Shown here: positions 1-10,236 of the stretch, in pieces | Position numbering within the stretch: position 1 is the stretch's first letter | How the letters are laid out: every line of letters starts with the position of its first letter | Assembly (NCBI RefSeq): GCF_003334355.1 | Contig: NZ_QOWP01000056.1 | Origin: Escherichia coli | Lineage (GTDB): Bacteria; Pseudomonadota; Gammaproteobacteria; Enterobacterales; Enterobacteriaceae | Length of the DNA: 10,236 nucleotides | Strand: one strand, 5' to 3' | Program-made: the position numbers and the translations under genes | The notes under the pieces: model-generated | Seen by the model: only the letters and a program-made list of their open reading frames with translations | What the model was told of the DNA's origin: nothing | Database searches by the model: none

Positions 1-158
1 TCGAAACGTACTCTCAACAGTTCGCTTAGGCATGGAAGTTTTGCGGCATTCTGGCTACACAATAACAAGGGAAGACTTACTCGTGGCTGCAACCCTACTA
101 GCTCAAAATTTATTCACACATGGTTACGCTTTGGGGAAATTATGAGGGGATCTCTCAG
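1..158 (+). mobile_element. IS10 (Tn10-type) terminal segment: transposase 3' end plus terminal inverted repeat; element continues beyond the window edge
   Basis: 137-158 AAATTATGAGGGGATCTCTCAG is the reverse complement of the IS10 terminal repeat CTGAGAGATCCCCTCATAATTT as I recall it. The frame ending at 145 reads as an IS10 transposase C-terminus. Recognised from memory, not verified by search. Confidence 0.7.
2..145 (+). CDS. IS10 transposase, C-terminal fragment (5'-partial at window edge)
   Basis: Open frame from window start to TGA 143-145; translation ...[37 protein letters not shown] matches my recollection of the IS10 transposase C-terminus. Stop lies 13 bp inside the IS terminus. 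Confidence 0.65.
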
Positions 159-267
159 CACCCTGCGTGAGTTTCACGAGAAGCTGCGTGAACTGCTGAC
201 GACGCTGAATCTGAAGCTGGAACCGGCGGATGATTTTCGTGATGAACCGGTGAAGTTAACGGCGTGA
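159..267 (+). pseudogene. crl: crl 3' remnant (sigma-S-binding factor Crl); 5' two-thirds replaced by the IS10 insertion
   Basis: Frame translation [35 protein letters not shown] (stop 265-267) matches the Crl C-terminus as I recall it. Convergent with phoE as in E. coli. Sequence upstream of 159 is IS10, not crl. Confidence 0.7.
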
Positions 268-276
268 GTGAAATGT

Positions 277-297
277 GCCGGATGTATCACATCCGGC
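277..297. terminator. Hairpin between convergent crl and phoE; candidate bidirectional intrinsic terminator
   Basis: GCCGGATG (277-284) / CATCCGGC (290-297) perfect 8-bp stem, 5-nt loop, A/T-rich flanks on both sides, placed between two convergent stop codons (267 and 306). Confidence 0.5.
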
Positions 298-305
298 AAT
301 ATCCA

Positions 306-1361
306 TTAAAACTGATAGGTCATGCCAACCGCGACAATATCATCATTATTAATATTCAATTTGTTATCGCTATCCAGTTGGTTGATTTTATAATCAACAA
401 ACGCTGACATATTTTTGTTGAAATAATACGTAGCCCCGACATCGATATAATTGACCAGATCTTCATCACCGATACCTTCAATATCTTTCCCTTTCGATAA
501 GACATAACCCAGCGATGGACGCAGACCAAAGTCAAACTGGTATTGAGCGACCGCTTCAAAGTTCTGTGTCTTATTGGCAAAGCCGCCAGTTATTGGCGTC
601 ATTTTGCGTGTTTCAGAATAAAAAGTTGCCAGATAAATATTATTGGCATCGTATTTCAGACCTGTAGCCCATGCTTCTGCACGCTTGCCTGTGCCACGGC
701 TTTGCAGGTTCTGCTCGTTGGTGCGATCTGAGTTGGTATAGGCCCCACTAATGGCGAAATCGCTGCCGCCAAAGTCATATGTCAATGACGTGCCGAAGCC
801 ATCGCCGTTTTGCTTTTTAACGTCGCGGTTTTCGTTTTTCCCTTGATATTGCAGGGTTAAGTTCAGGCCATCGATAACGCCGAAGAAGTCGGTGTTCCGA
901 TACGTCGCCAGACCGCTGGCGCGTTTGGTCATAAAGTTGTCGGTCTGCGCCGAGGAGTCGCCACCAAATTCCGGGAACATATCGGTCCAGGCTTCCACGT
1001 CATACAACGCGCCCAGGTTACGACCATAATCGAAAGAACCCAAATCTTTATATTTCAACCCGGCAAAAGCGAGACGCGTTTTTTGCTGTGCAGTATCACT
1101 CTCTGCTTTATTACCGGCAAACTCTGCTTCCCAACGACCATAACCAGTCAGTTGATCGTTAATTTGTGTTTCGCCTTTAAAACCAAAACGGATATAACTC
1201 TGGTCGCCATCTTTACTGTCGTTATCACTCATATAATGCATGGCTTTAACTTTGCCATAGACATCCAGTTTATTACCGTCTTTGTTATATATTTCTGCGG
1301 CCTGTACGGATGCAGATGCCACAATGCCCATCACCACTAATGCCAGAGTGCTCTTTTTCAT
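306..1361 (-). CDS. phoE: Outer membrane phosphoporin PhoE
   Basis: 351-aa ORF; signal peptide [21 protein letters not shown], porin-type C-terminal ...VGMTYQF. Sequence recognised as E. coli PhoE. Start placed at the second ATG (1359-1361), which has AGGA 6 nt upstream; the ORF track starts 2 codons earlier at 1367. Confidence 0.96.
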
Positions 1362-1442
1362 TTTCATTCCTGATTTTAATTAACGCGCGAATATTCAGCG
1401 GGAGAGTCCCGTTGAAAACAGGAAAGTTTTTAACCTAAGATT

Positions 1443-1460
1443 GTTAAAGATATATTACAG
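1443..1460 (-). promoter_or_regulatory. Pho box (PhoB binding site) of the phoE promoter
   Basis: Minus-strand CTGTAAT-ATAT-CTTTAAC, ~85-100 nt upstream of the phoE start; fits the CTGTCAT-N4-CTGTCAT Pho box pattern and the known PhoB dependence of phoE. Confidence 0.5.
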
Positions 1461-1497
1461 ATTAATAATATTCTTAAAATGTGGTAATTTAGTAAAT

Positions 1498-1517
1498 CTG
1501 TAATAAAAGCGTAAACA
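1498..1517 (+). promoter_or_regulatory. Possible second, inverted Pho box upstream of phoE
   Basis: CTGTAAT-AAAA-GCGTAAA-CA on the plus strand, i.e. inverted relative to phoE. First half-site is good, second is degenerate. Position is consistent with my recollection of an upstream inverted Pho box at phoE. Confidence 0.3.
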
Positions 1518-1648
1518 ACTGCCGCTAGGCTTGCTGATCCCGCGCAACAAAACGCCATGCTTTGCTCGCAGATAGTTGGCAACCGACGACAGTCCTGCTA
1601 AAACGTTCGTTTGATATCATTTTTCCTAAAATTGAATGGCAGAGAATC

Positions 1649-2752
1649 ATGAGTGACAGCCAGACGCTGGTGGTAAAACTCGGCACCAGTGTGCTAACAG
1701 GCGGATCGCGCCGTCTGAACCGTGCCCATATCGTTGAACTTGTTCGCCAGTGCGCGCAGTTACATGCCGCCGGGCATCGGATTGTTATTGTGACGTCGGG
1801 CGCGATCGCCGCCGGACGTGAGCACCTGGGTTACCCGGAACTGCCAGCGACTATCGCCTCGAAACAACTGCTGGCGGCGGTAGGGCAGAGTCGACTGATT
1901 CAACTGTGGGAACAGCTGTTTTCGATTTATGGCATTCACGTCGGGCAAATGCTGCTGACCCGTGCTGATATGGAAGACCGAGAACGCTTCCTGAACGCCC
2001 GCGACACCCTGCGTGCGTTGCTCGATAACAATATCGTTCCGGTAATCAATGAGAACGATGCTGTCGCTACGGCAGAGATTAAGGTCGGCGATAACGATAA
2101 CCTTTCTGCGCTGGCGGCGATTCTGGCGGGTGCCGATAAACTGTTGCTGCTGACCGATCAAAAAGGTTTGTATACCGCTGATCCGCGCAGCAATCCGCAG
2201 GCAGAACTGATTAAAGATGTTTACGGCATTGATGACGCACTGCGCGCGATTGCCGGTGACAGCGTTTCAGGCCTCGGAACTGGCGGCATGAGTACCAAAT
2301 TGCAGGCCGCTGACGTGGCTTGCCGTGCGGGTATCGACACCATTATTGCCGCGGGCAGCAAGCCGGGCGTTATTGGTGATGTGATGGAAGGCATTTCCGT
2401 CGGTACGCTGTTCCATGCCCAGGCGACTCCGCTTGAAAACCGTAAACGCTGGATTTTCGGTGCGCCGCCTGCGGGGGAAATCACGGTAGATGAAGGGGCA
2501 ACTGCCGCCATTCTGGAACGCGGCAGCTCCCTGTTGCCGAAAGGCATTAAAAGCGTGACTGGCAACTTCTCGCGTGGTGAAGTCATCCGCATTTGCAACC
2601 TCGAAGGCCGCGATATCGCCCACGGTGTCAGTCGTTACAACAGCGATGCATTACGCCGTATTGCCGGACACCACTCGCAAGAAATTGATGCAATACTGGG
2701 ATATGAATACGGCCCGGTTGCCGTTCACCGTGATGACATGATTACCCGTTAA
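1649..2752 (+). CDS. proB: Glutamate 5-kinase (proline biosynthesis)
   Basis: 367-aa ORF beginning [19 protein letters not shown]..., recognised as E. coli ProB. The track ORF begins at an upstream TTG (1562); the ATG at 1649 matches the known N-terminus. Confidence 0.96.
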
Positions 2753-2763
2753 GGAGCAGGCTG

Positions 2764-4017
2764 ATGCTGGAACAAATGGGCATTGCCGCGAAGCAAGCCT
2801 CGTATAAATTAGCGCAACTCTCCAGCCGCGAAAAAAATCGCGTACTGGAAAAAATAGCCGATGAACTGGAAGCACAAAGCGAAATCATCCTCAACGCTAA
2901 CGCGCAGGATGTTGCTGACGCGCGTGCCAACGGCCTTAGCGAAGCGATGCTTGACCGTCTGGCACTGACGCCCGCACGGCTGAAAGGCATTGCCGACGAT
3001 GTGCGCCAGGTGTGTAACCTCGCCGATCCGGTGGGGCAGGTAATCGATGGCGGCGTACTGGACAGCGGCCTGCGTCTTGAGCGTCGTCGCGTACCGCTGG
3101 GGGTTATTGGCGTGATTTATGAAGCGCGCCCGAACGTGACGGTTGATGTCGCTTCGCTGTGCCTGAAAACCGGTAATGCGGTGATCCTGCGCGGTGGCAA
3201 AGAAACGTGTCGCACTAACGCTGCAACGGTGGCGGTGATTCAGGACGCCCTGAAATCCTGCGGCTTACCGGCGGGTGCCGTGCAGGCGATTGATAATCCT
3301 GACCGTGCGCTGGTCAGTGAAATGCTGCGTATGGATAAATACATCGACATGCTGATCCCGCGTGGTGGCGCTGGTTTGCATAAACTGTGCCGTGAACAGT
3401 CGACAATCCCGGTGATCACAGGTGGTATAGGCGTATGCCATATTTACGTTGATGAAAGTGTAGAGATCGCTGAAGCATTAAAAGTGATCGTCAACGCGAA
3501 AACTCAGCGTCCGAGCACATGTAATACGGTTGAAACGTTGCTGGTGAATAAAAACATCGCCGATAGCTTCCTGCCCGCATTAAGCAAACAAATGGCGGAA
3601 AGCGGCGTGACATTACACGCAGATGCAGCTGCACTGGCGCAGTTGCAGGCAGGCCCTGCGAAGGTGGTTGCTGTTAAAGCCGAAGAGTATGACGATGAGT
3701 TTCTGTCATTAGATTTGAACGTCAAAATCGTCAGCGATCTTGACGATGCCATCGCCCATATTCGTGAACACGGCACACAACACTCCGATGCGATCCTGAC
3801 CCGCGATATGCGCAACGCCCAGCGTTTTGTTAACGAAGTGGATTCGTCCGCTGTTTACGTTAACGCCTCTACGCGTTTTACCGACGGCGGCCAGTTTGGT
3901 CTGGGTGCGGAAGTGGCGGTAAGCACACAAAAACTCCACGCGCGTGGCCCAATGGGGCTGGAAGCACTGACCACTTACAAGTGGATCGGCATTGGTGATT
4001 ACACCATTCGTGCGTAA
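2764..4017 (+). CDS. proA: Gamma-glutamyl phosphate reductase (glutamate-5-semialdehyde dehydrogenase)
   Basis: 417-aa [35 protein letters not shown]..., recognised as ProA. AGGAG 2751-2755 precedes the ATG; 11-bp gap after proB indicates an operon. Confidence 0.96.
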
Positions 4018-4022
4018 ATAAA

Positions 4023-4088
4023 ACCGGGTGATGCAAAAGTAGCCATTTGATTCACAAGGCCATTGACGCATCGCCCGGTTAGTTTTAA
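4023..4088 (+). terminator. Long-loop stem structure downstream of proA followed by a short U-run; possible proBA terminator overlapping the thrW promoter region
   Basis: ACCGGGTGATGC (4023-4034) pairs with GCATCGCCCGGT (4067-4078): 12 bp with one G-U, 32-nt loop, then TAGTTTTAACC. The loop is too large for a classic terminator, so this is weak. Confidence 0.3.
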
Positions 4089-4131
4089 CCTTGTCCACCG
4101 TGATTCACGTTCGTGAACATGTCCTTTCAGG

Positions 4132-4207
4132 GCCGATATAGCTCAGTTGGTAGAGCAGCGCATTCGTAATGCGAAGGTCGTAGGTTCGACTCCTATTATC
4201 GGCACCA
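4132..4207 (+). tRNA. thrW: tRNA-Thr (anticodon CGU)
   Basis: 76-nt sequence GCCGATATAGCTCAGTTGGTAGAGCAGCGCATTCGTAATGCGAAGGTCGTAGGTTCGACTCCTATTATCGGCACCA with encoded CCA; anticodon loop carries CGT; matches E. coli thrW. Confidence 0.96.
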
Positions 4208-4224
4208 TTCAAACATCTCCCCAA

Positions 4225-4245
4225 GTCTACTAAAGTCTTTCAAAA
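4225..4245 (+). repeat. Direct repeat copy 1 (GTCTACTAAAGTC + YYTCAAAA) between thrW and int; candidate integrase arm-type or accessory-factor site
   Basis: 13-bp core GTCTACTAAAGTC at 4225-4237 is identical to 4288-4300; flanking CTTTCAAAA vs CCCTCAAAA. Confidence 0.7.
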
Positions 4246-4287
4246 CCCCTTATAATCCGCGTATTAAAGCCCCGTTCGTCTTTTGAC

Positions 4288-4308
4288 GTCTACTAAAGTC
4301 CCTCAAAA
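4288..4308 (+). repeat. Direct repeat copy 2 (GTCTACTAAAGTC + YYTCAAAA)
   Basis: Identical 13-bp core, 63 bp downstream of copy 1. A perfect TATAAT hexamer (4251-4256) lies between the two copies. Confidence 0.7.
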
Positions 4309-4372
4309 TCTACGGTCAGATGGGGGTACTTATGGGGGTATTTGCTGTTCGGTTTAGTGGAGGTACCCCCAA

Positions 4373-5587
4373 GTGAAACTCAATGCCCGTCAAATAGACA
4401 CAGCCAAGCCAAAAGAGAAGGCTTACAAGCTGGCCGATGGTGGCGGTTTGTATCTCTTGGTAAAACCTAATGGAGGTAAATACTGGCGACTTAAATATCG
4501 TGTAGCTGGTAAAGAGAAGCTATTGGCACTAGGTGTGTATCCTGAGGTTACTCTAGCCGATGCTCGGGCAAAACGTGAAGATGCGAAAAGAGGTATCGCT
4601 GGTGGTATCGATCCGATGGAAGCGAAACGAGAGGAAAAGATTGCCCGGGAAACGCAGTTAAACAACACCTTCAAAGATATTGCCCTTGAGTGGCACAGCA
4701 GCAAATTAAAAAAATGGTCTGCTGGTTATGCTTCAGACATCCTCGAAGCCTTCAACAAAGATGTGTTCCCTTACATTGGCAAAAAACCAATCGCCGAAAT
4801 CAAACCACTTGAACTTCTGAATGTGCTGCGGCGCATTGAGGGGCGCGGTGCTACAGAAAAAGCCAAAAAAGTGAGGCAGCGGTGCGGGGAAGTTTTCCGC
4901 TATGCAATAGTCACTGGTCGCGCAGAGTATAACCCTGCACCAGACCTTACTAGCGCGATGCAAGGCCATGAATCTAATCATTACCCTTTCCTTACAGCCA
5001 AAGAATTACCTGATTTTTTCAAGGCATTGTCCAGTTACTCAGGAAGCGCATTGGTTGTTATGGCGGCTCGTCTACTGATTATCACAGGCTTGCGGACTGG
5101 CGAACTACGTGGCGCATTATGGGATGAAATTGATTTCAACAAGGCTCTCTGGGAGATACCCGCTTCACGTATGAAAATGCGGCGGCCTCATATTGTGCCA
5201 TTGTCTGAGCAGGCTCTTTCGCTTATTGGGAAGATTAGAGAAATAACAGGCAATTACCCTCTTATGTTTCCCGGGCGCAATGATCCAAGGAAAACAATGA
5301 GTGAGGCCAGCATAAACCAAGTGTTTAAGCGCATTGGCTACGCTGGACGTGTAACTGGTCATGGGTTCCGGCACACTATGAGTACGATTTTGCATGAGCA
5401 GGGCTATAACACCGCGTGGATAGAAACGCAGCTCGCTCACGTTGATAAGAACTCAATTCGTGGCACATACAACCATGCGCAATATCTGGATGGAAGGCGG
5501 GAGATGCTTCAATGGTATGCCGACTATATGGATTCTCTCGAGCATGGCGGAAATGTGGTGCATATGGTGTTTGAAAAACACGCATGA
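4373..5587 (+). CDS. Site-specific tyrosine recombinase, P4-type integrase family
   Basis: 404-aa ORF with GTG start, GGAGG 4359-4363. N-terminus KLNARQIDTAKPKEKAYKLADGGGLYLLVKPNGGKYWRLKYR is typical of the P4-family integrase N-terminal arm-binding domain; C-terminal GHGFRHT...RGTYNHAQY carries the H-x-x-R and catalytic Tyr motifs. Sits immediately 3' of a tRNA. Confidence 0.92.
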   Translation: MKLNARQIDTAKPKEKAYKLADGGGLYLLVKPNGGKYWRLKYRVAGKEKLLALGVYPEVTLADARAKREDAKRGIAGGIDPMEAKREEKIARETQLNNTFKDIALEWHSSKLKKWSAGYASDILEAFNKDVFPYIGKKPIAEIKPLELLNVLRRIEGRGATEKAKKVRQRCGEVFRYAIVTGRAEYNPAPDLTSAMQGHESNHYPFLTAKELPDFFKALSSYSGSALVVMAARLLIITGLRTGELRGALWDEIDFNKALWEIPASRMKMRRPHIVPLSEQALSLIGKIREITGNYPLMFPGRNDPRKTMSEASINQVFKRIGYAGRVTGHGFRHTMSTILHEQGYNTAWIETQLAHVDKNSIRGTYNHAQYLDGRREMLQWYADYMDSLEHGGNVVHMVFEKHA

Positions 5588-5840
5588 AACAACTGGACAA
5601 GTATACAGAGGTTTACTAAAGTATAGGGGAGTAGATTGATAAAAACTCACAGAGGATTACTATTTAACAGTTAGCCCTGGAGAAGGGCAATCGCTCTTTT
5701 AACAACGAAGATGGAATCTTCTACGCAGCTGAAAAGCTGGATGCTCTTTAACAGCCTTTGGTGCTTTCCTGATGCAGGAAAGAATAGGGATACATGCACC
5801 TTTACAATGCATGTAATGATTCATCCATGAGGCTGCGGAT

Positions 5841-5863
5841 CGCTGACAAAGCGCAATTGCTCT
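5841..5863 (+). repeat. 23-bp direct repeat copy 1 (CGCTGACAAAGCGCAATTGCTCT) with palindromic GCAATTGC core; candidate operator
   Basis: Identical to 5954-5976. Part of a 26-bp imperfect dyad TGACAAAGCGCAA|TTGCTCTTTAACA. The right arm GCTCTTTAACA recurs at 5743-5753 and, with one extra T, at 5692-5704. Confidence 0.8.
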
Positions 5864-5953
5864 TTAACATTGATGTGGGCGGGATGGTTCGTCCCGCAGT
5901 GACCGATAGATTTCTATCGGGAAACATACAATGATTCAAATATGAATCTACGG

Positions 5954-5976
5954 CGCTGACAAAGCGCAATTGCTCT
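5954..5976 (+). repeat. 23-bp direct repeat copy 2 (CGCTGACAAAGCGCAATTGCTCT)
   Basis: Perfect copy 113 bp downstream of copy 1. Similarity extends upstream imperfectly (ATGAGGCTGCGGAT vs ATGAATCTACGG). Confidence 0.8.
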
Positions 5977-6238
5977 CTTGCCTGCCCACCATGCCCTGAA
6001 AAAGGGCGTTCTTTAAAACTACTGGATGTCACGCCTAATAGCGTGATCCTGCCGAAATGCAGGGTAGCTCTACCCTTGTGGAGCAAACAAACCAAAACAA
6101 TCTGACTATCTTTTATAAAAGACCGCAATATGTTTTTCATATTGTGGTCTTTGGCGTATTCGACATTTGATGCAAATAAAACTCTCGCCATTCGTTGCAG
6201 GAGGGAGTTATTGCGTCATTAGTACAGGATATTAATAA

Positions 6239-6442
6239 ATGGCTAATTACAATTCATTAATTCGTCTCTCTGAAGTTCAAAGGCGAACTGGTTATAGCAA
6301 AGCATGGATTTATCGTCTTATTAGTCAGGGGAGGTTCCCTAAACAGGTAAAAATTGGAAGTCGGGCAATTGCTTTTGTTGAGTCTGAAATAGATGAATGG
6401 ATTGAGAAGTGTATATTAGAATCTAGAGACGAGGTGGCCTGA
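6239..6442 (+). CDS. alpA: AlpA-family phage regulatory protein (Xis/Vis-like winged-helix DNA-binding protein)
   Basis: 67-aa ORF MANYNSLIRLSEVQRRTGYSKAWIYRLISQGRFPKQVKIGSRAIAFVESEIDEWIEK...; helix-turn-helix segment and E-I-D-E-W motif characteristic of AlpA/Vis family; typical position downstream of a P4-type integrase. Confidence 0.85.
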   Translation: MANYNSLIRLSEVQRRTGYSKAWIYRLISQGRFPKQVKIGSRAIAFVESEIDEWIEKCILESRDEVA

Positions 6443-6873
6443 TGGAAAAGAAAAACCGCCCATTACAGGCGGCTAATTCAGATATTCGCGTATCTGATGT
6501 TACGCCCCTGACAAAATCCCTTCAAGCACCAAAGCGCACACCGAAAAAGCATCGTGCCAGAGTCTATATGCTGCGTACTGGTATAGAGGGATGGACAGAA
6601 AATGACATTCTTCGCTACTGCCGTCTGTCTTCTGGTCGTAACTATGCAACAGAGTTAGAACGCCAGCTTGGAATCACTCTGGAGCGTATCGACGAAAAGA
6701 ATCCTGATGGTATCGGAACACACCTTCGCTACCGTTTCTCCTGCCGTGGTGATGTTCTGAAAGTGATCACTCATGTTAACCATCTTGCGAGCATAAATGA
6801 TCACAACGGACTTTCTCAGCAGGAAATTGCCGACATTCTGAAACTCTACCCGGACGCGTTTAACGCCGCCTAA
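6442..6873 (+). CDS. Hypothetical protein (143 aa), basic N-terminal tail; function unknown
   Basis: ATG overlaps the alpA stop (TGATG); GAGGTGG SD at 6431-6437. No family recognised. Confidence 0.7.
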   Translation: MEKKNRPLQAANSDIRVSDVTPLTKSLQAPKRTPKKHRARVYMLRTGIEGWTENDILRYCRLSSGRNYATELERQLGITLERIDEKNPDGIGTHLRYRFSCRGDVLKVITHVNHLASINDHNGLSQQEIADILKLYPDAFNAA

Positions 6874-6885
6874 CGGAGACTGAAA

Positions 6886-7719
6886 ATGAACATCGAAAAA
6901 AGCAGATTAATTTCTGAGGCCGCCCCTCATCTGAACGCCTCTCTGGGCACAATTAACGGTAATGAATTTGCCGCAATTGTCCCGGTTATTCCTGGTCATA
7001 TCGGTGGGCGTGAAACCAATATTGTTAGCGCAAAAGCGTTACACAAAGCGTTGGGCGTGGGAAAAGACTTCTCTACATGGATCACTGATCGCATCTCTGA
7101 ATATGACTTCACCATTGGGCACGATTACTCAGTCCATAAAACAATTTCCCCAAATTTGGGGAAAAGCCCGAATGGCGCGGCTTACAGCAAGATTAAGCAG
7201 TCTGGCAGACCCGGCAAAGACTATCTGTTAAGTGTCGGAATGGCGAAAGAACTGGCAATGATCGAACGCAATGATCAGGGTCGCGCTATCCGCCGTTATT
7301 TCATCCAGTGCGAGGAAGAATTACAGCGTAGCGTGCCTGAAATCGCCGCCCGCTATCGTCGCCAGCTAAAAGCCCGTATCAGTGCCGCAAACAACTTTAA
7401 GCCAATGTGCGATGCGCTGAATATGGCCCGTGCCGAGATGGGTAAAACGACGCAGCAACACCACTACACAAACGAGAGCAATATGATTTCTCGTATCGTT
7501 CTTGGTGGGCTAACTGCTAAGCAGTGGGCGCGGATAAATGGCTATTCTGGCGAACCTCGCGACCATATGAACGCAGAACAGCTTGAGCACCTCTCATATC
7601 TCGAAAGCACCAATATCACGTTAATTGATATGGGCATGGAATATGAGCAGCGCAAAGGAGAACTCACCCGCCTGTCGCAACGCTGGCTCGCCAAGCGTCT
7701 GGAGGTGGTCAATGTCTAA
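6886..7719 (+). CDS. Phage antirepressor-like protein (AntA/KilAC-type N-terminal domain), 277 aa
   Basis: GGAGA SD 6875-6879. Motifs ...AKALHKALGVGKDFSTWITDRISEYDF... and ...DYLLSVGMAKELAMIERNDQGRAIRRYFIQCEE... resemble the AntA-type antirepressor N-terminal domain as I recall it. Confidence 0.8.
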   Translation: MNIEKSRLISEAAPHLNASLGTINGNEFAAIVPVIPGHIGGRETNIVSAKALHKALGVGKDFSTWITDRISEYDFTIGHDYSVHKTISPNLGKSPNGAAYSKIKQSGRPGKDYLLSVGMAKELAMIERNDQGRAIRRYFIQCEEELQRSVPEIAARYRRQLKARISAANNFKPMCDALNMARAEMGKTTQQHHYTNESNMISRIVLGGLTAKQWARINGYSGEPRDHMNAEQLEHLSYLESTNITLIDMGMEYEQRKGELTRLSQRWLAKRLEVVNV

Positions 7720-7894
7720 GCCAACAGGAACACCACAACCACAAAAACGCTACAAAGATGCCCACGGAGCACTCGTTACTGTCGAAAGCGTGTCTCACAA
7801 CCGAGTGACGTTTTATCGCGACGGGTATCAATCGCCATGCGTACAACCGCTGGCGCGTTTCATGAAGGAGTTCGCGGAGGTTAACAAATGCTAA
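7712..7894 (+). CDS. Small phage-type protein (60 aa); tentatively DUF4222-like
   Basis: ATG 7712 with GGAGGTGG 6 nt upstream, overlapping the upstream stop (ATGTCTAA). Translation [60 protein letters not shown]. The track ORF starts further upstream (7625) inside the preceding gene; the internal start is better supported. Confidence 0.65.
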   Translation: MSKPTGTPQPQKRYKDAHGALVTVESVSHNRVTFYRDGYQSPCVQPLARFMKEFAEVNKC

Positions 7895-8955
7895 CCGTCC
7901 AGAAGAAGACATTTTCACTGGCTGGTATGTCGCCAAAATCCAGCAATATGACGGCAAAGTCAGGCATTAATACAGCAGATACAAGCAAAGTTTATCATTT
8001 GCTGGTGGTCGGAACGGATGCCTTAACCATATCAGAAATCTCGGGCGATGATATTAGCATTGAGAAGGTCAGCGGCTGCGCCAGAAAATTTCTGGTCGTA
8101 GATGATGTCTTCCGCTCGTGTAGTGACTCCACAAAAACATTCGTCCACGCGCGTGACGTTAACGAAATGAGCGCGATGTACTGTGCATCTGGTGCTTCCA
8201 ATAGCGAGTTTTCGGAGTCCATAAAAAAGAGCTTGCCGTTATGCGGCAACACGGTTTATGGTTATAAGGCACCTCATAAAACGGGTGCCGGGATTGGCGT
8301 CCTGGTAAATCGAATGGCGACATATGACGCGCCGAGCGTCTTTTTTTATGTCGTAGGTCTGACTCACCCATTTTTTGGGCGTTGGTGTATAATCCAGCGC
8401 CTTTGTCAATCAATGGTGGCTCAGGCAGGGGCTTCTTCGGAAGCGCCGGTATCCATTCGAGCCGGTTACGCCAACCCTGTCTGGGCTACCACCAGCGAAA
8501 TTGGCGTTTCCGGTGGTAGCGTTACATGCTATCGAATGGAGGCTGCCACATGCTGGCTACTACCCCTACCCAAAAACCGCAATTTATCTGGATTATCGCC
8601 GCAGTTCGCCGCGATTGCCCGACAATTACCGCCAAAATTCATCATATTGCTGCCGAGTCTGAACGCGATGCTCGCCGTTCTCTGGTGCGCGATCACGTCT
8701 GCTTTTTTGCTGGTCGTATCCGCATGGAGGTGGCACATGATTAAAACCTACGATGTGCATATGGATCCCCTCGAACGCACAAGCCAGATCATCACACTGA
8801 CAGAAGTGATTAACGACATTCTGGTGAGCAACTCTCCCTCACGAGACGAAAGACTGAAGGCGTTACTCGCGATATTGGATCTCGCCGTTCGTGACGTTCA
8901 TTTCCTGCTGGAAGGTGGCGAAATGCCAGGAAAAACGGGGGCAACCAATGAATAA
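7888..8955 (+). CDS. Unresolved 355-codon open frame: real N-terminal gene start at 7888; frame stays open through the structured RNA region, the Icd-like gene (other frame) and the 8737 small gene
   Basis: ATG 7888 with GGAGG 7 nt upstream and ATGCTAA overlap with the upstream stop supports initiation. No stop in this frame until 8953-8955. Residues ~176-215 ([35 protein letters not shown]) resemble what databases label ash family protein, but this stretch coincides with strong RNA hairpins. The true C-terminus is unknown. Confidence 0.3.
8326..8347 (+). terminator. Intrinsic-terminator-like element inside the 7888 frame
   Basis: GACGC (8326-8330) / GCGTC (8336-8340) 5-bp GC-rich stem, 5-nt loop, followed by seven T (8341-8347). 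A second T6 run is at 8371-8376. Confidence 0.35.
8388..8393 (+). promoter_or_regulatory. Consensus -10 hexamer TATAAT, TG immediately upstream; possible promoter for the structured RNA/icd leader
   Basis: GTGTATAAT at 8385-8393. No convincing -35 at 17 bp spacing, so weak. Confidence 0.25.
8428..8520 (+). ncRNA. Candidate c4/CI-type antisense regulatory RNA (three consecutive hairpins)
   Basis: HP1 8431-8444: GCTTC/GAAGC stem with TTCG tetraloop. HP2 8445-8466: 6-bp stem (2 wobble) with a 10-nt loop carrying TCCATTCGA (8452-8460). HP3 8485-8520: 9-bp stem CTACCACC.../...GGTGGTAG plus 6-bp inner stem, TTGG loop. The HP2 loop is exactly complementary to TCGAATGGA (8532-8540), which overlaps the GGAGG SD of the Icd-like gene, and 8/9 complementary to 8310-8317. 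Confidence 0.4.
8550..8744 (+). CDS. Host cell division inhibitor Icd-like protein (64 aa)
   Basis: ATG 8550 with GGAGG 8538-8542. Translation [64 protein letters not shown]; the F-x-W-x-x-x-A-V-R-R ... E-x-x-A-R-R ... F-A-x-R pattern matches my recollection of Icd-like proteins of P1/P4-type elements. The track start at 8526 lacks an SD. Confidence 0.6.
   Translation: MLATTPTQKPQFIWIIAAVRRDCPTITAKIHHIAAESERDARRSLVRDHVCFFAGRIRMEVAHD
8737..8955 (+). CDS. Small acidic hypothetical protein (72 aa), independently initiated
   Basis: ATG 8737 with GGAGGTGG at 8727-8734; overlaps the icd-like stop as ATGATTAA. Translation [72 protein letters not shown]. Same frame as the 7888 ORF. Confidence 0.55.
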   Translation: MIKTYDVHMDPLERTSQIITLTEVINDILVSNSPSRDERLKALLAILDLAVRDVHFLLEGGEMPGKTGATNE

Positions 8956-9142
8956 CTCAATTAATACCCCTCGCCTTACGTCCGCACTTCAATTAATCGA
9001 GCAAGCAGCGGCTGTCCTGGTTGCTGTCAGTCTTTCGGCTGAAGAAATGGACGCTGCTGATGTCGTGGATGCGATTAAAGCGTGCTCATCTTTGGTTAAC
9101 GATGCCCGTGCCGAGCTGGTAATTCTTGGGGGTGAAAAATGA
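8948..9142 (+). CDS. Small acidic hypothetical protein (64 aa)
   Basis: ATG 8948 overlapping the upstream stop (ATGAATAA); [64 protein letters not shown]. The track start at 8891 lies inside the upstream gene. Confidence 0.6.
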   Translation: MNNSINTPRLTSALQLIEQAAAVLVAVSLSAEEMDAADVVDAIKACSSLVNDARAELVILGGEK

Positions 9143-9402
9143 ATATCAACTTAATTTATCGTCATCCGTGTGAGCTGGAAATTGAATCATTGCTGGGGCG
9201 TGAAGAGCCATATCCAGACACATTCACTCCCGCAGATTGCGCGACTGAACGGCTTACCAGAGCGCGCACAGGTCTGGTTCATGTGATGAATGAGATTGTT
9301 CCCTCGGTGGGAGGGGAACAGGCGACAGTAATCAATAGCTGGCTACAAAAAGTTACCTCCCTGATAGATATCGGTTTAATCGATGTGGAGAGTGCGAAAT
9401 GA
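9139..9402 (+). CDS. Small acidic hypothetical protein (87 aa)
   Basis: ATGA overlap with upstream stop; GGGGGTG upstream; MNINLIYRHPCELEIESLLGREEPYPDTF... Confidence 0.65.
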   Translation: MNINLIYRHPCELEIESLLGREEPYPDTFTPADCATERLTRARTGLVHVMNEIVPSVGGEQATVINSWLQKVTSLIDIGLIDVESAK

Positions 9403-9620
9403 CCAACATCCAGCTCATTGAAGCGCAATGTCGCATCGAACAGGTTCAGACTGTTTTAGGGTTCTGGCTTGAAGGGGCCAGCCCCAGCAACAGAGACAAG
9501 TTAATGATTGGCGCGGTTATGTCACTGCTCAATGGCGTACCAGAAGCTATTCAGGAAGCGGACGAATTGTTGGGCAAATATGAGTTACAGAATCATTCAG
9601 GCGAGGCGAAACATGAATAA
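9399..9620 (+). CDS. Small acidic hypothetical protein (73 aa)
   Basis: ATGA overlap with upstream stop; GGAG at 9387-9390; MTNIQLIEAQCRIEQVQTVLGFWLEGASPSNRDKLMIGAVMSLLNGVPEAIQEADELLGKYELQNHSGEAKHE. Confidence 0.6.
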   Translation: MTNIQLIEAQCRIEQVQTVLGFWLEGASPSNRDKLMIGAVMSLLNGVPEAIQEADELLGKYELQNHSGEAKHE

Positions 9621-10161
9621 TTTCTTAACCTTCCATGCAGAAGCAACGCCTGACGGCGTAAACATCATGCACCGCAGCAACGATGGCATGACAGAACGCG
9701 TTGAGACCGTCTCATATATTGATGCCGTAAATCGTCTGGATGCCGGGGATTATGACGATAAACCAGATGAAGGCATGTTTATACATCTCGCTATTGCCAG
9801 TGGCGGCAACCAGGGATATTTCGATTACACATCACAGCATCACGTGATTATGTGGCGCTGGCTGATAGCAACAGCATTCATCAATGAAATGAGAAAGGAA
9901 AACGGCACCGTCAGCATTATTGATGACAGTGGCAATCATTCCGTGGTTTCTGTTTATTCCAATGGCATCGTCGCCATGCCGCTGTATCCAGTAGCAGAGC
10001 GCCTCGCTATGGCAAACAACATTGAGGGCGCAATGATCGAGAAATATGGTGTTGATGTCGGAACAAAGAATGCCATCATTTTTTACAGCAACATGTTCGA
10101 TGTCGAACAGGGAACACTCACTTCGTTTGGGCGAGAAGTGCTTGCCGATCTTCACAACTGA
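9613..10161 (+). CDS. Hypothetical protein (182 aa); stop codon supplied by the first 3 nt of the downstream IS, so possibly C-terminally truncated
   Basis: ATG 9613 overlapping upstream stop (ATGAATAA), GAGG at 9603-9606; MNNFLTFHAEATPDGVNIMHRSNDGMTERVETVSYIDAVNRLDAGDYDDKPDEGMF.... The track start at 9508 is inside the upstream gene. TGA 10159-10161 coincides with the IS terminal TGAACCGCC. Confidence 0.7.
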   Translation: MNNFLTFHAEATPDGVNIMHRSNDGMTERVETVSYIDAVNRLDAGDYDDKPDEGMFIHLAIASGGNQGYFDYTSQHHVIMWRWLIATAFINEMRKENGTVSIIDDSGNHSVVSVYSNGIVAMPLYPVAERLAMANNIEGAMIEKYGVDVGTKNAIIFYSNMFDVEQGTLTSFGREVLADLHN

Positions 10162-10236
10162 ACCGCCCCGGAAATCCTGGAGACTAAACTCCCTGAGAAA
10201 GAGGTAAACAGGATGACTAAAAATACTCGTTTTTCC
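10159..10236 (+). mobile_element. IS3-family insertion sequence (IS629/IS1203-like), left end; continues beyond window
   Basis: TGAACCGCCCCGGAAATCCTGGAGACTAAACTCCCTGAGAAAGAGGTAAACAGG then ATG...MTKNTRFS matches my recollection of the IS629-type left inverted repeat and OrfA N-terminus. From memory, not verified. Confidence 0.65.
10213..10236 (+). CDS. IS3-family transposase OrfA, N-terminal 8 codons (3'-partial at window edge)
   Basis: ATG 10213 preceded by GAGG; MTKNTRFS...; only 24 nt available. Confidence 0.5.

Follow-up and report, generated by a model that had tools for sequence, protein, structure and literature searches.

The crl gene of this Escherichia coli isolate is very probably interrupted by an IS10-Right element that entered a non-K-12 chromosome by cut-and-paste transposition at CACCCTGCG, and the resulting allele is a mechanistically ordinary IS10 knockout at a recurrent target site. 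The window, i.e., the whole stretch of DNA that was analysed, is the entire draft contig QOWP01000056.1 of assembly GCA_003334355.1 (10,236 bp) and presents repeats at both ends. Its left end falls within IS10, a repeat at which the assembly stopped; the remainder of the element and the crl 5' part of GCA_003334355.1 are located on other contigs, beyond the window. The features surrounding the junction are listed below by window position.

1-158, plus strand: 3' terminal 158 nt of IS10-Right (annotated by PGAP as an IS4-like element of the ISVsa5 family), 100% identical to the R100 copy
2-145, plus strand: last 47 codons and stop codon of the IS10 transposase gene (gene call at 1-145, 47 aa)
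136-158, plus strand: inside-end terminal inverted repeat (reverse complement CTGAGAGATCCCCTCATAATTTC), defined by comparing the IS10-Right and IS10-Left ends of R100
142-267, plus strand: chimeric 41-codon open reading frame, MRGSLS from IS10 followed by Crl residues 99-133
159-267, plus strand: crl 3' fragment, codons 99-133 and stop codon, without the promoter and the first 98 codons
159-167, plus strand: 9-bp target CACCCTGCG, right copy, equivalent to crl nt 294-302
276-298, no strand assigned: GC-rich hairpin in the interval where crl and phoE converge, from RNA folding of 262-312
306-1361, minus strand: phoE, intact, 351 codons, convergent with crl, from the list of open reading frames and a 351-aa gene call with porin Pfam domains
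4132-4207: tRNA-Thr (thrW)

The original prediction placed an IS10 terminus at position 158, and this was borne out by the first 158 nt of the window, which are identical at 158 of 158 positions to the IS10 copy that adjoins tetD in the Tn10 of plasmid R100 (L004, positions 11001-11158). The copy adjoining tetD is IS10-Right, and it is the inside end of this element that abuts crl. The same segment differs at six positions from the IS10-Left type found at the DH5alpha junction. Of the 1,329-bp element, the window holds these 158 nt up to the inside end, whose terminus ...GGGGATCTCTCAG (finishing ...TCAG) falls at base 158; the outside end of IS10 is CTGATGAATCCCC. The transposase gene reads in the same direction as crl, towards the inside end, and its stop codon at 143-145 has the same position relative to the terminus as that of the full-length transposase of R100 and DH5alpha (402 aa, PF01609). 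A GATC Dam site is found at 149-152, within the inside-end inverted repeat. In published work on IS10, the activity of inside ends is under methylation control through such a GATC site.

On the other side of the junction, window 159-267 corresponds to crl nt 294-402. These 109 nt begin with the final base of codon 98 and run through codons 99-133 to the stop codon at 265-267. This segment is identical to crl of E. coli B18271 and its translation is the C-terminus of Crl. Aligning 1-158 to IS10/Tn10 and 159-267 to crl, as had been proposed as a check, yielded exact matches for both, and because both halves match known sequences exactly, the junction is no chance resemblance. The 133-codon reading frame of crl (PF07417) is not intact: the codons present, 99-133, are joined to IS10 and represent a gene remnant, in agreement with the roughly 35 remaining codons that had been claimed. 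The predicted in-frame chimera of 41 codons starting at ATG 142 also matched both the list of open reading frames and its translation, and every position given in the original prediction proved right. Six of its residues come from IS10 and 35 from Crl, it stays in the crl frame across the junction, and its ATG overlaps the stop codon of the transposase (ATGA, 142-145). Any translation of this open reading frame would not exceed that of the transposase message, which is very low, and no function is expected of it because only the C-terminal third of Crl is encoded. An identical 41-aa product has been called on 81 public contigs, and the five locations listed are all of the K-12/DH5alpha type. 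In RefSeq, the product is also listed as 'hypothetical protein [Acinetobacter pittii]' (WP_281504003.1), probably because DNA of an E. coli cloning strain is present in the assembly of another organism.

The chromosomal part of the window does not have a K-12 background. Ten SNPs separate window 159-1010 from K-12, with non-K-12 bases on the crl side starting at position 243, and none separates the window from E. coli B18271 up to position 1436. The wild-type gene order crl-phoE-proB-proA-thrW is kept, and the part of the frsA-crl-phoE-proBA synteny that falls in the window is present (crl 3' end, convergent phoE, proB, proA, and thrW). The hairpin between crl and phoE is likely their shared terminator: it has a 10-bp stem and a 3-nt loop with a folding energy of -18.7 kcal/mol (z = -4.0 relative to shuffled sequences), and it is missed by a simple terminator scan because it has no T run. 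Further right, a P4-like or PICI-like integrative element adjoins thrW (window 4373-10158), with genes for a tyrosine integrase, an AlpA-type HTH protein, an AntA antirepressor, a DUF4222 protein, and an Ash-family protein; a TOPRIM/DUF927 primase comes next in relatives. Window 4300-10158 is 100% identical to elements of several commensal E. coli (A29, TOK-001), and one further contig (L011) presents this same element in another chromosomal context. At the right end of the contig (10159-10236), IS629/IS1203 is represented by its first 78 nt, which match the pO157 Sakai copy at 100%. This element sits in a hypothetical gene of the island (200 aa), whose product is now 182 aa long (window 9613-10161) with a TGA supplied by the IS; the same IS629 insertion was also found in at least two other public samples (L012 and L014).

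One of these samples presents the empty site. The sister contig L012 (run ERR4578542) aligns to window 159-10186 without gaps and with 100.000% identity over 10,028 nt, and the match takes in the IS629 junction on the right of the window. In L012, crl is uninterrupted over its 133 codons and contains ...GAGCACACCCTGCGTGAG... at the site. Over these 10 kb the two are the same clone, and L012 represents its pre-insertion state. Since the two are otherwise identical and crl is intact in L012, the gain of IS10 in crl is recent in this clone. The central claim of the original prediction, a disruption of crl by IS10, is thus strongly, if indirectly, supported by two lines of evidence: the empty site of L012 and the reciprocal junctions between crl nt 1-302 and IS10, with the same CACCCTGCG, that are found in hundreds of public contigs. 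We infer the left junction of the crl::IS10 allele of GCA_003334355.1.

In the mechanism that we favor, IS10-Right, which is the active flanking element of the tetracycline-resistance transposon Tn10, would have moved by cut-and-paste into crl at nt 294-302 with its transposase gene in the direction of crl, such that its inside end would abut the crl 3' fragment. The product of the 5' part of the gene would end at residue 101, with the IS10 terminus CTGA providing an immediate in-frame TGA, and a promoter-less remnant of 35 codons would be left of the crl 3' part. The lineage of DH5alpha would owe the same crl breakpoint to a Tn10 acting through its inside ends. The target would be directly duplicated: the right copy is read in the window, and the left copy is read in the crl 5' contigs of other isolates and in DH5alpha.

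The same breakpoint is present in the DH5alpha family. We searched for three junctions: crl 3' preceded by the inside end, crl 3' preceded by the outside end, and crl 5' joined to the outside end. The inside end of IS10 was found joined to crl at the same base in 38 complete DH5alpha-family genomes and in a TOP10 assembly (partial coverage). Among 5,426 complete RefSeq E. coli genomes, we identified no natural genome with the junction in either orientation; the complete-genome matches belong to the DH5alpha family only, and no closed natural genome therefore shows the full insertion. In the TOP10 assembly (NZ_CP080620.1, L002, positions 1-12308), the crl 3' junction is surrounded by truncated IS, rhs, gad, and tuf fragments, and this patchwork looks like an assembly problem rather than a real structure. 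In a DH5alpha-type genome (NZ_CP047127.1, L001, positions 4471-8642), we observed the order phoE 5', IS10-Left, crl 3' with phoE 3' (inverted), IS10-Right, and crl 5'. DH5alpha and NEB 5-alpha share with the window the breakpoint at crl nt 294-302 (CACCCTGCG), the inside end abutting crl 3', and the 41-aa chimeric open reading frame, and they also encode a 101-aa truncated Crl. In contrast, the copy next to crl 3' is IS10-Left in DH5alpha and IS10-Right in the window. DH5alpha possesses a second copy, IS10-Right, which abuts crl 5' through its inside end, and this crl 5' part ends in CACCCTGCG, so that both crl halves of DH5alpha carry the 9 bp next to IS10 ends. Both of its outside ends are joined to the halves of phoE with the 9-bp duplication GGCGTTGTA, and its segment from crl 3' to phoE 3' is inverted in a K-12 background, whereas phoE is intact and the background is non-K-12 in the window. 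The two inside ends of Tn10 can attack a nearby target. From the anatomy of the DH5alpha structure, we infer a Tn10-promoted crl-phoE inversion, with Tn10 in phoE and the tet segment lost.

Given this structure, the window junction might represent one end of an IS10- or Tn10-promoted rearrangement (inversion or deletion), with the 5' part of crl distant, inverted, or deleted. DH5alpha has exactly such an arrangement at the same breakpoint, with both crl halves on inside ends and phoE split, and the end seen in the window, the inside one, is that on which such events depend; what lies to the left is beyond the contig. An inside end at the junction is not diagnostic, however, because any free-standing IS10 presents its inside end at one flank. 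Moreover, phoE and everything to its right are intact and colinear with L012, and the partner junction expected of a simple insertion in this orientation, crl 5' joined to the outside end, predominates among natural isolates (8 of 10 contigs, see below). The hallmarks of the DH5alpha-type inversion, a second IS10 in phoE and an inverted segment, are absent from the window, which is colinear with the wild type over 10 kb; the intact phoE therefore indicates that the window does not carry this inversion. We consider a rearrangement unlikely. With phoE intact and the wild-type order preserved, the junctions of the window and of DH5alpha therefore represent independent events on the same 9 bp. DH5alpha-type sequences also present five differences in the first 172 chromosomal bases, in addition to those in the IS10 part, and a derivation of the window from DH5alpha, or as a K-12 hybrid, was rejected on the basis of SNPs in both parts.

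Insertions at this position can be recognized by their product. Both ends of IS10 begin with CTGA and, therefore, an insertion at CACCCTGCG ends the crl 5' frame as ...HTLR-stop after 101 aa. The Crl(1-101) product was found on 492 public contigs for the non-K-12 allele and on 277 for the K-12 allele. All ten of the crl 5' contigs that we examined end in ...CACCCTGCG followed by an IS10 end, which is the outside end in eight (six Left-like and two Right-like) and the inside end in two. These ten contigs differ pairwise by 13-79 SNPs over the adjoining 3,872 bp. Differing crl haplotypes are present 36-93 nt from the junction within one orientation class, and a more divergent crl allele, with 9 differences over 302 nt, also breaks at this base, where it meets an inside end. 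Counting the combinations of orientation, IS10 variant, and haplotype, these sequences imply at least eight independent natural IS10 insertions at crl nt 294-302, besides those of the window and DH5alpha. The shared nucleotide is in part a product of the sampling because the contigs were found through the 101-aa product; what is informative is that the insertions are numerous and diverse and occur in both orientations, and that they agree with two independently found junctions, those of the window and DH5alpha. Truncated Crl products of 95, 108, and 112 aa were evaluated as further IS10 sites and rejected, since they correspond to plain contig ends without IS sequence. The exact junction of the window was found neither in genome contigs (48-mer) nor in metagenome contigs (34-mer), and the source genome is outside both collections.

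It is still less probable that the junction is an assembly artefact or a minority allele, whether from a k-mer chimera, DH5alpha contamination, or a minority IS10 insertion. Several observations point in this direction: the contig ends in repeats on both sides, two metagenome scaffolds (L007 and L008) are evident chimeras, and the junction is found in no complete natural genome. In addition, many short-read contigs break within ~40 nt of the crl site without IS sequence (L032-L070). These contigs come from diverse backgrounds and consist purely of crl; some end at nt 285/286, 324-326, or 336/337, and others start at nt 293-298. The IS-free breaks suggest assembly forks where intact and interrupted crl coexist in one read set, and such coexistence may come from mixed cultures, metagenomes, or contamination by a cloning strain; the breaks do not quite coincide with what a simple k-mer calculation gives (nt 323 for k = 31). 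Against an artefact, the window carries IS10-Right where DH5alpha carries IS10-Left next to crl 3' (the two types first differ 29 nt away from the junction), the crl side is of non-K-12 type from position 243, and the assembly runs 158 nt into IS10 without a competing path through intact crl. Finally, outside-end junctions in eight of the ten natural 5' contigs are beyond what DH5alpha could supply.

A partial duplicate of the crl 3' end downstream of an intact crl (crl-phoE'-IS10-'crl-phoE), which would leave the strain Crl-positive, is highly improbable: this layout is seen in the two metagenome scaffolds L007 and L008, but they combine a Right/Left hybrid IS10 with a K-12 background, consistent with mis-joined DH5alpha and wild-type reads, and there is no sign of a duplication in the window or in L012. 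In these ENA scaffolds (positions 7543-11220), an intact crl is followed by the 3' part of phoE, IS10, the 3' part of crl, and an intact phoE, and the outside end of the IS10 is Right-type while its inside end is Left-type. The scaffolds most likely result from a mis-join of DH5alpha reads with another K-12-like strain. Their layout was rejected as a model for the window because a Right/Left hybrid IS10 is typical of a collapsed assembly. A simple IS10-Right insertion remains the preferred explanation of the window.

The target is poorly predicted by the classical consensus. CACCCTGCG matches the classical IS10 consensus NGCTNAGCN at three of the six specified positions, which does not make it a strong site, and 13 other crl sites match it at four of six. 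The same 9 bp fully fit the relaxed consensus NRCNNNGYN, of which there are six sites in crl; this consensus is attributed to Kovarik et al. in PMC4574204. A non-consensus IS10 target, 5'-TACCGGGCG-3', has likewise been described upstream of cat in vectors of the pSU8 family (PMC4574204). The repeated and independent use of one nucleotide suggests that the position reflects the target preference of the IS10 transposase. Nothing suggests that the DH5alpha event was selected for loss of Crl and, because it was apparently unselected, target choice by the transposase likely contributes to this recurrence. Selection for reduced sigma-S activity possibly amplifies the use of the crl site.

The consequence of the insertion for Crl can be predicted from its structure. 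Crl promotes the association of sigma-S with core RNA polymerase and shifts the competition among sigma factors toward sigma-S, and it matters most when sigma-S is scarce. The solved structures of Crl span all 133 residues, and in the core of the protein, helices alpha1 and alpha3 flank a sheet of five strands. A single-sequence AlphaFold model with moderate confidence (mean pLDDT 62.7, ~78-80 over the helix) places the long helix at residues 90-113. The insertion breaks the protein in the middle of helix alpha3, with residues 1-101 on one side, and the disrupted Crl is therefore most probably non-functional. Speaking against this, residues D36 and R51, which are reported to be essential for sigma-S binding, lie in the retained Crl(1-101) part. 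The isolate is predicted to be Crl-null on the basis of the break in helix alpha3. No polar effect on the neighboring genes is expected because a convergent gene comes after crl.

The isolate is predicted to present lower sigma-S-dependent expression when sigma-S is scarce, with effects on curli, the rdar morphotype, and some stress genes. Its near-identical sister isolate with intact crl (run ERR4578542) constitutes a ready-made control. Because the allele is found on hundreds of contigs from unrelated E. coli, crl::IS10 is a common natural variant, and studies relating genotype to phenotype for biofilm and stress traits should score it. DH5alpha and its relatives possess neither an intact crl nor an intact phoE as a result of a Tn10 remnant, which matters for work on curli, sigma-S, and porins, and the DH5alpha-type junction provides a handy marker of cloning-strain DNA in assemblies. 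In the literature that we surveyed, whose coverage is incomplete, we found no description of a crl::IS10 allele, of a crl hot spot for IS10, or of the crl defect of DH5alpha, nor any mention of the joint loss of crl and phoE by a Tn10 remnant in DH5alpha. The crl site offers a clean chromosomal IS10 target that the textbook consensus does not predict, and one non-canonical target in a sigma-S regulator, reused in wild strains and in the commonest cloning strain, is both useful and testable.

A broader idea can be put forward tentatively, and we regard it as rather doubtful in its full form: crl nt 294-302 would be a preferred natural landing site of IS10, such that carriers of Tn10 or IS10 (typically tetracycline-resistant strains) could switch off Crl and lower sigma-S activity in one step and at a high rate. 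If this is true, the gain of a resistance transposon would alter the evolution of the general stress response. The repeated appearance of insertions at the crl site across unrelated lineages, possibly also as subpopulations of cultures, would then be a sign of positive selection, comparable to the well-known rpoS polymorphism.

These results can be compared to known systems. In E. coli K-12 MG1655, itself in wide use, crl is likewise naturally knocked out by an IS (crl::IS1); the element is IS1 and not IS10, and it occupies another position in crl. We found no evidence in this analysis that the IS1 site of MG1655 is used recurrently. The pSU site TACCGGGCG also resembles the crl site: it received independent IS10 insertions on one nucleotide, and it misfits NGCTNAGCN and fits NRCNNNGYN (PMC4574204). 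CACCCTGCG and TACCGGGCG have seven of nine bases in common (ACC..GCG). The two systems differ in their setting: the pSU insertions are on a plasmid, under chloramphenicol selection acting via the outward promoter of IS10, whereas the crl site is chromosomal and its use leads to a loss of function. Finally, the natural loss-of-function polymorphism of rpoS is, like crl::IS10, recurrent and lowers sigma-S activity, but it affects a different gene and its selective basis is documented.

Follow-up and report, generated by a model that had tools for sequence, protein, structure and literature searches.

An island at thrW in Escherichia coli as the probable left third of an EcCIMP1-type satellite of P22-like phages

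RESULTS

Gene content of the thrW region

The window, i.e., the whole stretch of 10,236 nucleotides of E. coli DNA analyzed here (GCF_003334355.1 NZ_QOWP01000056.1), passes from proBA through the tRNA gene thrW into an island. G+C content falls from ~0.55 in proBA to ~0.46 to 0.48 in the island, along which the following features were recognized.

4132 to 4207, plus strand: thrW, tRNA-Thr(CGU), the integration target (ARAGORN, single tRNA found; Rfam tRNA, 71.8 bits)
4191 to 4209, plus strand: attL core, with the direct repeat TCCTATTATC at 4191 to 4200 (three-way alignment of the window attL, the A29 attR, and K-12 thrW)
4225 to 4343, plus strand: repeats that may be arm-type integrase binding sites, two copies of GTCTACTAAAGTC (4225 and 4288) and two of ATGGGGGTAYTT (4320 to 4343) (repeat families D4 and D7)
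4373 to 5587, plus strand: P4-family tyrosine integrase, 404 aa (Pfam Arm-DNA-bind_3, Phage_int_M, and Phage_integrase; PHROG 1 integrase)
5588 to 6238, no strand: int-alpA regulatory region with repeats D1, D2, I1, I3, and I6, counterpart of the helper-inducible EcCIMP1 alpA promoter region
6239 to 6442, plus strand: AlpA (Pfam Phage_AlpA PF05930, E = 8.5e-20)
6442 to 6873, plus strand: conserved 143-aa protein of the Bro zone (ORF present in all relatives examined)
6886 to 7719, plus strand: AntA/AntB-family antirepressor-like protein (Pfam AntA PF08346; PHROG anti-repressor Ant families)
7712 to 7894, plus strand: DUF4222 small protein (annotation of identical DNA in A29)
7888 to 8955, plus strand: Eta/Ash-like long ORF, 355 codons (Pfam Phage_ASH over aa 124 to 232, window 8257 to 8583)
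8036 to 8142, minus strand: 107-bp fragment, in inverted orientation, of a small-terminase gene of the P22 type (gene 3), ~91% identical to terS of IME10 and related E. coli Lederbergviruses
8269 to 8346, plus strand: isrK/P4 seqA-like RNA element (Rfam RF01394, 67.1 bits against a gathering score of 50)
8409 to 8496, plus strand: C4/P4 CI-like antisense immunity RNA (Rfam RF01695, 79.5 bits against a gathering score of 45)
8532 to 8744, plus strand: downstream target TCGAATGGA (8532 to 8540) and Icd-like ORF (ATG at 8550; NCBIfam phage_ICD_like NF033153)
8948 to 9142, 9139 to 9402, and 9399 to 9620, plus strand: three small conserved ORFs, start of the replication operon (annotation of identical A29 DNA)
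9613 to 10158, plus strand: truncated gene for a phrog_1515 protein (PHROG 1515, E = 1e-40; junction compared with A29)
10159 to 10236, plus strand: left end of IS1203 (IS3 family) and start of its orfA (match to annotated IS1203 copies at 78 of 78 bases)

Sequence comparison divides this content into an integration zone (int and alpA), a Bro/immunity zone (the 143-aa protein, AntA/B, DUF4222, and the Eta/Ash-like ORF together with the RNAs and Icd-like gene that it encloses), and the beginning of a replication operon.

Insertion at thrW and integration zone

The thrW gene and its upstream flank are identical to K-12 (0 mismatches in 347 bases), and the integrase gene starts 165 bp past the tRNA and is transcribed away from it. 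The tRNA, the Pfam domains, and the junctions agree with the original prediction of a thrW-integrated island with a P4-type integrase, which had also placed the attachment core, essentially rightly, at about 4185 to 4207; attL-attR identity extends beyond the direct repeat to 4209, save for one missing G. With K-12 thrW taken as the reference site without the island, sequence comparison indicated that insertion regenerates an intact thrW and that the ends are defined by the TCCTATTATC core repeat, the same core being given for EcCIMP1 (PMC11773190). The crossover probably lies within ATTATC (4195 to 4200); the secondary-site junctions in strain 510016 have only (C/T)ATTATC in common. The downstream repeat of the thrW 3' end anticipated in the original prediction exists in intact relatives, where it is followed by K-12-type thrW-downstream sequence, and attR is conserved in four genomes. 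The repeats at 4225 to 4343 are putative integrase arm sites, and a matching ATGGGGGTACTTTTGGGGGTAT lies ~60 bp inside attR in A29, H10407, 510016, and MP1.

The integrase aligns with P4 Int along 96% of its length at 42.7% identity (E = 4e-95) and is ~49% identical to the IntS proteins of HK620 and Kapi1, and its arm-binding (PF13356) and catalytic (PF00589) domains are those of a P4-family (Arm-DNA-bind_3) tyrosine integrase. Its location at the island end, pointing inward and followed by a co-oriented alpA, is, with Pfam support, the arrangement of Gram-negative phage-inducible chromosomal islands (PICIs). Upstream of alpA, a variable segment of 235 bp (5761 to 5995) that is missing in EcCIMP1 contains ~113-bp direct repeats and AGCGCAATTGC palindromes. 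In EcCIMP1, an alpA-lux fusion (-449 to +50) is helper induced (PMC11773190). A minus-strand ORF at 5802 to 6191 is doubtful as a gene, since it matched no family and is not conserved in MP1.

Bro zone and RNA immunity module

The AlpA, antirepressor-like, and Icd-like regulators had been called phage- or satellite-like from the outset, and the matches to PF05930, PF08346, and NF033153 bear this out. The 143-aa protein matched neither PHROG nor NCBIfam. Variation falls mostly on third codon positions in the AntA/B gene (12 of 20 variable sites) and in the DUF4222 gene (8 of 10), whose stop codon lies within the beginning of the following ORF (ATGCTAA). This next ORF, the Eta/Ash-like one, encloses the immunity RNAs, the Icd-like ORF in another frame, and an in-frame 72-aa gene (8739 to 8955); its reading frame stays open in 6 of 8 variants, including three RNA alleles, with no codon-position bias (53/44/53). 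Its analogy with P4 eta comes from earlier work on PICIs (PMC10111431).

The sequence of the regulatory zone marks it as an RNA immunity module of the P4/P1 type. The isrK/seqA-like RNA has a terminator-like hairpin (8326 to 8340) followed by a T run, i.e., an intrinsic terminator, and includes an upstream target, TCGAATGG (8310 to 8317), which covaries with the C4 loop. The specificity loop of the C4-like RNA is TATCCATTCGAG (8450 to 8461). All 27 pairs of this RNA form in every variant, 7 of them being changed on both sides (compensatory), and in a structure test on four distinct sequences, 100% of the cells were paired, compared to 27 to 52% in slid controls. The downstream target TCGAATGGA overlaps the Shine-Dalgarno sequence GGAGG ahead of the Icd-like ORF (8550 to 8744), which scores 71 bits with NF033153 against a cutoff of 25. 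Four loop alleles were found (CATTCGA, CTTCAGA, CTTGTAC, and CTTTGTGT), and the loop and both targets change together. The targets match the loops over 8 to 10 nt, except that two of the upstream sites include a single G-U pair or a single mismatch; at the downstream target, the loop complement measures 9 nt in three alleles and 10 nt in the fourth. No promoter for the C4 RNA could be confidently placed by sequence search.

An inverted terS-like piece

Neither annotation nor PHROG scans of the relatives revealed genes devoted to packaging redirection (terS, rpp, ppi, or capsid), the sole packaging-gene trace being the 107-bp terS-derived piece. This piece begins at the counterpart of the P22 pac site, and its EcCIMP1 allele aligns to P22 positions 4 to 110, with the annotated pac site (4 to 25) inside the match. 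It is the one new lead.

Replication operon start and IS1203

A29 coordinates were mapped to the window with an offset of 15901. The third small ORF of the operon (9399 to 9620) matches a PHROG of unknown function. The intact phrog_1515 gene of A29 encodes 200 aa (window 9613 to 10215), and the gene for a 918-aa TOPRIM/DUF927 primase begins 13 bp after it; the primase is present in all intact relatives (PHROG 1139, E = 3.5e-178). The insertion sequence already spotted at 10159 proved to be IS1203. It cuts the gene preceding the primase gene at 57 bp from that gene's end, 70 bp before the expected primase start. The last 19 codons of the phrog_1515 gene are thereby replaced, the stop codon coming from the IS. 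All intact relatives part from the window at 10159, homology ending at 10158, and this exact junction was found in none of the genomes searched. At the other end of the window, an IS10-like insertion is present in crl.

Intact relatives

At least 80% of the island part of the window is present in 287 of 5426 complete E. coli genomes (~5%). Sequence comparison indicated that the island moves as an 18- to 20-kb unit (18.4 kb from att to att in A29, 19,963 bp in MP1), since found in four contexts: adjoining thrW and followed by CP4-6 (A29), following a different prophage at thrW (H10407), within a gene of a lambdoid prophage (strain 510016), and as a joined attP on a 21.4-kb contig of a public viral collection. 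Of the data compared here, this attP junction alone bears on natural excision and packaging with a helper. In the relatives, the size lies within the ~10 to 20 kb between att sites typical of PICIs, without capsid, tail, or lysis genes, and the only virion-related genes are homologs of P22-type 14, 7, 20, and 16. Gene content at thrW differs between genomes, as the original prediction required; K-12 lacks the island and has CP4-6 directly after thrW.

The window from 4100 to 10158 aligns with EcCIMP1 (OR778291/CP139039) at 94 to 98% DNA identity in the same gene order, i.e., 98.4% over 4100 to 5760, including the int region, and 94.4% over 5996 to 10158, with one 235-bp indel. Moreover, the same AlpA protein accession is shared by islands of the window type and EcCIMP1.

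DISCUSSION

Our analysis argues, with a probability of about 0.9, that positions 4191 to 10158 are the left third of an EcCIMP1-type Gram-negative PICI, a satellite of P22-like (Lederbergvirus) temperate phages, which its own P4-family integrase placed in the thrW 3' end. EcCIMP1 was described in E. coli MP1, where this phage-inducible chromosomal island of 19,963 bp occupies thrW (Pick, Stadel and Raivio, ISME J 2025, PMC11773190; GenBank OR778291). Its excision and circularization require int and alpA and occur only with the helper Kapi1 present, its circular form was detected by PCR, its alpA is helper induced and activates its own expression, and its transduction was obtained only with the P22-like phage Kapi1 and at a low rate (PMC11773190). 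The thrW island is a copy from this phage satellite family, already named and tested in 2025, an identification that is correct but ordinary. The suspicion in the original prediction of a decaying cryptic element does not hold for the family, which is a described, functional phage satellite and not a decaying cryptic prophage; it stands only for the damage that IS1203 has done to this copy.

How far this damage goes bears on the state of the copy and not on the kind of element, and a dead remnant, unable to replicate or transfer and possibly with more lost beyond the window, can be reconciled with the PICI reading. We rate such decay at slightly below even odds. It is suggested by IS1203 parting the regulatory/immunity zone from the primase, its end truncating the phrog_1515 gene 13 bp plus 57 bp upstream of the primase start of intact copies, and the IS10-like insertion in crl suggests an IS-active genome. 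On the other hand, the 6 kb left of the IS differ from the intact A29 copy by ~1 base with all ORFs open, suggesting a recent insertion; int and alpA, both required for EcCIMP1 excision, are intact, and IS1203 is the only visible lesion. The insertion probably uncouples the primase from the operon and may have disabled this copy. As only the first 78 bp of the IS fall within the window, the primase, late zone, and attR of this copy lie outside the view and may be intact, rearranged, or deleted.

It is very improbable that the island is a P4-like satellite dependent on a P2-type helper, despite the P4-family integrase (42.7% identity), the AlpA/Vis-like regulator, the Eta/CI/seqA-type RNA immunity module, and the large primase of its relatives. 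Homologs of sid, delta, and psu were neither annotated nor detected with PHROG in intact relatives, the late zones of the relatives hold P22-type genes 14, 7, 20, and 16, the primase is of the TOPRIM/DUF927 type, and the experimental helper of EcCIMP1 is a P22-like podovirus (PMC11773190). The left end of an ordinary, possibly defective, P22-like or lambdoid prophage has the slimmest chance of all, for although thrW is a known phage attachment site and the relatives carry P22-like ejection-protein genes and a P22-type terS fragment, intact relatives have only 18 to 20 kb between att repeats without capsid, tail, terminase, or lysis genes, an inward int followed by alpA is the arrangement of PICIs and not of prophages (PMC10111431), and the whole unit sits inside a real lambdoid prophage in strain 510016.

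For the EcCIMP1-type PICI, we propose a model by analogy with P4 cI/seqA/seqC/eta and P1 c4-icd, in which RNA silencing is deduced from homology and covariation. In the quiescent state, the hairpin-2 loop of the C4/CI-like RNA would pair with the isrK/seqA-like leader and with the target at the icd ribosome-binding site, and such pairing would halt transcription and translation ahead of the primase operon. After helper induction, upstream transcription and translation of the Eta-like ORF would read through, resulting in primase expression; the island would then replicate and enter helper capsids.

The terS/pac-like piece is the only part that could move the field. That this piece, kept in EcCIMP1-type islands, is a working helper-hijack device seems to us unlikely, albeit worth formulating. 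It could be a pac-site mimic, on which P22/IME10-type TerS terminases would start headful packaging of island concatemers, or, since it is antisense to island transcription, it could give an antisense RNA against the helper terS mRNA. If either option holds, the natural high-efficiency helpers would be Lederbergviruses with a P22/IME10-type TerS. Kapi1, whose TerS gene is unrelated, would not be among them, which would explain the very low EcCIMP1 transduction and the packaging question left open by its authors. The piece would then be a pac-type counterpart of satellites carrying a helper cos site, and the real helpers of EcCIMP1-type islands would be named, answering the question that the EcCIMP1 authors left. 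For annotation, what is commonly labeled an "incomplete prophage" at thrW is a PICI, and the "ash family protein" coding sequence of the island holds two regulatory RNAs.

Comparison with known systems

The K-12 cryptic prophage CP4-6 also uses thrW, and the two elements are in tandem in A29; their gene contents are unrelated, however, and CP4-6 in K-12 abuts thrW directly with its integrase at the far end. The island resembles the P1/P7 immI system (c4 antisense RNA-icd-ant) in having a structured C4 RNA with a loop complementary to two targets, one of them over the icd ribosome-binding site. The specificity alleles of P1 and P7 immI differ by a few covarying bases, as do those of the island, whereas the Ant-family gene of the island lies upstream, not downstream, of c4-icd and the genes predicted to be controlled are small ORFs and the primase. 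P4 and the island have in common their family of integrase, insertion into the 3' end of a tRNA gene, a regulator of the AlpA/Vis type, and a predicted RNA-based immunity with a CI RNA enclosed by a translated eta ORF and with seqA and seqC targets ahead of the primase operon. Judged by its intact relatives, the island differs by the absence of sid, delta, and psu, by its primase type and helper family, and by being ~2 times the size of P4.

The four-zone model of Gram-negative PICIs, including their architecture and RNA immunity, was described by Mageeney et al. in 2023 (PMC10111431). Like EcCICFT073 and EcCIEDL933 (PMC10111431), the island has an integration zone in which an inward int precedes alpA and a Bro zone that combines antirepressor-network proteins with C4/isrK immunity RNAs; its intact relatives also have a replication zone with a primase and a late zone of captured helper late genes. 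Unlike the two named islands, these relatives have no recognizable capsid, terS, Rpp, or Ppi packaging genes, their captured late genes are those of podovirus ejection proteins, and the helper is P22-like and not lambdoid. With the scoring of de Sousa et al., the authors of EcCIMP1 obtained only "Type C #var01" for it, and they report no packaging-redirection genes (PMC11773190).

EcCIMP1 itself comes closest: it occupies the thrW site between proA and the yagU side, shares the TCCTATTATC core and the gene order with the island, and has DNA identities to it of 98.4% over int and 94.4% from alpA to phrog_1515. The late genes of EcCIMP1 are 14, 7, 20, and 16 plus a second alpA, whereas the nearest intact copies of the window island (A29 type) have 20 and 16 only. 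The window copy differs moreover by its IS1203 insertion, by the extra 235-bp repeat-bearing segment upstream of alpA, by its immunity loop (CATTCGA instead of CTTGTAC), and by another allele of the terS-like piece. Because the last three of these differences concern the pre-alpA segment, immunity specificity, and the terS-like piece, the helper range and inducibility of this allele may differ from those of EcCIMP1.

The island at thrW is a copy of the EcCIMP1 family

The window has the gene order phoE, proB, proA, thrW of an Escherichia/Shigella-type chromosome, and its G+C content drops from ~0.55 in proBA to ~0.46 to 0.48 past the tRNA. The features that define the chromosomal flank and the beginning of the island are as follows.

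306-1367, minus strand: phoE
2764-4017: proA
4132-4207: tRNA-Thr(CGU), thrW, the sole tRNA found by ARAGORN
4373 (start), same strand as thrW, 165 bp downstream of the tRNA: integrase ORF, 404 aa
Downstream of the integrase: AlpA (PF05930)
Downstream of the integrase: AntA/B antirepressor (PF08346)
Downstream of the integrase: Icd-like ORF (NF033153)

The original prediction, a tRNA-integrated island with a P4-type integrase and satellite-like regulators, was correct in its observations, and its interpretation is supported. The ARAGORN call, the ORF and its domains (Arm-DNA-bind_3, Phage_int_M, and Phage_integrase) confirmed the arrangement of thrW and integrase, the latter being 42.7% identical to P4 Int with 96% of the length covered, and the family matches listed confirmed the three regulators.

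Pick, Stadel and Raivio (ISME J 2025, PMC11773190) described EcCIMP1 in E. coli MP1 as a phage-inducible chromosomal island (PICI) of 19,963 bp that occupies the tRNA-Thr flanked by proA and yagU. Its core is TCCTATTATC, and besides int and AlpA there are genes for an antirepressor, an "Ash family protein," a DNA primase, DNA-transfer proteins, and PerC. The MP1 locus is 98.4% identical to the window over 4100-5760 and 94.4% over 5996-10158. Moreover, the A29 and MP1 annotations share one AlpA protein accession, and the A29 alpA is identical to that of the window. As judged from these alignments, the element is one copy of a satellite family that is known and functional. Of 5426 complete E. 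coli genomes, 287 contain at least 80% of the island part in the window.

According to the same study (PMC11773190), circularization of EcCIMP1 was detected only in the presence of the P22-like phage Kapi1 (vB_EcoP_Kapi1), rose further upon mitomycin C induction of this helper, and required int and the canonical alpA, which is induced by the helper and activates its own expression. Kapi1 transduces EcCIMP1 at a low rate, few EcCIMP1 hosts carry Kapi1-like prophages, and the island has neither terminase nor capsid genes, its packaging mechanism being unknown according to the authors (PMC11773190). The element belongs to a PICI family that has been described. What our work adds is the exact crossover region, four covarying immunity specificities, a secondary integration inside a prophage, and a terS/pac-like piece, all of which we regard as leads and not as discoveries.

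Between int and alpA, a 235-bp segment (5761-5995) absent from EcCIMP1 is built on a direct repeat of ~113 bp and AGCGCAATTGC palindromes and falls within the helper-inducible alpA promoter region. The RefSeq-annotated 129-aa ORF at 5802-6191 (minus strand) showed no family match and no conservation.

Attachment sites and integration

An attachment core had been expected in the tRNA 3' end at about 4185-4207, and the direct repeat TCCTATTATC was indeed found at 4191-4200, identity continuing to 4209. The predicted downstream repeat of the thrW 3' end is present in the intact relatives A29, H10407, 510016, and MP1, which all have the same island right end. The A29 copy, devoid of the IS and differing from window 4100-10158 by ~1 base, ends with ...GTGTATTGTTCCTATTATC-GCACCATT 18.4 kb downstream of thrW, followed by the left end of CP4-6, which is exactly the K-12 sequence behind thrW. 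Thus, the island was inserted between thrW and the sequence previously behind it, and the tRNA 3' end is, on sequence grounds, regenerated from the island's own attP. In an intact copy, the attR would be expected to read ...GTGTATTGTTCCTATTATCGCACCATT, and the attP junction GTATTGTTCCTATTATCGGCACCATTCAAACATC. Paired ATGGGGGTAYTT repeats lie just inside both island ends, and we infer that they are candidate arm-type sites for the arm-binding domain of the integrase.

In ETEC H10407, a contractile-tail prophage occupies thrW, and the island (L003, the H10407 locus, 15990-16060 and 33633-33660) follows it as the second element of a tandem array, beginning at a 46-nt partial copy of thrW whose core has one G-to-A change. 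In MP1, a second attL-like sequence, 83% identical and with a truncated arm-binding integrase, lies right behind the EcCIMP1 attR (L006, the MP1 locus, 8213-8720) and belongs to the degenerate neighboring island in which vat and marR are found. thrW is a hotspot for tandem arrays.

Strain 510016 carries a complete island (L004, its locus, 15598-35084) inside a lambdoid prophage, where it interrupts a DNA methyltransferase gene located between Q and the tRNA/lysis genes and has the same orientation as the late genes. This recalls the helper-embedded PICIs, except that the site is a secondary one. The two junctions have only (C/T)ATTATC in common, so that the region of strand exchange maps to about window 4195-4200.

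A contig of a public viral collection (IMGVR_UViG_2617270975_000009, 21,415 bp; L017) joins the island right end to int via a reconstituted attP (9681-9717). This right end carries P22-type genes 14, 7, 20, and 16 and then a pRiA4b ORF-3 gene, and the DNA past int is unlike the window. A search for terminal redundancy as proof of circularity found a single occurrence of the end sequence; the contig represents an excised circle or else a tandem copy.

State of the copy in the window

The IS noted at 10159 was borne out, the last 78 bases being identical to the left end of IS1203 and every intact relative diverging at 10159. The island part to the left of it is intact. IS1203 interrupts the phrog_1515 gene 57 bp short of its end. 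In the intact copies, this gene is followed after 13 bp by a gene for a 918-aa TOPRIM/DUF927 primase. The insertion probably uncouples the primase from its operon; the remainder of the island lies outside the window. The IS1203/island junction was absent from the 5426 complete E. coli genomes and from GTDB species representatives.

At the other end, positions 1-156 are the terminal part of an IS10/ISVsa5-like (IS4-family) element that interrupts crl, whose intact sequence starts again at ~157, so both window ends lie within insertion sequences. This IS-crl junction was found at 96.7% identity in 39 complete genomes, among them DH5alpha-type K-12 laboratory strains.

Late zones and related islands

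The late zones of intact islands (A29, L001 29648-33219; MP1, L006 13481-18649) encode homologues of P22 ejection and head-completion genes: 14, 7, 20, and 16 in MP1, and 20 and 16 only in A29. Compared with Kapi1, they show similarity in the N-terminal parts (gene 14, 83%; genes 7 and 20, 54 to 58%) and divergence in the C-terminal parts. Related islands were also found between yicC and dinD (L015 4549-16588 and L016 5861-18019). They share the Bro zone and small ORFs with the window island but have a different integrase, a P4-family primase, and neither P22-type late genes nor the terS-like piece, showing that modules are exchanged within the family.

A terS/pac-like piece

Window 8036-8142 is inverted (minus strand) and shows ~91% identity to an internal part of the small-terminase gene (gene 3) found in E. 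coli Lederbergviruses, for example IME10. Some 280 further E. coli genomes match the query in part only, mostly through these 107 bp inside an annotated DNA-packaging gene. The EcCIMP1 allele aligns to P22 positions 4-110, and since the annotated P22 pac site spans 4-25, the piece begins at the pac-equivalent position. No mention of it was found in the literature searched.

The piece may serve as a pac mimic or may give an antisense RNA directed at terS, a reading to which we give a probability of about 0.3. By manual count, its 22-nt pac-equivalent matches P22 at 16/22 positions, compared with 15/22 for that of IME10 itself. In the segment just past it, the differences among island copies track real terS alleles: the window resembles IME10 here and PigCaeca_2 resembles P22, a pattern suggestive of repeated exchange with phage genes. 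Two further points were counted in favor of a function: Kapi1, whose own terS gene is unrelated, gave no match to the piece, and the two related islands devoid of P22-type late genes are also devoid of it. Against a function, these positive and negative examples are few and phylogenetically linked, and the piece could be a relic kept only because it lies inside the Eta-like ORF. At the corresponding position of L015, a search for a different phage-derived piece gave no match in the phage collection. The P22 pseudo-pac regular expression (PMC11226127) was discarded as support. IME10 and P22 reach 17/17, the island copy in the window 15/17, and most variants 16/17, but ~10 unrelated 15-16/17 matches arise by chance in the 10-kb window, so that the expression says nothing. 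The argument from homology and position alone stands. If true, a pac mimic or antisense RNA would explain both the low transfer by Kapi1 and the scarcity of Kapi1-like prophages in EcCIMP1 hosts.

A probable RNA immunity module

Gram-negative PICIs are organized in four ordered zones (integration, Bro, replication, and late), and Bro-network genes such as P4 eta contain sequences related to the P4 CI RNA and to its seqA target, which can be found with the Rfam models C4 and isrK (Mageeney et al., PMC10111431). The window fits this layout, with the following elements.

8269-8346: isrK-like element (Rfam, 67 bits)
8409-8496: C4 RNA (Rfam, 79.5 bits)
8310-8317: leader target, TCGAATGG
8452-8460: C4 loop, TCCATTCGA
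8532-8540: target over the icd Shine-Dalgarno, TCGAATGGA

Both RNA elements lie within a 355-codon ORF (7888-8955) annotated as a 355-aa "ash family protein," whose start overlaps the stop of the DUF4222 gene. That this ORF is a spurious translation of RNA genes was considered, given that its Pfam Phage_ASH match (aa 124-232) maps exactly onto isrK and C4, that codon-position bias is absent, and that the frame is broken in 2 of 8 island variants. However, the frame has no stop codon in any of three RNA alleles that differ greatly (composition-based estimate, about 2e-5), a distant relative also has a long ORF across the region, and P4 eta is a translated ORF enclosing cI (PMC10111431). We therefore downgraded this view to that of a translated leader ORF of uncertain protein function. 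The match to the Pfam Ash protein family (PF10554; 8257-8583) coincides exactly with isrK, C4, and the icd ribosome-binding site, and the family may largely reflect RNA conservation.

In an alignment of eight island copies, all 27 base pairs of C4 form in every variant, 7 of them being changed on both sides. The 12-nt loop of hairpin 2 occurs in three versions among these copies, and a fourth was found in the more distant island at yicC-dinD. Each version has its complement at two sites, one within the isrK-like leader and the other directly over the Shine-Dalgarno of the Icd-like ORF. Loop and both targets change together, giving four specificities, CATTCGA, CTTCAGA, CTTGTAC, and CTTTGTGT (alignment A3 of island copies, columns 1110-1345, and L015 9100-9330). 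A consensus scan placed no C4 promoter.

By analogy, the C4-type RNA would block translation and promote termination before icd, the small ORFs, and the primase are reached, and helper-induced upstream transcription together with translation of the Eta-like ORF would override this block. The arrangement of loop and targets in the window follows the same logic as seqB/seqA/seqC in P4 and as c4 in P1/P7, with heteroimmune specificities.

Follow-up and report, generated by a model that had tools for sequence, protein, structure and literature searches.

The repeats between thrW and int of an EcCIMP1-type island as likely docking sites for integration and excision rather than primarily an RNA switch

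What do the direct and inverted repeats that fill the short stretch between a tRNA gene and an integrase gene do for the element that carries them? The question is raised by a window of 10,236 nucleotides of Escherichia coli DNA (the whole stretch that was analyzed; contig NZ_QOWP01000056.1 of assembly GCF_003334355.1), in which the tRNA gene thrW is followed by the integrase gene int. A preliminary description had offered two readings of the intervening repeats: a 13-bp direct repeat with a TATAAT hexamer between its copies was compared to arm-type or accessory-factor sites plus an int promoter, and a second, inverted repeat was thought able to form an 8-bp stem around the Shine-Dalgarno (SD) sequence, suggesting that translation of int is controlled. 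Sequence comparison leads us to regard it as likely that the repeats are docking sites for the integration and excision of an island and are not primarily an RNA switch. Their layout is already known from a related prophage, KplE1.

Island identity and the attachment core

The features that frame the repeats are the following, in coordinates of the window.

4132..4207, plus strand: thrW, tRNA-Thr(CGT), predicted by ARAGORN and matched by the Rfam tRNA model at 71.8 bits; its 3' end is the attachment core
4191..4207, plus strand: core (crossover) region, in which TCCTATTATC at 4191-4200 is the EcCIMP1 core as published (PMC11773190)
4359..4363, plus strand: SD sequence GGAGG of int, read off the sequence
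4373..5587, plus strand: int, tyrosine integrase with a GTG start and the Pfam domains Arm-DNA-bind_3, Phage_int_M, and Phage_integrase

The region from 4191 to 4375 is the P' arm of the attL site of an EcCIMP1-type phage-inducible chromosomal island (PICI) inserted in thrW. On the side away from the island, thrW is flanked by proA, and of the island itself the window covers only the left 6 kb. From attL to int, the window and EcCIMP1 of E. coli MP1 are identical at 210 of 211 bases, the integration site, the core, and the int-alpA module are all as in EcCIMP1, and the AlpA accession is the same. EcCICFT073 was considered as the identity of the island and rejected. EcCIMP1 is excised, circularized, and transferred by transduction with the helper phage Kapi1, for which both int and alpA are required (PMC11773190); the main text of that paper defines only the ends and the core, does not use the term “attL,” and apparently leaves arm-type sites unmentioned. 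Some variant of the EcCIMP1-type satellites is present in 1038 of the 5426 complete E. coli genomes, i.e., in about one fifth of them.

At the right end of the same island in strain CP53 (L089), the 15-nt CTATTATCGGCACCA at 4193-4207 has an exact second copy, the two CP53 copies lying at 20094-20108 and 37193-37207. The genes thrW and int are co-oriented and separated by 165 nt. The int product is 49% identical to the Sf6/IntS-type integrases, and its N terminus is an Arm-DNA-bind_3 domain (residues 3-88; Pfam E = 2.9e-28).

A G-rich motif on both attachment arms

Three copies of a G-rich motif lie between the core and the int start codon.

4320..4331, plus strand: P'1, putative integrase arm-type site (ATGGGGGTACTT), assigned by homology, distribution, and covariation
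4332..4343, plus strand: P'2, putative arm-type site (ATGGGGGTATTT) that follows P'1 at 12 bp and doubles as the 5' arm of a predicted hairpin
4364..4372, minus strand: P'3, putative arm-type site in inverted orientation (minus-strand sequence TTGGGGGTA), located after the SD sequence and before the GTG; it doubles as the 3' arm of that hairpin

The preliminary description had placed TGGGGGTA at 4321-4328 and 4333-4340 and its inverse TACCCCCA at 4364-4371, just after the GGAGG at 4359-4363 and ahead of the GTG at 4373, and all these positions hold; the two direct copies sit within a 12-bp tandem of ATGGGGGTAYTT (4320-4331 and 4332-4343). In 40.4 kb of CP53, exact TGGGGGTA occurs five times against an expectation of 0.47, with three copies at attL, two at attR, and none elsewhere. 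The attR copies (P1 and P2) are in tandem with a spacing of 12 bp; this pair, which is also carried by MP1, is separated from the core by about 62 bp and from attL and int by 17 kb. The layout of a motif pair, roughly 60 bp of AT-rich DNA, and the core is also found in islands of Citrobacter, Yersinia, Photorhabdus, and Xenorhabdus at Thr, Gly, and Arg tRNAs. Hence, in CP53, MP1, and four other genera, one motif that is distinct from the core is present on both flanking arms, as in the att site of a heterobivalent integrase. A search by the tRNA end (last 18 nt with ≤2 mismatches or last 12 nt, exact) found no attR in 80 genome loci because the islands exceed the 10-kb flank, the core of one of them (L012) has a 1-nt deletion, and the cores are short; attR was located instead through the arm motif. 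In ABU 83972, no attR was found within 16 kb of the attL match. The island of LF82, whose int is a pseudogene, has lost one P' copy and carries mutations in the other.

Covariation of the motif with the integrase

The comparison set comprises 84 related loci with integrases 63 to 100% identical and six tRNA targets. Both repeat sets, whose presence in related islands the preliminary description had put at stake, are kept across these loci. Where a tRNA was detected, it is almost always 160 to 175 nt from int (range, 154 to 198). The 12-bp spacing of the direct copies is found in 83 of the 84 loci, and by our own reading 80 of them have an inverted copy no more than about 10 nt away from the start codon. 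The motif itself varies (GGGGGTA, GGGGGCA, GGGGGCC, TTGTATAG, and TTGGTAT), each variant being repeated in every copy of its locus, as in the set TTGTATAG/CTATACAA of L086; both direct copies thus change in concert with the inverted copy across the relatives.

The variable base of the motif tracks the N-terminal arm-binding domain of the integrase. The GGGGGTA and GGGGGCA classes are told apart by residues 29, 31, 50, and 53 of this domain: L29/L50 are found in 48 of 50 GGGGGTA loci and E29/R50 in all 24 GGGGGCA loci, counts that are uncorrected for shared ancestry. The integrases of L007 and L021 are 96% identical in the C-terminal part and 62% identical in the N-terminal domain, and their arm motifs switch accordingly. 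This covariation, likewise uncorrected for ancestry, spans few independent lineages, about four for GGGGGCA, and has one exception, the L022/L073 lineage from a single genome, which pairs the GGGGGTA motif with an E29/R50 domain; with that exception, it is the pattern of a heterobivalent att site. The TGGGGGTA copies, two direct ones 12 bp apart and an inverted one abutting the GTG, most likely represent integrase arm-type sites, the protein being matched to its site through homology, distribution, and covariation.

TCTAC-type units and the AlpA-family protein

The second set of repeats lies closer to thrW, and its candidate ligand is encoded farther into the island.

4225..4245, plus strand: block 1, two ~10-bp TCTAC-type units (GTCTACTAAA, GTCTTTCAAAA), containing the first 13-mer; candidate AlpA-family sites
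4288..4318, plus strand: block 2, three TCTAC-type units (GTCTACTAAA, GTCCCTCAAA, ATCTACGGTCA), containing the second 13-mer; candidate AlpA/RDF sites
6239..6442, plus strand: alpA, AlpA/excisionase-family helix-turn-helix protein with the accession of the EcCIMP1 alpA product; candidate binder of the TCTAC units

The perfect 13-mer GTCTACTAAAGTC occurs, as had been described, at 4225-4237 and 4288-4300, its only two places in the window; it extends to the 21-nt GTCTACTAAAGTCYYTCAAAA with 2 mismatches, at a spacing of 63 bp. Each 13-mer supplies the first unit of a block; the two blocks (2 + 3) hold five ~10-bp TCTAC-type units in all and lie at -148..-128 (block 1) and -85..-55 (block 2) from the start codon. 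An AlpA homologue is encoded alongside TCTAC-type units in 33 of 38 loci versus 1 of 10 with TCAAC-type units (Fisher p = 1e-5, uncorrected for phylogeny, with about three independent lineages in the TCAAC class), and the AlpA of the window is 38% identical to TorI of KplE1 over 39 aa. The preliminary choice of “arm-type or accessory-factor sites” is therefore borne out as far as protein sites in the att arm are concerned, and its accessory-factor half fits better than the arm-type half because the units are at the positions of TorI sites, no such arrays were found at attR, and they are associated with the AlpA homologue. We propose that the five units are probably sites for the AlpA-family excision factor of the island. 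AlpA could also favor excision by an indirect route, through the activation of transcription instead of the bending of DNA. In another PICI, EcCICFT073, AlpA left Pint-lacZ activity unchanged (PMC6092414), suggesting that the TCTAC units may serve excision only.

The int promoter

4251..4256, plus strand: TATAAT, candidate -10 element of int, with poor -35 candidates (TACTAA at 4228-4233)

The TATAAT hexamer does lie between the 13-mer copies; it is invariant in seven E. coli variants, scores 8.8 by a position-weight matrix in the window, and is the top match in 22 of the 84 family sequences. Its earlier comparison to an int promoter gains from this conservation and from its being the best -10 element of its lineage; it is a fair candidate, and probably the right one. 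A simple sigma-70 scanner found no promoter in 4000-4500. The position-weight scan that was used in place of the simple scanner was validated on the mapped KplE1 promoter (score, 10.9), and in the window it gives fair candidates only upstream, at 4208-4267. At the KplE1-like position, with the -10 element inside P'1 and the -35 element abutting the last factor site, the best score in the window is 2.6 versus 10.9 in KplE1; given this low score, autoregulation of int would need a roadblock downstream of the start or another promoter. In the Arg-tRNA relatives, the best promoter (TTGAAA-18-CATAAT; score, 11.7) has its -10 element between the two G-runs and does occupy the KplE1-like position. 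A reading of the TATAAT as an IHF site was dropped, the IHF consensus (≤1 mismatch) having been missing from 4208-4372, a result that is short of proof.

Does the leader RNA act as a translational brake?

The folding of the leader, proposed as a check in the preliminary description, yields a mixed answer. The predicted hairpin does appear in 4310-4400 (-30.1 kcal/mol), pairing copy 2 with the inverted copy over the SD sequence and the start codon, but it is only mildly unusual (z = -1.9, with 8 of 200 shuffled sequences folding as well), and the fold of 4262-4420 has a z of -1.0. A hairpin that occludes the SD sequence would form only with an upstream transcription start, and its role may be that of a by-product or of an additional brake.

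Could the sites then do double duty? They might be arm-type sites whose transcripts, begun at the TATAAT or reading through from thrW, also fold into an SD-occluding brake that lowers the level of integrase. The whole of the arm-type evidence applies to this possibility as well, the promoter candidates of the window are upstream only, int starts with GTG, no terminator was found between thrW and int, and the hairpin raises the cost of opening the ribosome site by 3 to 5 kcal/mol. That cost is no outlier, however, two other genes of the window standing at 12.5 and 13.1, and in the relatives the stem stops at the protein-site motif and so gives no sign of selection for pairing itself. We judge such a dual use to be unlikely, though the best placed of the alternatives. 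It is to the same degree doubtful that the arm-site geometry hides the int ribosome site in every read-through transcript from thrW or the TATAAT, leaving only transcripts started within P'2 or opened hairpins to be translated. Were it true, the geometry of the sites would also insulate integrase synthesis from a strongly transcribed tRNA gene, and the same logic would hold across the KplE1/EcCIMP1 integrase family.

An improbable stronger version makes the hairpin itself the main function, with a TGGGGGTA copy pairing with TACCCCCA in the int mRNA to bury the SD sequence and the GTG and control translation. Its 11-bp core covers part of the GGAGG, and the GTG pairs with the tail of copy 1. 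With the fair promoter candidates only upstream, the leader would hold both arms. For such a long leader, the computed ribosome-site opening cost of 13.2 kcal/mol exceeds that of every other gene among the 11 compared in the window (4.6 to 13.2); mutation of the 5' arms lowers it to 10.1, and a transcript that begins within copy 2 has a cost of 8.0. The closeness of the inverted copy to the start codon in 80 of the 84 relatives and the U-A to C-G changes that preserve pairing in 22 sequences point the same way. However, the same 22 double changes are shared by two helices of which only one can form at a time, that of copy 2 and the inverted copy (95.6% paired; score, 0.191) and that of copy 1 and the inverted copy (96.6%; 0.170), and the covariation is thus specific to neither; three coevolving protein sites fit this equality better than one RNA stem. 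A stem needs one 5' arm, yet there are two copies that change together at a fixed 12-bp spacing, and the motif is not confined to the leader, the tandem pair at attR being where there is no int mRNA. In about ten Xenorhabdus sequences, a G-to-A change in both direct copies is uncompensated by the inverted copy, and in L051, L055, L079, and L086 the inverted copies lie 13 to 30 nt farther upstream, off the SD sequence. The mapped transcription start of KplE1 falls between the direct and the inverted IntS sites, giving an mRNA devoid of the 5' arm (PMC2951348), and the CATAAT of the Arg-tRNA relatives predicts such an mRNA as well. To these are added the weak fold z-scores and the Rfam scan of the region, in which the tRNA was the sole match. 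The SD-sequestering stem is hence set aside as the main reading, with the attR pair, the concerted change of the copies, their tracking of the integrase, and the KplE1 analogy opposing it. As a side observation, an inverted repeat beside the start codon of an integrase gene need not be an RNA switch.

Exchanging the two assignments, with the integrase arms on the TCTAC-type repeats and an accessory factor or host protein on the G-rich motifs, is scarcely credible: although arm-type had been one of the options first named for the direct repeats and the tandem units have the ~10-bp phasing of the lambda P'1-P'3 sites, it is the G-rich pair that is on both arms while TCTAC arrays are absent at attR, the G-rich motif and not the TCTAC unit that tracks the integrase N-terminal domain, the TCTAC/TCAAC type that follows the presence of an AlpA homologue, and the TCTAC and G-rich positions that match the KplE1 TorI and IntS sites, respectively.

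Proposed working of the P' arm

Returning to the reading of the repeats as docking sites, we propose that 4191-4375 would act as a DNA scaffold for the recombination machinery that also holds the control region of int. The TGGGGGTA copies would bind the N-terminal domain of the integrase, and the arm-bound integrase would bridge to the cores, building an integrative or an excisive complex with P1 and P2 at the far end. An AlpA-family factor on the TCTAC-type units would bend the arm and thereby favor excision. Further, occupancy by the integrase would repress int in a negative autoregulation, with the TATAAT at 4251-4256 as the candidate promoter; such repression is probable because the whole set of sites is confined to the interval from the tRNA to the start codon of int.

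The analysis provides a site-level map of both attL and attR for the EcCIMP1-type satellites, including the bases whose mutation is predicted to fix the island in the chromosome or keep it out. It also suggests that the KplE1 module layout is common to a large integrase family with at least six tRNA targets across Enterobacterales, in which the arm-binding domain and its sites have moved together as a swappable module, a point of use in the annotation of island ends and in the engineering of orthogonal integrases.

Comparison with known systems

The closest parallel is KplE1 (CPS-53) of E. coli K-12, whose relatives are named as Sf6, HK620, and CUS-3 (Panis et al. 2007, 2010); the footprint data of the 2007 JBC study are taken here as they are given in the 2010 paper (PMC2951348). 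By that account, TorI binds the KplE1 attL at five sites grouped 2 + 3 (I1;2 at -156..-129 and I3;4;5 at -93..-66). After them come the arm-type sites of IntS, a direct and an inverted pair, of which the final one abuts the ATG. IntS and TorI each repress intS (PMC2951348). The window resembles KplE1 in its co-oriented tRNA and int (165 nt apart versus 161 nt in KplE1), in five factor units, here candidates, in blocks of 2 + 3 at near-equal distances from the start codon, and in direct arm-type sites (putative here) 11 to 12 bp apart, after which one or more inverted sites reach up to the start codon: P'4 of KplE1 (TTTTTACCC) abuts the ATG as P'3 abuts the GTG here. The likeness extends to attR, where KplE1 has GGGTAAAAT twice, 58 bp from the core, and to the proteins, the integrases being 49% identical with the same three domains and the factor, here a candidate, being in each case a small helix-turn-helix protein of the AlpA/TorI type. 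The two differ in the arm motif (GGGTAAAA in KplE1, TGGGGGTA here), in the factor unit (GTTCG-type versus GTCTAC-type), in the number of P' sites (four versus three), and in the element itself, a prophage at argW there and a phage satellite at thrW here. They also differ in the promoter, which in KplE1 has its -35 element next to I5 and its -10 element inside P'1, whereas the window has a perfect TATAAT between the factor blocks.

More remotely, in the attP/int region of P4 and intI of PAI I536, the int promoter likewise lies within the att arm beside the tRNA and Int represses its own gene, according to PMC2951348 and PMC7286903, although their integrases are more distant. The same sources describe an action of IHF at PintI of PAI I536 and note that the AlpA-family Vis of P4 also lowers Int, reportedly by binding the int mRNA. 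With SD-sequestering leader hairpins, the locus shares a predicted stem over part of the SD sequence and the start codon; it differs from them in that the arms of the stem are copies of a motif that is also present at attR and in that the covariation is not specific to the helix.

The thrW-int region of an EcCIMP1-type island

The window carries proB, proA and thrW ahead of the integrase gene, and a check of its sequence recovered, position for position, all the features listed in the preliminary description:

4132-4207, thrW, tRNA-Thr (CGT)
4225 and 4288, 13-mer GTCTACTAAAGTC, direct repeat, read from the sequence
4251, TATAAT
4320 and 4332, 12-bp tandem ATGGGGGTAYTT (P'1 and P'2, direct copies of a G-rich motif)
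4364, TACCCCCA, inverted copy (P'3), between GGAGG (4359) and the GTG
4373, GTG start of int (404 codons)

The exact 13-mer occurs at just two places in the window, and the similarity of the pair reaches 21 nt with two mismatches allowed. GTTCGGT (4347-4353), between P'2 and P'3, is kept throughout the integrase family, with GTTCAAT replacing it in the Arg-tRNA relatives.

The element is EcCIMP1, the phage-inducible chromosomal island of E. coli MP1. An assignment of this tRNA-Thr island to EcCICFT073 was dropped, as the EcCIMP1 type fits, with 210 of 211 bases of window 4190-4400 identical in MP1 and one AlpA accession common to both islands. The EcCIMP1 report places integration at tRNA-Thr between proA and yagU, names Kapi1 as the mobilizing helper phage, and gives both int and alpA as required for excision (PMC11773190). 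Several sequence variants of the attL-int region are found in about one-fifth of complete E. coli genomes, where the downstream genes include an AlpA-type helix-turn-helix gene, antA/antB, ash, a TOPRIM/DUF927 primase, P22-like DNA-ejection genes and perC. The integrase possesses arm-DNA-binding, central and catalytic domains, its nearest phage relatives being Sf6/IntS-type integrases (49% identity). P22-like DNA-ejection and lytic-transglycosylase genes are conserved cargo in CP53, ABU 83972 and MP1, outside the window (CP53 locus L089, 29648-33219; MP1 locus L090, 5281-9994). Further, thrW is a hotspot for tandem insertion: a vat island comes next in both MP1 and LF82, with a truncated integrase pseudogene (LF82 locus L005, 3000-3182; L090, 340-508, minus strand). 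The att arm of this pseudogene has lost one P' copy and carries the other in mutated form (TTGAGGGGA), which would fit decay following the death of int.

The G-rich motif as a probable integrase arm-type site

The inverted repeat at the SD had been read as a possible RNA stem exerting translational control of int; as the main reading, this is not borne out by the distribution of the motif. In strain CP53, the same island is 17.1 kb long, with the core CTATTATCGGCACCA found again, exact, at attR (the right junction). A 40.4-kb stretch of CP53 holds five exact copies of TGGGGGTA, against 0.47 expected by chance: three at attL (the thrW-int junction) and two at attR. The latter form a tandem pair, ATGGGGGTACTT TTGGGGGTATCT, spaced 12 bp and lying 62 bp left of the attR core; the MP1 pair is identical. 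This layout of pair, ~60 bp of AT-rich DNA and core is also seen 3' of related integrases, in the following genera and at these tRNAs:

Citrobacter, Thr tRNA
Yersinia, Gly tRNA
Photorhabdus and Xenorhabdus, Arg tRNA

Copies beside attR, 17 kb off, are expected of integrase arm-type sites and not of an RNA leader element.

Scanning a single genome for each species yielded 80 loci with integrases 63-98% identical. Where a tRNA was detected, the tRNA-to-int gap is nearly always 160-175 nt, be the target Thr-CGT, Arg-TCT, Arg-CCT, Gly-CCC, Ser-TGA or SeC. Far from being absent in related islands, the direct copies are kept, exactly 12 bp apart in 83 of 84 loci and usually at -52 and -40. By our reading of the alignments, 80 of 84 loci have an inverted copy no more than ~10 nt from the start codon; in L051, L055, L079 and L086 it is 13-30 nt more upstream, away from the SD. 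The motif varies by lineage (GGGGGTA, GGGGGCA, GGGGGCC/T, TTGTATAG, TTGGTAT), all copies within a locus being altered in step, and L042, L046, L055, L071 and L079 each combine two direct copies with two inverted ones. Pair counting for two mutually exclusive helices in an alignment of 59 sequences gave 95.6% pairing and a covariation score of 0.191 for P'2 with P'3, and 96.6% and 0.170 for P'1 with P'3. As both helices share the same 22 U-A to C-G switches, these “compensatory” changes represent three sites drifting together and are no proof of one stem. About 10 Xenorhabdus sequences have G to A in both direct copies, with no compensating change in the inverted copy. On this comparative evidence, the proposed stem is best explained as a putative inverted member of the integrase arm-type site set.

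Two further arrangements of the motif were observed. In Morganella (L043 and L050), an inverted copy lies directly 3' of copy 2, besides that at the start codon; in L043 (9961-9975 region) the two form a perfect palindrome, GGGGGCATGCCCCC. At least 13 relatives carry AGGGGTATCGCTGGGGGTA within the int reading frame at +216 (e.g., L008, 10217-10235), a pair spaced 12 bp that fits the arm-type motif and translates as R-G-I-A-G-G-I; the window has a degenerate version, GAGGTATCGCTGGTGGTA, at 4589-4607. This may reflect codon choice or a putative extra integrase site.

The arm-binding domain of the integrase tracks the motif, four residues discriminating GGGGGTA from GGGGGCA loci:

Residue 29: L with GGGGGTA; E with GGGGGCA
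Residue 31: K or N with GGGGGTA; F, V or A with GGGGGCA
Residue 50: L with GGGGGTA; R with GGGGGCA
Residue 53: L with GGGGGTA; F with GGGGGCA

L29/L50 is found in 48 of 50 GGGGGTA loci and E29/R50 in all 24 GGGGGCA loci, counts that ignore shared ancestry, the latter class comprising ~4 independent lineages by our estimate. The integrases of L007 and L021 are 96% identical at residues 100-400 and just 62% at residues 1-95, and their arm motifs are correspondingly unlike, implying that N-domain and sites were swapped as a unit, with the catalytic domain and thrW target unchanged. The sole exception to the residue rule is a single genome, Affinibrenneria salicis (L022/L073), in which a GGGGGTA motif adjoins an integrase with the E29/R50 N-domain otherwise paired with GGGGGCA; either recent recombination or a limit to the rule could account for this.

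Promoter and hairpin

A position-weight promoter scan, which recovered the mapped promoter of the KplE1 prophage, placed the best -10 across the family in two zones: for the Thr-tRNA group at ~-123 (TATAAT zone), and for the Arg-tRNA group at ~-46, between the two G-runs (TTGAAA-18-CATAAT, score 11.7). Candidates in the arm zone of the window do very poorly (top score 2.6) and upstream candidates score 8.8-9.6, ~75th-90th percentile of random windows; the main one combines TATAAT, unchanged among seven E. coli variants, with a weak -35. No IHF consensus, allowing up to one mismatch, was found at 4208-4372 in the att arm.

In the predicted RNA fold of 4310-4400, the inverted copy is indeed paired to copy 2, and the tail of copy 1 to the GTG. 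The fold (-30.1 kcal/mol) is just mildly more stable than shuffles (z = -1.9), with z = -1.0 for a longer piece. Transcription starting near 4263, or reading through from thrW, would give a leader with all three sites, able to form the hairpin. The predicted costs of opening the ribosome site are as follows:

Long leader: 13.2 kcal/mol
5' arms mutated: 10.1 kcal/mol
Start inside copy 2: 8.0 kcal/mol
Eleven window genes, including int: 4.6-13.2 kcal/mol

It is possible that the hairpin acts as a secondary translational brake on int, which none of the comparative data require. Of the preliminary description, probable protein sites in the att arm and a plausible promoter stand, and the RNA stem is not supported as the main reading.

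The TCTAC-type repeats and AlpA

The 13-mers are the opening units of two blocks of TCTAC-type units at 10-bp phasing:

4225-4245, block 1: GTCTACTAAA / GTCTTTCAAAA
4288-4318, block 2: GTCTACTAAA / GTCCCTCAAA / ATCTACGGTCA

These five units occupy the positions of sites I1-I5 for the excision factor TorI in KplE1 attL, which form blocks I1;2 (-156 to -129) and I3;4;5 (-93 to -66) (PMC2951348). From one E. coli variant to another, both repeats change their flanks together, position 13 being C/C, A/A or T/T. A search of attR found no arrays of TCTAC-type units. Among loci with enough downstream sequence, an AlpA homologue is present in 33 of 38 with TCTAC-type versus 1 of 10 with TCAAC-type units (Fisher p = 1e-5, ignoring kinship; ~3 TCAAC lineages). 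AlpA is 38% identical to TorI across 39 residues. In EcCICFT073, AlpA over-production alone leads to int-dependent excision, and leaves Pint unaffected (PMC6092414). Taking the KplE1 positions, the absence from attR, the AlpA association, the TorI similarity and the excision data together, we propose with moderate confidence, as AlpA could act indirectly, that the TCTAC-type units are candidate sites of the AlpA-family factor. In the TCAAC-type islands (L026-L036, L045, L052, L053, L063, L074-L076), no AlpA homologue was detected up to 7 kb downstream of int, and these presumably use another excision factor.

Further repeats occur beyond the int stop. Directly past it, in the segment 5611-5636, GTTTACTAAAGTA copies the 13-mer with two mismatches, and an inverted ATCTAC (5631-5636) comes next; the arrangement is shared by ABU 83972 and may be a further putative site for the TCTAC-binding factor. 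A ~55-bp repeat upstream of alpA (5810-5863 and 5925-5976) has a 23-bp core, CGCTGACAAAGCGCAATTGCTCT, perfect at 5841 and 5954, with a weaker third copy at 5675; it is located within a minus-strand ORF (5802-6191), in a segment absent in ABU 83972.

Comparison with known systems

In KplE1 (CPS-53), argW and intS lie 161 nt apart. Its attL has four IntS arm-type sites, P'1 to P'4; the int promoter has its -35 adjoining I5 and its -10 within P'1, and intS is repressed by both IntS and TorI (PMC2951348). In the K-12 sequence we read a direct pair, GGGTAAAAA and GGATAAAAT, spaced 11 bp, then inverted TTTTACCC and TTTTTACCC, the latter adjoining the ATG; as the mapped start is within P'2, the intS mRNA is without the direct copies. 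At KplE1 attR, GGGTAAAAT occurs twice, spaced 12 bp and 58 bp from the core. The window shares this plan with other motif sequences, its P'1, P'2 and P'3 being at -52, -40 and -9. The architecture is of a known kind, shared by KplE1, P4 and PAI I536 with the EcCIMP1-type satellite; what is new is its recognition in this satellite and a wide integrase family, where it was hitherto undescribed.

Follow-up and report, generated by a model that had tools for sequence, protein, structure and literature searches.

Expression of alpA and the int–alpA spacer

How helper phages switch on the phage-inducible chromosomal islands (PICIs) of Gram-negative bacteria has been a question since 2018. EcCICFT073, the model Gram-negative island, is induced by lambda and phi80, and the identification of its inducer was described by Fillol-Salom et al. 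in 2018 as a matter that “is now under study” (PMC6092414). The same question is raised by a 10,236-nt stretch of Escherichia coli DNA, hereafter the window, where the spacer between an integrase gene and alpA is filled with repeats. These had been taken for operator-like DNA sites bound cooperatively by an AlpA-like or other regulator. What, then, is the role of these repeats, and how could a helper act through them?

The gene order in the window is phoE, proB, proA, tRNA-Thr(CGT), int, a 651-bp gap (5588–6238) and alpA, all features described below lying on the + strand. The tRNA gene thrW (4132–4207) is the integration site of the island (PMC11773190), its 3' end containing the att core TCCTATTATC from position 4191 onwards. 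The view that the repeats are not recombination arm sites, which rested on their distance from this core, still holds. The integrase of the island is a tyrosine recombinase encoded at 4373–5587 (phrog_1, E 2e-77), and alpA (6239–6442) encodes a 67-aa protein (Pfam PF05930, E 8.5e-20). A 143-aa ORF, an AntA/B-type antirepressor gene, IsrK (8269–8346) and C4 (8409–8496) follow. EcCIMP1 is a 20-kb PICI of E. coli MP1, inserted at tRNA-Thr between proA and yagU and mobilised by the P22-like phage vB_EcoP_Kapi1 (PMC11773190). The family arrangement, with tRNA-Thr beside proA followed by int and then alpA in the same direction, is found here. The AlpA of the window is identical to that of EcCIMP1 (WP_000035054.1), itself encoded at the tRNA-Thr next to proA; the window is thus the left end of an EcCIMP1-family satellite. 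It stops short of the primase, which is present together with PerC in near-identical islands, and in strain 510016 the same island sits within a prophage gene. Helper-dependent mobilisation has been shown for EcCIMP1 itself only (PMC11773190).

Functional data are available for the EcCIMP1 counterpart of the spacer. Pick, Stadel and Raivio (2025) fused the region from −449 to +50 of EcCIMP1 alpA to lux (PMC11773190). The EcCIMP1 spacer is a 427-nt version of that of the window, and the reporter fragment spans all of it; according to these data, the spacer by itself is enough to make alpA respond to the helper in trans. Strong induction was seen only when Kapi1 was induced with mitomycin C, a treated non-lysogen giving no induction; when alpA was missing, the reporter was still induced, to a lesser extent, and the helper effect is thus partly AlpA-independent (PMC11773190). 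AlpA positively autoregulates its expression in EcCIMP1 (PMC11773190) and in EcCICFT073. The EcCIMP1 paper does not name the inducer, and nut, boxA and antitermination are not mentioned in it (PMC11773190).

The spacer does not look like a coding or a catalogued RNA region. It contains only short ORFs, and a coding role was rejected; the 129-aa antisense ORF annotated by RefSeq, also rejected, is missing from the 427-nt variants, the length differences not being multiples of three. When the complete window was compared with Rfam (E up to 1), the spacer had no match, the only hits being tRNA-Thr, isrK and C4 elsewhere. The AlpA of Pseudomonas aeruginosa, a much larger Q-like antiterminator with a Q-like fold (PMC9371919), was considered as a model for terminator bypass and rejected, the 67-aa protein encoded here being a plain PF05930 helix-turn-helix.

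Repeats matching boxA and boxB elements

The 23-nt perfect direct repeat CGCTGACAAAGCGCAATTGCTCT is present as described at 5841–5863 and 5954–5976, and so is the palindrome GCAATTGC (5853–5860), which lies within a 21-nt imperfect palindrome (76% complementary). The half-site GCTCTTTAACA recurs exactly at 5743–5753 and 5859–5869, and with one extra T at 5692–5704. The count of four related sites was too low, since 5658–5669, 5971–5982 and 6007–6019 also resemble the half-site, and the extent of 5685–5984 was too short for a feature that reaches from about 5593 to 6152. While the 23-bp identity is real, the true repeat unit is longer, being imperfect, about 54 nt in length and repeated at a period of 113 nt.

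The γ-proteobacterial BoxA consensus, recognised by NusB/NusE, is GYTCTTTAANA (PMC5725501). Three matches to this consensus occur in the window, all of them on the + strand and in the spacer, where 0.03 would be expected. Two are copies of TGCTCTTTAACA (5742–5753 and 5858–5869), both perfect, and the third is GTTCTTTAAAA, also perfect and contained in the boxA CGTTCTTTAAAAC at 6007–6019. Three weaker copies start at 5658, 5692 (CGCTCTTTTAACA, 5692–5704, one T more than the consensus) and 5971 (the degenerate TGCTCTCTTGCC, 5971–5982). A consensus-matching boxA on the transcribed strand, as is expected of a nut site, is thus found in the spacer.

Between these elements lie hairpins of several phage types. 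The hairpin GCCCUGGAGAAGGGC at 5674–5688, reading GCCCTGGAGAAGGGC, has a lambda-type stem and differs from lambda nutL by one loop base (GGAGA versus GAAGA). Further downstream, the boxB GCCCUGAAAAAGGGC (5993–6007) is identical to that of lambda nutR, GCCCTGAAAAAGGGC; allowing up to two mismatches, the latter has two matches against 0.01 expected, and CGCTGACAAAGCG has two against 0.03. The P22/HK97/933W type is represented twice, once in each copy of the 23-bp repeat. In the first, the boxB CGCUGACAAAGCG (5841–5853) has a 4-bp stem, which competes with an alternative pairing in the local fold. In the second, the boxB GCGCUGACAAAGCGC (5953–5967) is of the exact P22/HK97/933W nutL type and belongs to a 48-nt nutL-like segment (5923–5970), 94–96% identical to the annotated nutL of 933W, H-19B, HK97 and HK106, including the spacer stem-loop (here GAUUC-aaauau-GAAUC). 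The annotated HK106 boxB and the P22 nutL hairpin have exactly the sequence of the boxB in the repeat, (G)CGCUGACAAAGCG(C), the P22 nutL layout being CGCTCTTTAAC-9 nt-GCGCTGACAAAGCGC. Judged from their sequences, the lambda nutR and P22/HK106 nutL types supply the second hallmark of a nut site, namely a boxB recognised by a known N protein.

A third type is suggested by the hairpin GUCACGC-CUAAUA-GCGUGAU at 6028–6047, a phage-21-like boxB candidate found in every variant about 9 nt past a boxA, the 6007–6047 region reading CGTTCTTTAAAAC-tactggat-GTCACGC-CTAATA-GCGTGAT. It shares 13 of 18 positions, and four to five of the six loop positions, with the phage-21 type. The loop is CUAAUA here and CUAACA or CUAAUC in other variants, as compared with CUAACC in phage 21 and Kapi1; CUAACC is invariant in the phages that were read (Kapi1, phage 21, VT1-Sakai and one Stx1a phage). 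The only hairpin corresponding to the N type of the proven helper is thus imperfect in two phage-invariant loop positions, a point that counts against an N-based mechanism.

Other hairpins complete the array. Two small ones, GAAGAU-gga-AUCUUC and CAGCU-GAAA-AGCUG (a GNRA tetraloop with a closing U-A pair), lie at 5707–5739, and a further one, CCUGC-cgaaau-GCAGG, lies at 6048–6063. Two 7-bp hairpins are found at 5764–5782 (CUUUCCU-GAUGC-AGGAAAG) and 5879–5897 (GCGGGAU-GGUUC-GUCCCGC), 10 and 9 nt past a boxA, respectively, a nut-like spacing. A phage origin was sought for both 7-bp hairpins, which had matches neither in the phage collection nor in E. coli prophages; the core GGGAU-GKUUC-GUCCC of the second one was found again in the arrays of other genera.

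Promoter and terminator around the array

A promoter-like site, P1, lies directly past the int stop codon (5593–5622), with a −35 TGGACA, a 17-bp spacer and a −10 TAAAGT. Its −35 is overlapped by a LexA-box-like sequence, CTGGACAAGTATACAG (CTG-N10-CAG, 5593–5608). From its sequence and its conservation, this element may be a LexA box, in which case induction would need SOS in addition to N. A second promoter-like site (TTGATA, 16-bp spacer, TACTAT) lies at 5636–5663, and a 14-nt repeat, ACAGAGG(T/A)TTACTA, is found within the spacer of each promoter-like site (5605–5618 and 5649–5662).

At the other end, an A-rich stretch (6078–6117; C > G, GC skew about −0.3), which carries a CCAACC insertion in the island of STEC2018-607, is a possible Rho-utilisation site on compositional grounds. 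It is followed by a terminator-like hairpin at 6118–6156, with a 15-bp stem, −20.8 kcal/mol and a z-score of −6.0, 85 nt before alpA. The U tract is short in the window variant (UCUUU, within UCUUUGG) and reads UUUUUG in the STEC variant. The order on the alpA strand is thus promoter-like site, nut-like array, terminator-like hairpin and alpA, and the sites would be placed as is expected of nut sites.

Order, spacing and strand of the sites

The spacing of the elements was analysed with a nut finder requiring a boxA with at least nine of 12 matches and a hairpin within 16 nt, which recovered, as a control, both nutL and nutR of lambda, P22 and Kapi1. Three + strand sites with a spacing of 9–10 nt were found in the window, two of which involve the 5764–5782 and 5879–5897 hairpins. 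The distance from boxA to boxB is 10 nt from the degenerate boxA at 5971 to the lambda nutR boxB at 5993, and 9 nt from the boxA at 6007 to the phage-21-like candidate at 6028. For the two P22-type boxB elements, the preceding boxA is 83–87 nt off and the nearest boxA lies 3' of the hairpin. Phages canonically place boxA before boxB, but most boxB hairpins of the spacer are followed within 0–4 nt by a boxA, as in rrn leaders.

This order brings in a leader of the rrn type, operated by the host only. The boxA copies would recruit NusB/NusE/SuhB against Rho, the hairpins would be incidental and the helper signal would be located elsewhere, for example at the promoter. The boxA copies of the window are also closer to the host consensus than is lambda's own boxA. 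Of the boxB, boxA and conserved UGUGUGGG-like boxC expected of such leaders, however, only the boxB–boxA order is present: a boxC-like UGAUGUGGG follows a single unit (5870–5878), and the other units and variants lack it. Complexes of the rrn type counter Rho, and not a 15-bp intrinsic terminator hairpin. The exact lambda and P22/933W boxB matches and the 48-nt stretch with 94% identity to nutL would also be left unexplained. BoxA-dependent protection of untranslated RNA is already established for rRNA operons, suhB and Salmonella CRISPR arrays (PMC5725501; PMC7665894), which lends this reading some credit, but its constitutive action misfits the helper-dependent reporter (PMC11773190). Taken as a whole, a host-only leader appears unlikely.

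As regards the strand, the folding z-score is −9.6 for the + strand and −6.0 for the minus strand. Folding energy alone was rejected as an indication of the strand, since both strands fold far better than shuffled sequences.

Variation among E. coli islands

The 3' part of the leader is carried by 292 of 5426 complete E. coli genomes (about 5%). The long array, as in the window, is found in about 32 genomes, and compact arrays of 392–428 nt in about 237. The variants differ by whole modules: in two of them (L009 and L011), for example, a P22-type boxB takes the place of the 5726–5739 hairpin. Only the long forms have the 933W-like segment and the boxB of lambda nutR, whereas the phage-21-like module and the terminator are present in every variant. 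This shuffling of modules, together with the 94% identity to phage nutL, suggests from sequence comparison that nut-like sites were captured from resident phages. Degraded modules are seen in an island undergoing decay, in which int is frameshifted and alpA has an IS beside it.

Several hairpins keep their pairing through substitutions. Compensatory substitutions turn an A-U pair into G-C in the first of the two hairpins at 5707–5739 and an A-U pair into U.G in the second, and the 6048–6063 hairpin shows a compensatory U-A to C-G change; in the more divergent island of STEC2018-607, compensatory U-A to C-G changes affect two helices. G.U pairs at 6028/6047, at 6033/6042 and in the terminator allow pairing only in the + strand RNA. 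The covariation signal is weak, with two compensatory pairs from effectively two lineages and a score reached by 15 of 500 shuffles.

These comparisons bear on the operator reading put forward originally, in which AlpA or another helix-turn-helix regulator would bind the DNA cooperatively. The 21-nt imperfect palindrome centred on GCAATTGC speaks for it, and AlpA autoregulation also implies an AlpA site somewhere upstream. The palindrome turns out to be the junction between the 3' stem of a boxB (GCGC), AAU and a boxA (UGCUC), as seen at the boxA at 5858–5869. Across related islands, boxA and boxB are kept and the dyad is lost in most variants: EcCIMP1 and all three of the compact-array loci that were read completely have GCAATTGT in place of GCAATTGC, boxA and boxB remaining intact, and the approximately 237 E. 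coli genomes whose match is limited to the 27-nt boxB–boxA core have one mismatch in it, consistent with the same change. A dyad that is only 76% complementary, that is broken in relatives and whose copies all lie in one orientation does not behave as a conserved operator. Moreover, the motifs equal known RNA signals, modules are gained or lost as boxA/boxB units, hairpin pairing is preserved by compensatory substitutions and by G.U pairs of the + strand RNA, and the helper effect is partly AlpA-independent (PMC11773190). DNA operators are thus very improbable here, although an AlpA operator may lie elsewhere in the spacer, for example near the promoter. What stands from the original prediction is a regulatory array upstream of alpA; its motifs are, with high confidence, RNA signals of the Nus/N type.

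Arrays beyond E. coli

A sample of 160 loci encoding AlpA relatives (68–100% identity) was searched for lambda- or P22-type boxB and boxA clusters. About a dozen of them have clusters of boxA and boxB-like elements, and every one of these clusters lies on the strand of alpA, the opposite strand having none. The succession of promoter-like site, array, terminator hairpin and alpA seen in the window is repeated in these loci, which come from several lineages and from Escherichia as well as other genera. The carriers are Pantoea septica, an Enterobacter MAG, Yokenella regensburgei, Providencia alcalifaciens, whose array is promoter-less, and three IMG/VR lineages. The hairpins used in other genera are different, for example GCGCUGAAAAAGCGC, CCCUGAAGAAGGG (the core of the lambda nutL boxB) and UGCUGACAAAGCA. 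Of the 160 loci, 13 contain the promoter motif CTGGA[CA]A-N17-TAnnnT, which is absent from the minus strand throughout, and 12 of these 13 have an array. In several loci, the terminator before the alpA-like gene is also conserved, reading ACCGCACAUG...CAUGUUGUGG and then a run of U's. Since promoter motif, array and terminator co-occur across these loci, the three elements can be described, from their sequences, as one travelling cassette.

The array could also be seen as non-functional debris, made of nut fragments left by recombination with resident lambdoid prophages. One segment is indeed 94% identical to phage nutL, module content varies among strains and a decaying island contains degraded modules. 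The last observation can be turned the other way, since degradation in a dead island implies selection on intact islands. In addition, arrays of several genera follow one grammar with different sequences; they invariably lie on the strand of alpA and are accompanied by the same promoter and terminator, which makes an accumulation of debris extremely unlikely.

The array is absent from about 90% of the 160 AlpA-relative loci, as judged by the clusters sought. EcCICFT073 has no such array; the mechanism considered below is therefore lineage-specific, not general.

A proposed antitermination switch

The helper of EcCIMP1 encodes a protein that could read such an array. Kapi1_020, located at the N position, has a match to phrog_271, “anti-termination protein N-like” (E 3.7e-32), and shares 80% identity with the N protein of phage 21; its residues 8–29 are identical to the phage-21 N peptide of PDB 1NYB. 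In the Kapi1 and phage 21 nut sites, boxA is followed, 8–10 nt further, by a 7-bp stem with the loop CUAACC, a layout that is also that of 6007–6047. No N protein gene was found in the window or in annotated EcCIMP1-type islands.

We consider it rather probable that the N protein of the helper, acting with host Nus factors on the nascent leader RNA, carries RNA polymerase through the terminator into alpA. Transcription would begin at the conserved promoter just past the int stop codon, possibly under LexA control, and, when no helper is present, would stop at the 6118–6156 hairpin, possibly earlier through Rho. Upon induction of, or infection by, a lambdoid or P22-like helper, N, an immediate-early protein and the first product made after loss of the repressor, would bind the matching boxB in the nascent leader. 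Host NusB/NusE would bind the adjacent boxA and, together with NusA and NusG, render the polymerase termination-resistant, so that it would read into the alpA operon. AlpA would then reinforce its own expression and drive excision. With boxB types of lambda, of P22/HK97/933W and of phage 21-like phages, one island would be able to answer several helpers. Once modified by N, the polymerase could further escape the C4/IsrK immunity terminators predicted downstream. In this scheme, N as the inducer, the transcription start site and the termination site are all three what we infer.

Several observations count against an N-based mechanism. The inducing helper factor could be another protein. The boxB-before-boxA order, the distances of 83–87 nt, the 4-bp stem of the first P22-type boxB with its competing pairing, the short U tract and the thin covariation weigh in the same direction, as does the lack of an array in EcCICFT073 and in about 90% of the AlpA-relative loci.

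A leader with at least five boxB hairpins could alternatively act as a decoy, soaking up the N protein of incoming lambdoid phages. Its main function would then be interference or defence, and not the switching of alpA. The presence of several boxB types in tandem would suit this role, and EcCIMP1 adds to superinfection immunity against Kapi1, with no known defence system found in the island (PMC11773190). However, a decoy would require high constitutive expression, and the array lies exactly between promoter and terminator before the master regulator, a position that is conserved across lineages. The decoy and sensor roles are also compatible with each other. As an explanation replacing the antitermination switch, a decoy is distinctly improbable.

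Relation to known systems and significance

The nut sites of phages are textbook biology. Those of lambda, P22 and phage 21 (nutL and nutR) share with the array a CGCUCUUUAACA-type boxA and a boxB hairpin on the transcribed strand, past a promoter and before terminators; the boxB hairpins of lambda nutR and P22 nutL occur in identical form in the array, with a 9–10 nt spacing at three array sites. Phages have one such site per operon, whereas the array comprises at least five tandem sites with differing specificities, most boxB elements abutting the boxA that follows. It moreover resides in a satellite devoid of an N gene and precedes the master regulator of that satellite. The NUT sites of H-19B, 933W and HK97, with their long structured spacer between boxA and boxB, share the 5923–5970 segment (spacer stem-loop plus boxB, 94–96% identity), but their boxA (CGCATTACTCA) lies outside the shared segment, and the consensus boxA of the island is 83 nt upstream.

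The BoxA of rrn leaders, suhB and CRISPR leaders is comparable in its consensus, in the hairpin directly upstream and in its location in long untranslated RNA exposed to Rho (PMC5725501). The array differs from these leaders by its phage N-specific loops, its terminator hairpin, its helper-dependent expression and its lack of a conserved boxC. Among satellites, helper-embedded PICIs likewise couple satellite expression to the transcription control of the helper (PMC10111431); the coupling is achieved there in cis, by read-through of helper late transcription (PMC10111431), whereas it is proposed here to operate in trans, through an early antiterminator acting on the satellite RNA.

The induction of SaPIs involves Stl anti-repression, and P4 is activated by P2 Cox and Ogr. 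In both of these cases, as in the present proposal, the signal is an early or regulatory protein of the helper. The target there is a repressor protein or promoter DNA, while it would be nascent RNA and polymerase processivity in the case of the array. No relevant paper emerged when the literature was searched for a link between PICIs, satellites or alpA and boxB, nut or antitermination. In the literature searched, there was no precedent for several nut sites of different specificity in tandem before the master regulator of an N-less satellite.

A broader proposal, which we regard as about as likely to hold as to fail, is that heterologous nut sites, reshuffled as modules within an array, allow a family of Gram-negative satellites to sense a broad range of lambdoid helpers. 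N would be the phage-encoded inducer that has long been sought, acting on the leader RNA and not on a repressor or a promoter, the promoter may add an SOS input, and the N-modified polymerase may override P4-type C4/IsrK immunity. If the spacer is correctly read as a nut array, this would represent a new mode of satellite induction, in which a viral antiterminator is hijacked by RNA mimicry. It would also explain how one island can respond to several helpers, and the boxB repertoire of an island would then predict its helper range.

Promoter-proximal and antisense features of the spacer

The promoter-proximal part of the int–alpA spacer carries two further kinds of sites, upstream of the tandem boxA/hairpin array (the proposed nut sites). 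A LexA-box-like sequence, CTGGACAAGTATACAG (5593–5608), overlaps the −35 element of the conserved promoter with a CTG-N10-CAG spacing, which is retained over the promoter in eight lineages with the array. Since such a pattern is not rare by chance in 10 kb, it is notable for this conservation only. Two promoter-like sites stand in tandem here, and the spacer within each includes one copy of a 14-nt direct repeat, ACAGAGG(T/A)TTACTA (5605–5618 and 5649–5662). Both copies are candidate protein sites, perhaps for AlpA, and are separate from the 23-bp repeats pointed out in the original prediction. The RefSeq annotation also places a 129-aa ORF on the minus strand, antisense to the array (5802–6191; hypothetical protein WP_225389441.1). 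The 427-nt spacer variants lack this ORF, and its annotation as a gene is probably spurious.

Distribution of the hairpin and boxA elements

The hairpin GGGAU-GKUUC-GUCCC (5881–5895) is conserved across arrays of different genera, as seen in comparison loci L020 (about 1968–1982) and L101 (about 3806–3820). BoxA may be more widely used among AlpA-relative islands. Many such islands without an upstream array (L037–L075) display a single perfect GYTCTTTAANA on the plus strand, about 1.5 kb 3′ of alpA. The nut array is absent from the int–alpA spacer of EcCICFT073 (L180, 9161–9525), where (G/A)AACAAC repeats occur in runs instead, together with a LexA-like box, CTGT-N8-ACAC. This model PICI must thus detect its helpers by means other than a nut array.

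Helper relationships and the downstream RNA module

In EcCIMP1-type islands (L089, 5082–7690, and L092, 5481–10827, both outside the window), homologues of P22 ejection/internal proteins are encoded 3′ of the primase gene, annotated as DUF2824, ‘DNA ejection protein’ and lytic transglycosylase protein, which fits with a P22-like helper. In E. coli 510016 (L003, from 12608), an island copy 99.7% identical to window positions 4195–10158 joins, at ATTATCGGCACCA, a truncated prophage DNA-methyltransferase gene rather than thrW, the junction lying downstream of the prophage Q gene. An island placed inside a prophage in this way is reminiscent of the helper-embedded arrangement reported for other PICIs. 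Further downstream in the window, genes for IsrK (8269–8346, 67 bits) and for the C4 antisense RNA (8409–8496, 79.5 bits) are both enclosed within an ORF annotated by RefSeq as ‘ash family protein’ (7888–8955), an arrangement that suggests a P4-type module for RNA immunity within a PICI. Such a module would be a possible second target for an N-modified polymerase.

Follow-up and report, generated by a model that had tools for sequence, protein, structure and literature searches.

The window, a 10,236-nt stretch of an Escherichia coli contig (NZ_QOWP01000056.1), carries a PICI of the EcCIMP1 type integrated at a tRNA-Thr gene. This type was defined by an integrase at tRNA-Thr with the att core TCCTATTATC, followed by alpA, antirepressor, ash, primase and PerC, and this arrangement was found at the locus. 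The att core lies at 4191-4200 and is the same as that published for EcCIMP1 (PMC11773190), and the AlpA of the window and that of the studied EcCIMP1 share one RefSeq protein record, WP_000035054.1. The spacer between the integrase gene and alpA is 651 nt long and contains all three hairpins that had been picked out in an earlier note, each of which was confirmed at its position. The main features of the locus are as follows:

4132-4207, plus strand: tRNA-Thr(CGU), the island attachment site (ARAGORN)
4373-5587, plus strand: PICI tyrosine integrase (open reading frame list and RefSeq annotation of a 100% identical locus)
5594-5622, plus strand: conserved sigma-70-type promoter (TGGACA, 17 nt, TAAAGT; promoter scans of the window and of loci L022 and L073)
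5879-5897, plus strand: hairpin 1, boxB of an 'L137 class' nut site (GGGAUG-NUU-CGUCCC), 9 nt after boxA
5903-5920, plus strand: hairpin 2, accessory second stem, 5 nt after boxB
6118-6152, plus strand: hairpin 3, conserved stem of 12-15 bp, some 100 nt before alpA
6239-6442, plus strand: alpA, the PICI master activator (RefSeq, PMC11773190)

The spacer between the integrase gene and alpA

The promoter box found just after the integrase gene was kept in cassettes that are otherwise unalignable, and the nucleotides between its two hexamers (CTGGACAWGTANACAG) were likewise conserved; judged by its sequence, this promoter would start a leader RNA. RefSeq annotates a hypothetical CDS of 129 aa on the minus strand of the spacer (5802-6191, WP_225389441.1). 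Searches of this protein against PHROG and NCBIfam returned no family match, and its frame is broken in relatives by indels that are not multiples of three, including a 113-nt deletion. We therefore rejected it as a protein-coding gene, and the earlier remark that no ORF accounts for the hairpins is in substance correct. Folding of positions 5660-6238 was far more stable than that of shuffled sequences on both strands (z of -7.1 for plus and -6.7 for minus), and about 15 small stems were found in this part of the spacer, so that the three hairpins are not isolated. Rfam models at gathering thresholds reported only tRNA, C4 and isrK elsewhere in the window, a permissive Rfam scan of the spacer gave only chance enterovirus matches, and BLAST searches of deposited phages with hairpins 1 and 2 and other small stems likewise gave only chance matches. 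BLAST is unsuited to motifs this short or variable, and viral contigs had to be scanned with exact patterns instead.

The spacer is highly modular, with indel variants among relatives. The spacer of the studied EcCIMP1 (427 nt) is a short form of the window spacer, and the window represents a rarer long form with an extra nut site formed by hairpins 1 and 2. Both hairpins were present in only 29 of the 664 E. coli records that carry the spacer, and this pair is therefore dispensable for the island.

Nut-type modules on the plus strand

Read on the plus strand, the spacer is a strand-specific array in which the promoter is followed by alternating boxA words of the rrn consensus and small hairpins that match lambdoid boxBs. 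Five boxA words were found on this strand using the consensus CGCTCTTTA / TGCTCTTTAACA, and boxB hairpins of types used by N-encoding phages were found downstream of boxA. Apart from hairpins 1 and 2, the modules are as follows:

5674-5705, plus strand: module 1, lambda-type boxB variant GCCCUGGAGAAGGGC, one base away from the lambda nutL boxB, then 3 nt and boxA CGCTCTTTTAACAA
5726-5753, plus strand: module 2, CAGCU-GAAA-AGCUG hairpin resembling the rrn leader boxB, then boxA TGCTCTTTAACA
5764-5782, plus strand: CUUUCCUG-AUG-CAGGAAAG hairpin, 10 nt after boxA, matching the nutL boxB class of another lambdoid prophage group
5841-5869, plus strand: module 3, P22-type boxB with a 4-bp stem (CGCUGACAAAGCG), then boxA TGCTCTTTAACA, which also serves hairpin 1
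5923-5982, plus strand: module 4, nutL segment of the 933W/HK97/mEp234/Stx type with boxB GCGCUGACAAAGCGC, then a degenerate boxA (5971-5982)
5993-6019, plus strand: module 5, exact lambda nutR boxB GCCCUGAAAAAGGGC (5993-6007), then boxA-like GTTCTTTAAAAC
6028-6047, plus strand: phi21-like boxB candidate GUCACGC-CUAAUA-GCGUGAU with a hexaloop, 8 nt after boxA
6048-6063, plus strand: CCUGC-CGAAAU-GCAGG hairpin, matching the boxB class of lambdoid group L195

Several of these modules are close copies of phage sites. The boxB of module 4, at 5953-5967, is exactly the annotated nutL boxB of P22 and mEp234, and it lies in a 48-nt tract (5923-5970) that shares 92-98% identity with the nutL region located between pL and N in 933W/HK97/Stx phages. 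The AUG-loop class was found in lambdoid prophages as the nutL boxB CCUACCUG-AUG-CAGGUAGG, with an N-like ORF 170-215 nt downstream in contigs L253 and L258, of which the L253 ORF matches PHROG 271. In the L195 group, the CGAAAU class occurs at both sites (nutR CCCUAC-CGAAAU-GUAGGG, nutL CCCGC-CGAAAU-GCGGG), and the N-like ORF of this class also matches PHROG 271. The phi21-like candidate has the layout of nutL and nutR in phi21 and in Kapi1, the helper phage used in published work on EcCIMP1. Kapi1 encodes a phi21-type N whose arginine-rich motif matches the phi21 N peptide of PDB 1NYB residue for residue; its nut sites consist of boxA, 9-10 nt and a stem with a CUAACC loop, and the window has boxA, 8 nt and a stem with a CUAAUA loop, which differs at 2 of 6 positions. 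An exact scan for the phi21-like stem found it only in islands, apart from contig L210, where no boxA is nearby. The hairpin of module 2 belongs to a class conserved in L022, L024, L073, L083, L100, L105 and L109.

Hairpin 1 can be extended from its GCGGGA/UCCCGC core by a U.G and a G-C pair to 8 bp closing a GUU triloop, and it folds better as plus-strand RNA (-13.6 kcal/mol, z of -2.6) than on the minus strand (-9.7). In about 25 lambdoid prophage contigs its class motif was found at nutL as well as nutR, each time 9-11 nt downstream of boxA, and the sites adjoin N-like, CI, Cro and CII ORFs. Pairing of the stem is 100% in these phage sites, where one pair shows AU/GC compensation and the U.G never varies. 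A covariance model trained on phage sites alone matched window positions 5854-5898 over its full length (21.8 bits, E = 0.0024). Hairpin 2 (7 bp, 4-nt loop, -10.1 kcal/mol, z of -3.5) also has its counterpart there, since 40 of the 44 distinct L137-class phage nut sites have a second stem of 5 bp or more that begins no more than 9 nt after boxB; its position is kept and its sequence varies. No sequence homologue of hairpin 2 itself was found, and an exact-variant scan for hairpin 1 with the GUU loop recovered one phage nut site, which has a different second stem. Collectively, these comparisons support hairpins 1 and 2 as a putative nut site of the phage type, in which a boxB and its accessory stem follow boxA at a distance of 9 nt. 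The earlier suggestion of RNA elements of a leader is thus supported for this pair, the absence of a classic plus-strand U-run after either hairpin was borne out, and the idea of protein-binding dyads is not supported for either, since the U.G wobble would turn into a C.A mismatch on the opposite strand and since the hairpins occupy RNA nut positions in phages.

The phages that match these modules are not all common in this host. L137-class phages were found in only 13 of 5426 complete E. coli genomes, and a search of such genomes for the CGAAAU class found none; it may be, therefore, that some modules are relics or act in hosts other than E. coli.

The boxA words raise the possibility of a leader that works as in rRNA operons, in which boxA and stems resembling the rrn boxB would recruit NusB/E, NusG and SuhB and shield the leader from Rho independently of N, the phage-like boxBs being incidental. 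The boxA words at 5742-5753 and 5858-5869 are each identical to that of rrnB at 12 of 12 positions, the CGCUGAGAAAAAGCG stem upstream of boxA in the rrnB leader resembles the CGCUGAAAAGCG-type stems of the array, and in several modules boxB is followed by boxA after 2-4 nt, which is the rrn and not the phage order. A perfect rrn-type boxA could act without N. However, this explanation does not account for the exact lambda and P22 boxB copies, for the 48 nt of homology to nutL flanks or for the stems of four further phage boxB classes at phage-like spacing from boxA, and no clear or recurring GU-rich boxC was found downstream, only a 'GAUGUGGGCGGG' after one boxA resembling it. It also predicts constitutive alpA expression, in contrast to the helper-dependent expression that has been reported. 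We consider an rrn-like leader an improbable explanation of the array.

Hairpin 3 and the recurrence of the design

In the window, hairpin 3 forms 15 bp as had been described, and the single mismatch noted in it exists on the minus strand only (A.C), the pair being a G.U wobble on the plus strand; its stability is greater on the plus strand (-20.8 versus -16.3 kcal/mol, z of about -5.9). The stem was found in five lineages with two compensated pairs and one change from G.U to A-U. Plus-strand U-tracts follow the homologous stem in L008 (UUUUUGU), L022 (UUUUGUUGU) and L101 (UUUUUUUUAUUU); in L109 the stem is found without a U-tract. A terminator scan called the L008 homologue on the plus strand and did not call the window, whose tail (UUUGGCGUAUU) is weak. 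The claimed lack of a classic plus-strand U-run is only weakly true of hairpin 3 in the window. Because its relatives have plus-strand U-tracts, hairpin 3 is a probable intrinsic terminator or attenuator on the plus strand, closing the nut array before alpA. Outside islands, a degenerate scan for hairpin 3 found unrelated coding matches only.

The proposal that hairpin 3 is a leftward terminator is not supported: the U/A-rich tail on the minus strand is not conserved in relatives, the wobble favours the plus strand, and there is no leftward gene to terminate. In favour of hairpin 3 being an operator that AlpA or some other regulator binds at the promoter of alpA, the window family, L008 and L022 keep the stem sequence (ACCRCA...UGUGGU) at a distance of about 105-117 nt ahead of alpA, two ACCGCAATTGCGGT palindromes occupy the place of hairpin 3 in L017 and L088, and AlpA activates its own expression (PMC6092414). 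This autoactivation implies a further control element, which we looked for and did not locate. For hairpin 3, a protein-binding dyad is thus a minority possibility. As an account of the hairpins as a whole, however, DNA-level dyads, a leftward terminator or a minus-strand CDS are very unlikely, given wobble pairs that favour plus-strand RNA, the plus-strand U-tracts of relatives, and a CDS that lacks a family match and is frame-broken.

The elements of the array were counted in 11 non-redundant cassettes. The plus strand had 32 boxB-type hairpins, compared with 5.4 ± 2.4 in shuffled sequences, and 30 boxA words, compared with 0.7 ± 0.8; the minus strand had a single boxB-type hairpin and no boxA word. 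The order of promoter, nut array, terminator and downstream genes recurred in relatives whose integrases are 60-67% identical, where a promoter-like box was called and terminator-like stems were found downstream of the array; the probable terminator of the window itself is weak. Across these lineages the nut modules turn over individually while the promoter-array-terminator design stays. In an AlpA-based locus survey, about 60 of the 74 loci with alpA relatives had no such array, which is therefore not a general alpA feature. EcCICFT073, which is induced by lambda and phi80, has no such array either, so that the mechanism would not be general for PICIs. A scan for the promoter box in one genome per species yielded only 2 loci, in Enterobacter and Yokenella.

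Another explanation would be that the spacer has no function and is a mosaic produced as the island and lambdoid prophages recombined time and again at boxA and boxB sequences that they share. The modular spacer with its indel variants, the rarity or absence in E. coli of some matching phage classes, and a perfect direct repeat of 23 nt that flanks the segment with hairpins 1 and 2 (left copy at 5841-5863) are what such exchange would leave behind. Debris would not, however, be expected to keep strand, order and spacing common to all elements, to preserve the promoter-array-terminator design at 60-67% integrase identity despite module turnover, or to maintain stems via compensatory changes. 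We regard this as a very improbable explanation.

A putative N-responsive leader and its relation to known systems

Published induction data are available for the studied EcCIMP1. An alpA-lux fusion (-449 to +50) was strongly induced by the induced helper Kapi1, was not induced by mitomycin C alone, and remained inducible without AlpA (PMC11773190). The fused fragment covers the entire 427-nt spacer. In 2018, the phage inducer of alpA in E. coli PICIs was reported as unknown and 'under study' (PMC6092414). Helper-dependent alpA induction through this spacer was described in 2025 without a mechanism in PMC11773190, which nowhere mentions antitermination, nut or boxB, and our literature search found no paper linking helper-dependent induction of alpA via the spacer to nut sites.

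We propose, as a reasonably likely reading of the sequence comparisons, that the hairpins are parts of a leader that acts as a multi-specificity, N-sensing antitermination switch for alpA. One untranslated plus-strand RNA of about 520 nt would run from the promoter after the integrase gene to hairpin 3, carrying boxA words and boxB-copying hairpins of about six N-protein specificity classes. BoxA is the landing site for NusB/NusE. Hairpin 1 would be one of the boxBs, hairpin 2 its accessory stem, and hairpin 3 a terminator holding alpA silent. On infection by a lambdoid helper, or on its induction, N, which is the first gene product of the helper, would bind its cognate boxB on the nascent leader and, with Nus factors at boxA, would render RNA polymerase resistant to termination. 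The modified polymerase would then read through hairpin 3, and possibly later terminators, into alpA, whose expression would lead to excision and replication of the island. With many boxB classes, one island could respond to many helpers.

The proposed switch may coexist with a second role, in which a constitutive leader RNA would act as a decoy that titrates the N of invaders, or engages N-modified polymerase unproductively, and so delays helper early genes in interference or defence. A multi-class boxB array behind a conserved promoter would suit such a sponge; published PICIs interfere with helper reproduction (PMC6092414), and EcCIMP1 is reported to contribute to superinfection immunity (PMC11773190). 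A pure decoy, however, needs no fixed position or orientation upstream of a terminator and alpA, it leaves the helper-dependent induction of the alpA reporter unexplained, and titration would require high RNA levels. We consider the decoy explanation unlikely, and it is compatible with the N-sensing switch. In its widest form, which we judge to have an even chance of being correct, our proposal is that the leader is a pan-lambdoid reader of N proteins, assembled from nut sites captured from the phages the island has met, in which any of about six N families would switch the island on by trans-antitermination, the same RNA perhaps also soaking up N and slowing the helper. Capture is suggested by the 48-nt nutL tract and by the repeat-flanked insert with hairpins 1 and 2, both of which look like captured segments.

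Helper sensing by Gram-negative PICIs has been an open question since their first description, and the array offers a concrete and testable hypothesis. If it is correct, it would supply the missing helper-sensing mechanism for one family of these islands, which would be the first mobile element to use the antiterminator of another element as an induction signal through a multi-specificity nut array. A Kapi1-like phage was reported in only 2 of 21 EcCIMP1 strains (PMC11773190), and such an array would also explain how one island could be served by diverse helpers. As by-products, the analysis yielded three boxB/N specificity classes in lambdoid prophages, one of them rare in deposited phage genomes, and orthogonal N-boxB pairs of natural origin that synthetic biology could use.

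The closest known system is N antitermination at lambdoid nut sites (lambda, P22, phi21, H-19B/933W), which have the same boxA words and boxB hairpins, several of them base for base, at the same 8-11 nt spacing, and whose elements are flanked, on the transcribed strand, by a promoter on one side and terminators on the other, as is predicted for the window. Lambdoid phages, however, have two sites of a single specificity, used in cis for their own N, whereas the leader of this one satellite joins boxB-like stems of about six specificities, up to about ten in all. The satellite encodes no N in the part examined, and the array could therefore respond only in trans, to the N of another element. 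The E. coli rrn leader (boxB-boxA-boxC; NusB/E, SuhB) shares the boxA consensus TGCTCTTTAACA, which is exact in the array, and a small purine-loop stem a few nucleotides before boxA; the array differs in having many repeats instead of one, boxBs identical to those of phages, no convincing boxC and no rRNA downstream, and it would control a regulator gene behind a terminator. EcCIMP1-type PICIs share the island type, attachment site and AlpA protein of the window, which differs from the studied EcCIMP1 in its rarer long spacer with the extra nut site. In helper-embedded PICIs (PMC10111431), satellite expression is likewise tied to helper transcription, but these are embedded in one of the late genes of the helper prophage and are under cis control, whereas the window island lies at a tRNA gene away from the helper and would switch in trans via N-type nut sites. 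Finally, with Pseudomonas aeruginosa AlpA and Q-type antiterminators, an intrinsic terminator after the promoter is bypassed by factor-modified polymerase (PMC9371919), as proposed here for the array. Their binding element lies between -35 and -10 (PMC9371919), and the corresponding spacer of the window promoter is unusually conserved; P. aeruginosa AlpA, however, is a Q-like factor that is loaded on DNA and reaches past residue 140, whereas the AlpA of PICIs is an excisionase-type protein of 67 aa.

The island and its int–alpA spacer

The window carries an island inserted at tRNA-Thr(CGU) in E. coli, in which the integrase gene is followed by a 651-nt spacer, alpA, antirepressor, DUF4222 and ash genes, the C4/isrK RNAs and primase:

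4373-5587: integrase
6239-6442: AlpA/excisionase-type regulator, 67 aa
8269-8346: isrK (Rfam, 67 bits), inside the 355-aa ORF 7888-8955
8409-8496: C4 antisense RNA (Rfam, 79.5 bits), inside the same ORF

This island and EcCIMP1, the phage-inducible chromosomal island (PICI) studied experimentally in strain MP1 (PMC11773190), are elements of one kind, since the two share the attachment core TCCTATTATC (PMC11773190) and an identical AlpA RefSeq protein (WP_000035054.1), and MP1 carries a 427-nt short form of the spacer. The spacer was matched in 664 complete E. coli records, and the long form seen in the window occurs in 29 of the 664. In ETEC strain H10407 (fetched loci L001/L006), the spacer is 100% identical to that of the window; ahead of the integrase the annotation has no tRNA, and a fragment of a transposase gene stands there together with tail-fibre and invertase genes of a prophage, so the left flank is unlike the proA-tRNA-Thr context of the window. 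RefSeq names the ORF 7888-8955 'ash family protein', and in MP1 a pseudogene fragment stands in its place, with an Icd-like gene after it; the long ORF may have been over-called, spanning what is an RNA immunity region of the P1/P4 type.

Three hairpins had been picked out in the spacer by an earlier note made from the sequence alone, and all three were found where it placed them:

5879-5897, hairpin 1: 8 bp once U.G and G-C pairs are included, closing a GUU triloop; plus-strand RNA -13.6 kcal/mol vs -9.7 for the other strand
5903-5920, hairpin 2: 7 bp, -10.1 kcal/mol
6118-6152, hairpin 3: 15 bp; -20.8 kcal/mol for the plus strand vs -16.3 for the minus strand

The single mismatch ascribed to hairpin 3 holds for the minus strand (A.C), whereas on the plus strand it is a G.U wobble. 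The entire spacer folds much better than shuffled sequence (z about -7) and contains about 15 small stems, indicating that the three hairpins are a sample of a wider pattern. A coding function belongs to the rival that we place third of four by confidence (DNA operator, leftward terminator or CDS). RefSeq does call a hypothetical CDS antisense to the array (WP_225389441.1, 5802-6191, minus strand), but family searches gave no match and its frame, broken by the indels that separate spacer variants, is not conserved among them; it is therefore probably a spurious gene call. No other credible ORF was found in the spacer on either strand.

boxA words and boxB hairpins on the plus strand

On the plus strand of the spacer, the word GCTCTTTAACA recurs in alternation with small hairpins. 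This word is boxA, and its copies at 5742-5753 and 5858-5869 match the boxA of the K-12 rrnB leader at 12 of 12 positions. Phage and rrn element identities were checked against fetched database records, and the stems besides hairpins 1 to 3 include:

5674-5688, plus: lambda nutL boxB, one base off
5707-5721: GAAGAU-GGA-AUCUUC stem
5764-5782, plus: CUUUCCUG-AUG-CAGGAAAG, 10 nt past boxA
5792-5814: ACAUGCA...UGCAUGU stem
5953-5967, plus: identical to the annotated P22/mEp234 nutL boxB
5993-6007, plus: identical to lambda nutR boxB
6008-6047, plus: phi21-like; boxA, 8 nt, GUCACGC-CUAAUA-GCGUGAU
6048-6063, plus: CCUGC-CGAAAU-GCAGG, matching the boxB of a further lambdoid class (L195)
6067-6084: GCUCUAC-CCUU-GUGGAGC stem, with covarying counterparts in island relatives L008, L022, L083, L105 and L109

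In addition, 5923-5970 (48 nt) is 92-98% identical to the stretch from pL to the N gene of 933W/HK97/Stx-type phages, annotated as nutL in some records. In the prophage locus L195, whose nut sites are near 7611-7655 and 8921-8975, CGAAAU-loop stems lie 12-13 nt past boxA at nutR and nutL alike, adjoined by Cro/CII-like and CI/N-like genes (N-like ORF 9106-9345); this class was not found in complete E. coli genomes. The 5764-5782 stem matches CCUACCUG-AUG-CAGGUAGG at the nutL position of another lambdoid class, in which an N-like gene follows after 170-215 nt (L253, region 5520-5976). Together with the lambda, P22, phi21-like and hairpin-1 matches, these suggest that the stems correspond to about six N specificity classes; the stems at 5707-5721, 5792-5814 and 6067-6084 may belong to additional phage classes as their boxBs. 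The prophage groups of L137, L195 and L253 encode N-like proteins of PHROG 271 whose arginine-rich N-termini differ from one another (MKAREIRKLERARQHK, NSRTRRKARRATQRE and KQRYNAKRAAEHR, respectively), each with its own boxB class (GGGAUG-NUU-CGUCCC, a CGAAAU-loop stem and CCUG-AUG-CAGG). That the array acts as an N decoy is the strongest of the four rivals, and it is compatible with sensing. Second comes an N-independent, rrn-type anti-Rho leader, in favour of which many modules run boxB then boxA, as in rrn, and the consensus boxA copies could act without N.

The same cassette recurs, invariably on the plus strand, in relatives with integrases only 60-67% identical. It comprises a GGGAUG-NNN-CGUCCC stem, boxA words and purine-loop stems, together with a promoter box that is conserved. 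Enrichment was gauged on 11 non-redundant cassettes, with 500 dinucleotide shuffles as the background. BoxB-type hairpins numbered 32 on the plus strand and 1 on the minus strand (shuffles 5.4 +/- 2.4, maximum 15), and boxA words 30 and 0 (shuffles 0.7 +/- 0.8), counts that are not independent trials because the cassettes are akin to one another. The boxB stems vary (GCCCU, GCGCU, GUGCU, ACCCU, ACUCU, CAGCU, UCGCU) with the loop region retained, and the same overall design persists across lineages although modules come and go. Hairpins 1 and 2 lie in a 113-nt segment bounded on both sides by copies of an exact 23-nt direct repeat (5841-5863 and 5954-5976) that comprises boxB and the beginning of boxA. 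Most relatives do not have this segment; precisely it, or a larger block, is missing from them. The segment looks like a module gained through recombination at shared boxB/boxA sequence, and modules in general seem to come and go through recombination at repeated nut sequences; that the whole spacer is recombination debris is the least favoured of the four rivals. The promoter box (window 5593-5608; L008, L022, L024, L073, L083, L100, L101, L105, L109) is conserved beyond its -35/-10 hexamers (CTGGACAWGTANACAG). The P. aeruginosa AlpA binding element sits between -35 and -10 (PMC9371919), and the box could be a loading or operator site, e.g. for AlpA autoactivation.

Counterparts of hairpins 1 and 2 at phage nut sites

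Viral contigs scanned for exact matches to GGGATGTTTCGTCCC gave 56 loci. About 30 have one context in common, which in L137 is a lambdoid immunity region. At nutR of L137, the stem lies 10 nt past boxA between Cro-like and CII-like genes; at nutL, a sister copy GGGGAUGAUUCGUCCCC lies 9 nt past boxA, flanked by CI-like and N-like genes. Four adjoining ORFs match PHROG families (N-like, CI-type repressor, Cro-type repressor, CII). The N-like ORF and the two nut sites lie at:

6201-6479 of L137, minus: N-like ORF
6578-6622 of L137: nutL
7911-7955 of L137: nutR

Over its C-terminal two-thirds, the N-like protein is similar to P22 gp24 (48% identity) and to mEpX2 N (65% identity); its arginine-rich N-terminal part has no counterpart in deposited phages save one weak full-length match (39.5%, Vibrio phage IKEMa6-1). 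Across loci, 51 distinct sites (island copies included; about 25 phage contigs, mostly one site per strand) all read boxA, 9-11 nt, hairpin-1-type stem. A covariance model was built on phage sites only, the window left out; in its 23 distinct sites the stem is always paired, one pair is A-U or G-C, and the U.G wobble is invariant. Its best match in the window was 5854-5898, full length (21.8 bits, E about 0.002). The boxA-spaced motif at phage nutL and nutR and this match collectively argue that hairpin 1 is the boxB of a nut site. Furthermore, a second stem of variable sequence starts at most 9 nt after boxB in 40 of 44 distinct sites of this class, and hairpin 2, which starts 5 nt past hairpin 1, is its counterpart by position. 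Few complete E. coli genomes have the phage class (13/5426).

Hairpin 3, a proposed mechanism and known systems

Stems homologous to hairpin 3 (ACCRCA..AUG / CAU..UGUGGU) occur in five lineages, with two compensated pairs and G.U alternating with A-U; in the window family, L008 and L022 they stand approximately 105-117 nt upstream of alpA. On the plus strand, the stem has a U-rich tail in L008 (UUUUUGUCG, where a terminator was called), L022 (UUUUGUUGU) and L101 (UUUUUUUUAUUU) and not in L109; in the window this tail is weak (UUUGGCGUAUU) and was not called by the terminator scan. In L024 and L073, a hairpin-1-type boxB is directly followed by a hairpin-3-type stem, CUGAAGU...ACUUCAG, which in L073 precedes U7 and is called as a plus-strand terminator. 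We read hairpin 3 as a putative terminator closing the array. The earlier note listed a leftward terminator among the possibilities and recorded a T/A-rich minus-strand tail after hairpin 3; this tail is not conserved in relatives. At the place of hairpin 3, L017 and L088 carry two tandem ACCGCAATTGCGGT palindromes, about 95 nt upstream of alpA, sharing the half-site ACCGCAA with hairpin 3; these may represent an operator for a protein that upstream regions of alpA have in common. Given these palindromes and AlpA autoactivation (PMC6092414), we keep a DNA operator as a minority alternative for hairpin 3.

These comparisons establish the sequence identities, layout, strand bias and conservation of the array. 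The earlier suggestion of leader RNA elements was right in kind, their specific identity being phage nut sites before alpA: judged from sequence, the spacer is a satellite-borne, multi-specificity array of such sites, with a probable terminator at its end, ahead of alpA. We propose that a promoter at 5594-5622 would make a leader normally ending at hairpin 3. A lambdoid phage that infects or is induced would supply N, which would bind its boxB on the nascent RNA and, with Nus factors at boxA, take polymerase past the terminator into alpA and the downstream operon. A more speculative possibility is that the RNA immunity region of C4/CI type, located further downstream, might also be overridden by processive antitermination.

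Nut sites and N antitermination are textbook knowledge; a satellite nut-site array, apparently switched on in trans by helpers' N, is to our knowledge undescribed, and our literature search found no paper joining PICI, alpA and antiterminator. The phage inducer was not known in 2018 (PMC6092414), and an N-sensing array, if true, bears directly on the open question of PICI helper sensing. An EcCIMP1 reporter with -449 to +50, which spans all of the 427-nt spacer there, was strongly induced by induced Kapi1, also without AlpA; the same paper does not mention antitermination, nut or boxB (PMC11773190). Kapi1 is a demonstrated helper of EcCIMP1 (PMC11773190). We found that the arginine-rich motif of its N matches the phi21 N peptide in PDB 1NYB without any difference, and that its nut sites (boxA, 9-10 nt, CUAACC-hexaloop stem) are similar in layout to 6008-6047 but differ at two loop positions (CUAACC vs CUAAUA). 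In contrast to the window island, EcCICFT073, a classic PICI induced by lambda and phi80, has no boxA/boxB array in its int–alpA spacer (L112 7161-7525), where a lambda-like CACTCTTAAAAA word and a GGCGUAAAA/UUUUAUGCC stem are all that is present; helper sensing in EcCICFT073 may work differently.

Follow-up and report, generated by a model that had tools for sequence, protein, structure and literature searches.

A predicted winged-helix protein encoded directly after alpA in an EcCIMP1-like chromosomal island of Escherichia coli

Main

Gram-negative PICIs (phage-inducible chromosomal islands) are widespread gene-transfer agents, and AlpA is their known activator. We know of no repressor identified for them. 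A 2018 study was unsure whether Gram-negative PICIs possess a global repressor and reported that AlpA alone induces EcCICFT073, the prototype E. coli PICI (PMC6092414). A second E. coli island, EcCIMP1 of strain MP1, is mobilised by the P22-like phage Kapi1, and the text of the report describes experiments showing its helper-dependent induction, excision and transfer in that strain (Pick, Stadel & Raivio, ISME J 2025, PMC11773190). According to the same text, EcCIMP1 alpA is induced by the helper, activates its own promoter and is needed for excision and transfer, its deletion abolishing excision; the island also confers superinfection immunity against Kapi1, for which the responsible gene is unmapped (PMC11773190). 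That text characterises int, alpA, alpA_1 and a PerC-like gene, tests EcCIMP1_002 and discusses _017–_019, and the gene that follows alpA is neither named nor discussed in it (PMC11773190).

The left operon of P4 consists of vis, a 137-aa ORF/CI RNA region, epsilon, orf151, cnr, alpha and crr. In the arc-ant operon of P22 immI, Arc is a small DNA-binding protein of the ribbon-helix-helix type, encoded directly upstream of the anti-repressor. An Arc-type arrangement would give negative feedback on a burst of expression. In Vibrio PICMI115, the conserved gene up1 lies directly after alpA within a helper-induced early regulon, alpA-up1-prim, and is dispensable for activation and transfer (Nat Commun 2024, PMC10803314).

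Here we analyse a 10,236-nt stretch of E. coli DNA (contig NZ_QOWP01000056.1 of assembly GCF_003334355.1), hereafter the window, and focus on the open reading frame (ORF) that begins where its alpA gene ends.

Results

An EcCIMP1-like island at thrW

The window covers the phoE-proBA-thrW region of E. coli and, judged by its gene content and sequence, carries an EcCIMP1-like PICI. Its features are as follows.

306–1367, minus strand: phoE
2764–4017: proA (proB also lies in the window)
4132–4207, plus strand: thrW, a tRNA-Thr (CGT) gene and the island's integration site (ARAGORN; Rfam tRNA)
From 4191, within thrW: att core TCCTATTATC, located as the core repeat
4373–5587, plus strand: tyrosine integrase gene (int), in the left-hand swappable module (PHROG 1 integrase, E 2e-77; NCBIfam PRK09692)
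6239–6442, plus strand: alpA, 67 aa (Pfam Phage_AlpA, E 8.5e-20; WP_000035054.1)
6432–6444, plus strand: junction of alpA and the ORF, with SD-like GAGGTGG at 6432–6438, alpA TGA at 6440–6442 and ORF ATG at 6442–6444
6442–6873, plus strand: the ORF under study, 143 aa, with its TAA ending at 6873
6442–6540, plus strand: ORF codons 1–33, a basic N-terminal tail predicted with low confidence
6541–6846, plus strand: ORF residues 34–135, a predicted winged-helix domain and two C-terminal helices
6454–6474: GC-rich hairpin inside the 5' end of the ORF (core CCGCC-cattaca-GGCGG at 6456–6472; A-run at 6445–6455)
6886–7719, plus strand: AntA/AntB-type anti-repressor gene (PHROG 5817 anti-repressor, E 1.2e-37)

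The anti-repressor gene starts 12 nt past the ORF stop and is followed, further right in the window, by a DUF4222 gene, an 'ash family' region and small ORFs. An Rfam scan places IsrK and C4 RNAs 1.4–2 kb downstream of the ORF in the same operon. In complete genomes, further island genes encode a 918-aa TOPRIM-DUF927 primase-helicase, P22-like DNA-ejection proteins and a PerC-like protein. The island's architecture is that of a tRNA site followed by a co-oriented int–alpA–…–primase series, devoid of a phage structural or lysis module, and the same architecture recurs in 56 GTDB loci. We gathered those 56 loci from one-genome-per-species GTDB contigs with a search alignment of the 13 closer sequences, and added contigs carrying distant relatives.

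The resemblance to EcCIMP1 is close. Both islands occupy thrW and have the same att core (as given in the text of PMC11773190), and both follow the gene order int, alpA, ORF, anti-repressor, DUF4222, ash/Icd region and TOPRIM-DUF927 primase. Nucleotide identity is 94.7–97.5%, the AlpA accession is identical and the ORF products differ at 3 of 143 residues. The window nonetheless carries a variant element, in which positions 5760–6008, for example, do not align. The order also parallels P4: an AlpA/Vis-type gene, a small ORF, an anti-repressor, a C4/CI-type antisense RNA region, a primase-helicase and origin repeats. The parallel ends at the ORF product, which has no detectable homology to any P4 product, and P4 has no winged-helix gene translationally coupled to vis. 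Homology to the P4 137-aa ORF, ORF151 or Cnr, or to the island's own primase, was considered and rejected: comparison with these P4 proteins gave no similarity, hhalign returned a probability of 0.1% against P4 ORF106, and the primase comparison was equally empty (BLASTP E 0.76). Vibrio up1 is a positional analogue of the ORF.

A conserved gene coupled to alpA

The junction reads GAGGTGGCC-TGATG-GAA, in which the ATG of the ORF overlaps the alpA TGA by 1 nt. The earlier note, made from the sequence alone, had placed the start of a 143-aa ORF on this final stop base, and the coordinates bear it out. The SD-like GAGGTGG sits 4–10 nt 5' of the ATG. Across 62 related loci with an upstream ORF, the 1-nt stop/start overlap (TAATG or TGATG) is kept in 51, and the GAGG-N-TRATG junction is likewise conserved in 51; the remainder have gaps of 0–10 nt, save one 4-nt overlap and one outlier. 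Nearly all upstream ORFs scanned (45/48) match Pfam Phage_AlpA at E ≤ 0.001. By this comparison the coupling of the ORF to alpA is conserved and not accidental, in agreement with the translational coupling proposed earlier.

The ORF itself evolves under constraint. Its core has a dN/dS of 0.07–0.15 against relatives, at a dS of at least 1.1, which is saturating. At 90% identity the family forms 611 clusters, and at 50% it has 92 representatives, with complete members of 105–175 aa, and the exact 143-aa protein occurs on at least 1000 contigs. By these measures 6442–6873 is a genuine constrained gene and not a chance ORF.

Co-occurrence with AlpA across islands had been suggested as a check, and the association proves strict. 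We compared about 70 loci, which come from Enterobacterales, Orbaceae and Pseudoalteromonas. Wherever they include sequence upstream of the gene, an AlpA gene immediately precedes it, with a single exception: a borderline relative (L010, 27% identity) that lies two genes downstream of alpA and is preceded by a TerS gene. In the collected loci an integrase lies 1–3 kb further upstream of the alpA-position ORF. Adjacency extends to distant relatives of about 25–50% identity. A lack of conservation beside alpA would have spoken against the earlier proposal; adjacency is instead clearly kept to about 25–30% identity. It also holds across different kinds of satellite, including L071, which has capsid genes and a D5_N/DUF5906 primase, and L072, which has an Sf6-type small terminase. 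A further relative occurs in a minimal element consisting of alpA, the ORF, a 52-aa ORF and a primase (L073), and the family is also found in one element with no primase within the stretch seen. A search of 50,697 phage records found no relative of the protein, and the predicted viral structures of BFVD gave no significant match. Across these collections the protein appears satellite-specific. By sequence comparison the gene is not universal in PICIs, since alpA of EcCICFT073 is followed only by a degenerate anti-repressor remnant.

A basic tail and a predicted winged-helix domain

The N-terminus is strongly basic, residues 1–40 having a pI of 11.5 and 11 K+R against 3 D+E; tail pI ranges from 10.4 to 11.5. 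AlphaFold2 gives block-mean pLDDT values of 51, 49 and 61 for residues 1–30 and of 82–95 over residues 31–140, the core lying mostly at about 90. The tail described earlier as basic and probably disordered, followed by a compact domain, is thus recovered (pI 11.5; pLDDT 49–61, then 82–95), but its length is nearer 33 residues than the 40 first given. Although the amino-acid sequence of the tail is poorly conserved, synonymous change there is reduced (dS 0.2–1.2, versus 1.1–2.5 in the core). Synonymous codon diversity is low over codons 1–27, a measure confounded by the relatedness of the sequences.

Structure prediction, which the earlier note had recommended, yields a winged helix followed by two more helices at the C-terminus. 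DSSP assigns helices to residues 35–45, 53–60 and 68–76 of the AlphaFold2 model, wing strands to 80–86 and 93–99, and the additional helices to 102–119 and 126–134. The model superposes on solved winged-helix proteins. The closest solved folds are winged-helix regulators (3r0a, a putative regulator from Methanosarcina; TFE-alpha; ArsR/PadR/MarR-type proteins; GrlA), with which it has in common the H1-H2-H3 arrangement, the beta-hairpin wing, and conserved residues on the recognition helix and wing. The fold matches also include the RNA-binding winged helices of SelB and ribosomal eS10 and S25e.

Invariant or near-invariant residues are K35, G50, T52, S64-G65-R66-N67-Y68, E73, R74, R82, N87, G92, H94 and Y97. 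Most of them map to the turn into helix 3, to helix 3 itself and to the wing, which together form the usual nucleic-acid-binding face of winged helices. Going by these residues and the basic arm, the protein is probably DNA-binding.

The statement that no family is recognisable from sequence largely stands. Neither PHROG nor NCBIfam release 20.0 contains a match for the protein, and no model of that NCBIfam release matches ten distant relatives. Pfam yields no significant match, one weak hit being HTH_91 'winged helix' (E 0.03), which reaches E ≤ 0.001 in two relatives. What departs from the statement is one recent PGAP record: in NZ_CM185152.1, WP_000412541.1, at a position 100% identical to the window, carries the name 'PM1773 family protein', and 'hypothetical protein' is the label in the other records listed. 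The model behind this name is presumably newer than NCBIfam release 20.0, or is not an HMM; our literature search for PM1773 returned no paper using the name. Foldseek against AFDB50 matched only uncharacterised gammaproteobacterial proteins, including Pasteurellaceae 'Hemophilus-specific proteins'.

Single-sequence searches also matched the P22 tailspike head-binding domain (Pfam Head_binding E 0.1; PDB E 0.18–1.9, residues 101–141). This match is tempting because the island carries P22-like ejection genes, and it vanishes when the family profile is used; we attribute it to chance. PADLOC returned no defence match, and on that absence we rejected an anti-phage defence role.

The first gene of the right-hand module

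Comparison of loci separates the protein from the genes to its left. Copies of the protein that are 96–99% identical occur beside AlpA proteins of 28% identity and integrases of 26–27% identity (L013 or L017 versus L015 or L018); for L013 and L015 the values are 99% for the protein, 28% for AlpA and 26% for Int. In 35 locus pairs, protein identity is at least 80% while AlpA identity is below 35% (alleles of 21–34%). AlpA and Int co-vary with each other and not with the protein. Between elements with unrelated int-alpA modules, DNA homology begins 10–40 nt before the ORF ATG and runs rightward into the primase, with the anti-repressor behaving as a replaceable cassette between the two. Among neighbours, protein identity correlates best with the primase (Spearman 0.61, versus 0.40 for AlpA), over pairs that are not phylogenetically independent. 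Given where homology starts and how the genes co-vary, the ORF can be assigned to the conserved right-hand (early/replication) module as its first gene, joined to a swappable int-alpA module at the SD/stop/start junction.

An iteron array lies just past the primase (GTTGGTTCA repeats at 27501–27622 of L001). Protein copies that are 99% identical are paired with either TGAGACAACA or TGAACCAAC iterons, and copies only 51–53% identical have one iteron type in common; the iteron type tracks the C-terminus of the primase, not the ORF protein. Near-identical copies beside AlpA and integrase proteins of about 27% identity, and beside different iterons, argue against an excisionase, an origin-specific binder and an allele-specific AlpA partner.

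In 45 of 52 loci the next gene encodes an anti-repressor or a Rha-like protein, of different families, an arrangement that recalls Arc upstream of the P22 anti-repressor. It differs from the Arc case in the fold of the small protein, winged helix against ribbon-helix-helix, in the lack of a conserved operator at the promoter, and in that some family members (L071, L072 and L073) have no anti-repressor neighbour. Upstream of alpA, no 6- to 12-mer is common to the 54–58 loci compared, which have in common only A/T-rich low-complexity words. The downstream shared k-mers that were mapped fall in primase coding sequence, in the ash/C4 region or in Chi-type octamers, and none marks a conserved non-coding motif. 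We also rejected a link to the C4/IsrK RNA immunity module: a scan for RNA families in 11 protein-bearing loci found these RNAs in only 2, and the sole 8-nt complementarity between C4 and alpA is at chance level.

A hairpin in the first codons

The GC-rich hairpin overlaps codons 5–11, corresponding to +15 to +31 of the ORF mRNA and so within its first 35 nt. Of 52 distinct relatives, 39 have a perfect hairpin of at least 5 bp within their first 48 nt; the rate is 5% in control windows and 5.6% in shuffles. Stem sequence differs from lineage to lineage with pairing kept and the protein altered, as from CCGCC/GGCGG (encoding NRPLQAA) to CCACC/GGTGG (NHPSQVA). Other variants are CCCGC/GCGGG (KTRTEAG) and, in Gilliamella, CCCTC/GAGGG with a 17-nt loop; in the main register, one pair shows a double change from G-C to A-U in six sequences.

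In 38 of 39 variants the minus-strand RNA folds more stably than the plus-strand RNA (mean −13.2 versus −8.2 kcal/mol), and on the minus strand the hairpin is trailed by a U-rich tract, which is the A-run of the plus strand. Because of this stability and tract, and by a terminator scan, the hairpin looks like a minus-strand intrinsic terminator pointing towards alpA. An antisense promoter feeding it was sought and the idea dropped: there is no positionally conserved sigma-70-like site within 1.4 kb across the loci, and none in the window. The hairpin might serve as an antisense terminator that insulates alpA, as an mRNA structure tying the ORF to translation of alpA, or as part of the recombination junction.

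Discussion

The interpretation that we favour, if tentatively and with slightly less than even confidence, is that the protein is an early DNA-binding co-regulator, co-expressed with AlpA, of EcCIMP1-type satellites. The helper phage would turn on the alpA promoter and AlpA would boost it further, as in EcCIMP1. Ribosomes ending alpA would reinitiate at the overlapping AUG, making the protein in fixed proportion to AlpA and early in induction. Using helix 3, the wing and the basic arm, it would then bind nucleic acid (DNA most likely) and would co-regulate the induced programme, by activation or by negative feedback, through a site or partner that all these satellites have in common rather than through individual att sites, origins or AlpA alleles. 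What the analyses show are the predicted fold, the pattern of conservation, the coupling to alpA and the module to which the gene belongs; the binding and the regulatory role are inferred. Several observations count against the co-regulator reading: no DNA target emerged upstream of alpA or in the mapped downstream k-mers, and the positional analogue up1 is dispensable in PICMI (PMC10803314). As EcCICFT073 does not have the gene and is induced by AlpA alone (PMC6092414), the protein is not a universal requirement of AlpA-driven induction.

Where else the protein might act can be judged from what it varies with. That its binding-face residues are invariant while att site, AlpA allele, primase and iterons vary would also fit a target outside the element, in the helper phage or the host. 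By binding a DNA site or a protein there, it could interfere with the helper, help to derepress it together with the adjacent anti-repressor, or contribute to superinfection immunity, and both the anti-repressor or Rha-like neighbour in most loci and the unmapped immunity of EcCIMP1 described in the text of PMC11773190 agree with such roles. These satellites, spread over Enterobacterales, Orbaceae and Pseudoalteromonas, should however have different helpers, which makes a single conserved helper target unlikely; L071, L072 and L073 have no anti-repressor neighbour, and PADLOC found no match. We regard a helper or host role as unlikely, if worth serious consideration. Many excisionases are small basic winged-helix proteins, the very build of this one, and an accessory role in excision, as a recombination directionality factor or a DNA-bending architectural protein acting with Int and AlpA, would suit a gene that adjoins alpA and lies near int. 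Deletion of alpA abolishes excision in EcCIMP1 (as described in the text of PMC11773190), and PICMI needs a third small protein, iolg, for excision (PMC10803314). A directionality factor should nevertheless track its integrase, and the protein does not: 99%-identical copies stand beside integrases of 26% and AlpA proteins of 28% identity, which co-vary with each other instead. The module breakpoint parts the ORF from int-alpA, and EcCICFT073, which does not have the gene, excises with AlpA and Int (PMC6092414). Only a non-specific architectural role would survive the co-variation, the breakpoint and the EcCICFT073 result, and the partnership in excision put forward in the earlier note now looks very unlikely.

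Replication control, in which the protein would bind the origin or set copy number together with the primase-helicase, much as Cnr works with alpha in P4, draws on the correlation with the TOPRIM-DUF927 primase, the P4-like order from vis/alpA through the ORF and anti-repressor to primase and iterons, and the array just after the primase. The decoupling of iteron type from the protein, when the primase C-terminus does track it, argues against the version of this idea in which the protein recognises the origin. The protein also resembles neither the P4 candidates nor the island primase, and the gene accompanies D5_N/DUF5906 primases too and is present in one element whose visible stretch contains no primase, leaving replication control a slim prospect. 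Binding to RNA would make the protein a translational autoregulator acting on its own 5' hairpin, or a factor acting on the C4/IsrK immunity RNAs; the conserved hairpin at +15 to +31, the SelB, eS10 and S25e fold matches and the presence of IsrK and C4 RNAs 1.4 kb downstream in the same operon point that way. Set against this, stem and loop sequences vary by lineage when the putative binding residues stay constant, the opposite strand forms the stronger hairpin and carries the U-tract, and the RNAs accompany few of the scanned loci. We give an RNA-binding role little credence. Adjacency with translational coupling is common for subunits of one complex, and strict adjacency with 1:1 coupling could signal an obligate physical partner of AlpA, the heterocomplex being the active regulator or excisionase. 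Near-identical copies nonetheless pair with the divergent AlpA alleles of the 35 locus pairs. A model of an AlpA–ORF fusion, built from a locus-paired 38-sequence alignment, reached a pTM of 0.51 with two confident domains and no confident packing between them; with pLDDT below 50 across the linker and tail, and judged by pTM and pLDDT, it is a weak negative. AlpA also works alone in EcCICFT073 (PMC6092414) and PICMI115 (PMC10803314), and we consider obligate partnership highly improbable. Of the partnership in regulation that was first suggested, co-expression with AlpA survives as part of our best reading, but physical association is not supported, given 99%-identical copies beside AlpA proteins of 28% identity and the pTM of 0.51.

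Beyond the co-regulator reading, the protein and hairpin together might constitute an undescribed control point at the int-alpA boundary of Gram-negative PICIs, the protein as a negative regulator limiting AlpA feedback, or the hairpin as a gate on translation or an insulator of alpA. We think this quite unlikely; if true, it would matter for understanding what keeps Gram-negative PICIs silent and what turns them on.

A published element and an ordinary fold keep the interest modest: the protein is a small, uncharacterised winged-helix protein, a putative regulator, encoded in the early operon of a satellite already known and, unless an unusual function emerges, a routine addition to the winged-helix regulators of mobile elements. 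That interest is lifted by the strict association with AlpA, by the open question of Gram-negative PICI regulation and by the conserved hairpin. The present analysis supplies a predicted fold, a defined family and a genetic context for an AlpA-coupled protein, and its evidence against an excisionase, an origin binder and an allele-specific AlpA subunit reduces the experiments needed. Made with AlpA, the protein is the product of the most conserved gene at the module boundary and is unstudied, though carried by many Enterobacterales; its ORF DNA is present in 648 of 5426 complete E. coli genomes (about 12%). Among plasmid-database matches with a listed upstream gene, all lie beside alpA, and several are on small circular records resembling excised islands.

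A module boundary at the start of the ORF

Comparison of related satellites placed a recombination breakpoint between int-alpA and the rest of the element 10-40 nt 5' of the ORF's ATG (window about 6400-6442; related loci L013, L015, L018, L025 and L057). At this point, near-identical right-hand modules are joined to unrelated int-alpA pairs (26-28% identity). The first codons of the ORF carry a conserved nucleic acid structure:

6445-6474, A-run and conserved GC-rich hairpin, within codons 2-11 of the ORF

Among the ORF relatives compared, stem pairing is preserved despite lineage-specific changes, and these changes alter amino acids. The minus-strand version of the hairpin has higher stability and is followed by a U-tract, which together give it, judging from sequence, the look of an intrinsic terminator pointing at alpA. 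A search within 1.4 kb found no conserved antisense promoter for this minus-strand hairpin.

On the other side of alpA, we delineated the interval that separates it from int:

5588-6238, int-alpA spacer, including a stretch (5760-6008) that does not align to EcCIMP1 of strain MP1
5802-6191, minus strand, ORF of 129 aa within the spacer

The 129-aa ORF had no family match in PHROG and NCBIfam searches. In some relatives the interval between int and alpA holds the Rfam motif 'int-alpA RNA' (RF02996; L015 4163-4226 and L047 6026-6095), and a search of the window for this motif returned nothing, even at E <= 1.

Elements in which the ORF is displaced or missing

In a mini-island of roughly 4 kb at the tmRNA gene (L010 2273-6484), int is followed in turn by a 231-aa ORF, alpA, a 79-aa ORF, a small terminase gene (terS; Terminase_2), a 111-aa ORF and a 143-aa ORF. 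The 111-aa protein is distantly related to the product of the window's ORF (27% identity, E 5e-4), and its gene overlaps terS rather than alpA. Unlike the window, the prototype PICI of E. coli (EcCICFT073 of strain CFT073; L069 11526-13053) is without the ORF gene. Its alpA is followed by a long, degenerate reading frame with an N-terminus similar to that of the window's anti-repressor (NFAEIIPVISGLTGGSETNIV versus NEFAAIVPVIPGHIGGRETNIV).

A candidate RNA immunity locus

Two structured RNAs scored above the Rfam gathering threshold in the window, both inside a single annotated gene:

7888-8955, ORF of 355 aa, 'ash family protein' according to PGAP
8269-8346, IsrK sRNA (67.1 bits)
8409-8496, C4 antisense RNA (79.5 bits)

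Sites complementary to the loop of the C4 RNA (UCCAUUCGA) occur at 8310-8317 and at 8532-8540. Residues 106-233 of the 355-aa ORF match PHROG 6928, 'transcriptional repressor', and it is beneath this stretch that IsrK and C4 lie. The 'ash family' protein call may be largely a translated RNA immunity locus. The cI locus of P4 is a historical precedent for an RNA immunity locus annotated as a protein.

Chi octamers, a probable origin and candidate circular forms

Enterobacterial satellites are unusually rich in Chi (GCTGGTGG) and in a Chi-like octamer (CTGGCTGG). At L013, L015, L018, L020 and other enterobacterial loci, each octamer occurred 4-12 times per 7.8 kb, whereas 5 kb of flanking chromosome held 0-2 copies of CTGGCTGG; neither octamer was present in the Gilliamella elements counted. 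Sites in the window are:

8001-8009, Chi or Chi-like octamer
8488-8496, Chi or Chi-like octamer

In L001, a repeat array directly past the primase gene is a probable origin:

L001 27501-27622 (outside the window), probable origin with four GTTGGTTCA repeats in tandem and further copies in inverted orientation

Iterons differ among related satellites (TGAGACAACA, ACGGGTTA, TGGGATAA, AGTGTGTCA and others), and their type follows the C-terminal 250 residues of the primase. The ORF also occurs on small, non-mobilisable 'plasmids' in PLSDB: L002 (NZ_CP148430.1, 12,152 bp, circular), which also has genes for the anti-repressor, the primase and an integrase as well as a PerC-like gene, and L003 (17,779 bp). 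Both look like excised circular satellites that were submitted as plasmids.

Follow-up and report, generated by a model that had tools for sequence, protein, structure and literature searches.

What kind of element places a gene for an AntA-type antirepressor-like protein, an antisense RNA, and an Icd-like gene side by side on one strand? The question is raised by a 10,236-nucleotide stretch of Escherichia coli DNA (contig NZ_QOWP01000056.1), referred to here as the window, for which a sequence-only reading had proposed a rearranged version of the phage P1 immI module in a cryptic or satellite element. Pfam, Rfam, and NCBIfam searches recovered all three elements where that reading had placed them, far beyond chance, but the arrangement itself led us to a different answer. 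We consider it about 80% probable that we are dealing with the regulatory "Bro zone" of a phage-inducible chromosomal island (PICI) that belongs to the EcCIMP1 family and is inserted at thrW, the core of the zone being an RNA immunity switch of the P4 type. Our analysis demonstrated directly which elements are present and in which order, that their complementary boxes match and covary, what the elements are homologous to, and which island carries them.

The tRNA-Thr (CGU) gene thrW (4132-4207, plus strand; ARAGORN and Rfam tRNA) is the integration site. It contains, at 4191-4200, a match to the att core TCCTATTATC, the same core that is given for EcCIMP1 (PMC11773190), and a second copy of TCCTATTATC lies 18,304 bp downstream of the first in strain F344. 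A P4-type tyrosine integrase gene follows (4373-5587, plus strand; NCBIfam NF007246, E = 1e-89), which RefSeq names tyrosine-type recombinase/integrase, and the island context that the sequence-only reading had described was thereby confirmed. Toward the other end of the window, four small plus-strand open reading frames (ORFs) (8948-9142, 9139-9402, 9399-9620, and 9616-10161; ORF list, PHROG 20558 and 1515) run codirectionally from 8948 to 10161 and lead to a primase gene just beyond the window end, annotated by RefSeq as TOPRIM/DUF927 and matching a PHROG primase family at 3.5e-178. All ORFs of the locus are intact, and a 4-kb segment of it was present at a coverage of at least 80% in 475 of 5,426 complete E. 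coli genomes (~9%). The island shows the traits of Gram-negative PICIs: its integrase faces inward, it has alpA and a primase gene, its size falls within ~10 to 20 kb, and its att site is specific.

The RNA module begins with an internal sigma-70 promoter (8233-8262, plus strand; TTGCCG, 18-nt spacer, TATGGT) that is equivalent to PLE of P4 and aligns with the P4 sequence TTGCCT-18-TATAGT. Among 66 related loci, 65 conserve both hexamers at a constant distance from each other, while the sequence between them varies. Immediately downstream, the region from 8269 to 8346 (plus strand) matched the isrK/seqA-type leader RNA over its full length (Rfam RF01394, 67.1 bits; gathering score, 50), an element that the sequence-only reading had left unnamed; this leader carries the target boxes a1 (8294-8300) and b1 (8310-8317) and ends, according to the terminator scan, in an intrinsic terminator at 8326-8346. 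Since this terminator lies between the leader and the next RNA, production of the latter would depend on read-through. That next RNA is a C4/CI-type antisense RNA (8409-8496, plus strand), which likewise matched its family over the full length (Rfam RF01695, 79.5 bits; gathering score, 45; E = 1e-14). Its predicted fold has a free energy of -47.2 kcal/mol (z = -5.8), and none of 200 shuffled sequences folded equally well. In this fold, box b' (8452-8460) occupies a hairpin loop and box a' (8468-8474) a single-stranded stretch.

Exact complements of the C4 boxes, 7 to 9 nt in length, are found on both sides of the RNA: a1 and b1 upstream and, in a downstream target region on the plus strand (8501-8541), a2 (8501-8507) and b2 (8532-8540). 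The b2 box overlaps the Shine-Dalgarno sequence GGAGG (8537-8541) of the Icd-like gene. Across the whole ~10-kb window, the b box occurs only as b1, b', and b2 (0.49 occurrences expected). The box positions within the RNA are identical to those in P4 CI RNA and in P1, and among 66 IMG/VR loci there were 15 box combinations, or specificity types, in which the targets covary with the RNA.

The first translated gene 3' of the immunity RNA encodes an Icd/Kil-like protein of 64 amino acids (8550-8744, plus strand). It matched NCBIfam NF033153, "host cell division inhibitor Icd-like," with 71.7 bits (cutoff, 25), as do P4 Kil, a protein of 65 amino acids, and P1 Icd, to which it is 44% and 25% identical, respectively. 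The families of both the C4 RNA and the Icd-like protein had thus been guessed correctly from the DNA. Pfam does not cover the Icd-like family, and a tblastn search of the phage collection with this protein gave zero matches, the query being too short for a database of that size. We prefer the ATG at 8550 over that at 8526 because of the position of GGAGG and because it corresponds to the start of P4 Kil. The stop codon overlaps the start of a 72-amino-acid ORF (8737-8955, plus strand; ATGATTAA) that had phmmer matches in sister loci and none in family searches.

Superimposed on these elements is a long Eta-like ("ash family") open frame (7888-8955, plus strand; ORF list) that stays open across the whole module, from the promoter through the isrK leader and C4 to the Icd-like gene. 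Over the RNA region, its identity to P4 Eta is 40%; it also matched PHROG 6928 (3e-27), and divergent loci have kept its N-terminal motif. RefSeq labels it an "ash family" pseudogene and leaves the RNAs unannotated; the label arises because the RNA region is annotated as protein. In P4-type immunity regions, the eta frame begins 5' of the internal promoter, is coupled to the gene before it, and terminates as kil; unlike in P4 and some sister loci, the frame is out of register with the Icd-like gene here.

Work on P4, P1, and PICIs suggests how such a locus might operate. The internal promoter would be constitutive and would yield a leader bearing a1 and b1, after which transcription would either stop at the isrK-type terminator or continue through C4, a2/b2, and the Icd/Kil-like gene. 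C4 RNA would be excised from this transcript, and its exposed a' and b' boxes would pair with a1/b1 and a2/b2. Pairing at b2 would hide the ribosome-binding site of the Icd/Kil-like gene, and since the untranslated transcript would end early, neither the toxin nor the replication genes that follow it (primase) would be expressed in the quiescent island. AlpA is known as a helper-induced activator (PMC6092414); a helper phage would activate the alpA promoter and give rise to a longer transcript comprising alpA, orf143, the AntA-like gene, the DUF4222 gene, and the Eta-like frame. Ribosomes translating the Eta-like frame would then cross the RNA region and render the long transcript insensitive to the immunity RNA, although this read-through step may differ in detail from that of P4, given that the frame is not in register with the Icd-like gene. 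It is from the same earlier systems that we infer RNA processing, translational block, premature termination, translation-driven read-through, and helper induction. The broader proposal of the sequence-only reading, an RNA-controlled immunity or cell division toxin switch in a satellite at thrW, is thus supported by the sequence features.

A different role for the leader has to be weighed against this scheme. In the Gifsy-1 prophage of Salmonella, the short IsrK RNA raises translation of a downstream ORF and an antirepressor 140-fold, an activating role rather than that of a passive target (PMC4825925). By analogy, the short leader RNA of the island would be a trans-acting activator or decoy that either binds the long transcript or titrates C4 RNA, and it would thereby turn on translation of the Icd-like gene instead of being no more than a target site. 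The full-length isrK match with its own terminator fits such a role, and because a1 and b1 on the short RNA are perfect complements of C4, the leader could indeed sponge it. On the other hand, the homologous P4 seqA is described, according to the summary in PMC10111431, as a target needed for termination, and the Gifsy-1 locus continues into an antirepressor gene, not an Icd-like one. We regard an activating leader as rather unlikely, and it would refine the P4-type switch more than exclude it.

The AntA-like gene lies upstream of this module, in the alpA operon. The first gene (6239-6442, plus strand) encodes an AlpA/Vis-like excisionase-type regulator (PHROG excisionase/regulator, 3e-11; phmmer match to P4 Vis, 2e-10), with an accession identical to that of the EcCIMP1 gene. 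Its stop overlaps the start of orf143 (6442-6873, plus strand; 143 amino acids), which had no match in family searches, NCBIfam and PHROG among them, and which is kept beside alpA in related loci. Next come the AntA-domain gene (6886-7719, plus strand), the variable gene of the Bro zone, and a gene for a DUF4222 small protein (7709-7894, plus strand; RefSeq name; PHROG 285, 1e-11), whose start overlaps the end of antA and whose stop overlaps the ATG of the Eta-like frame. Gene starts and stops overlap in this way all along the stretch from alpA to the Eta-like frame, and the scan found no plus-strand terminator-like site from alpA to 8326. The sequence-only reading had placed the AntA-like and Icd-like genes in one operon. 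This holds only in the nested sense known from P4: a long read-through transcript from the alpA promoter is plausible, but the immunity transcript has its own promoter downstream of antA.

The AntA-domain protein (277 amino acids) carries an AntA/AntB domain at residues 47 to 129 (Pfam PF08346, E = 3.8e-21) that was matched in 39 of 39 aligned homologues, and it resembles the PHROG family "anti-repressor Ant" (1e-37); RefSeq names it "antA/AntB antirepressor family protein." Of the AntA/KilAC and Icd-like families that the sequence-only reading had anticipated, AntA and Icd-like were recovered and KilAC was not (Pfam). A pairwise BLAST hint of a hidden KilAC domain (E = 0.003) was not borne out by hhalign or by Pfam searches on the 39 homologues. 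An AlphaFold model built on the 39-sequence alignment reached a pLDDT of 82, and a run with 15 close homologues (pLDDT of 50) was discarded. The sole structural relative indicated by fold matching of the model is DdrC, a DNA-binding repair protein, a predicted similarity that would neither favor nor rule out antirepressor activity. PADLOC weakly matched the C-terminal half to the candidate system PDC-S22, and a homologue in an Edwardsiella phage offered no informative context.

These data bear on whether the locus is a P1 immI module in which the ant gene has moved upstream, with C4 RNA governing both the antirepressor and Icd. The C4 RNA does adjoin an Icd-family gene, as it does in P1, and a gene of the "antirepressor family" is located 690 bp 5' of the C4 RNA in the same direction. 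However, the internal promoter and every a and b box are located 3' of the AntA-like gene, and the RNA therefore cannot control this gene. Nor do the data support the protein as a counterpart of P1 Ant, as had been supposed: P1 Ant1 has only KilAC/ANT and the window protein only AntA, leaving no common domain, and hhalign comparison of the two profiles gave a probability of <1%. The arrangement also occurs in P4, where an ant gene is lacking, and antA is absent from sister loci that keep the RNA module. Given that isrK, C4, and the Icd-like gene follow vis/alpA and precede the primase gene, the order that had been called rearranged is in fact the native order of P4, and derivation from immI is very improbable. 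The AntA-like protein is probably a DNA-binding accessory protein that is induced with the alpA operon rather than a target of the RNA.

It is equally improbable that the RNA and Icd arrangement is an inert remnant of a decaying cryptic island, for although the Eta-like frame is labeled a pseudogene and is out of register with the Icd-like gene, every ORF is intact, the 4-kb segment is common among complete E. coli genomes, compensatory box changes are kept between variants, and the near-identical island EcCIMP1, contrary to the term "cryptic" used for the window, excises and was transduced with a helper phage (PMC11773190).

Separately from the immunity functions, we observed 107 bp on the minus strand at 8036-8142 that match nt 274 to 380 of gene 3, the small-terminase gene of the P22 type (nucleotide match), antisense within the Eta-like gene and just 5' of the RNA region. 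This fragment is 91% identical to terS of phage IME10 and 86% identical to that of P22, starts exactly at the pac site, and overlaps annotated pac sites. The fragment was present in 11 of 11 EcCIMP1-type islands examined, and different islands carry different phage alleles, as if it had been repeatedly refreshed by exchange with helpers. A match to the terS gene of Kapi1 was also looked for, but there is no nucleotide similarity. We tentatively suggest, as a possibility that is less likely than not, that this island family steals packaging from P22-type phages by means of a pac site mimic carried antisense in the Eta-like gene. Such a mimic would explain how EcCIMP1-type islands, themselves lacking genes for terminase and capsid, are packaged and by which helpers, and it would make the immunity region, the packaging signal, and the induced DNA-binding AntA-like protein a single compact hijacking cassette. 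The fragment is a pointer to a possible packaging signal for an island, EcCIMP1, whose packaging mechanism was left open in the published work (PMC11773190).

The main consequence of these results is the correction of an annotation habit, in which the RNA immunity region of EcCIMP1-type islands is entered in RefSeq as an "ash family" pseudogene. Beyond this, the P4-type RNA switch is a concrete candidate for the cause of both the silence and the mutual exclusion of islands that are common in E. coli, and immunity specificity can readily be tested with the heteroimmune variants that exist in nature, which are distinguished by nothing but a 250-bp cassette.

In satellite phage P4, one of the closest known systems, the order is vis/alpA, the internal promoter, the seqA leader (isrK), CI RNA (C4), seqC over the ribosome site, kil, and primase; both Rfam families matched there in the order and spacing seen in the window, and the two loci further share the box positions, a Kil homologue, and a long Eta-type frame spanning the RNAs. 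They differ in that the window has orf143, the AntA-like gene, and the DUF4222 gene between alpA and the promoter and in the register of the Eta-like frame relative to the kil-type gene. Since their a and b box sequences differ, the island and P4 would be heteroimmune. No sid, psu, delta, or epsilon gene is annotated in the 18.3-kb island, which sets it apart from P4 in core gene content, and its late zone holds P22-like ejection protein genes.

EcCIMP1, the tRNA-Thr island of E. coli MP1 that was induced and transduced with phage Kapi1 (PMC11773190), is 94 to 97% identical to the window at the nucleotide level and has the same gene order: int, alpA, orf143, antA, DUF4222, ash, Icd-like, small ORFs, primase, ejection protein genes, and PerC. 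Relative to EcCIMP1, a cassette of ~250 bp (a1/b1, C4, and a2/b2) has been swapped together with its matching targets between near-identical flanks, a 236-bp segment 5' of alpA is found only in the window, and the island measures ~18.3 kb in strain F344 versus 19,963 bp. The locus thus belongs to an already published E. coli satellite family, and its immunity region is of the ordinary P4 style; the term "Icd" does not occur in PMC11773190. The idea that the island RNA targets the helper was dropped, as Kapi1 has sar and lacks C4, isrK, and paired a/b boxes.

The immI regions of P1 and P7 (c4, icd, and ant1/ant2) have in common with the window the C4 RNA family, a1/b1 upstream and a2/b2 downstream, and an Icd-family ORF with its ribosome site covered by b2. 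In contrast to immI, the window has no ant gene coupled 3' of icd, the 72-amino-acid ORF and other small ORFs being found there; its AntA-like gene is upstream and unrelated in domains to Ant1, its Icd-like protein is only distantly similar, and no C1 operator was identified at the locus. The isrK-orf45-anrP locus of Gifsy-1 (PMC4825925) and the lambdoid "immunity region" of SfV also have isrK followed by C4 on one strand, but there an antirepressor or Rha-type gene comes after the RNAs, whereas the window has the Icd/Kil-like gene and replication genes. A further match is the Bro zone of Gram-negative PICIs. PMC10111431 describes this zone, C4 and isrK matches in these PICIs, and the eta/kil logic of P4; the common features are the four-zone order of Integration, Bro, Replication, and Late, variable Bro network genes after alpA, and C4 and isrK inside an Eta-like gene. 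The locus studied here is one instance of this Bro zone, with AntA as the variable gene and no essential difference.

Upstream of the island, the window holds E. coli chromosome (phoE, proB, and proA, then tRNA-Thr(CGU) at 4132-4207), and the island begins after this tRNA gene. Its first genes, all on the plus strand, encode a P4-type integrase (4373-5587), an AlpA/Vis-like protein (6239-6442), a 143-aa protein (orf143; 6442-6873), an AntA-like protein of 277 aa (6886-7719), and a DUF4222 protein (7709-7894). The stretch that follows (7895-8549) lacks a conventional gene and leads to an Icd-like ORF of 64 aa (8550-8744) and several small ORFs, again on the plus strand. One complete genome matches 6200-10158 at 100% identity, and there the genes beyond the window encode a TOPRIM/DUF927 primase, two podovirus ejection proteins, and a PerC-type regulator. 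All the top genome matches listed end at 10158, so that the final 78 bases of the window (10159-10236) diverge from these relatives.

The sequence-only reading had proposed that an AntA-like antirepressor gene, an antisense RNA, and an Icd-like gene form a rearranged version of the immI module of phage P1. All three components are present. In the 277-aa protein, Pfam recognises an AntA/AntB domain (aa 47-129, E = 3.8e-21) and detects no KilAC domain; the protein also matches the PHROG family "anti-repressor Ant" (1e-37). The candidate antisense RNA is a full-length Rfam C4 antisense RNA (8409-8496, plus strand; 79.5 bits versus a gathering score of 45), and this stretch adopts the C4-family structure when folded (-47.2 kcal/mol, z = -5.8). 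The 64-aa ORF matches the NCBIfam model NF033153, "host cell division inhibitor Icd-like" (71.7 bits versus a cutoff of 25), whereas Pfam holds no family for it. One element beyond those originally named is a full-length isrK RNA on the plus strand (8269-8346; Rfam, 67.1 bits versus a gathering score of 50), which is closed by a terminator hairpin and T-run at 8326-8346.

The order of these elements is that of the satellite phage P4. On its minus strand, P4 carries vis (ORF88), an isrK match (8692-8615), a C4 match (8507-8420) that is the CI immunity RNA of P4, and a 65-aa ORF, Kil, that matches the Icd-like model at 76 bits; P1 Icd matches the same model at 52.6 bits. The Icd-like protein of the window shares 44% identity with P4 Kil and 25% with P1 Icd. 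Since the order of leader, RNA, and Icd-like gene, with vis or alpA upstream and a primase downstream, also occurs in P4, it is native to P4-type elements, and the proposal of a rearranged immI is wrong. The broader suggestion of an RNA-controlled switch in a satellite element holds.

In the P1 annotation, target boxes a1 and b1 lie upstream of c4 and a2 and b2 downstream, with b2 at the icd ribosome site. A complementarity scan recovered a1, b1, and b2 of P1 (a2 was not reported) and found equivalents of all four boxes in both P4 and the window. Box a' of the window RNA (ACGCCAA, 8468-8474) is complementary to TTGGCGT, which stands at both 8294-8300 and 8501-8507; box b' (TCCATTCGA, 8452-8460) pairs with TCGAATGG (8310-8317) and TCGAATGGA (8532-8540). 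The last of these sites extends into GGAGG at 8537-8541, eight bases ahead of the ATG at 8550. For the 8-mer b box, 0.49 occurrences would be expected in the 10 kb of the window; it is found three times, at b' and its two targets only. Within the RNA, the boxes of the window and of P4 stand at matching positions (nt 44-52 and 60-66) but differ in sequence.

A set of 66 IMG/VR loci was collected via an 18-mer common to the P4 and window leaders. Their b'/a' sequences form 15 combinations, and the upstream and downstream targets change together with b'/a' in nearly all 66 loci, which is the pattern expected for a functional, specificity-determining RNA-RNA interaction. The combinations draw on four a' types and on eight types of b' loop core (extracted as nine loop strings), an assortment that looks as if the two boxes recombine independently of each other. 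Just upstream of the leader, a TTG (-35) and a TAT(A/G)GT (-10) motif keep a fixed spacing in 65/66 loci, with the spacer sequence free to vary. In the window, this promoter reads TTGCCG (8233-8238), 18 nt, and TATGGT (8257-8262) on the plus strand, and it aligns with TTGCCT-18-TATAGT upstream of the P4 leader.

The AntA-like gene lies upstream of this internal promoter and of every target box and is therefore out of reach of the C4 RNA, so the role under RNA control envisaged for it is not borne out. The genes ahead of the promoter are tightly packed: alpA and orf143 overlap at stop and start, orf143 and antA lie 12 nt apart, antA shares 11 nt with DUF4222, and the ATG that opens a long plus-strand frame (7888-8955) overlaps the stop of DUF4222. 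A terminator scan found no terminator-like site on the plus strand from alpA to 8326. This long frame, the counterpart of P4 eta, is 40% identical to Eta across the RNA region and keeps its N-terminal motif in divergent loci. According to PMC10111431 (section 20), the upstream late promoter is the only one from which P4 eta is translated, and this translation spares the transcript immunity-dependent termination. In Gram-negative phage-inducible chromosomal islands (PICIs), AlpA is a helper-induced activator (PMC6092414). By analogy with P4, the AntA-like gene would be part of a helper-induced alpA transcript, which would then read through the immunity region.

The eta-like frame is open for 355 codons across the two RNA genes and the Icd-like gene, the latter in another frame. 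P4 eta is in frame with kil, as are the frames of two IMG/VR loci (L006 and L042), whereas those of the window and of L008, L009, and L031 are out of phase. In RefSeq (15 records; window 7888-8744), the RNA region and eta-like frame go under the label of an "ash family protein" pseudogene, and the RNAs lack any annotation; some genomes have a call for the Icd-like gene and others do not, and the two starts in use give 72 or 64 aa. The upstream layouts among the 66 loci are of three kinds: in P4-type elements, vis immediately precedes the promoter; window-type elements contain alpA, orf143, antA, and DUF4222; and others (L006, L047, and L031) contain alpA and orf143 without antA. The AntA-like gene is variable among islands, and it is not P1 Ant.

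The island belongs to a published family. EcCIMP1, a 19,963-bp PICI of E. coli MP1, occupies tRNA-Thr, where its neighbours are proA and yagU and the att core is TCCTATTATC; it encodes an integrase, AlpA, an antirepressor, an Ash family protein, a primase, DNA-transfer proteins, and PerC, has no identifiable terminase or capsid genes, and is excised and transduced only with the P22-like phage Kapi1 (PMC11773190). The window and the MP1 locus agree in their gene lists and are 94 to 97% identical. The att core is found at 4191-4200 of the window, and strain F344 has another copy of it 18,304 bp farther downstream. The text of PMC11773190 contains no occurrence of "Icd" and no "pac" as a whole word. 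Matches of the C4 and isrK models to the "Bro zone" of Gram-negative PICIs were noted earlier, in general terms, in PMC10111431. Of 5,426 complete E. coli genomes, 475 contain segment 6200-10236 at ≥80% coverage, and 294 contain the particular immunity cassette of the window. A 236-bp segment upstream of alpA (5761-5995) is missing in EcCIMP1; it holds two identical 23-bp direct repeats, CGCTGACAAAGCGCAATTGCTCT (5841-5863 and 5954-5976), inside a ~115-bp duplication. The late zone of the island, seen in locus L001 (19548-23002 in its own coordinates) and in the MP1 locus (5481-9517), has genes homologous to those for podovirus ejection ("DNA transfer") proteins as well as a DUF2824 gene, and one stretch of it is 81% identical to Kapi1.

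Within the eta-like frame, 107 bp of the minus strand (8036-8142) are a piece of a P22-type small-terminase gene (gene 3), with 91% identity to nt 274-380 of the IME10 gene and 86% to its P22 equivalent. The similarity begins exactly at the start of the annotated 22-bp P22 pac site and is lost on both sides, and the fragment is present in 11/11 window-type islands. A polymorphic patch beside pac differs between islands: its allele is that of IME10 in the window, that of P22 in one IMG/VR locus (L025), and a third one in EcCIMP1. The window 22-mer matches P22 pac at 15/22 positions; by hand count, the published pseudo-pac pattern (PMC11226127) is matched at 15/17 positions in the window and 16/17 in EcCIMP1. 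The fragment may be a packaging-signal mimic. Since Kapi1, the proven helper, has an unrelated terS and nothing similar to the fragment, a true packaging signal here would serve other helpers.

The window and EcCIMP1 are almost identical up to 8290 and from ~8540 on, but between 8290 and ~8540-8545 the a1/b1 boxes, the C4 RNA body, and the a2/b2 boxes all differ. The EcCIMP1 boxes are complementary among themselves (CTGCGAA with TTCGCAG and CCTTGTAC with GTACAAGG). Since the cassette is swapped and each specificity is internally consistent, the two islands should be heteroimmune, like the pair P1 and P7. This kind of RNA module is already known, and the window holds another version of it, predicted to be heteroimmune, within the published island family.

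Follow-up and report, generated by a model that had tools for sequence, protein, structure and literature searches.

In the immI operon (c4-icd-ant) of P1 and P7, C4 RNA is processed from the operon leader, and its loops pair with boxes a1 and b1 upstream and with boxes a2 and b2 at the icd ribosome-binding site (RBS). The gene that follows icd starts in an overlap with the icd stop codon, and ant is translationally dependent on icd. The left operon of satellite P4 (eta/kil, seqA, CI RNA, epsilon, orf151, alpha) runs from an alpA/vis-type gene through a long ORF with a promoter and two RNAs to an Icd/Kil-like gene, small genes and a primase. Overlaps of 8 nt join eta/kil to epsilon (GTGCGTAA) and epsilon to orf151 (ATGTTTGA). 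P4 eta is translated and coupled and prevents termination, according to the anti-termination model summarised in PMC10111431. In Salmonella Gifsy-1, isrK RNA and its terminator are followed by a short ORF, orf45, whose stop overlaps the anrP start (AUGA), and coupling at this junction was shown by mutagenesis (PMC4825925). More generally, overlaps are found in approximately 15% of co-directional gene pairs in most groups of prokaryotes, and of 14 overlapping pairs put to the test, 13 showed strict coupling (PMC6728339).

A probable early operon of a P4-like satellite prophage

The DNA analysed here (the window) is a 10,236-nt stretch of Escherichia coli contig NZ_QOWP01000056.1. Its region 6239-10161 is very probably the early ("left") operon of a P4-like satellite prophage at tRNA-Thr, in which short genes are chained by overlaps of 1-8 nt with the Shine-Dalgarno (SD) sequence in the upstream gene, the overlapping ATGs being true starts; from the analogy with P4 we infer reinitiation, Rho-dependent polarity and promoter activity. 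The features are:

4132-4207 (+), tRNA-Thr (CGT), the island integration site (ARAGORN, Rfam)
4373-5587 (+), tyrosine integrase (ORF list; PGAP 'tyrosine-type recombinase/integrase' or 'integrase arm-type DNA-binding domain-containing protein')
6239-6442 (+), alpA/excisionase-like HTH gene, the operon's first; one base is common to its TGA and the next ATG
6442-6873 (+), gene for a 143-aa hypothetical protein, the anchor for finding relatives
6886-7719 (+), AntA/AntB-type antirepressor-like gene (ant), with an independent start and its own SD after a 12-nt spacer
7712-7894 (+), DUF4222 gene, 60 aa (overlap with the ant stop, SD, homologues)
7888-8955 (+), eta-like ORF355, 355 aa, annotated 'Ash family'; overlaps the DUF4222 stop
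8233-8262 (+), promoter-like element TTGCCG-N18-TATGGT, conserved, ending 6 nt 5' of isrK
8269-8346 (+), isrK / P4 seqA-like RNA (Rfam RF01394, 67.1 bits; terminator scan)
8409-8496 (+), C4 / P4 CI-type antisense immunity RNA, loop at 8452-8459 (Rfam RF01695, 79.5 bits)
8532-8540 (+), target box TCGAATGGA, the complement of the C4 hairpin loop; it shares bases with the icd SD (GGAGG, 8538-8542)
8550-8744 (+), icd / P4 kil-like gene, 64 aa (NCBIfam NF033153, E = 3.7e-20)
8737-8955 (+), 72-aa gene, nested in frame at the end of ORF355; overlaps the icd stop
8948-9142 (+), 64-aa gene, starting at ATGAATAA in an 8-nt overlap with the stop of the 72-aa gene
9139-9402 (+), 87-aa gene, ATGA overlap
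9399-9620 (+), 73-aa gene, ATGA overlap
9613-10161 (+), 9613 gene, starting at ATGAATAA; 200 aa in intact relatives, here 182 codons and then an IS3-family element

A tyrosine integrase, tRNA-Thr and alpA are present in the window, the gene order is common to this locus and P4, and P4 gives the same pair of Rfam matches (RF01695, RF01394). Unlike P4, the window carries the 143-aa gene, ant and the DUF4222 gene between alpA and the long ORF, and its small downstream genes are not homologous to P4 epsilon or orf151. Whereas P4 kil is the in-frame end of eta, the eta-like frame of the window lies in +1 to icd, overprints it and ends with the extra 72-aa gene. The operon, which from alpA, the 143-aa gene, ant, DUF4222, icd and the small genes originally continued to a primase, is interrupted at 10159 by the IS3-family element, whose end supplies the TGA of the 9613 gene after codon 182. 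Because of this element, the P4 alpha-type primase is absent from the window, while the intact relative L001 has it as a TOPRIM/DUF927 protein; since the operon is cut, this copy may be decaying. Any helper-exploitation genes (sid, delta, psu) would be expected past the IS element and hence outside the window; E. coli strain A29 (NZ_CP028746) has the island in intact form. No NCBIfam family was found for the 143-, 72-, 64-, 87- and 73-aa proteins; in PHROGs, the 60- and 73-aa proteins matched only families of unknown function.

The Rfam C4 and c4-a1b1 models match the window's family of loci, a likeness to P1/P7 immI. However, the antirepressor-like gene stands upstream of C4 here and downstream of icd in P1/P7, and the element here is a satellite island whereas P1 is a plasmid prophage. 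Membership in P1 immI was rejected on gene order, with the ant-like gene (6886-7719) 5' of C4 and icd apparently coupled to an unrelated 72-aa gene. The Gifsy-1 locus has other downstream genes than the window, and IsrK acts there as an activator in trans. Generic overlapping pairs likewise use ATGA or TGATG with the SD in the upstream gene (PMC6728339); in the window, eight of the ten chain junctions overlap, 8 nt being the commonest length (4/8).

Overlapping stop and start codons

A first-pass annotation had listed eight overlap strings, all of which were recovered at their coordinates in a string check against the window. At each, the stop of an intact upstream ORF is joined to the ATG of an intact downstream ORF, as follows:

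6440-6444 (+), TGATG, 1-nt overlap, alpA to 143-aa gene
7712-7719 (+), ATGTCTAA, 8-nt overlap, ant to DUF4222 gene
7888-7894 (+), ATGCTAA, 7-nt overlap, DUF4222 gene to ORF355
8737-8744 (+), ATGATTAA, 8-nt overlap, icd to 72-aa gene
8948-8955 (+), ATGAATAA, 8-nt overlap, 72-aa to 64-aa gene
9139-9142 (+), ATGA, 4-nt overlap, 64-aa to 87-aa gene
9399-9402 (+), ATGA, 4-nt overlap, 87-aa to 73-aa gene
9613-9620 (+), ATGAATAA, 8-nt overlap, 73-aa to 9613 gene

Overlap does recur, but the uniform motif under which it had been described is loose, because 7888-7894 is a 7-nt ATGNTAA and 6440-6444 overlaps by 1 nt. Nor does overlap extend along the whole operon, as had been stated: the step from the 143-aa gene to ant (the 12-nt spacer) and the entry into icd lack it. 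Among ORFs of at least 55 codons in region 6200-10161, eight overlapping pairs were observed, against a mean of 0.20 and a maximum of 2 in 1000 dinucleotide-preserving shuffles. The bare motifs were not enriched over these shuffles (ATGA, 33 vs 25; T(AA/AG/GA)TG, 13 vs 14), so the signal is the position of the motif at gene ends rather than the motif per se.

All eight overlapped starts have an SD inside the upstream gene, with anti-SD pairing energies from -6.8 to -10.6 kcal/mol (6442, -7.4; 7712, -10.6; 7888, -10.2; 8737, -10.6; 8948, -8.6; 9139, -9.7; 9399, -6.8; 9613, -7.3); the mean for all plus-strand ATGs is -2.4 kcal/mol, and 12% of these lie at -6 kcal/mol or lower. The GGAGG-type SD that had been ascribed to most junctions is a literal GGAGG only at 7712, 7888 and 8737, and the remaining five have GAGGTGG, GGGGG, GGAGAG or GAGG. 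Opening the RBS was calculated to cost 3.4-3.6 kcal/mol at the two independent starts, alpA and ant (ant, 3.4), and 5.2-11.8 kcal/mol at seven of the eight overlapped starts with which these two were compared, the exception, 9613, resembling the independent ones.

The overlaps were compared in 27 related loci from about 20 genera of Enterobacterales and are present at the same junctions. Overlap is kept in 13/13 loci for the 87-aa gene (ATGA or GTGA), 16/16 for the 73-aa gene (ATGA) and 21/21 for the 9613 gene, and alpA meets the 143-aa gene at TAATG or TGATG in 24 of 27. In at least 15 loci the ORF355-type frame begins in an overlap with the preceding stop codon, and homologues of the 72-aa gene in L015 and L019 likewise start at ATGCTTAA. 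The overlaps persist while the junction sequence varies, among ATGTCTAA, ATGCGTAA and ATGACTAA in one case and between ATGAATAA and ATGA in another. Tight translational coupling along the chain, as first proposed, appears sound and well founded on sequence and on the analogous systems.

Short forms versus upstream-extended ORFs

In-frame stops in relatives, SD energies and PGAP calls all favour the internal starts, which the first-pass annotation had preferred to the longer ORFs of its ORF track; it had named translation of the forms starting at 7625, 8891 and 9508 as what would overturn this choice, and the comparative data speak against these forms. In four loci (L006, L007, L010 and L015), an in-frame stop 6-48 nt 5' of the ATG of the DUF4222 gene leaves the overlapping ATG as the sole in-frame start, and the extension from 7625 is not conserved. 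For the 64-aa gene, an in-frame stop 15 nt 5' of the ATG in L005 leaves only the overlapping ATG. Homology of the 9613 gene in 15 more distant loci begins at an ATGA-overlapping ATG, the sole in-frame start in 14 of them, with in-frame stops within a few dozen nucleotides of this ATG in nearly all. Because the overlapping ATG is so often the sole in-frame start across these genera, the longer ORFs are not conserved. Substitutions between E. coli variants were too sparse for codon-position counts to bear directly on the short extensions, which were therefore settled by the in-frame stops of distant relatives.

At the alternative starts 7625, 7643, 8891, 8915, 9508, 9532 and 9580, the anti-SD energies range from +0.2 to -3.4 kcal/mol. 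The NCBI annotation pipeline (PGAP) already calls the short forms, whose exact proteins occur on at least 1000 contigs each, while none of the long forms is present among the 15 billion proteins of the collection searched. The stop-start overlaps are genuine, they are conserved, and the gene starts that they indicate are the correct ones.

The C4 immunity region and icd

At the 8737 junction, icd is the upstream gene, and its start is most likely 8550 (SD, -9.3 kcal/mol) rather than the track start, 8526 (-6.4 kcal/mol); its product is 43% identical to P4 Kil. The isrK-like RNA has an intrinsic terminator, a stem at 8326-8340 followed by a T-run, and holds upstream target boxes for C4. The C4 loop matches the box at the icd RBS over 8-10 nt in 18/18 cognate pairs (9 nt in the window, overlapping the icd SD), compared with an average of 4.9 nt in non-cognate pairs, and the covariation of the two extends over at least 11 specificities. 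Full-length C4-target duplex energies were uninformative (targets, -55; background minimum, -63 kcal/mol), and targeting was judged instead by exact loop/target-box complementarity. A single-sequence nhmmer search with the C4 RNA of the window failed to detect C4 in the closest E. coli variants, owing to their different immunity type; it was recovered there with Rfam covariance models.

Judged by sequence, the candidate promoter at 8233-8262 is the counterpart of the constitutive promoter inside P4 eta, and its sequence is conserved in P4 itself and in the majority of 16 further loci examined. A generic sigma-70 scan did not report this element, which has 8 of 12 consensus positions and falls below the tool's threshold. 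It emerged only by comparing loci.

By analogy with P4, transcription from this promoter would yield the isrK/seqA-like leader and the C4/CI antisense RNA, and C4 would pair with the box on the icd SD, blocking a single RBS. This block would silence icd and then, through the coupled chain and transcriptional polarity, everything downstream. In the chain itself, where the SD lies inside the upstream gene, a ribosome ending one gene could restart on the next, by termination-reinitiation or by unfolding of the downstream RBS. Transcripts from the upstream promoter would be translated unbroken through ORF355, coupled to the DUF4222 gene by ATGCTAA, and such translation would let them read through.

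The long frame across the RNA genes

ORF355 spans the internal promoter, isrK, C4, all of icd (in the +1 frame) and the 72-aa gene, a span that the first-pass annotation had missed, and the 8737 start is nested within it as in P4 eta and kil. Both isrK and C4 are enclosed by a long ORF in the window, as they are in P4 and at least 16 further loci. Across the RNA region this frame is free of stops in 17/17 loci, while the other two frames have 69 and 52, and a long frame is open over C4 in 25/25 loci. Furthermore, an alignment of ORF355 with P4 eta covers residues 116-220 and keeps the register (E = 9e-19). The RNA part shows no codon-position bias (33/31/29 differences) and has 45 nonsynonymous versus 7 synonymous codon changes. 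Given this lack of bias, the peptide encoded by the RNA part is probably unconstrained, and only the openness of the frame argues for its translation.

In 16 of 25 loci, P4 included, the long ORF ends in frame with kil/icd. The ORF355 of the window is not of this form, as it lies in +1 to icd and terminates with the 72-aa gene. An eta-like frame that bypasses icd in +1 and merges with the next gene may be a minor, perhaps undescribed variant. We tentatively suggest, as a possibility somewhat short of even, that in the window lineage and in Pluralibacter L015, Buttiauxella L019 and Escherichia sp. L023 a one-base shift before icd has made the ORF a sequence-indifferent ribosome bridge over the promoter, two RNA genes and a protein gene, fully overprinting icd and open only to keep upstream-promoter transcripts covered by ribosomes.

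Alternative explanations

It seems quite unlikely that genome compaction in a small mobile element produced the overlaps as a neutral side effect, with independent initiation at strong SDs and little influence of upstream translation. A good SD at every overlapped start would permit such initiation, overlap is common by itself at about 15% of co-directional pairs in most prokaryote groups (PMC6728339), and the 9613 RBS is as accessible as independent ones; yet the same junctions overlap across genera though their sequence and even overlap length change, seven of eight overlapped RBSs are less accessible than the two independent ones, and tested overlapping pairs, including the isrK-linked orf45-anrP, are coupled. 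Far less probable still is translation of the extended ORFs (7625, 8891, 9508), in which the overlapping ATGs would be internal methionines. This longer-ORF reading was rejected: the frames are open 5' of the ATG in the window and its near-identical E. coli relatives, but other relatives have in-frame stops inside the putative extensions, the extended ORFs start with TTG or GTG nearly without SD pairing (+0.2 to -3.1 kcal/mol), and their long proteins are absent from the collection in which the short ones abound.

A further alternative concerns the 7888 ORF, which might be untranslated, its designation as an "Ash family protein" being an artefact of translating conserved RNA genes, so that ATGCTAA would be no real gene start. 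The Pfam Phage_ASH match extends over residues 124-232 (window 8257-8583), in essence the promoter, isrK, C4, the spacer and the first icd codons, and this part evolves without codon-position bias. PGAP labels the ORF a pseudogene in L002, and its N-terminal part is a mosaic, similar to 'injection protein' and 'DNA-packaging protein' genes. An artefact is nonetheless unlikely, as the frame is stop-free in 17/17 loci of many immunity types, against 52-69 stops in the other frames, and open over C4 in 25/25 loci; in at least 15 loci its start codon lies in an overlap with the upstream stop, here behind GGAGG (-10.2 kcal/mol); and for P4 eta both translation and the prevention of termination have been reported (PMC10111431).

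Implications

The overlaps are ordinary for the early operon of a P4-like satellite, and they are already known and annotated. For annotation, the short gene models that begin at the overlaps are correct and the mechanically derived longest ORFs are not, as public annotation already has it. The window belongs to the well-studied P4/P1 type of RNA-based immunity, in which a coupled chain lets one antisense RNA at one RBS control the whole operon. The frame-shifted eta variant over icd is the only part that possibly adds something new: if this variant is translated, it would provide a clear example from nature of an ORF kept for ribosome traffic and not for its protein product.

Gene Order and Stop-Start Overlaps

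In the window, phoE, proB, proA, tRNA-Thr and a tyrosine integrase gene (int) are followed by a plus-strand operon, which is present in about 475 complete E. coli genomes.

Operon genes (plus strand, by start; overlap with the upstream stop) and RNA genes
alpA
6442, 143-aa gene; 1 nt (TGATG, 6440-6444)
AntA/AntB-type gene (ant)
7712, DUF4222 gene; 8 nt
7888-8955, 355-aa "Ash family" ORF (the long ORF); 7 nt
8269-8346, isrK RNA (Rfam), inside the long ORF
8409-8496, C4 antisense RNA (Rfam), inside the long ORF
8550-8744, Icd-like gene (icd)
8737, 72-aa gene, first of four small genes; 8 nt
8948, 64-aa gene; 8 nt
9139, 87-aa gene; 4 nt
9399, 73-aa gene; 4 nt
9613, 200-aa gene; 8 nt

An IS3-family element at 10159 interrupts the 200-aa gene after codon 182, and the end of this IS1203/IS629-like element (TGAACCGCCCCGG, 10159-10236) provides the TGA stop of the truncated gene. 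In intact relatives the operon continues into a P4-type primase, which is missing from the window. The int-alpA RNA (Rfam RF02996), found between int and alpA in related loci L002, L006, L007 and 14 others, was not detected in the window; there, the interval is taken up by a 129-aa ORF on the minus strand (5802-6191).

The eight stop-start overlaps reported in the first-pass annotation were all confirmed: at each junction, the stop codon of one intact ORF overlaps the ATG that opens another. Among ORFs of 55 codons or more, eight overlapping pairs were counted in 6200-10161, versus a mean of 0.20 and a maximum of 2 in 1000 dinucleotide-preserving shuffles. The bare overlap motifs showed no enrichment on their own in the shuffle comparison; their non-random aspect is placement at gene ends. 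Anti-Shine-Dalgarno (anti-SD) pairing at the eight overlapped starts ranges from -6.8 to -10.6 kcal/mol, compared with a mean of -2.4 for all plus-strand ATGs. The GGAGG-type SD described for most junctions is literally GGAGG at three of the eight, with G-rich variants at the others.

Choice of Start Codons

The overlapping ATGs had been preferred to longer, upstream-extended ORFs (starts at 7625, 8891 and 9508), and this choice was upheld by several lines of evidence. PGAP annotates exactly these starts in a 100% identical E. coli chromosome, and does likewise in variants of 93-94% identity. Using the 143-aa protein as anchor, 21 loci were collected from other Enterobacterales, supplemented by variants from E. 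coli and by two E. coli islands that are more distant, and for each homologue the in-frame starts were tabulated from the preceding in-frame stop to the beginning of homology.

Overlapping starts in homologues
143-aa gene (6442): 1-nt overlap with alpA in 24/27 loci
DUF4222 gene (7712): overlapping ATG the sole available start in L006, L007, L010 and L015
64-aa gene (8948): close relatives only; in-frame stop 15 nt upstream in L005
87-aa gene (9139): overlapping start in 13/13 homologues
73-aa gene (9399): overlapping start in 16/16 homologues
9613 gene: ATGA-overlapping ATG at the homology start in 15 distant loci, the only in-frame start in 14 of them

For the possible starts of the extensions, anti-SD energies are only +0.2 to -3.4 kcal/mol. 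In protein records the exact short proteins each occur in at least 1000 contigs, and the long forms do not appear. On these grounds, together with the homologue starts, the longer ORFs were rejected as the translated forms. For icd, the mechanical ORF begins at 8526, while the homologous, SD-backed start is 8550; 64-aa and 72-aa forms of its product are both present in public databases.

The Long ORF and Its RNA Genes

The ORF opened at 7888 has no stop until 8955, and its final portion, in the same frame, is the 8737 gene. Its start overlaps the preceding gene's stop in at least 15 loci. Through the RNA region its frame contains no stops in 17/17 loci, compared with 69 and 52 in the other two frames, and over C4 it is open in 25/25 loci. 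The match to Pfam Phage_ASH (PF10554, 'Ash protein family') covers residues 124-232 (8257-8583), a span made up essentially of the internal promoter, isrK, C4, the spacer before icd and the first icd codons. Between immunity types, differences in this stretch up to icd fall on the three codon positions without bias (33/31/29), with 45 nonsynonymous versus 7 synonymous codon changes, a pattern that gives no sign of constraint on the peptide. PF10554 is in effect a translation of RNA genes.

A promoter-like element, TTGCCG-N18-TATGGT (8233-8262, plus strand), stops 6 nt short of the isrK 5' end and is conserved, as TATGGT or TATAGT, in P4 and most of 16 other loci inspected; it fell below the threshold of a generic promoter scan. 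A minus-strand terminator-like hairpin with a T-run (8223-8249) overlaps its -35 region, with no minus-strand gene evident at this site. In the N-terminal region of the long ORF, 8036-8142 is ~90% identical to segments of 'DNA-packaging protein' genes of other E. coli, and the protein cluster of the long ORF includes 'injection protein, partial' entries, which points to a possible mosaic origin of the N-terminal third.

The C4 hairpin loop CCAUUCGA (8452-8459) is complementary to a TCGAATGG(A) box at 8532-8540, located 19-21 nt before the icd ATG and overlapping the icd SD, and also to a site inside isrK (8312-8319). Both target regions also contain TTGGCGT, matched by another segment of the loop, ACGCCAA (8466-8472). 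The pair of boxes in isrK was identified by direct reading of the sequence; the Rfam c4-a1b1 family matches the position of the isrK boxes in L006 and L007. Loop and icd box covary across at least 11 specificities, with cognate matches of 8-10 nt in 18/18 loci versus a non-cognate mean of 4.9 nt. In the E. coli variants L002-L005 and L008, islands otherwise 97-100% identical to the window, the C4 and target-box sequences differ, with ~32% divergence over 290 nt of 8257-8549. The immunity cassette appears to have been swapped as a module.

In 16/25 loci, including P4, the long ORF and icd share a reading frame. The length of the C4-icd spacer is 2 mod 3 rather than 0 in the window's lineage, L015, L019 and L023, and in these the long ORF crosses all of icd stop-free in the +1 frame into the next gene, so that the window's icd is wholly embedded in it. 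Among the in-frame loci, the +1 frame has at least one stop in 15/16. Synonymous resampling of each Icd protein gave chances of an open +1 frame of 0.31, 0.35, 0.075 and 0.043 in the four lineages, a suggestive result, but these lineages may not be independent of one another.

Relation to P4 and Proposed Translational Control

Phage P4 has the same two Rfam matches in the same order inside its long ORF, eta, which ends with Kil, a protein 43% identical to the window's Icd-like protein; the 8737 gene at the end of the long ORF resembles kil within eta. Overlaps of 8 nt in the same style occur in P4 at eta/kil to epsilon and epsilon to orf151. These shared features identify the region as the early, or "left", operon of a P4-like satellite. 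In the P4 model as summarised in PMC10111431, a constitutive internal promoter, seqA and CI all lie within eta, the truncated form of Eta is Kil, and eta translation prevents termination; the maintained open frame and overlapped start of the long ORF match this model.

Tight translational coupling, as proposed from the overlaps, is supported. Ribosomes would reinitiate at the overlaps, continuous translation would protect upstream-promoter transcripts from Rho, and C4 binding would lead to polarity downstream, with one blocked ribosome-binding site heading a coupled chain, as in P4. The same logic operates in P1 immI. The ribosome-binding sites of the independently started alpA and ant are accessible (3.4-3.6 kcal/mol to open), whereas at seven of the eight overlapped starts opening costs 5.2-11.8 kcal/mol, a contrast that weakly favors this mechanism. 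Mutagenesis demonstrated coupling at an AUGA junction in the related isrK locus of Salmonella (PMC4825925), and in a general survey ~15% of co-directional pairs overlap and 13/14 tested overlapping pairs were strictly coupled (PMC6728339).

The overlaps are ordinary for phage-derived operons and already in public annotation, and P4 has the known architecture; the one element that may be undescribed is the frame-shifted eta variant.

Follow-up and report, generated by a model that had tools for sequence, protein, structure and literature searches.

The 355-codon reading frame that runs uninterrupted from the ATG at 7888 to the TAA at 8953-8955 on the plus strand of the window, the 10,236-nucleotide stretch of Escherichia coli DNA analysed here, is the counterpart of P4 eta, probably translated to protect long transcripts from premature termination and not for the sake of a conserved protein product. 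Argued by analogy, its likeliest role would be that of eta itself, in which translation coupled to an upstream gene guards against premature termination. The anatomy of the region, its homology to eta, the RNA-type conservation within it and the conservation of frame and register are direct observations. A long frame laid over such RNA genes is an arrangement already described, in P4 eta; the peculiarities of the present lineage are a 1-nt shift that carries the frame out of icd and into the next gene, and the antisense capture of a P22-type terminase/pac piece.

The stop-free frame singled out in the original prediction is real (355 aa in the ORF listing): the remaining five frames over 7888-8955 hold 13-18 stops each, and the probability of 355 open codons in random sequence of matched composition is 3.7e-8. 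Its start region, read from the sequence (7876-7894, plus strand), has a GGAGG at 7876-7880, 7 nt upstream of the ATG (7888-7890), and this ATG overlaps, as ATGCTAA, the TAA (7892-7894) of the upstream DUF4222 gene. We aligned 12 close copies, namely the window and 11 E. coli genomes that are 91-100% identical; all 12 retain the ATG, and some alleles have an ATGA-type overlap. Initiation at 7888, coupled to the DUF4222 stop, is plausibly real, as had been proposed from the GGAGG and the overlap. RefSeq names the ORF 'ash family protein' (WP_024190170.1, from a genome that is 100% identical), and Pfam PF10554 (Phage_ASH) matches its residues 124-232, corresponding to nucleotides 8257-8583, with an E value of 5.7e-30. 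Several PHROG families also match, and their 'transcriptional repressor' labels derive from an old protein reading of P4 cI. The long frame has no match in a defence-system library, and none of the solved structures is related to its product by sequence. At its end, the next gene of the operon (8948-9142, plus strand) begins with an ATG at 8948 that overlaps the long ORF's stop (ATGAATAA) and extends the chain of coupled genes toward the primase.

On sequence grounds, the island that carries the frame, inserted at tRNA-Thr, is a phage satellite (PICI) of the EcCIMP1 type. The tRNA-Thr gene lies at 4132-4207 with the integrase adjoining it, alpA and the primase are present, and the att core TCCTATTATC, common to EcCIMP1, sits within the tRNA sequence. 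EcCIMP1 is the PICI of E. coli MP1, located at tRNA-Thr next to proA, and it has been mobilised experimentally (PMC11773190). The two islands are 94.7-98.4% identical, with matching gene order and the same proA/tRNA-Thr site, and EcCIMP1 likewise carries the intact 355-codon frame; its isrK/C4/target cassette and its terminase fragment belong to alleles other than those in the window. Its authors name the 'Ash family protein', leave the RNAs, the frame and the pac site undiscussed, and describe the packaging mechanism as unknown (PMC11773190). The early operon runs alpA, orf143, antA/B, DUF4222, several small genes and primase, and starts and stops overlap throughout. Within it lies a cassette of ~660 nt that encodes no conserved protein and comprises, in order, a P22-type terminase piece with a pac site, a putative promoter, isrK/seqA with its terminator, C4/CI, and a CI target covering the ribosome binding site of icd.

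That the middle of the frame consists of RNA genes and signals had been noticed from the letters alone, and each of the elements concerned, the hairpin, the T7 run, the TATAAT, isrK and C4, is present. A putative isrK promoter, the counterpart of P4 PLE, occupies 8233-8262 on the plus strand (TTGCCG 8233-8238, an 18-nt spacer, TATGGT 8257-8262), and its -10 element ends 7 nt before the RNA start at 8269. It is a weak consensus match and goes unreported by a consensus scan; within the family this block does not vary, and the relatives retain TATGGT. A minus-strand 'terminator' at 8249-8233, which overlaps this putative promoter, was rejected as a functional element. The isrK-type RNA (8269-8347, plus strand), homologous to P4 seqA, is recognised by Rfam RF01394 at 8269-8346 with 67.1 bits against a gathering threshold of 50, over model positions 1-77; the equivalence of isrK and seqA is described in PMC3632133 and PMC4825925. 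It has its own terminator, found by a terminator scan as a hairpin at 8326-8340 followed by the T7 run at 8341-8347, and holds at 8309-8319 the sequence ATCGAATGGCG, a target site complementary to the C4 loop. In the spacer between isrK and C4 stands a perfect -10 hexamer, TATAAT at 8388-8393 (plus strand), which is a possible second C4 promoter; it is limited to alleles with a 62-nt spacer, and L015, L005 and L006 lack that segment. The C4-type antisense RNA itself, homologous to the P4 CI RNA, lies at 8409-8496 on the plus strand (Rfam RF01695, 79.5 bits against a gathering threshold of 45), and its specificity loop is ATCCATTCGAG at 8451-8461. A second target of this loop, equivalent to P4 seqC, occupies 8531-8542 on the plus strand, where ATCGAATGGAG (8531-8541) overlaps the icd Shine-Dalgarno sequence GGAGG at 8538-8542.

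The pattern of substitution over these elements is that of RNA. Across 35 distinct sequences, the three-helix structure of C4 comprises 28 pairs that are 99.9% canonical, 15 of them with compensatory changes; entropy is 0.54 in paired columns versus 1.01 in unpaired ones, and by codon position of the long frame it is 0.67/0.68/0.79. The loop pairs with both targets in co-varying runs of 8-11 nt in eight of nine alleles, P4 included, while the ninth (L005) pairs well at the downstream target only; complementarity at that second target, 9-11 nt, co-varies with the loop in 9 alleles. Between alleles, dN/dS across the cassette is 1.14, and all three plus-strand frames are open over C4. The sequence of the Ash segment is under RNA, not protein, constraint, and its conservation is due to RNA structure and three-site co-variation. 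The suggestion that 'ash' calls are translations of a conserved RNA gene is borne out in part: the family match does coincide with isrK and C4 and with RNA constraint, but the frame itself appears to be kept open.

Upstream of the RNAs, the N-terminal 127 codons (region A, 7888-8268, plus strand) are open and show no clear protein-like conservation. Within the family their dN/dS comes to 0.46-0.49, and for the equivalent stretches of relatives it is 0.56-1.9; the probability that the 127 codons would be open given their composition is 6e-4. Among 5.8 billion proteins, residues 1-123 have 39 close relatives only, none outside the element family, and neither NCBIfam nor PHROG holds a family for region A. 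Part of it is the antisense of a terminase gene: positions 8036-8145 on the minus strand are a fragment of the small terminase gene (gene 3) of the P22 group, with ~91% identity to an E. coli P22-like terS and 86% to P22. These features argue against a small 'first gene' that has lost its stop, one of the explanations originally offered, and a comparison of stop positions in homologous islands yielded no relative with a stop that would bound such a gene.

The terminase fragment is the codon-aligned antisense of the long frame, and such an antisense would be open with a probability of 0.47. The equivalent of the P22 pac site is the reverse complement of 8121-8142, and P22 records annotate pac beneath the match. 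The P22 pseudo-pac pattern was set aside as evidence: on the published pattern the site scores 15-16 of 17, yet a score of 15/17 is reached at 11 places in the window, and because the pattern is too permissive the case for pac rests on the gene 3 homology. The corresponding upstream segments of relatives L063 and L037 contain no terminase/pac fragment and have no phage match; the capture thus belongs to the window family alone and leaves the openness of those segments unexplained. In Kapi1, the known helper of EcCIMP1, the small terminase gene is a different one and nothing matches the fragment. Rejected were a gene on the minus strand beneath region A (neither of the ORFs there, 7995-8252 and 8159-8413, has a family match) and the terminase-like minus frame as a gene in its own right (68 codons only, with no start codon). 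A fuzzy motif search additionally placed a 19-nt motif, TTCGTTAACGTCACGCGCG, at 8148-8166 on the minus strand, and motifs resembling it occur in one or two copies on the plus strand of the relatives' region A.

What is conserved along the whole region is the absence of stops. The 355-codon frame is unbroken in 10 of the 12 aligned copies; L015 has a 39-nt deletion that is in frame, and L008, a complete genome, has a stop at 8119. The layout is repeated in relatives that are just 73-79% identical. For a wider sample, a DNA-pattern search around C4, independent of ORFs, gave 38 sequence clusters, whose counts overstate independence because the clusters are phylogenetically related. In this sample the median open span around C4 is 675 nt in the long frame versus 219 and 147 nt in the other two, and the long frame is held open in 33 of the 38 clusters while the others close within ~50-250 nt. 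Eight of the nine values of the isrK-to-C4 spacing equal 1 mod 3 (by a binomial estimate, at least seven of the other eight would match the first by chance with a probability of ~0.003). Five upstream segments of 108-159 codons, mutually without detectable similarity, hold no stops in the long frame and 1-16 in the others, and their composition-based probabilities of being open are 1e-4 to 9e-3 each. A coupled start, with the stop of an upstream ORF overlapping the start codon of the equivalent frame, is found in 24 of 33 clusters. New stops among close relatives number one in the long frame versus a mean of ~3.8 elsewhere, a difference that is not significant (Poisson estimate ~0.1). Database ORF calls of relatives often change frame at the A6 and T7 runs; these shifts and the stop in L008 may be assembly errors, or may mean that the frame is dispensable. 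Judged from these comparisons, selection seems to hold this frame free of stops.

Register is conserved as well. The long frame is in register with the ATG of the downstream gene in 27 of 31 clusters, and the lineage of the window deviates. Here that gene is the Icd-like gene (8550-8744, plus strand), a 64-aa homologue of P4 kil matched by NCBIfam NF033153 (E 5e-20, 71.3 bits against a cut-off of 25), which lies in another frame, as had been recognised. Its ATG stands at +136 from the C4 anchor instead of +137, 1 nt nearer than in the 27 clusters, and is therefore out of register with the long frame. The junction before the ATG reads GCC AC ATG in the window versus GCC AxC ATG in those clusters (GCCACATG in the window, where the P4-like register would be GCCACCATG). 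Through this 1-nt difference the long frame misses the icd stop and merges with the gene at 8737-8955. The out-of-register junction is common to relatives only 73-79% identical, and L126 and L120 represent in-frame and out-of-frame states 1 nt apart. Over icd, dN/dS is 0.15-0.18 in the icd frame versus 1.9-2.6 in the long frame, which argues against the dual coding that had been raised for this overlap; an alternative frame of icd would be open with a probability of 0.24-0.50. The 72-aa gene that follows (8737-8955, plus strand) has its own GGAGG at 8726-8730 and an ATG that shares nucleotides with the icd stop (ATGATTAA); being in the frame of the long ORF, it forms the C-terminus of that ORF. 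Its dN/dS is 0.20 against L063, it is annotated separately in L003 and L007, and it has no family match in NCBIfam, PHROG or the defence-system library.

The immunity region of P4 reportedly comprises kil, seqA, cI and seqC, an account said to go back to Sabbattini and colleagues in 1995. In BLASTP, residues 116-220 of the long frame align with residues 29-148 of P4 eta (P4 frame 8168-8812, minus strand) at 40% identity (E 8e-19), and in P4 a 214-codon frame spans the isrK match (8692-8615) and the C4 match (8507-8420) and ends with the Icd-like Kil. The passages of PMC10111431 that treat P4 describe eta as coupled to an upstream alpA homologue and as holding an internal constitutive promoter, CI and seqA; the same passages summarise Forti et al. 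(1999, J Bacteriol 181:5225) in the words 'Eta translation prevents termination'. The frame in the window resembles eta in that its start is coupled to the preceding gene, and in that it spans an internal promoter (putative here), isrK/seqA and C4/CI up to the ribosome binding site of kil/icd. The two also share the register to both RNAs, the three-site logic of loop and targets, and an operon leading to the primase. The differences lie at the ends and in the setting. P4 eta has 197-199 codons with kil in frame at its end, whereas the frame in the window has 355, is 1 nt out of icd register, reads icd in an alternative frame, and ends with another nested gene, 8737-8955. Before the RNA part it has ~115 added N-terminal codons with the terminase/pac fragment. 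Coupling is to DUF4222 upstream, where P4 has the alpA homologue, and the setting is a PICI in place of a P4-like satellite.

Two further systems are related in part. In Gifsy-1 of Salmonella, orf45 overlaps a C4-like RNA and its tagged protein was detected (Hershko-Shalev et al. 2016, PMC4825925); its translation is required, by coupling, for that of the gene downstream, and its nucleotides are conserved while its amino acids vary (PMC4825925). The isrK-orf45-anrP arrangement resembles ours in having isrK with its own terminator, followed by a processed C4-like RNA (STnc1160) that overlaps a translated frame. It differs in that orf45, a short frame of 45 aa, has its start within the RNA region, not upstream of isrK, and in that the downstream gene is antirepressor-like rather than icd and IsrK is an activator in trans. 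The immI region of P1 and P7 (c4-icd-ant) shares a C4 upstream of icd, targets at the icd ribosome binding site, and an icd homologous to 8550-8744. In those contigs of our sample that are presumed P1-like from their size (88-119 kb), stops close the frame across c4 at 43 nt upstream and 137-392 nt downstream of the anchor, and an eta-like bridging frame is absent from them.

We propose, by extension from P4, that transcripts arriving after induction from the upstream AlpA-dependent promoter would be translated along the long frame, so that ribosomes would cover the cassette. Neither the isrK terminator hairpin nor the CI- or Rho-dependent termination by which the short constitutive transcript is silenced would then stop the long one, and the replication genes would be expressed as a consequence. 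Transcripts from the internal promoter would have an untranslated leader, yield isrK and C4, and be shut down by pairing of C4 with its two targets. Over most of the frame the choice of amino acids would be immaterial, and only the absence of stops and the register would be maintained.

It is unlikely that the frame instead encodes a functional multi-domain regulator of an 'Ash/Bro-network' kind, with an Ash domain (for example for DNA binding) joined to the 72-aa module and the RNAs embedded under dual constraint. The matches to PF10554 and to several PHROG families would fit such a protein, as would the placing of Phage_ASH in the Bro network of regulators by Mageeney et al. (PMC10111431). 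The register kept with the downstream gene (Kil/Icd or a Rha-like antirepressor) in 27 of 31 clusters could mean that the fused protein itself matters; over C4 there is a slight excess of third-position variation (0.79 versus 0.67), and the first ~16 residues are alike across variants. However, dN/dS is ~1.1 over the Ash segment and 1.9-2.6 over the icd overlap, and RNA structure with three-site co-variation explains the conservation that the family models record. For residues 1-123 there are no distant relatives, and part of them is a terminase fragment read in antisense; nothing among the solved structures shows sequence relatedness, and the icd register has been lost in the window lineage without apparent harm, with the states in L126 and L120 separated by 1 nt.

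An untranslated accident is also improbable. On that account annotation alone created the 'ash family protein' and the Pfam and PHROG models record a conserved RNA, the frame having arisen where a structured GC-rich RNA, a coding fragment read in antisense, an icd whose alternative frame is permissive and a real in-frame gene were joined by chance. The coincidence of the Pfam match with isrK and C4, the unconstrained amino acids and the openness of all plus-strand frames over C4 are consistent with it, and so are the high chances of openness in the alternative frame of icd (0.24-0.50) and in the terS antisense (0.47). The PHROG repressor labels, which go back to P4 cI having once been read as a protein, point the same way, as does RefSeq, where some records show a pseudogene and icd here although the frame is intact. 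Against it stand the 33 of 38 clusters open in the same frame while the others close within ~50-250 nt, spacer lengths that vary by multiples of three, the in-frame 39-nt deletion, the five mutually dissimilar stop-free upstream segments and the coupled starts in 24 of 33 clusters. Translation in this frame is, moreover, indicated by P4 eta genetics, as far as the P4 passages of PMC10111431 relate them, and by the tagging of Gifsy-1 ORF45 (PMC4825925). Because it is the translation of P4 eta, rather than its product, that is reported to matter, such ORF calls amount to more than mistaken translations of RNA. A recent fusion, pseudogene or sequencing artefact peculiar to the window genome, in which a stop loss or frameshift joined a small gene at 7888 to what follows, could draw on the homopolymer-run frame shifts in some database entries and on the 1-nt difference before the icd ATG relative to P4-like elements, but is scarcely credible, since EcCIMP1 and independent complete genomes at 91-100% identity have this very frame of 355 codons, the layout with its out-of-register junction is common to relatives of 73-79% identity, and no relative has a stop delimiting a separate small first gene.

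The frame may tentatively be read further, as a bridging ORF whose sole selected properties are freedom from stops and register, and which keeps ribosomes on a ~660-nt stretch of the operon that encodes no conserved protein. Such a frame would tolerate RNA and cis elements that are inserted, swapped or inverted within it as long as no stop is introduced, and the Ash family would be a translated by-product. The terminase fragment would then be a packaging route, with P22/IME10-type helpers preferred over Kapi1. Should this bridging reading be true, the elements of the slot would be immunity RNAs with an exchangeable specificity cassette, promoters, and a pac site copied from P22-type helper phages.

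In the satellites and prophages of enterobacteria, isrK and C4 lie beneath thousands of calls that read 'ash family protein', 'transcriptional repressor' or a fused 'Icd-like' protein. Annotation as an eta-type bridging frame would make these calls consistent and would stop them from hiding the RNAs. The region offers a clear case of a frame conserved for openness and register while its amino acids drift, and it ties the early operon of a PICI to the mechanism of P4, in which translation decides whether a transcript survives RNA-based immunity. EcCIMP1 is genetically tractable and allows direct testing, and the terminase/pac fragment provides a concrete hypothesis for how islands of the EcCIMP1 type are packaged.

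Between an ATG at 7888 and a TAA at 8955 (+), the long frame runs for 355 codons with zero stops, against 13-18 in each of the other five frames; openness of this length has a probability of about 4e-8 in random sequence of equal composition. The original prediction of a stop-free frame agrees with both the ORF listing and the stop counts in all six frames, and each element it named was found. These are a GGAGG at 7876-7880 (+) upstream of the ATG, a predicted coupled start (ATGCTAA, from 7888, +) in which that ATG overlaps the stop of the preceding DUF4222 gene, a hairpin (8326-8340, +) with a T7 run after it, a TATAAT (8388-8393, +), the Icd-like gene (8550-8744, +; NCBIfam E 5e-20) in a frame other than the long frame, and a small 72-aa gene at 8737-8955 (+), which is in frame and forms the end of the long frame. 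RefSeq labels the whole frame 'ash family protein' in a genome identical to the window.

The window reads phoE, proB, proA and tRNA-Thr (4132-4207), then an integrase and co-oriented small genes, with successive head-to-tail overlaps from alpA to the primase gene. The island (4132-10236) is 94.7-98.4% identical to EcCIMP1, the characterised phage satellite of E. coli MP1 (NZ_CP139039 3565000-3586500), and shares its gene order and its site between proA and tRNA-Thr. Judged by this comparison, it is an EcCIMP1-type PICI at the tRNA-Thr next to proA; EcCIMP1 itself has been mobilised experimentally (PMC11773190). Relatives carry the int-alpA RNA (RF02996) between integrase and alpA (L002 53-119, L006 63-128), and no match to it was found in the window at the gathering threshold. 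The corresponding interval of the window holds a 129-aa minus-strand ORF (5802-6191), hypothetical in the annotation of L001.

Two RNAs lie inside the long frame, both on the plus strand and both over their Rfam gathering scores: isrK at 8269-8346 and C4 at 8409-8496, which the literature treats as counterparts of two elements of satellite phage P4, seqA and the CI immunity RNA (PMC3632133, PMC4825925). The hairpin and T7 are isrK's own terminator. The Pfam Phage_ASH match (residues 124-232, nt 8257-8583) covers both RNAs and little besides, as had been suspected of the ash-family segment. PHROG 'transcriptional repressor' families match the same stretch, one of them running on into Icd in a single frame; their labels go back to an old protein reading of P4 cI, annotated to date in NC_001609. 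A 62-nt spacer with the perfect TATAAT (8347-8408) is present in some alleles and missing in others (L015, L005 and L006), so in this island C4 may have its own candidate promoter, and elsewhere its synthesis may depend wholly on read-through at the isrK terminator. An inverted repeat, TTGCCGCATAACGGCAA, at 8233-8249 shares bases with the -35 region of the candidate isrK promoter; in the scan it scored as a terminator on the minus strand, and it could be an operator instead.

That the long frame encodes a functional Ash protein is improbable on the pattern of constraint. The 28 predicted pairs of C4 are 99.9% canonical across 35 distinct sequences, and 15 of them have compensatory changes; variability tracks pairing (0.54 paired vs 1.01 unpaired) and not codon position (0.67/0.68/0.79). 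In C4, the hairpin loop (8451-8461) has two complementary sites, one in isrK (8309-8319) and one at 8531-8541 that overlaps the icd Shine-Dalgarno; loop and both targets change together in eight of nine alleles, P4 included, and the ninth (L005) pairs well at the downstream site only. The cassette holding the RNAs and targets (about 8293-8537) occurs as at least four alleles among relatives, with about half of its columns differing. At least eight alleles are counted with the window, L002, L010, L015, L063, L006, L005 and P4; in most of these the loop and both targets change in concert, presumably as a set of immunity specificities. The cassette has sharp borders, and far less variation is seen on either side of it, in icd and in region A (the N-terminal 127 codons). 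Across the cassette, the long frame has a dN/dS of 1.14 between alleles. Over icd, against relatives about 78% identical, it is 1.9-2.6 for the long frame vs 0.15-0.18 for the icd frame on the same bases, which does not support the proposed dual coding there. Amino acids are thus unconstrained over both stretches, and a single conserved protein of about 355 aa is not what the homologues show. The 72-aa gene has a dN/dS of 0.20 at the same divergence. In region A (7888-8268), values of 0.46-0.49 within the family, and 0.56-1.9 in the corresponding segments of relatives, indicate at most weak constraint and are inconclusive; a search of both strands of the region for a clearly coding frame found none. 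A search of 5.8 billion proteins with residues 1-123 yielded only 39 relatives, all close, and NCBIfam and PHROG gave no family match. On these dN/dS, pairing and homologue-search results, the long frame has no clear protein-level conservation outside its last 72 codons, and none in the RNA cassette or where it overlaps icd.

Slightly less probable still is an untranslated accident. Parts of the frame could be open by chance (0.24-0.50 for the icd alternative frame, given the Icd protein and codon usage; 0.47 for the terminase antisense described below), and the deficit of new stops among close relatives is not significant. Against this stands a sample of loci drawn by a DNA pattern for the C4 core, independently of ORFs (121 distinct loci, which fall into 38 clusters at 80% identity). 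Around C4, the median open length is 675 nt in the Ash frame and 219 and 147 nt in the two others, and the long frame is present in 33 of the 38 mutually related clusters; the exceptions include 88-119 kb contigs, presumed on size alone to be P1-like. The conserved isrK motif lies at nine distances from the C4 anchor (85 to 172 nt), eight of them 1 mod 3 (binomial estimate about 0.003); therefore spacer length changes in threes, which RNA function does not require. Five segments upstream of isrK (108-159 codons), without detectable similarity to one another, have no stop in the long frame, and every other frame of theirs has 1-16 (P 1e-4 to 9e-3 each, given composition). In 24 of 33 clusters, the stop of an upstream ORF overlaps a start codon of the frame. 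Openness, multiple-of-three spacing, stop-free upstream segments and coupled starts are, at the level of sequence, the marks of a frame that is translated.

An artefact or recent fusion, by sequence error, frameshift or stop loss, is scarcely credible and is contradicted by the comparative data: when the window and 11 E. coli genomes are aligned (91.4-100% identity over 1.45 kb), 10 of the 12 copies have the full frame, one is shortened to 343 codons by an in-frame deletion of 39 nt and one carries a lone stop at 8119, and the frame is intact in EcCIMP1 too. RefSeq is inconsistent: some genomes have it as an intact gene, and others, where the frame is just as intact, have a pseudogene and a separate icd. 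Database ORF calls of close relatives shift frame exactly at A6 (8223-8228) and T7 (8341-8347), giving products of 155, 168, 179 and 210 aa; these shifts could be assembly errors, or real length variation that switches the long frame off.

Two features are peculiar to the window lineage. The downstream ATG lies 137 (or 140) nt from the C4 anchor in 27 of 31 clusters, in register, as in P4 (GCC ATC ATG). The window family and three further clusters have it at 136 (GCC AC ATG), and the frame meets icd out of register; one base separates in-register (L126) from out-of-register (L120) junctions. The ATG of the 72-aa gene lies across the icd stop (ATGATTAA), and this overlap by itself brings the shifted frame into register with that gene; the frame continues to 8955, where its stop overlaps the ATG of the following gene (ATGAATAA). 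The second peculiarity is an N-terminal extension of about 115 codons with a terminase fragment. On the minus strand, 8036-8145 is a piece of about 107 nt of a P22-group small terminase gene (gene 3), about 91% identical to P22-like phages; the long frame is its codon-aligned antisense. The piece includes the annotated P22 pac-site position, equivalent to the reverse complement of 8121-8142, and may be the island's packaging site; the packaging mechanism of EcCIMP1 is unknown according to its paper (PMC11773190). Island alleles match different phage terS alleles (IME10/CurroJimenez type in the window, P22 type in L012), a pattern suggestive of repeated exchange with helper phages. The terS of Kapi1, the helper known for EcCIMP1, is unrelated and has no match to the fragment. 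All region-A variants carry a 19-nt motif, TTCGnGAcMAGTACGCGnG, upstream of isrK, in one or two copies (45 nt apart if two). It lies on the plus strand in L063, L104, L037, L137, L006 and L120, and in the window family on the opposite strand (minus, 8148-8166), directly adjoining the terminase fragment; a protein-binding site is one possible reading, an inverted segment another.

P4 has a comparable 214-codon open frame (8168-8812, minus) spanning its isrK (8692-8615) and C4 (8507-8420) matches and ending in a 65-residue Icd-like sequence, Kil, with three adjacent ATG codons inside. These ATGs are reportedly the candidate starts behind the 197-199 codons of eta in Forti et al. 1999. Window residues 116-220 align with residues 29-148 of the P4 frame (40% identity, E 8e-19), up to a conserved '...EAA' just 5' of the kil/icd ATG. 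The C4 loop and its two targets repeat the seqA/seqB/seqC logic of P4; the window frame differs in being longer, out of register with icd, ended by another nested gene and carrying a helper pac fragment. According to PMC10111431, the transcript that starts at a constitutive promoter inside eta is soon terminated via CI and seqA and processed into CI, only the upstream late promoter leads to translation of full-length eta, and 'Eta translation prevents termination'. The orf45 of Gifsy-1 overlaps a C4-like RNA and is translated, the translation of the next gene depends on it, and its nucleotides are conserved while its amino acids vary (PMC4825925).

A long frame over immunity RNAs has been known in P4 since 1999 and is remarked for PICIs in PMC10111431; the window case is a variant of this P4-type overlap. 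Among the accessible papers we found no account of multiple-of-three spacing or of openness without amino-acid conservation, and both results are incremental. Without the long frame, about 655 untranslated nt (7895 to 8549), holding an intrinsic terminator and the CI targets, would interrupt an operon of overlapping genes, and we therefore read the frame as an eta-type bridge. Its anatomy, eta homology and conservation pattern are observed in the frame itself; the anti-termination role is taken from P4, and we infer by that analogy that it would act likewise in this island. Ribosomes from the upstream gene would carry on translating across the cassette and so shield long, induction-specific transcripts from termination, while transcripts from the internal promoter would stay untranslated, yield isrK and C4, and be silenced.

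Follow-up and report, generated by a model that had tools for sequence, protein, structure and literature searches.

Characterisation of the C4/CI type of antisense immunity dates from 1990–1995 onward. In P1, the c4 RNA represses icd/ant (PMC8198154). The supplement of PMC2864571 describes the antisense segments a′ and b′, the sites a1b1 and a2b2, and a competition model, and it also describes the isrK-like element as the a1b1 motif. In P4, according to section 21 of PMC4825925, the CI RNA is processed and pairs with seqA and seqC, leading to premature termination. In Gifsy-1, PMC4825925 reports a processed RNA of ~80 nt at the homologous position and activation in trans by IsrK, and its authors compare IsrK to P4 SeqA and STnc1160 to the CI RNA.

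An earlier note on the window, i.e., the whole stretch of 10,236 nucleotides analysed here, had proposed a candidate antisense RNA that follows the logic of P1 immI and P4 immunity. Both the antisense reading and the parallel were right, as judged by the RF01695 match, the co-varying stems, the loop/target co-variation and the Icd-like ORF downstream; however, the C4 RNA here is a catalogued, already described family rather than a candidate. Positions 8409–8496 are a C4/CI-type antisense "immunity" RNA of a P4-related Escherichia coli island (Table 1). The covariance-model scan that the note had suggested matched them to Rfam RF01695 (C4 antisense RNA) with 79.5 bits (E = 9.8e-15; curated gathering threshold 45 bits) over model positions 1–87 of 87, and the same model gives 74.9 bits for the P4 CI RNA and 75.4 bits for a P1-type c4. 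The C4 and isrK models also match SfV, a Salmonella phage and the P1-like RCS47, in the last case beside ant/c1. A model built from five C4 copies gives 97.3 bits for the window copy, a partly circular score, since the training copies include that of the window. A routine Rfam scan suffices to label this C4 locus, and the biological significance of the label is small.

Table 1. Features of the RNA module and of the genes that follow it, by position in the window.
Feature	Position	Strand	Basis or relation
Candidate leader promoter	8233–8262	+	−35 TTGCCG 8233–8238, 18-nt spacer, −10 TATGGT 8257–8262
isrK-like leader RNA (c4-a1b1 motif / P4 SeqA)	8269–8346	+	Rfam RF01394
a1, UUGGCGU, loop of the leader's second hairpin	8294–8300	+	complement of a′
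b1, UCGAAUGG, single-stranded linker of the leader	8310–8317	+	complement of hairpin-2 loop
Intrinsic terminator of the leader, stem GACGC/GCGUC then U run	8326–8347	+	terminator scan, isrK model
Spacer hairpin GGCGUUGG/CCAGCGCC, loop UGUAUAAU	8378–8401	+	position and structure shared by homologous spacers
C4/CI-type antisense RNA	8409–8496	+	RF01695 match; MFE fold equal to model structure; stem co-variation
Closing stem, 17 bp	8414–8430 with 8475–8491	+	encloses hairpins 1 and 2; present in MFE fold
Hairpin 1, GCUUC-UUCG-GAAGC, UUCG loop	8431–8444	+	
Hairpin 2, stem GCCGG/CCGGU	8445–8466	+	
b′ antisense, CCAUUCGA, in hairpin-2 loop	8453–8460	+	complementary to b1 and b2
Junction between hairpin 2 and closing stem	8467–8474	+	
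a′ antisense, ACGCCAA, in that junction	8468–8474	+	complementary to a1 and a2
Alternative hairpin (third of the earlier note), 15 bp	8485–8520	+	fold of 8467–8525; structure-free MAFFT alignment
CCA tail of the C4 RNA	8492–8494	+	
a2 target, UUGGCGU, 5 nt past the C4 model 3′ end	8501–8507	+	complement of a′
b2 target, UCGAAUGGA, overlaps Shine-Dalgarno GGAGG	8532–8540	+	complement of hairpin-2 loop
Icd-like gene, 64 aa, first regulated ORF	8550–8744	+	NCBIfam NF033153 phage_ICD_like
Next ORF, 72 aa	8737–8955	+	ATG overlaps end of Icd-like gene; own GGAGG 8726–8730

The MFE fold of 8409–8496 is identical to the RF01695 structure (z = −5.8), and the fold of the wider segment 8400–8560 is significant as well (z = −6.1). 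Three consecutive hairpins had been described at 8431–8520; the first, a GCUUC-UUCG-GAAGC tetraloop hairpin, and the second are found in the MFE fold, whereas the third is absent from it, hairpins 1 and 2 being enclosed by the closing stem, and the RNA begins upstream of the segment 8428–8545 that the note had marked. The hairpin-2 loop comprises 12 nt, UAUCCAUUCGAG, and has the 10 nt given in the earlier note if the U8450–G8461 wobble is counted. Across 56 distinct homologues, 98.9% of the cells in the C4 stems are paired, and the compensatory changes that the note had proposed to look for were found, with double changes at 20 of the 27 pairs; the invariance of the hairpin-2 stem in this set is an artefact of the search pattern, which fixed that stem. 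The closing stem, with compensatory changes at 15 of its 17 pairs, is tRNA-like and is directly followed by CCA in 33 of the 56 distinct copies. The most variable columns of the C4 alignment are the pairing positions of the loop (entropy 1.2–1.8 bits).

The segment UCCAUUCGA (8452–8460) of the hairpin-2 loop is, as had been noticed before, the exact reverse complement of the b2 sequence at 8532–8540, and b′ (8453–8460) pairs with 8532–8539. This target indeed overlaps the Shine-Dalgarno GGAGG (8538–8542), 7 nt before the ATG at 8550, and the 8/9 match noticed upstream is present and corresponds to the b1 site. The view of a single antisense segment was correct for b′ and overlooked a′, which pairs with both 8294–8300 and 8501–8507. 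All six pairing sites in the window are perfect or near-perfect. Within the window alone, a chance origin of the 9-mer would fit, since three 9-mer matches with at most one mismatch were found and 2.66 are expected, in line with the caution, already voiced in the note, that a 9-bp repeat alone is not significant.

This chance origin is overturned by the co-variation of loop and target that the note had called for, which was found at fixed positions across 45 specificities. The set consisted of 45 representatives with distinct loop sequences, taken from viral contigs, and mismatched RNA/flank pairs served as the control. In 78% of the 45, the copy's own loop has a complement of 8 nt or more ~36 nt downstream, at b2 on the RBS (mismatched pairs, 1.5%), and in 96% its own junction has one of at least 7 nt downstream at +5, at a2 (5%). 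Upstream, the own-junction complement of at least 7 nt (a1) is present in 98% (8%) and the own-loop complement of at least 8 nt (b1) in 53% (1.1%), with a constant a1–b1 spacing of 16 nt. Where copies stand in tandem on a single contig (L042, L056), their a′/b′ sequences differ and each is matched by its own targets, in indirect support of specificity-dependent immunity in trans. Because loop and targets co-vary in the homologues, the loop–target pairing is accepted and, on these comparative sequence grounds, can be taken as proven. The 45 specificities, with their sites at fixed positions, illustrate the diversification of immunity specificity in the C4 family.

As a separate observation, the compensatory pairs of Gifsy-1 (IsrK G28A/orf45 C162U and G31A/C159U) have a geometry compatible with a1:a′, in that G's of UUGGCGU three apart face C's of ACGCCAA three apart; this tentative mapping used Salmonella phage 118970_sal3 as a proxy for Gifsy-1, and a numbering offset of 3–4 nt remains.

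The candidate leader promoter aligns with TTGCCT...TATAGT just upstream of the P4 isrK-like element, and the TTGCCG/TATGGT pair is absent from the list produced by a consensus promoter scan of the window. From these sequences, leader transcription is predicted to start near 8269. The isrK-like element matches RF01394 with 67.1 bits (threshold 50) over model positions 1–77 of 77, and consists of two 5′ hairpins, a single-stranded linker and an intrinsic terminator, of which GCGTCTTTTTTT is kept in homologues. It lies directly upstream of C4 in the window, P4, SfV, RCS47 and a Salmonella phage, and it holds a1 and b1, complementary to its C4 RNA. As for the spacer, each of nine homologous P4-like spacers, folded one by one, forms a hairpin of 9–12 bp at the equivalent place with a differing sequence; RNAalifold was uninformative, as MAFFT misaligned the variable hairpin of the 62-nt spacer. 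A TATAAT at 8388–8393 was considered as an internal C4 promoter and rejected, as it has no properly spaced −35, the hexamer is not conserved, and it lies within the loop of the spacer hairpin, which is conserved in structure only.

Downstream of the RNA, the Icd-like gene named in the earlier note is bona fide: 8550–8741 match NF033153 with 71.7 bits (cutoff 25), the protein is 44% identical to the P4 ORF in the equivalent position, and RefSeq annotates the gene in strain M10. The 72-aa ORF opens a run of small ORFs toward a TOPRIM/DUF927 primase outside the window (M10 annotation); past the Icd-like gene, neither a Rho-dependent nor an intrinsic terminator could be clearly recognised. The island, at a tRNA-Thr gene, carries an integrase, an AlpA-like gene and the primase, and it occupies the CP4-6 slot beside thrW. 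Its order of integrase, Vis/AlpA-type regulator, CI-type immunity region and alpha-type primase is that of P4 (M10 and P4 annotation). Between the primase and the island end, none of sid, psu, delta and epsilon is annotated. Because helper genes were judged by annotation, the island is termed P4-related and not a P4-like satellite; with no annotated sid, psu or delta, its lifestyle may differ from that of P4.

Many such E. coli islands are cryptic. The CP4-6 slot and the absence of annotated capsid-redirecting genes would likewise suit a decayed relic in a defective island, i.e., a module that is still recognisable but exerts no regulation. However, pairing is perfect or nearly so at all six sites, the Icd-like ORF is intact, as are its Shine-Dalgarno sequence and the primase, and 393 records match the region at 95% identity or more, with 479 of 5426 complete E. 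coli genomes covering 80% or more of it, so that decay is improbable to the point of being nearly dismissible. Carrier strains include E. coli A29 and M10, and there are E. coli genomes that hold 2–4 such islands.

RefSeq presents the same DNA as protein-coding. In genomes identical to the window, it calls a 355-aa CDS over 7888–8955, labelled "ash family protein", which spans the two RNA genes and the Icd-like gene, the latter being left uncalled in such genomes. Residues 124–232 of this product match Pfam PF10554 (Phage_ASH) with E = 5.7e-30, which suggests that the region might encode an Ash family protein, with the RNA structure being incidental. Of 30 distinct copies, moreover, 24 keep the Ash frame open across 273 nt, with the other two frames closed in 29–30 of the 30, and Gifsy-1 orf45, an ORF at the equivalent position, is reported to be translated in PMC4825925. 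However, the PF10554 match corresponds to nt 8257–8583, a span coextensive with the isrK-like element, C4 and a2/b2, and the substitutions track base-pairing, as in the double changes at 20 of 27 pairs, without codon periodicity (codon-position entropy 0.74/0.69/0.84). In a strain 99.9% identical, the frame is broken and annotated as a pseudogene. PMC4825925 also states that orf45's nucleotide sequence is conserved and its amino-acid sequence is not, and that the P4 immunity factor is an RNA that arises by processing of an untranslated transcript. Conservation of related copies at the nucleotide level can account for the open Ash frame, and a genuine Ash protein is extremely unlikely; the coding reading was rejected. 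The RNA reading has annotation value in that, in complete E. coli genomes, the module appears in RefSeq as a CDS or pseudogene named "ash family protein", whereas the recognised module tells which operon is under immunity control (Icd-like to primase) and with which specificity (a′, b′).

Very probably, the locus is the module that confers immunity on a P4-related integrative island at tRNA-Thr; it is homologous to P4 SeqA–CI RNA–SeqC and to P1 a1b1–c4–a2b2–icd, and it would work as follows, with processing, trans action, termination and the decoy role of a1/b1 modelled on P1, P4 and Gifsy-1. Transcription would begin near 8269, and part of the transcripts would end at the 8326–8347 terminator, yielding an isrK-like RNA of ~77 nt with a1 and b1. 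Read-through transcripts would carry the C4-type RNA (8409–8496), with its tRNA-like closing stem followed by CCA, and by analogy with c4 and CI this RNA would be excised by RNase P and 3′ trimming to ~77–81 nt. The mature RNA would display b′ through its hairpin-2 loop and a′ through the adjoining junction, and may pair with a2 (8501–8507) and b2 (8532–8540) on other leader copies. Pairing at b2 would mask the Icd-like Shine-Dalgarno sequence and block translation, and the untranslated mRNA would probably terminate early, switching off the small ORFs and the primase. The island would thereby remain quiescent, with immunity against any second copy that shares its specificity. The a1/b1 sites, in cis or as the short RNA, may compete for a′/b′, by which repression would be tuned or relieved.

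The third hairpin of the earlier note is a conserved alternative conformer. It is formed by 8485–8493 with 8512–8520 plus an inner GAAAU/GUUUC stem, takes 7 nt from the 3′ arm of the closing stem, excludes the outer 7 bp of that stem, and displays a2 in and beside its loop. Forcing it costs 15 kcal/mol (−64.5 vs. −79.5). When scored on a MAFFT alignment that was not fitted to any structure, 94.9% of its cells are paired, with double changes at 8 of 15 pairs, whereas slid controls are 23–53% paired. In the predicted fold of the read-through leader, a1/b1 are paired with a′/b′ in cis and the Shine-Dalgarno sequence is sequestered by UUUCC beside a2, suggesting that part of the control could be conformational, in cis. 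A helix between a2/UUUCC (8502–8512) and the Shine-Dalgarno region (8537–8548), present in the MFE fold, is not claimed as conserved: a2 varies by lineage and GGAGGCUGCC does not, so that the pyrimidine anti-Shine-Dalgarno portion is the only one that could apply generally.

The conservation of hairpin 3 with compensatory changes, despite its competition with the closing stem, and the whole-leader MFE fold, in which the a1/b1 region is paired to that of C4 and the Shine-Dalgarno sequence is sequestered, would also be expected of a leader that opens and closes the Icd-like RBS by conformation in cis alone, through closing stem vs. hairpin 3, a1/b1:a′/b′ and the UUUCC anti-Shine-Dalgarno, such that a diffusible antisense RNA would play no part. 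A possible role in cis was raised by Weinberg et al. (PMC2864571), and the Gifsy-1 study described two leader conformers that differ in translational activity. However, in P1/P7 and P4 the RNA was genetically defined as a trans-acting immunity factor (literature cited in PMC8198154, PMC2864571 and PMC4825925), and the conserved tRNA-like stem with CCA, together with the ~80-nt processed species of Gifsy-1, argues for a separate RNA. In the window copy, hairpin 3 is also less stable than the C4 fold by 15 kcal/mol. Thus, control in cis only is very unlikely, although the two modes, cis and trans, do not exclude each other.

With the trans-acting immunity RNA retained as the preferred reading, the unprocessed leader might additionally be a multi-state RNA switch layered on the antisense system, a tentative proposal that is rather unlikely to hold. 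Hairpin 3 would then form when the 5′ arm is unavailable, e.g., during transcription, upon a1/b1:a′/b′ pairing or after 5′ cleavage, and it would destroy the RNase P substrate and alter the exposure of a2 and of the Shine-Dalgarno sequence. If true, production of the repressor RNA would be coupled to the state of its own target. The leader-switch idea received no more than a hint in 2010 and, to our knowledge, has not been developed in detail for any C4 family member.

Compared by description with the Gifsy-1 isrK–orf45 (STnc1160)–anrP system, the window shares the leader, as 8269–8346 score 67.1 bits on the isrK model, and lambdoid relatives carry a C4-type RNA after an isrK-type element; in contrast, the downstream gene of Gifsy-1 is an antirepressor, and the published model centres on activation by the short IsrK RNA and on orf45 translation. 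P1/P7 immI shares with the window the Rfam family RF01695, whose definition came from P1 c4, and the two-site antisense logic, with b2 on the icd RBS, a1/b1 upstream and an Icd-like first gene. However, the regulated cargo in P1 is the antirepressor ant, whereas the window operon leads to a primase and an AntA/B-type gene lies upstream of the module; the P1-type copy also has a GAAA loop in hairpin 1 instead of UUCG and only 54 of 88 nt in common with the window RNA.

P4 differs from the window in its loop (UAUCCUGUGAAG vs. UAUCCAUUCGAG in the window), its junction (UUCUCAC vs. ACGCCAA) and its spacer (about 107 nt vs. 62 nt). In addition, the window island has an AntA/B antirepressor gene and a DUF4222 gene upstream of the module, is without annotated sid, psu and delta, and is integrated at tRNA-Thr. 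On the side of likeness, the CI RNA of P4 is matched by RF01695, has an isrK-like element upstream, lies in the leader of the replication (alpha) operon, and shares 62 of 88 nt with the window RNA, the closest of the four reference copies. In both loci, an extra spacer separates the leader terminator from the RNA, the a2/b2 offsets are equal (+5 and +36), the first ORF is homologous (44% identical) and the order runs from integrase, Vis/AlpA-type regulator and RNA module to small ORFs and primase.

A scan of the window against Rfam returned three matches above the curated thresholds: the C4 antisense RNA (RF01695) at 8409-8496, which covers the full model with 79.5 bits against a threshold of 45; isrK (RF01394) at 8269-8346, with 67.1 bits against 50; and a tRNA. 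For calibration, the same C4 and isrK models were run on four phages with DNA similarity to the region, and both elements were found in all four with their order unchanged. The C4 match corresponds to the CI RNA within the old 'cI/ash' ORF in phage P4, lies between pacB and ant, adjoining c1, in the P1-like phage RCS47, and falls in the 'immunity region' of Shigella phage SfV; Salmonella phage 118970_sal3 carries the isrK and C4 elements ordered as in the window. Among the phages compared, the P4 copy is nearest to the C4 RNA of the window (62 of 88 nt shared).

Features of the RNA module and its gene context (window positions unless a contig is named)
Feature	Position	Remark
phoE and proBA		first in window order; chromosomal backbone
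tRNA-Thr	4132-4204	anticodon CGU
Tyrosine integrase	4373-5587	immediately after tRNA-Thr
AlpA-type helix-turn-helix gene	6239-6442	followed by hypothetical gene
AntA/B antirepressor gene	6886-7719	followed by DUF4222 gene, then RNA module
Candidate leader promoter	8233-8238; 8257-8262	TTGCCG, 18-nt spacer, TATGGT
a1 (UUGGCGU)	8294-8300	loop of the leader's second hairpin
b1	8310-8317	8-nt copy of the b2 target
Closing stem, 17 bp	8414-8430 with 8475-8491	encloses hairpins 1 and 2
Hairpin 1	8431-8444	GCUUC-UUCG-GAAGC
Hairpin 2 (GCCGG...CCGGU)	8445-8466	loop carries UCCAUUCGA at 8452-8460
b' (CCAUUCGA)	8453-8460	hairpin-2 loop; complementary to b1 and b2
Junction, 8 nt	8467-8474	directly 3' of hairpin 2
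a' (ACGCCAA)	8468-8474	junction; complementary to a1 and a2
Third hairpin	8485-8493 with 8512-8520; 8495 with 8511; 8497-8501 with 8506-8510	isolated-segment fold
CCA	8492-8494	directly 3' of closing stem
a2	8501-8507	complementary to a'
b2	8532-8539	full complement 8532-8540; overlaps GGAGG 8538-8542
Icd-like gene	8550-8744	NF033153, 71.7 bits
Small overlapping ORFs, a run		3' of Icd-like gene
TOPRIM/DUF927 primase		beyond the window, 3' of the small ORFs
Tandem C4-type RNAs, viral contig L042	3326-3413; 3979-4066
Tandem C4-type RNAs, viral contig L056	3518-3605; 4167-4253
Tandem C4-type RNAs, viral contig L041	8148-8235; 8508-8598
Tandem C4-type RNAs, viral contig L051	13666-13754; 13993-14079

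The minimum-free-energy structure of 8409-8496 is that of the Rfam model, with hairpins 1 and 2 where the earlier note had placed them, and the folding check proposed there showed the region to be far more stable than shuffled sequence (z about -6). Homologues were collected from viral contigs in two steps: a pattern search, in which the hairpin-2 stem and CAACCC were the only fixed parts and the loop could vary, and then a search with a covariance model made from five verified copies, which retrieved 71 copies, 56 of them distinct. Across these 56, 98.9% of the cells in C4 pairs are paired, compared with 33-48% in slid controls, and two-sided changes occur in 20 of the 27 pairs (15 of 17 in the closing stem, 5 of 5 in hairpin 1); the alignment had been made to fit the model, and the search pattern itself imposed an invariant hairpin-2 stem. 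Judged from these sequences, the closing stem and hairpin 1 are real beyond doubt despite the model-fitted alignment, and the conservation of the stems on which the earlier reading depended is borne out.

P1 c4 contains two antisense elements, a' and b' (PMC2864571 supplement). The earlier note had seen b': its 9-mer in the hairpin-2 loop is indeed the perfect complement of UCGAAUGGA at 8532-8540, on the Shine-Dalgarno sequence of the Icd-like gene (GGAGG, 7 nt from the ATG at 8550), and its upstream 8/9 match is b1; however, it had missed a'. As it had cautioned, the 9-mer alone is not significant (three matches with at most one mismatch in the window vs. 2.66 expected). Co-variation was scored with one representative per distinct loop sequence (n = 45) as the longest exact complement, within each RNA's flanks, of that RNA's loop or junction, every mismatched RNA/flank pair serving as the control. 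The loop b' finds a complement of at least 8 nt in its own downstream flank in 78% of cases, vs. 1.5% of mismatched pairs, and in its own upstream flank in 53%, vs. 1.1%; for the junction a', at least 7 nt are matched downstream in 96%, vs. 5%, and upstream in 98%, vs. 8%. The loop-target complementarity predicted for homologues is thus kept. Site offsets are constant among the 45 representatives: a2 lies about 5 nt and b2, terminating in GGAG, about 36 nt past the 3' end of the model, and a1 precedes b1 by about 16 nt. Variability along the RNA peaks at the loop positions that pair.

The third hairpin, described earlier as a 15-bp bipartite stem, does form when its segment is folded in isolation and is conserved, but it is absent from the full-context ensemble, where forcing it costs a predicted 15 kcal/mol. 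In its 5' arm, the outer 3' arm of the closing stem is combined with the CC of the CCA tail. When 29 copies are aligned by plain MAFFT, 94.9% of the cells of the third hairpin pair, vs. 23-53% in slid controls, with double changes in 8 of the 15 pairs; the arms read GCUAUCGCC/GGCGAUAGC in P4 and GCUACCGC/GCGGUAGC in RCS47, and more distant lineages retain an equivalent hairpin with a2 in the loop. Frequent overlap of the closing stem's 3' half with the 5' half of a hairpin lying downstream had been pointed out by Weinberg et al. (PMC2864571 supplement). Because it is conserved yet shares an arm with the closing stem, an overlap thus already noted, the third hairpin is treated as a conserved alternative conformer of the unprocessed leader.

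The predicted fold pairs the UUUCC directly 3' of a2 with the GGAGG of the Icd-like gene (8502-8512 with 8537-8548). Most enterobacterial copies have CUCC or UUUCC after a2, a stretch that may be an intrinsic anti-Shine-Dalgarno element of the leader. In P4-type copies, the leader terminator is also separated from the C4 RNA by an additional spacer (window 8347-8408). The spacer hairpin (window 8378-8401) keeps its place and its length (9-12 bp) among copies, whereas its sequence is not conserved; the AU-rich hairpin loop of the window happens to spell TATAAT.

The RefSeq 'ash family protein' WP_024190170.1 of genomes identical to the window corresponds to a 355-codon open frame (7888-8955, + strand) that extends over both RNAs, isrK-like and C4, over the Icd-like gene, which is read in another frame, and over the ORF after it; a strain with 99.9% identity has a pseudogene fragment here. 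The Pfam PF10554 match is confined to residues 124-232, i.e., nt 8257-8583, exactly the isrK-like element, the C4 RNA and the a2/b2 sites. Of 30 distinct homologous copies, 24 keep the frame open, and substitutions in the C4 RNA show no codon periodicity. Given this lack of periodicity and the coincidence of the Pfam match with the RNA module, the 'Ash' family probably represents an artefact, a translation of conserved RNA genes, although orf45, an ORF in the 'ash' frame, has been reported to be translated in Gifsy-1 (PMC4825925).

Several complete E. coli chromosomes contain a stretch identical to the window. The tRNA-Thr and integrase form the left end of an island of ~18 kb, in the CP4-6 slot of E. 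coli K-12, whose right boundary in strain M10 precedes paoD. Among the genes it carries are one annotated 'phage DNA ejection protein' and one for a PerC-family regulator; no sid, psu or delta is annotated in the island, and it is therefore called P4-related rather than a P4-like satellite. The leader promoter at 8233-8262 is plausible from its alignment with its P4 counterpart. The initial codons 3' of b2 (window 8550-8565 and equivalents in compared contigs L002-L005) are conserved, giving MATVP, MATT or MLATT from GGAGGCUGCCAUCAUGGCU, even in copies whose remaining protein is unrelated: the product is Icd-like in the window, P4 and RCS47, resembles an antirepressor in the Salmonella phage and is orf37 in SfV. 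This conservation points to an RNA-level constraint on the translation-initiation region.

On some viral contigs, C4-type RNAs occur in pairs separated by a few hundred bases. At three of the four such loci (L042, L056 and L041), the second copy has a loop and a junction sequence of its own, with targets to match; in L042 and L056, a'/b' differ between the copies and the first copy too has its own matching targets. This arrangement suggests that tandem copies are stacked, orthogonal immunity modules.

The 5' end of c4 and CI is made by RNase P, and in P1 blocked icd translation leads to Rho-dependent termination before ant. In the characterised relatives, the antisense RNA is processed out of the leader, and in P4 it pairs with upstream and downstream sites, causing premature termination and silencing the replication genes, as passages of PMC4825925 describe; in P1, c4 represses icd/ant (PMC8198154). 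The sites a1/b1 may compete with a2/b2 for the antisense RNA (PMC2864571 supplement), and a short IsrK RNA supplied in trans activates downstream translation (PMC4825925). For the window, the analysis establishes family membership, the fold, six sites that co-vary and keep their positions, the placement of b2 on the Shine-Dalgarno sequence and an Icd-like first gene. By analogy with these relatives, we conclude that its C4-type RNA would keep the Icd-like-to-primase operon off and confer specificity-dependent immunity, with the isrK-like leader acting as a built-in modulator.

P4 shares the gene order (regulator ORF88, SeqA-CI-SeqC, small ORFs, alpha primase), and its unannotated ORF 3' of SeqC is 44% identical to the Icd-like protein of the window. 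In P1, ant is downstream of the c4 module, whereas the AntA/AntB-type gene of the window lies upstream and is therefore presumably outside antisense control. The P1 immI and P4 immunity logic proposed in the earlier note agrees with the C4 and isrK matches, the co-varying sites and the Icd-like first gene. All sequence-level defining features of the C4 family were tested and found in the window, and the parallels of IsrK with SeqA and of STnc1160 with CI have already been published (PMC4825925); the earlier note had therefore correctly rediscovered a known system, and the element is neither a new kind nor a meaningfully new variant.
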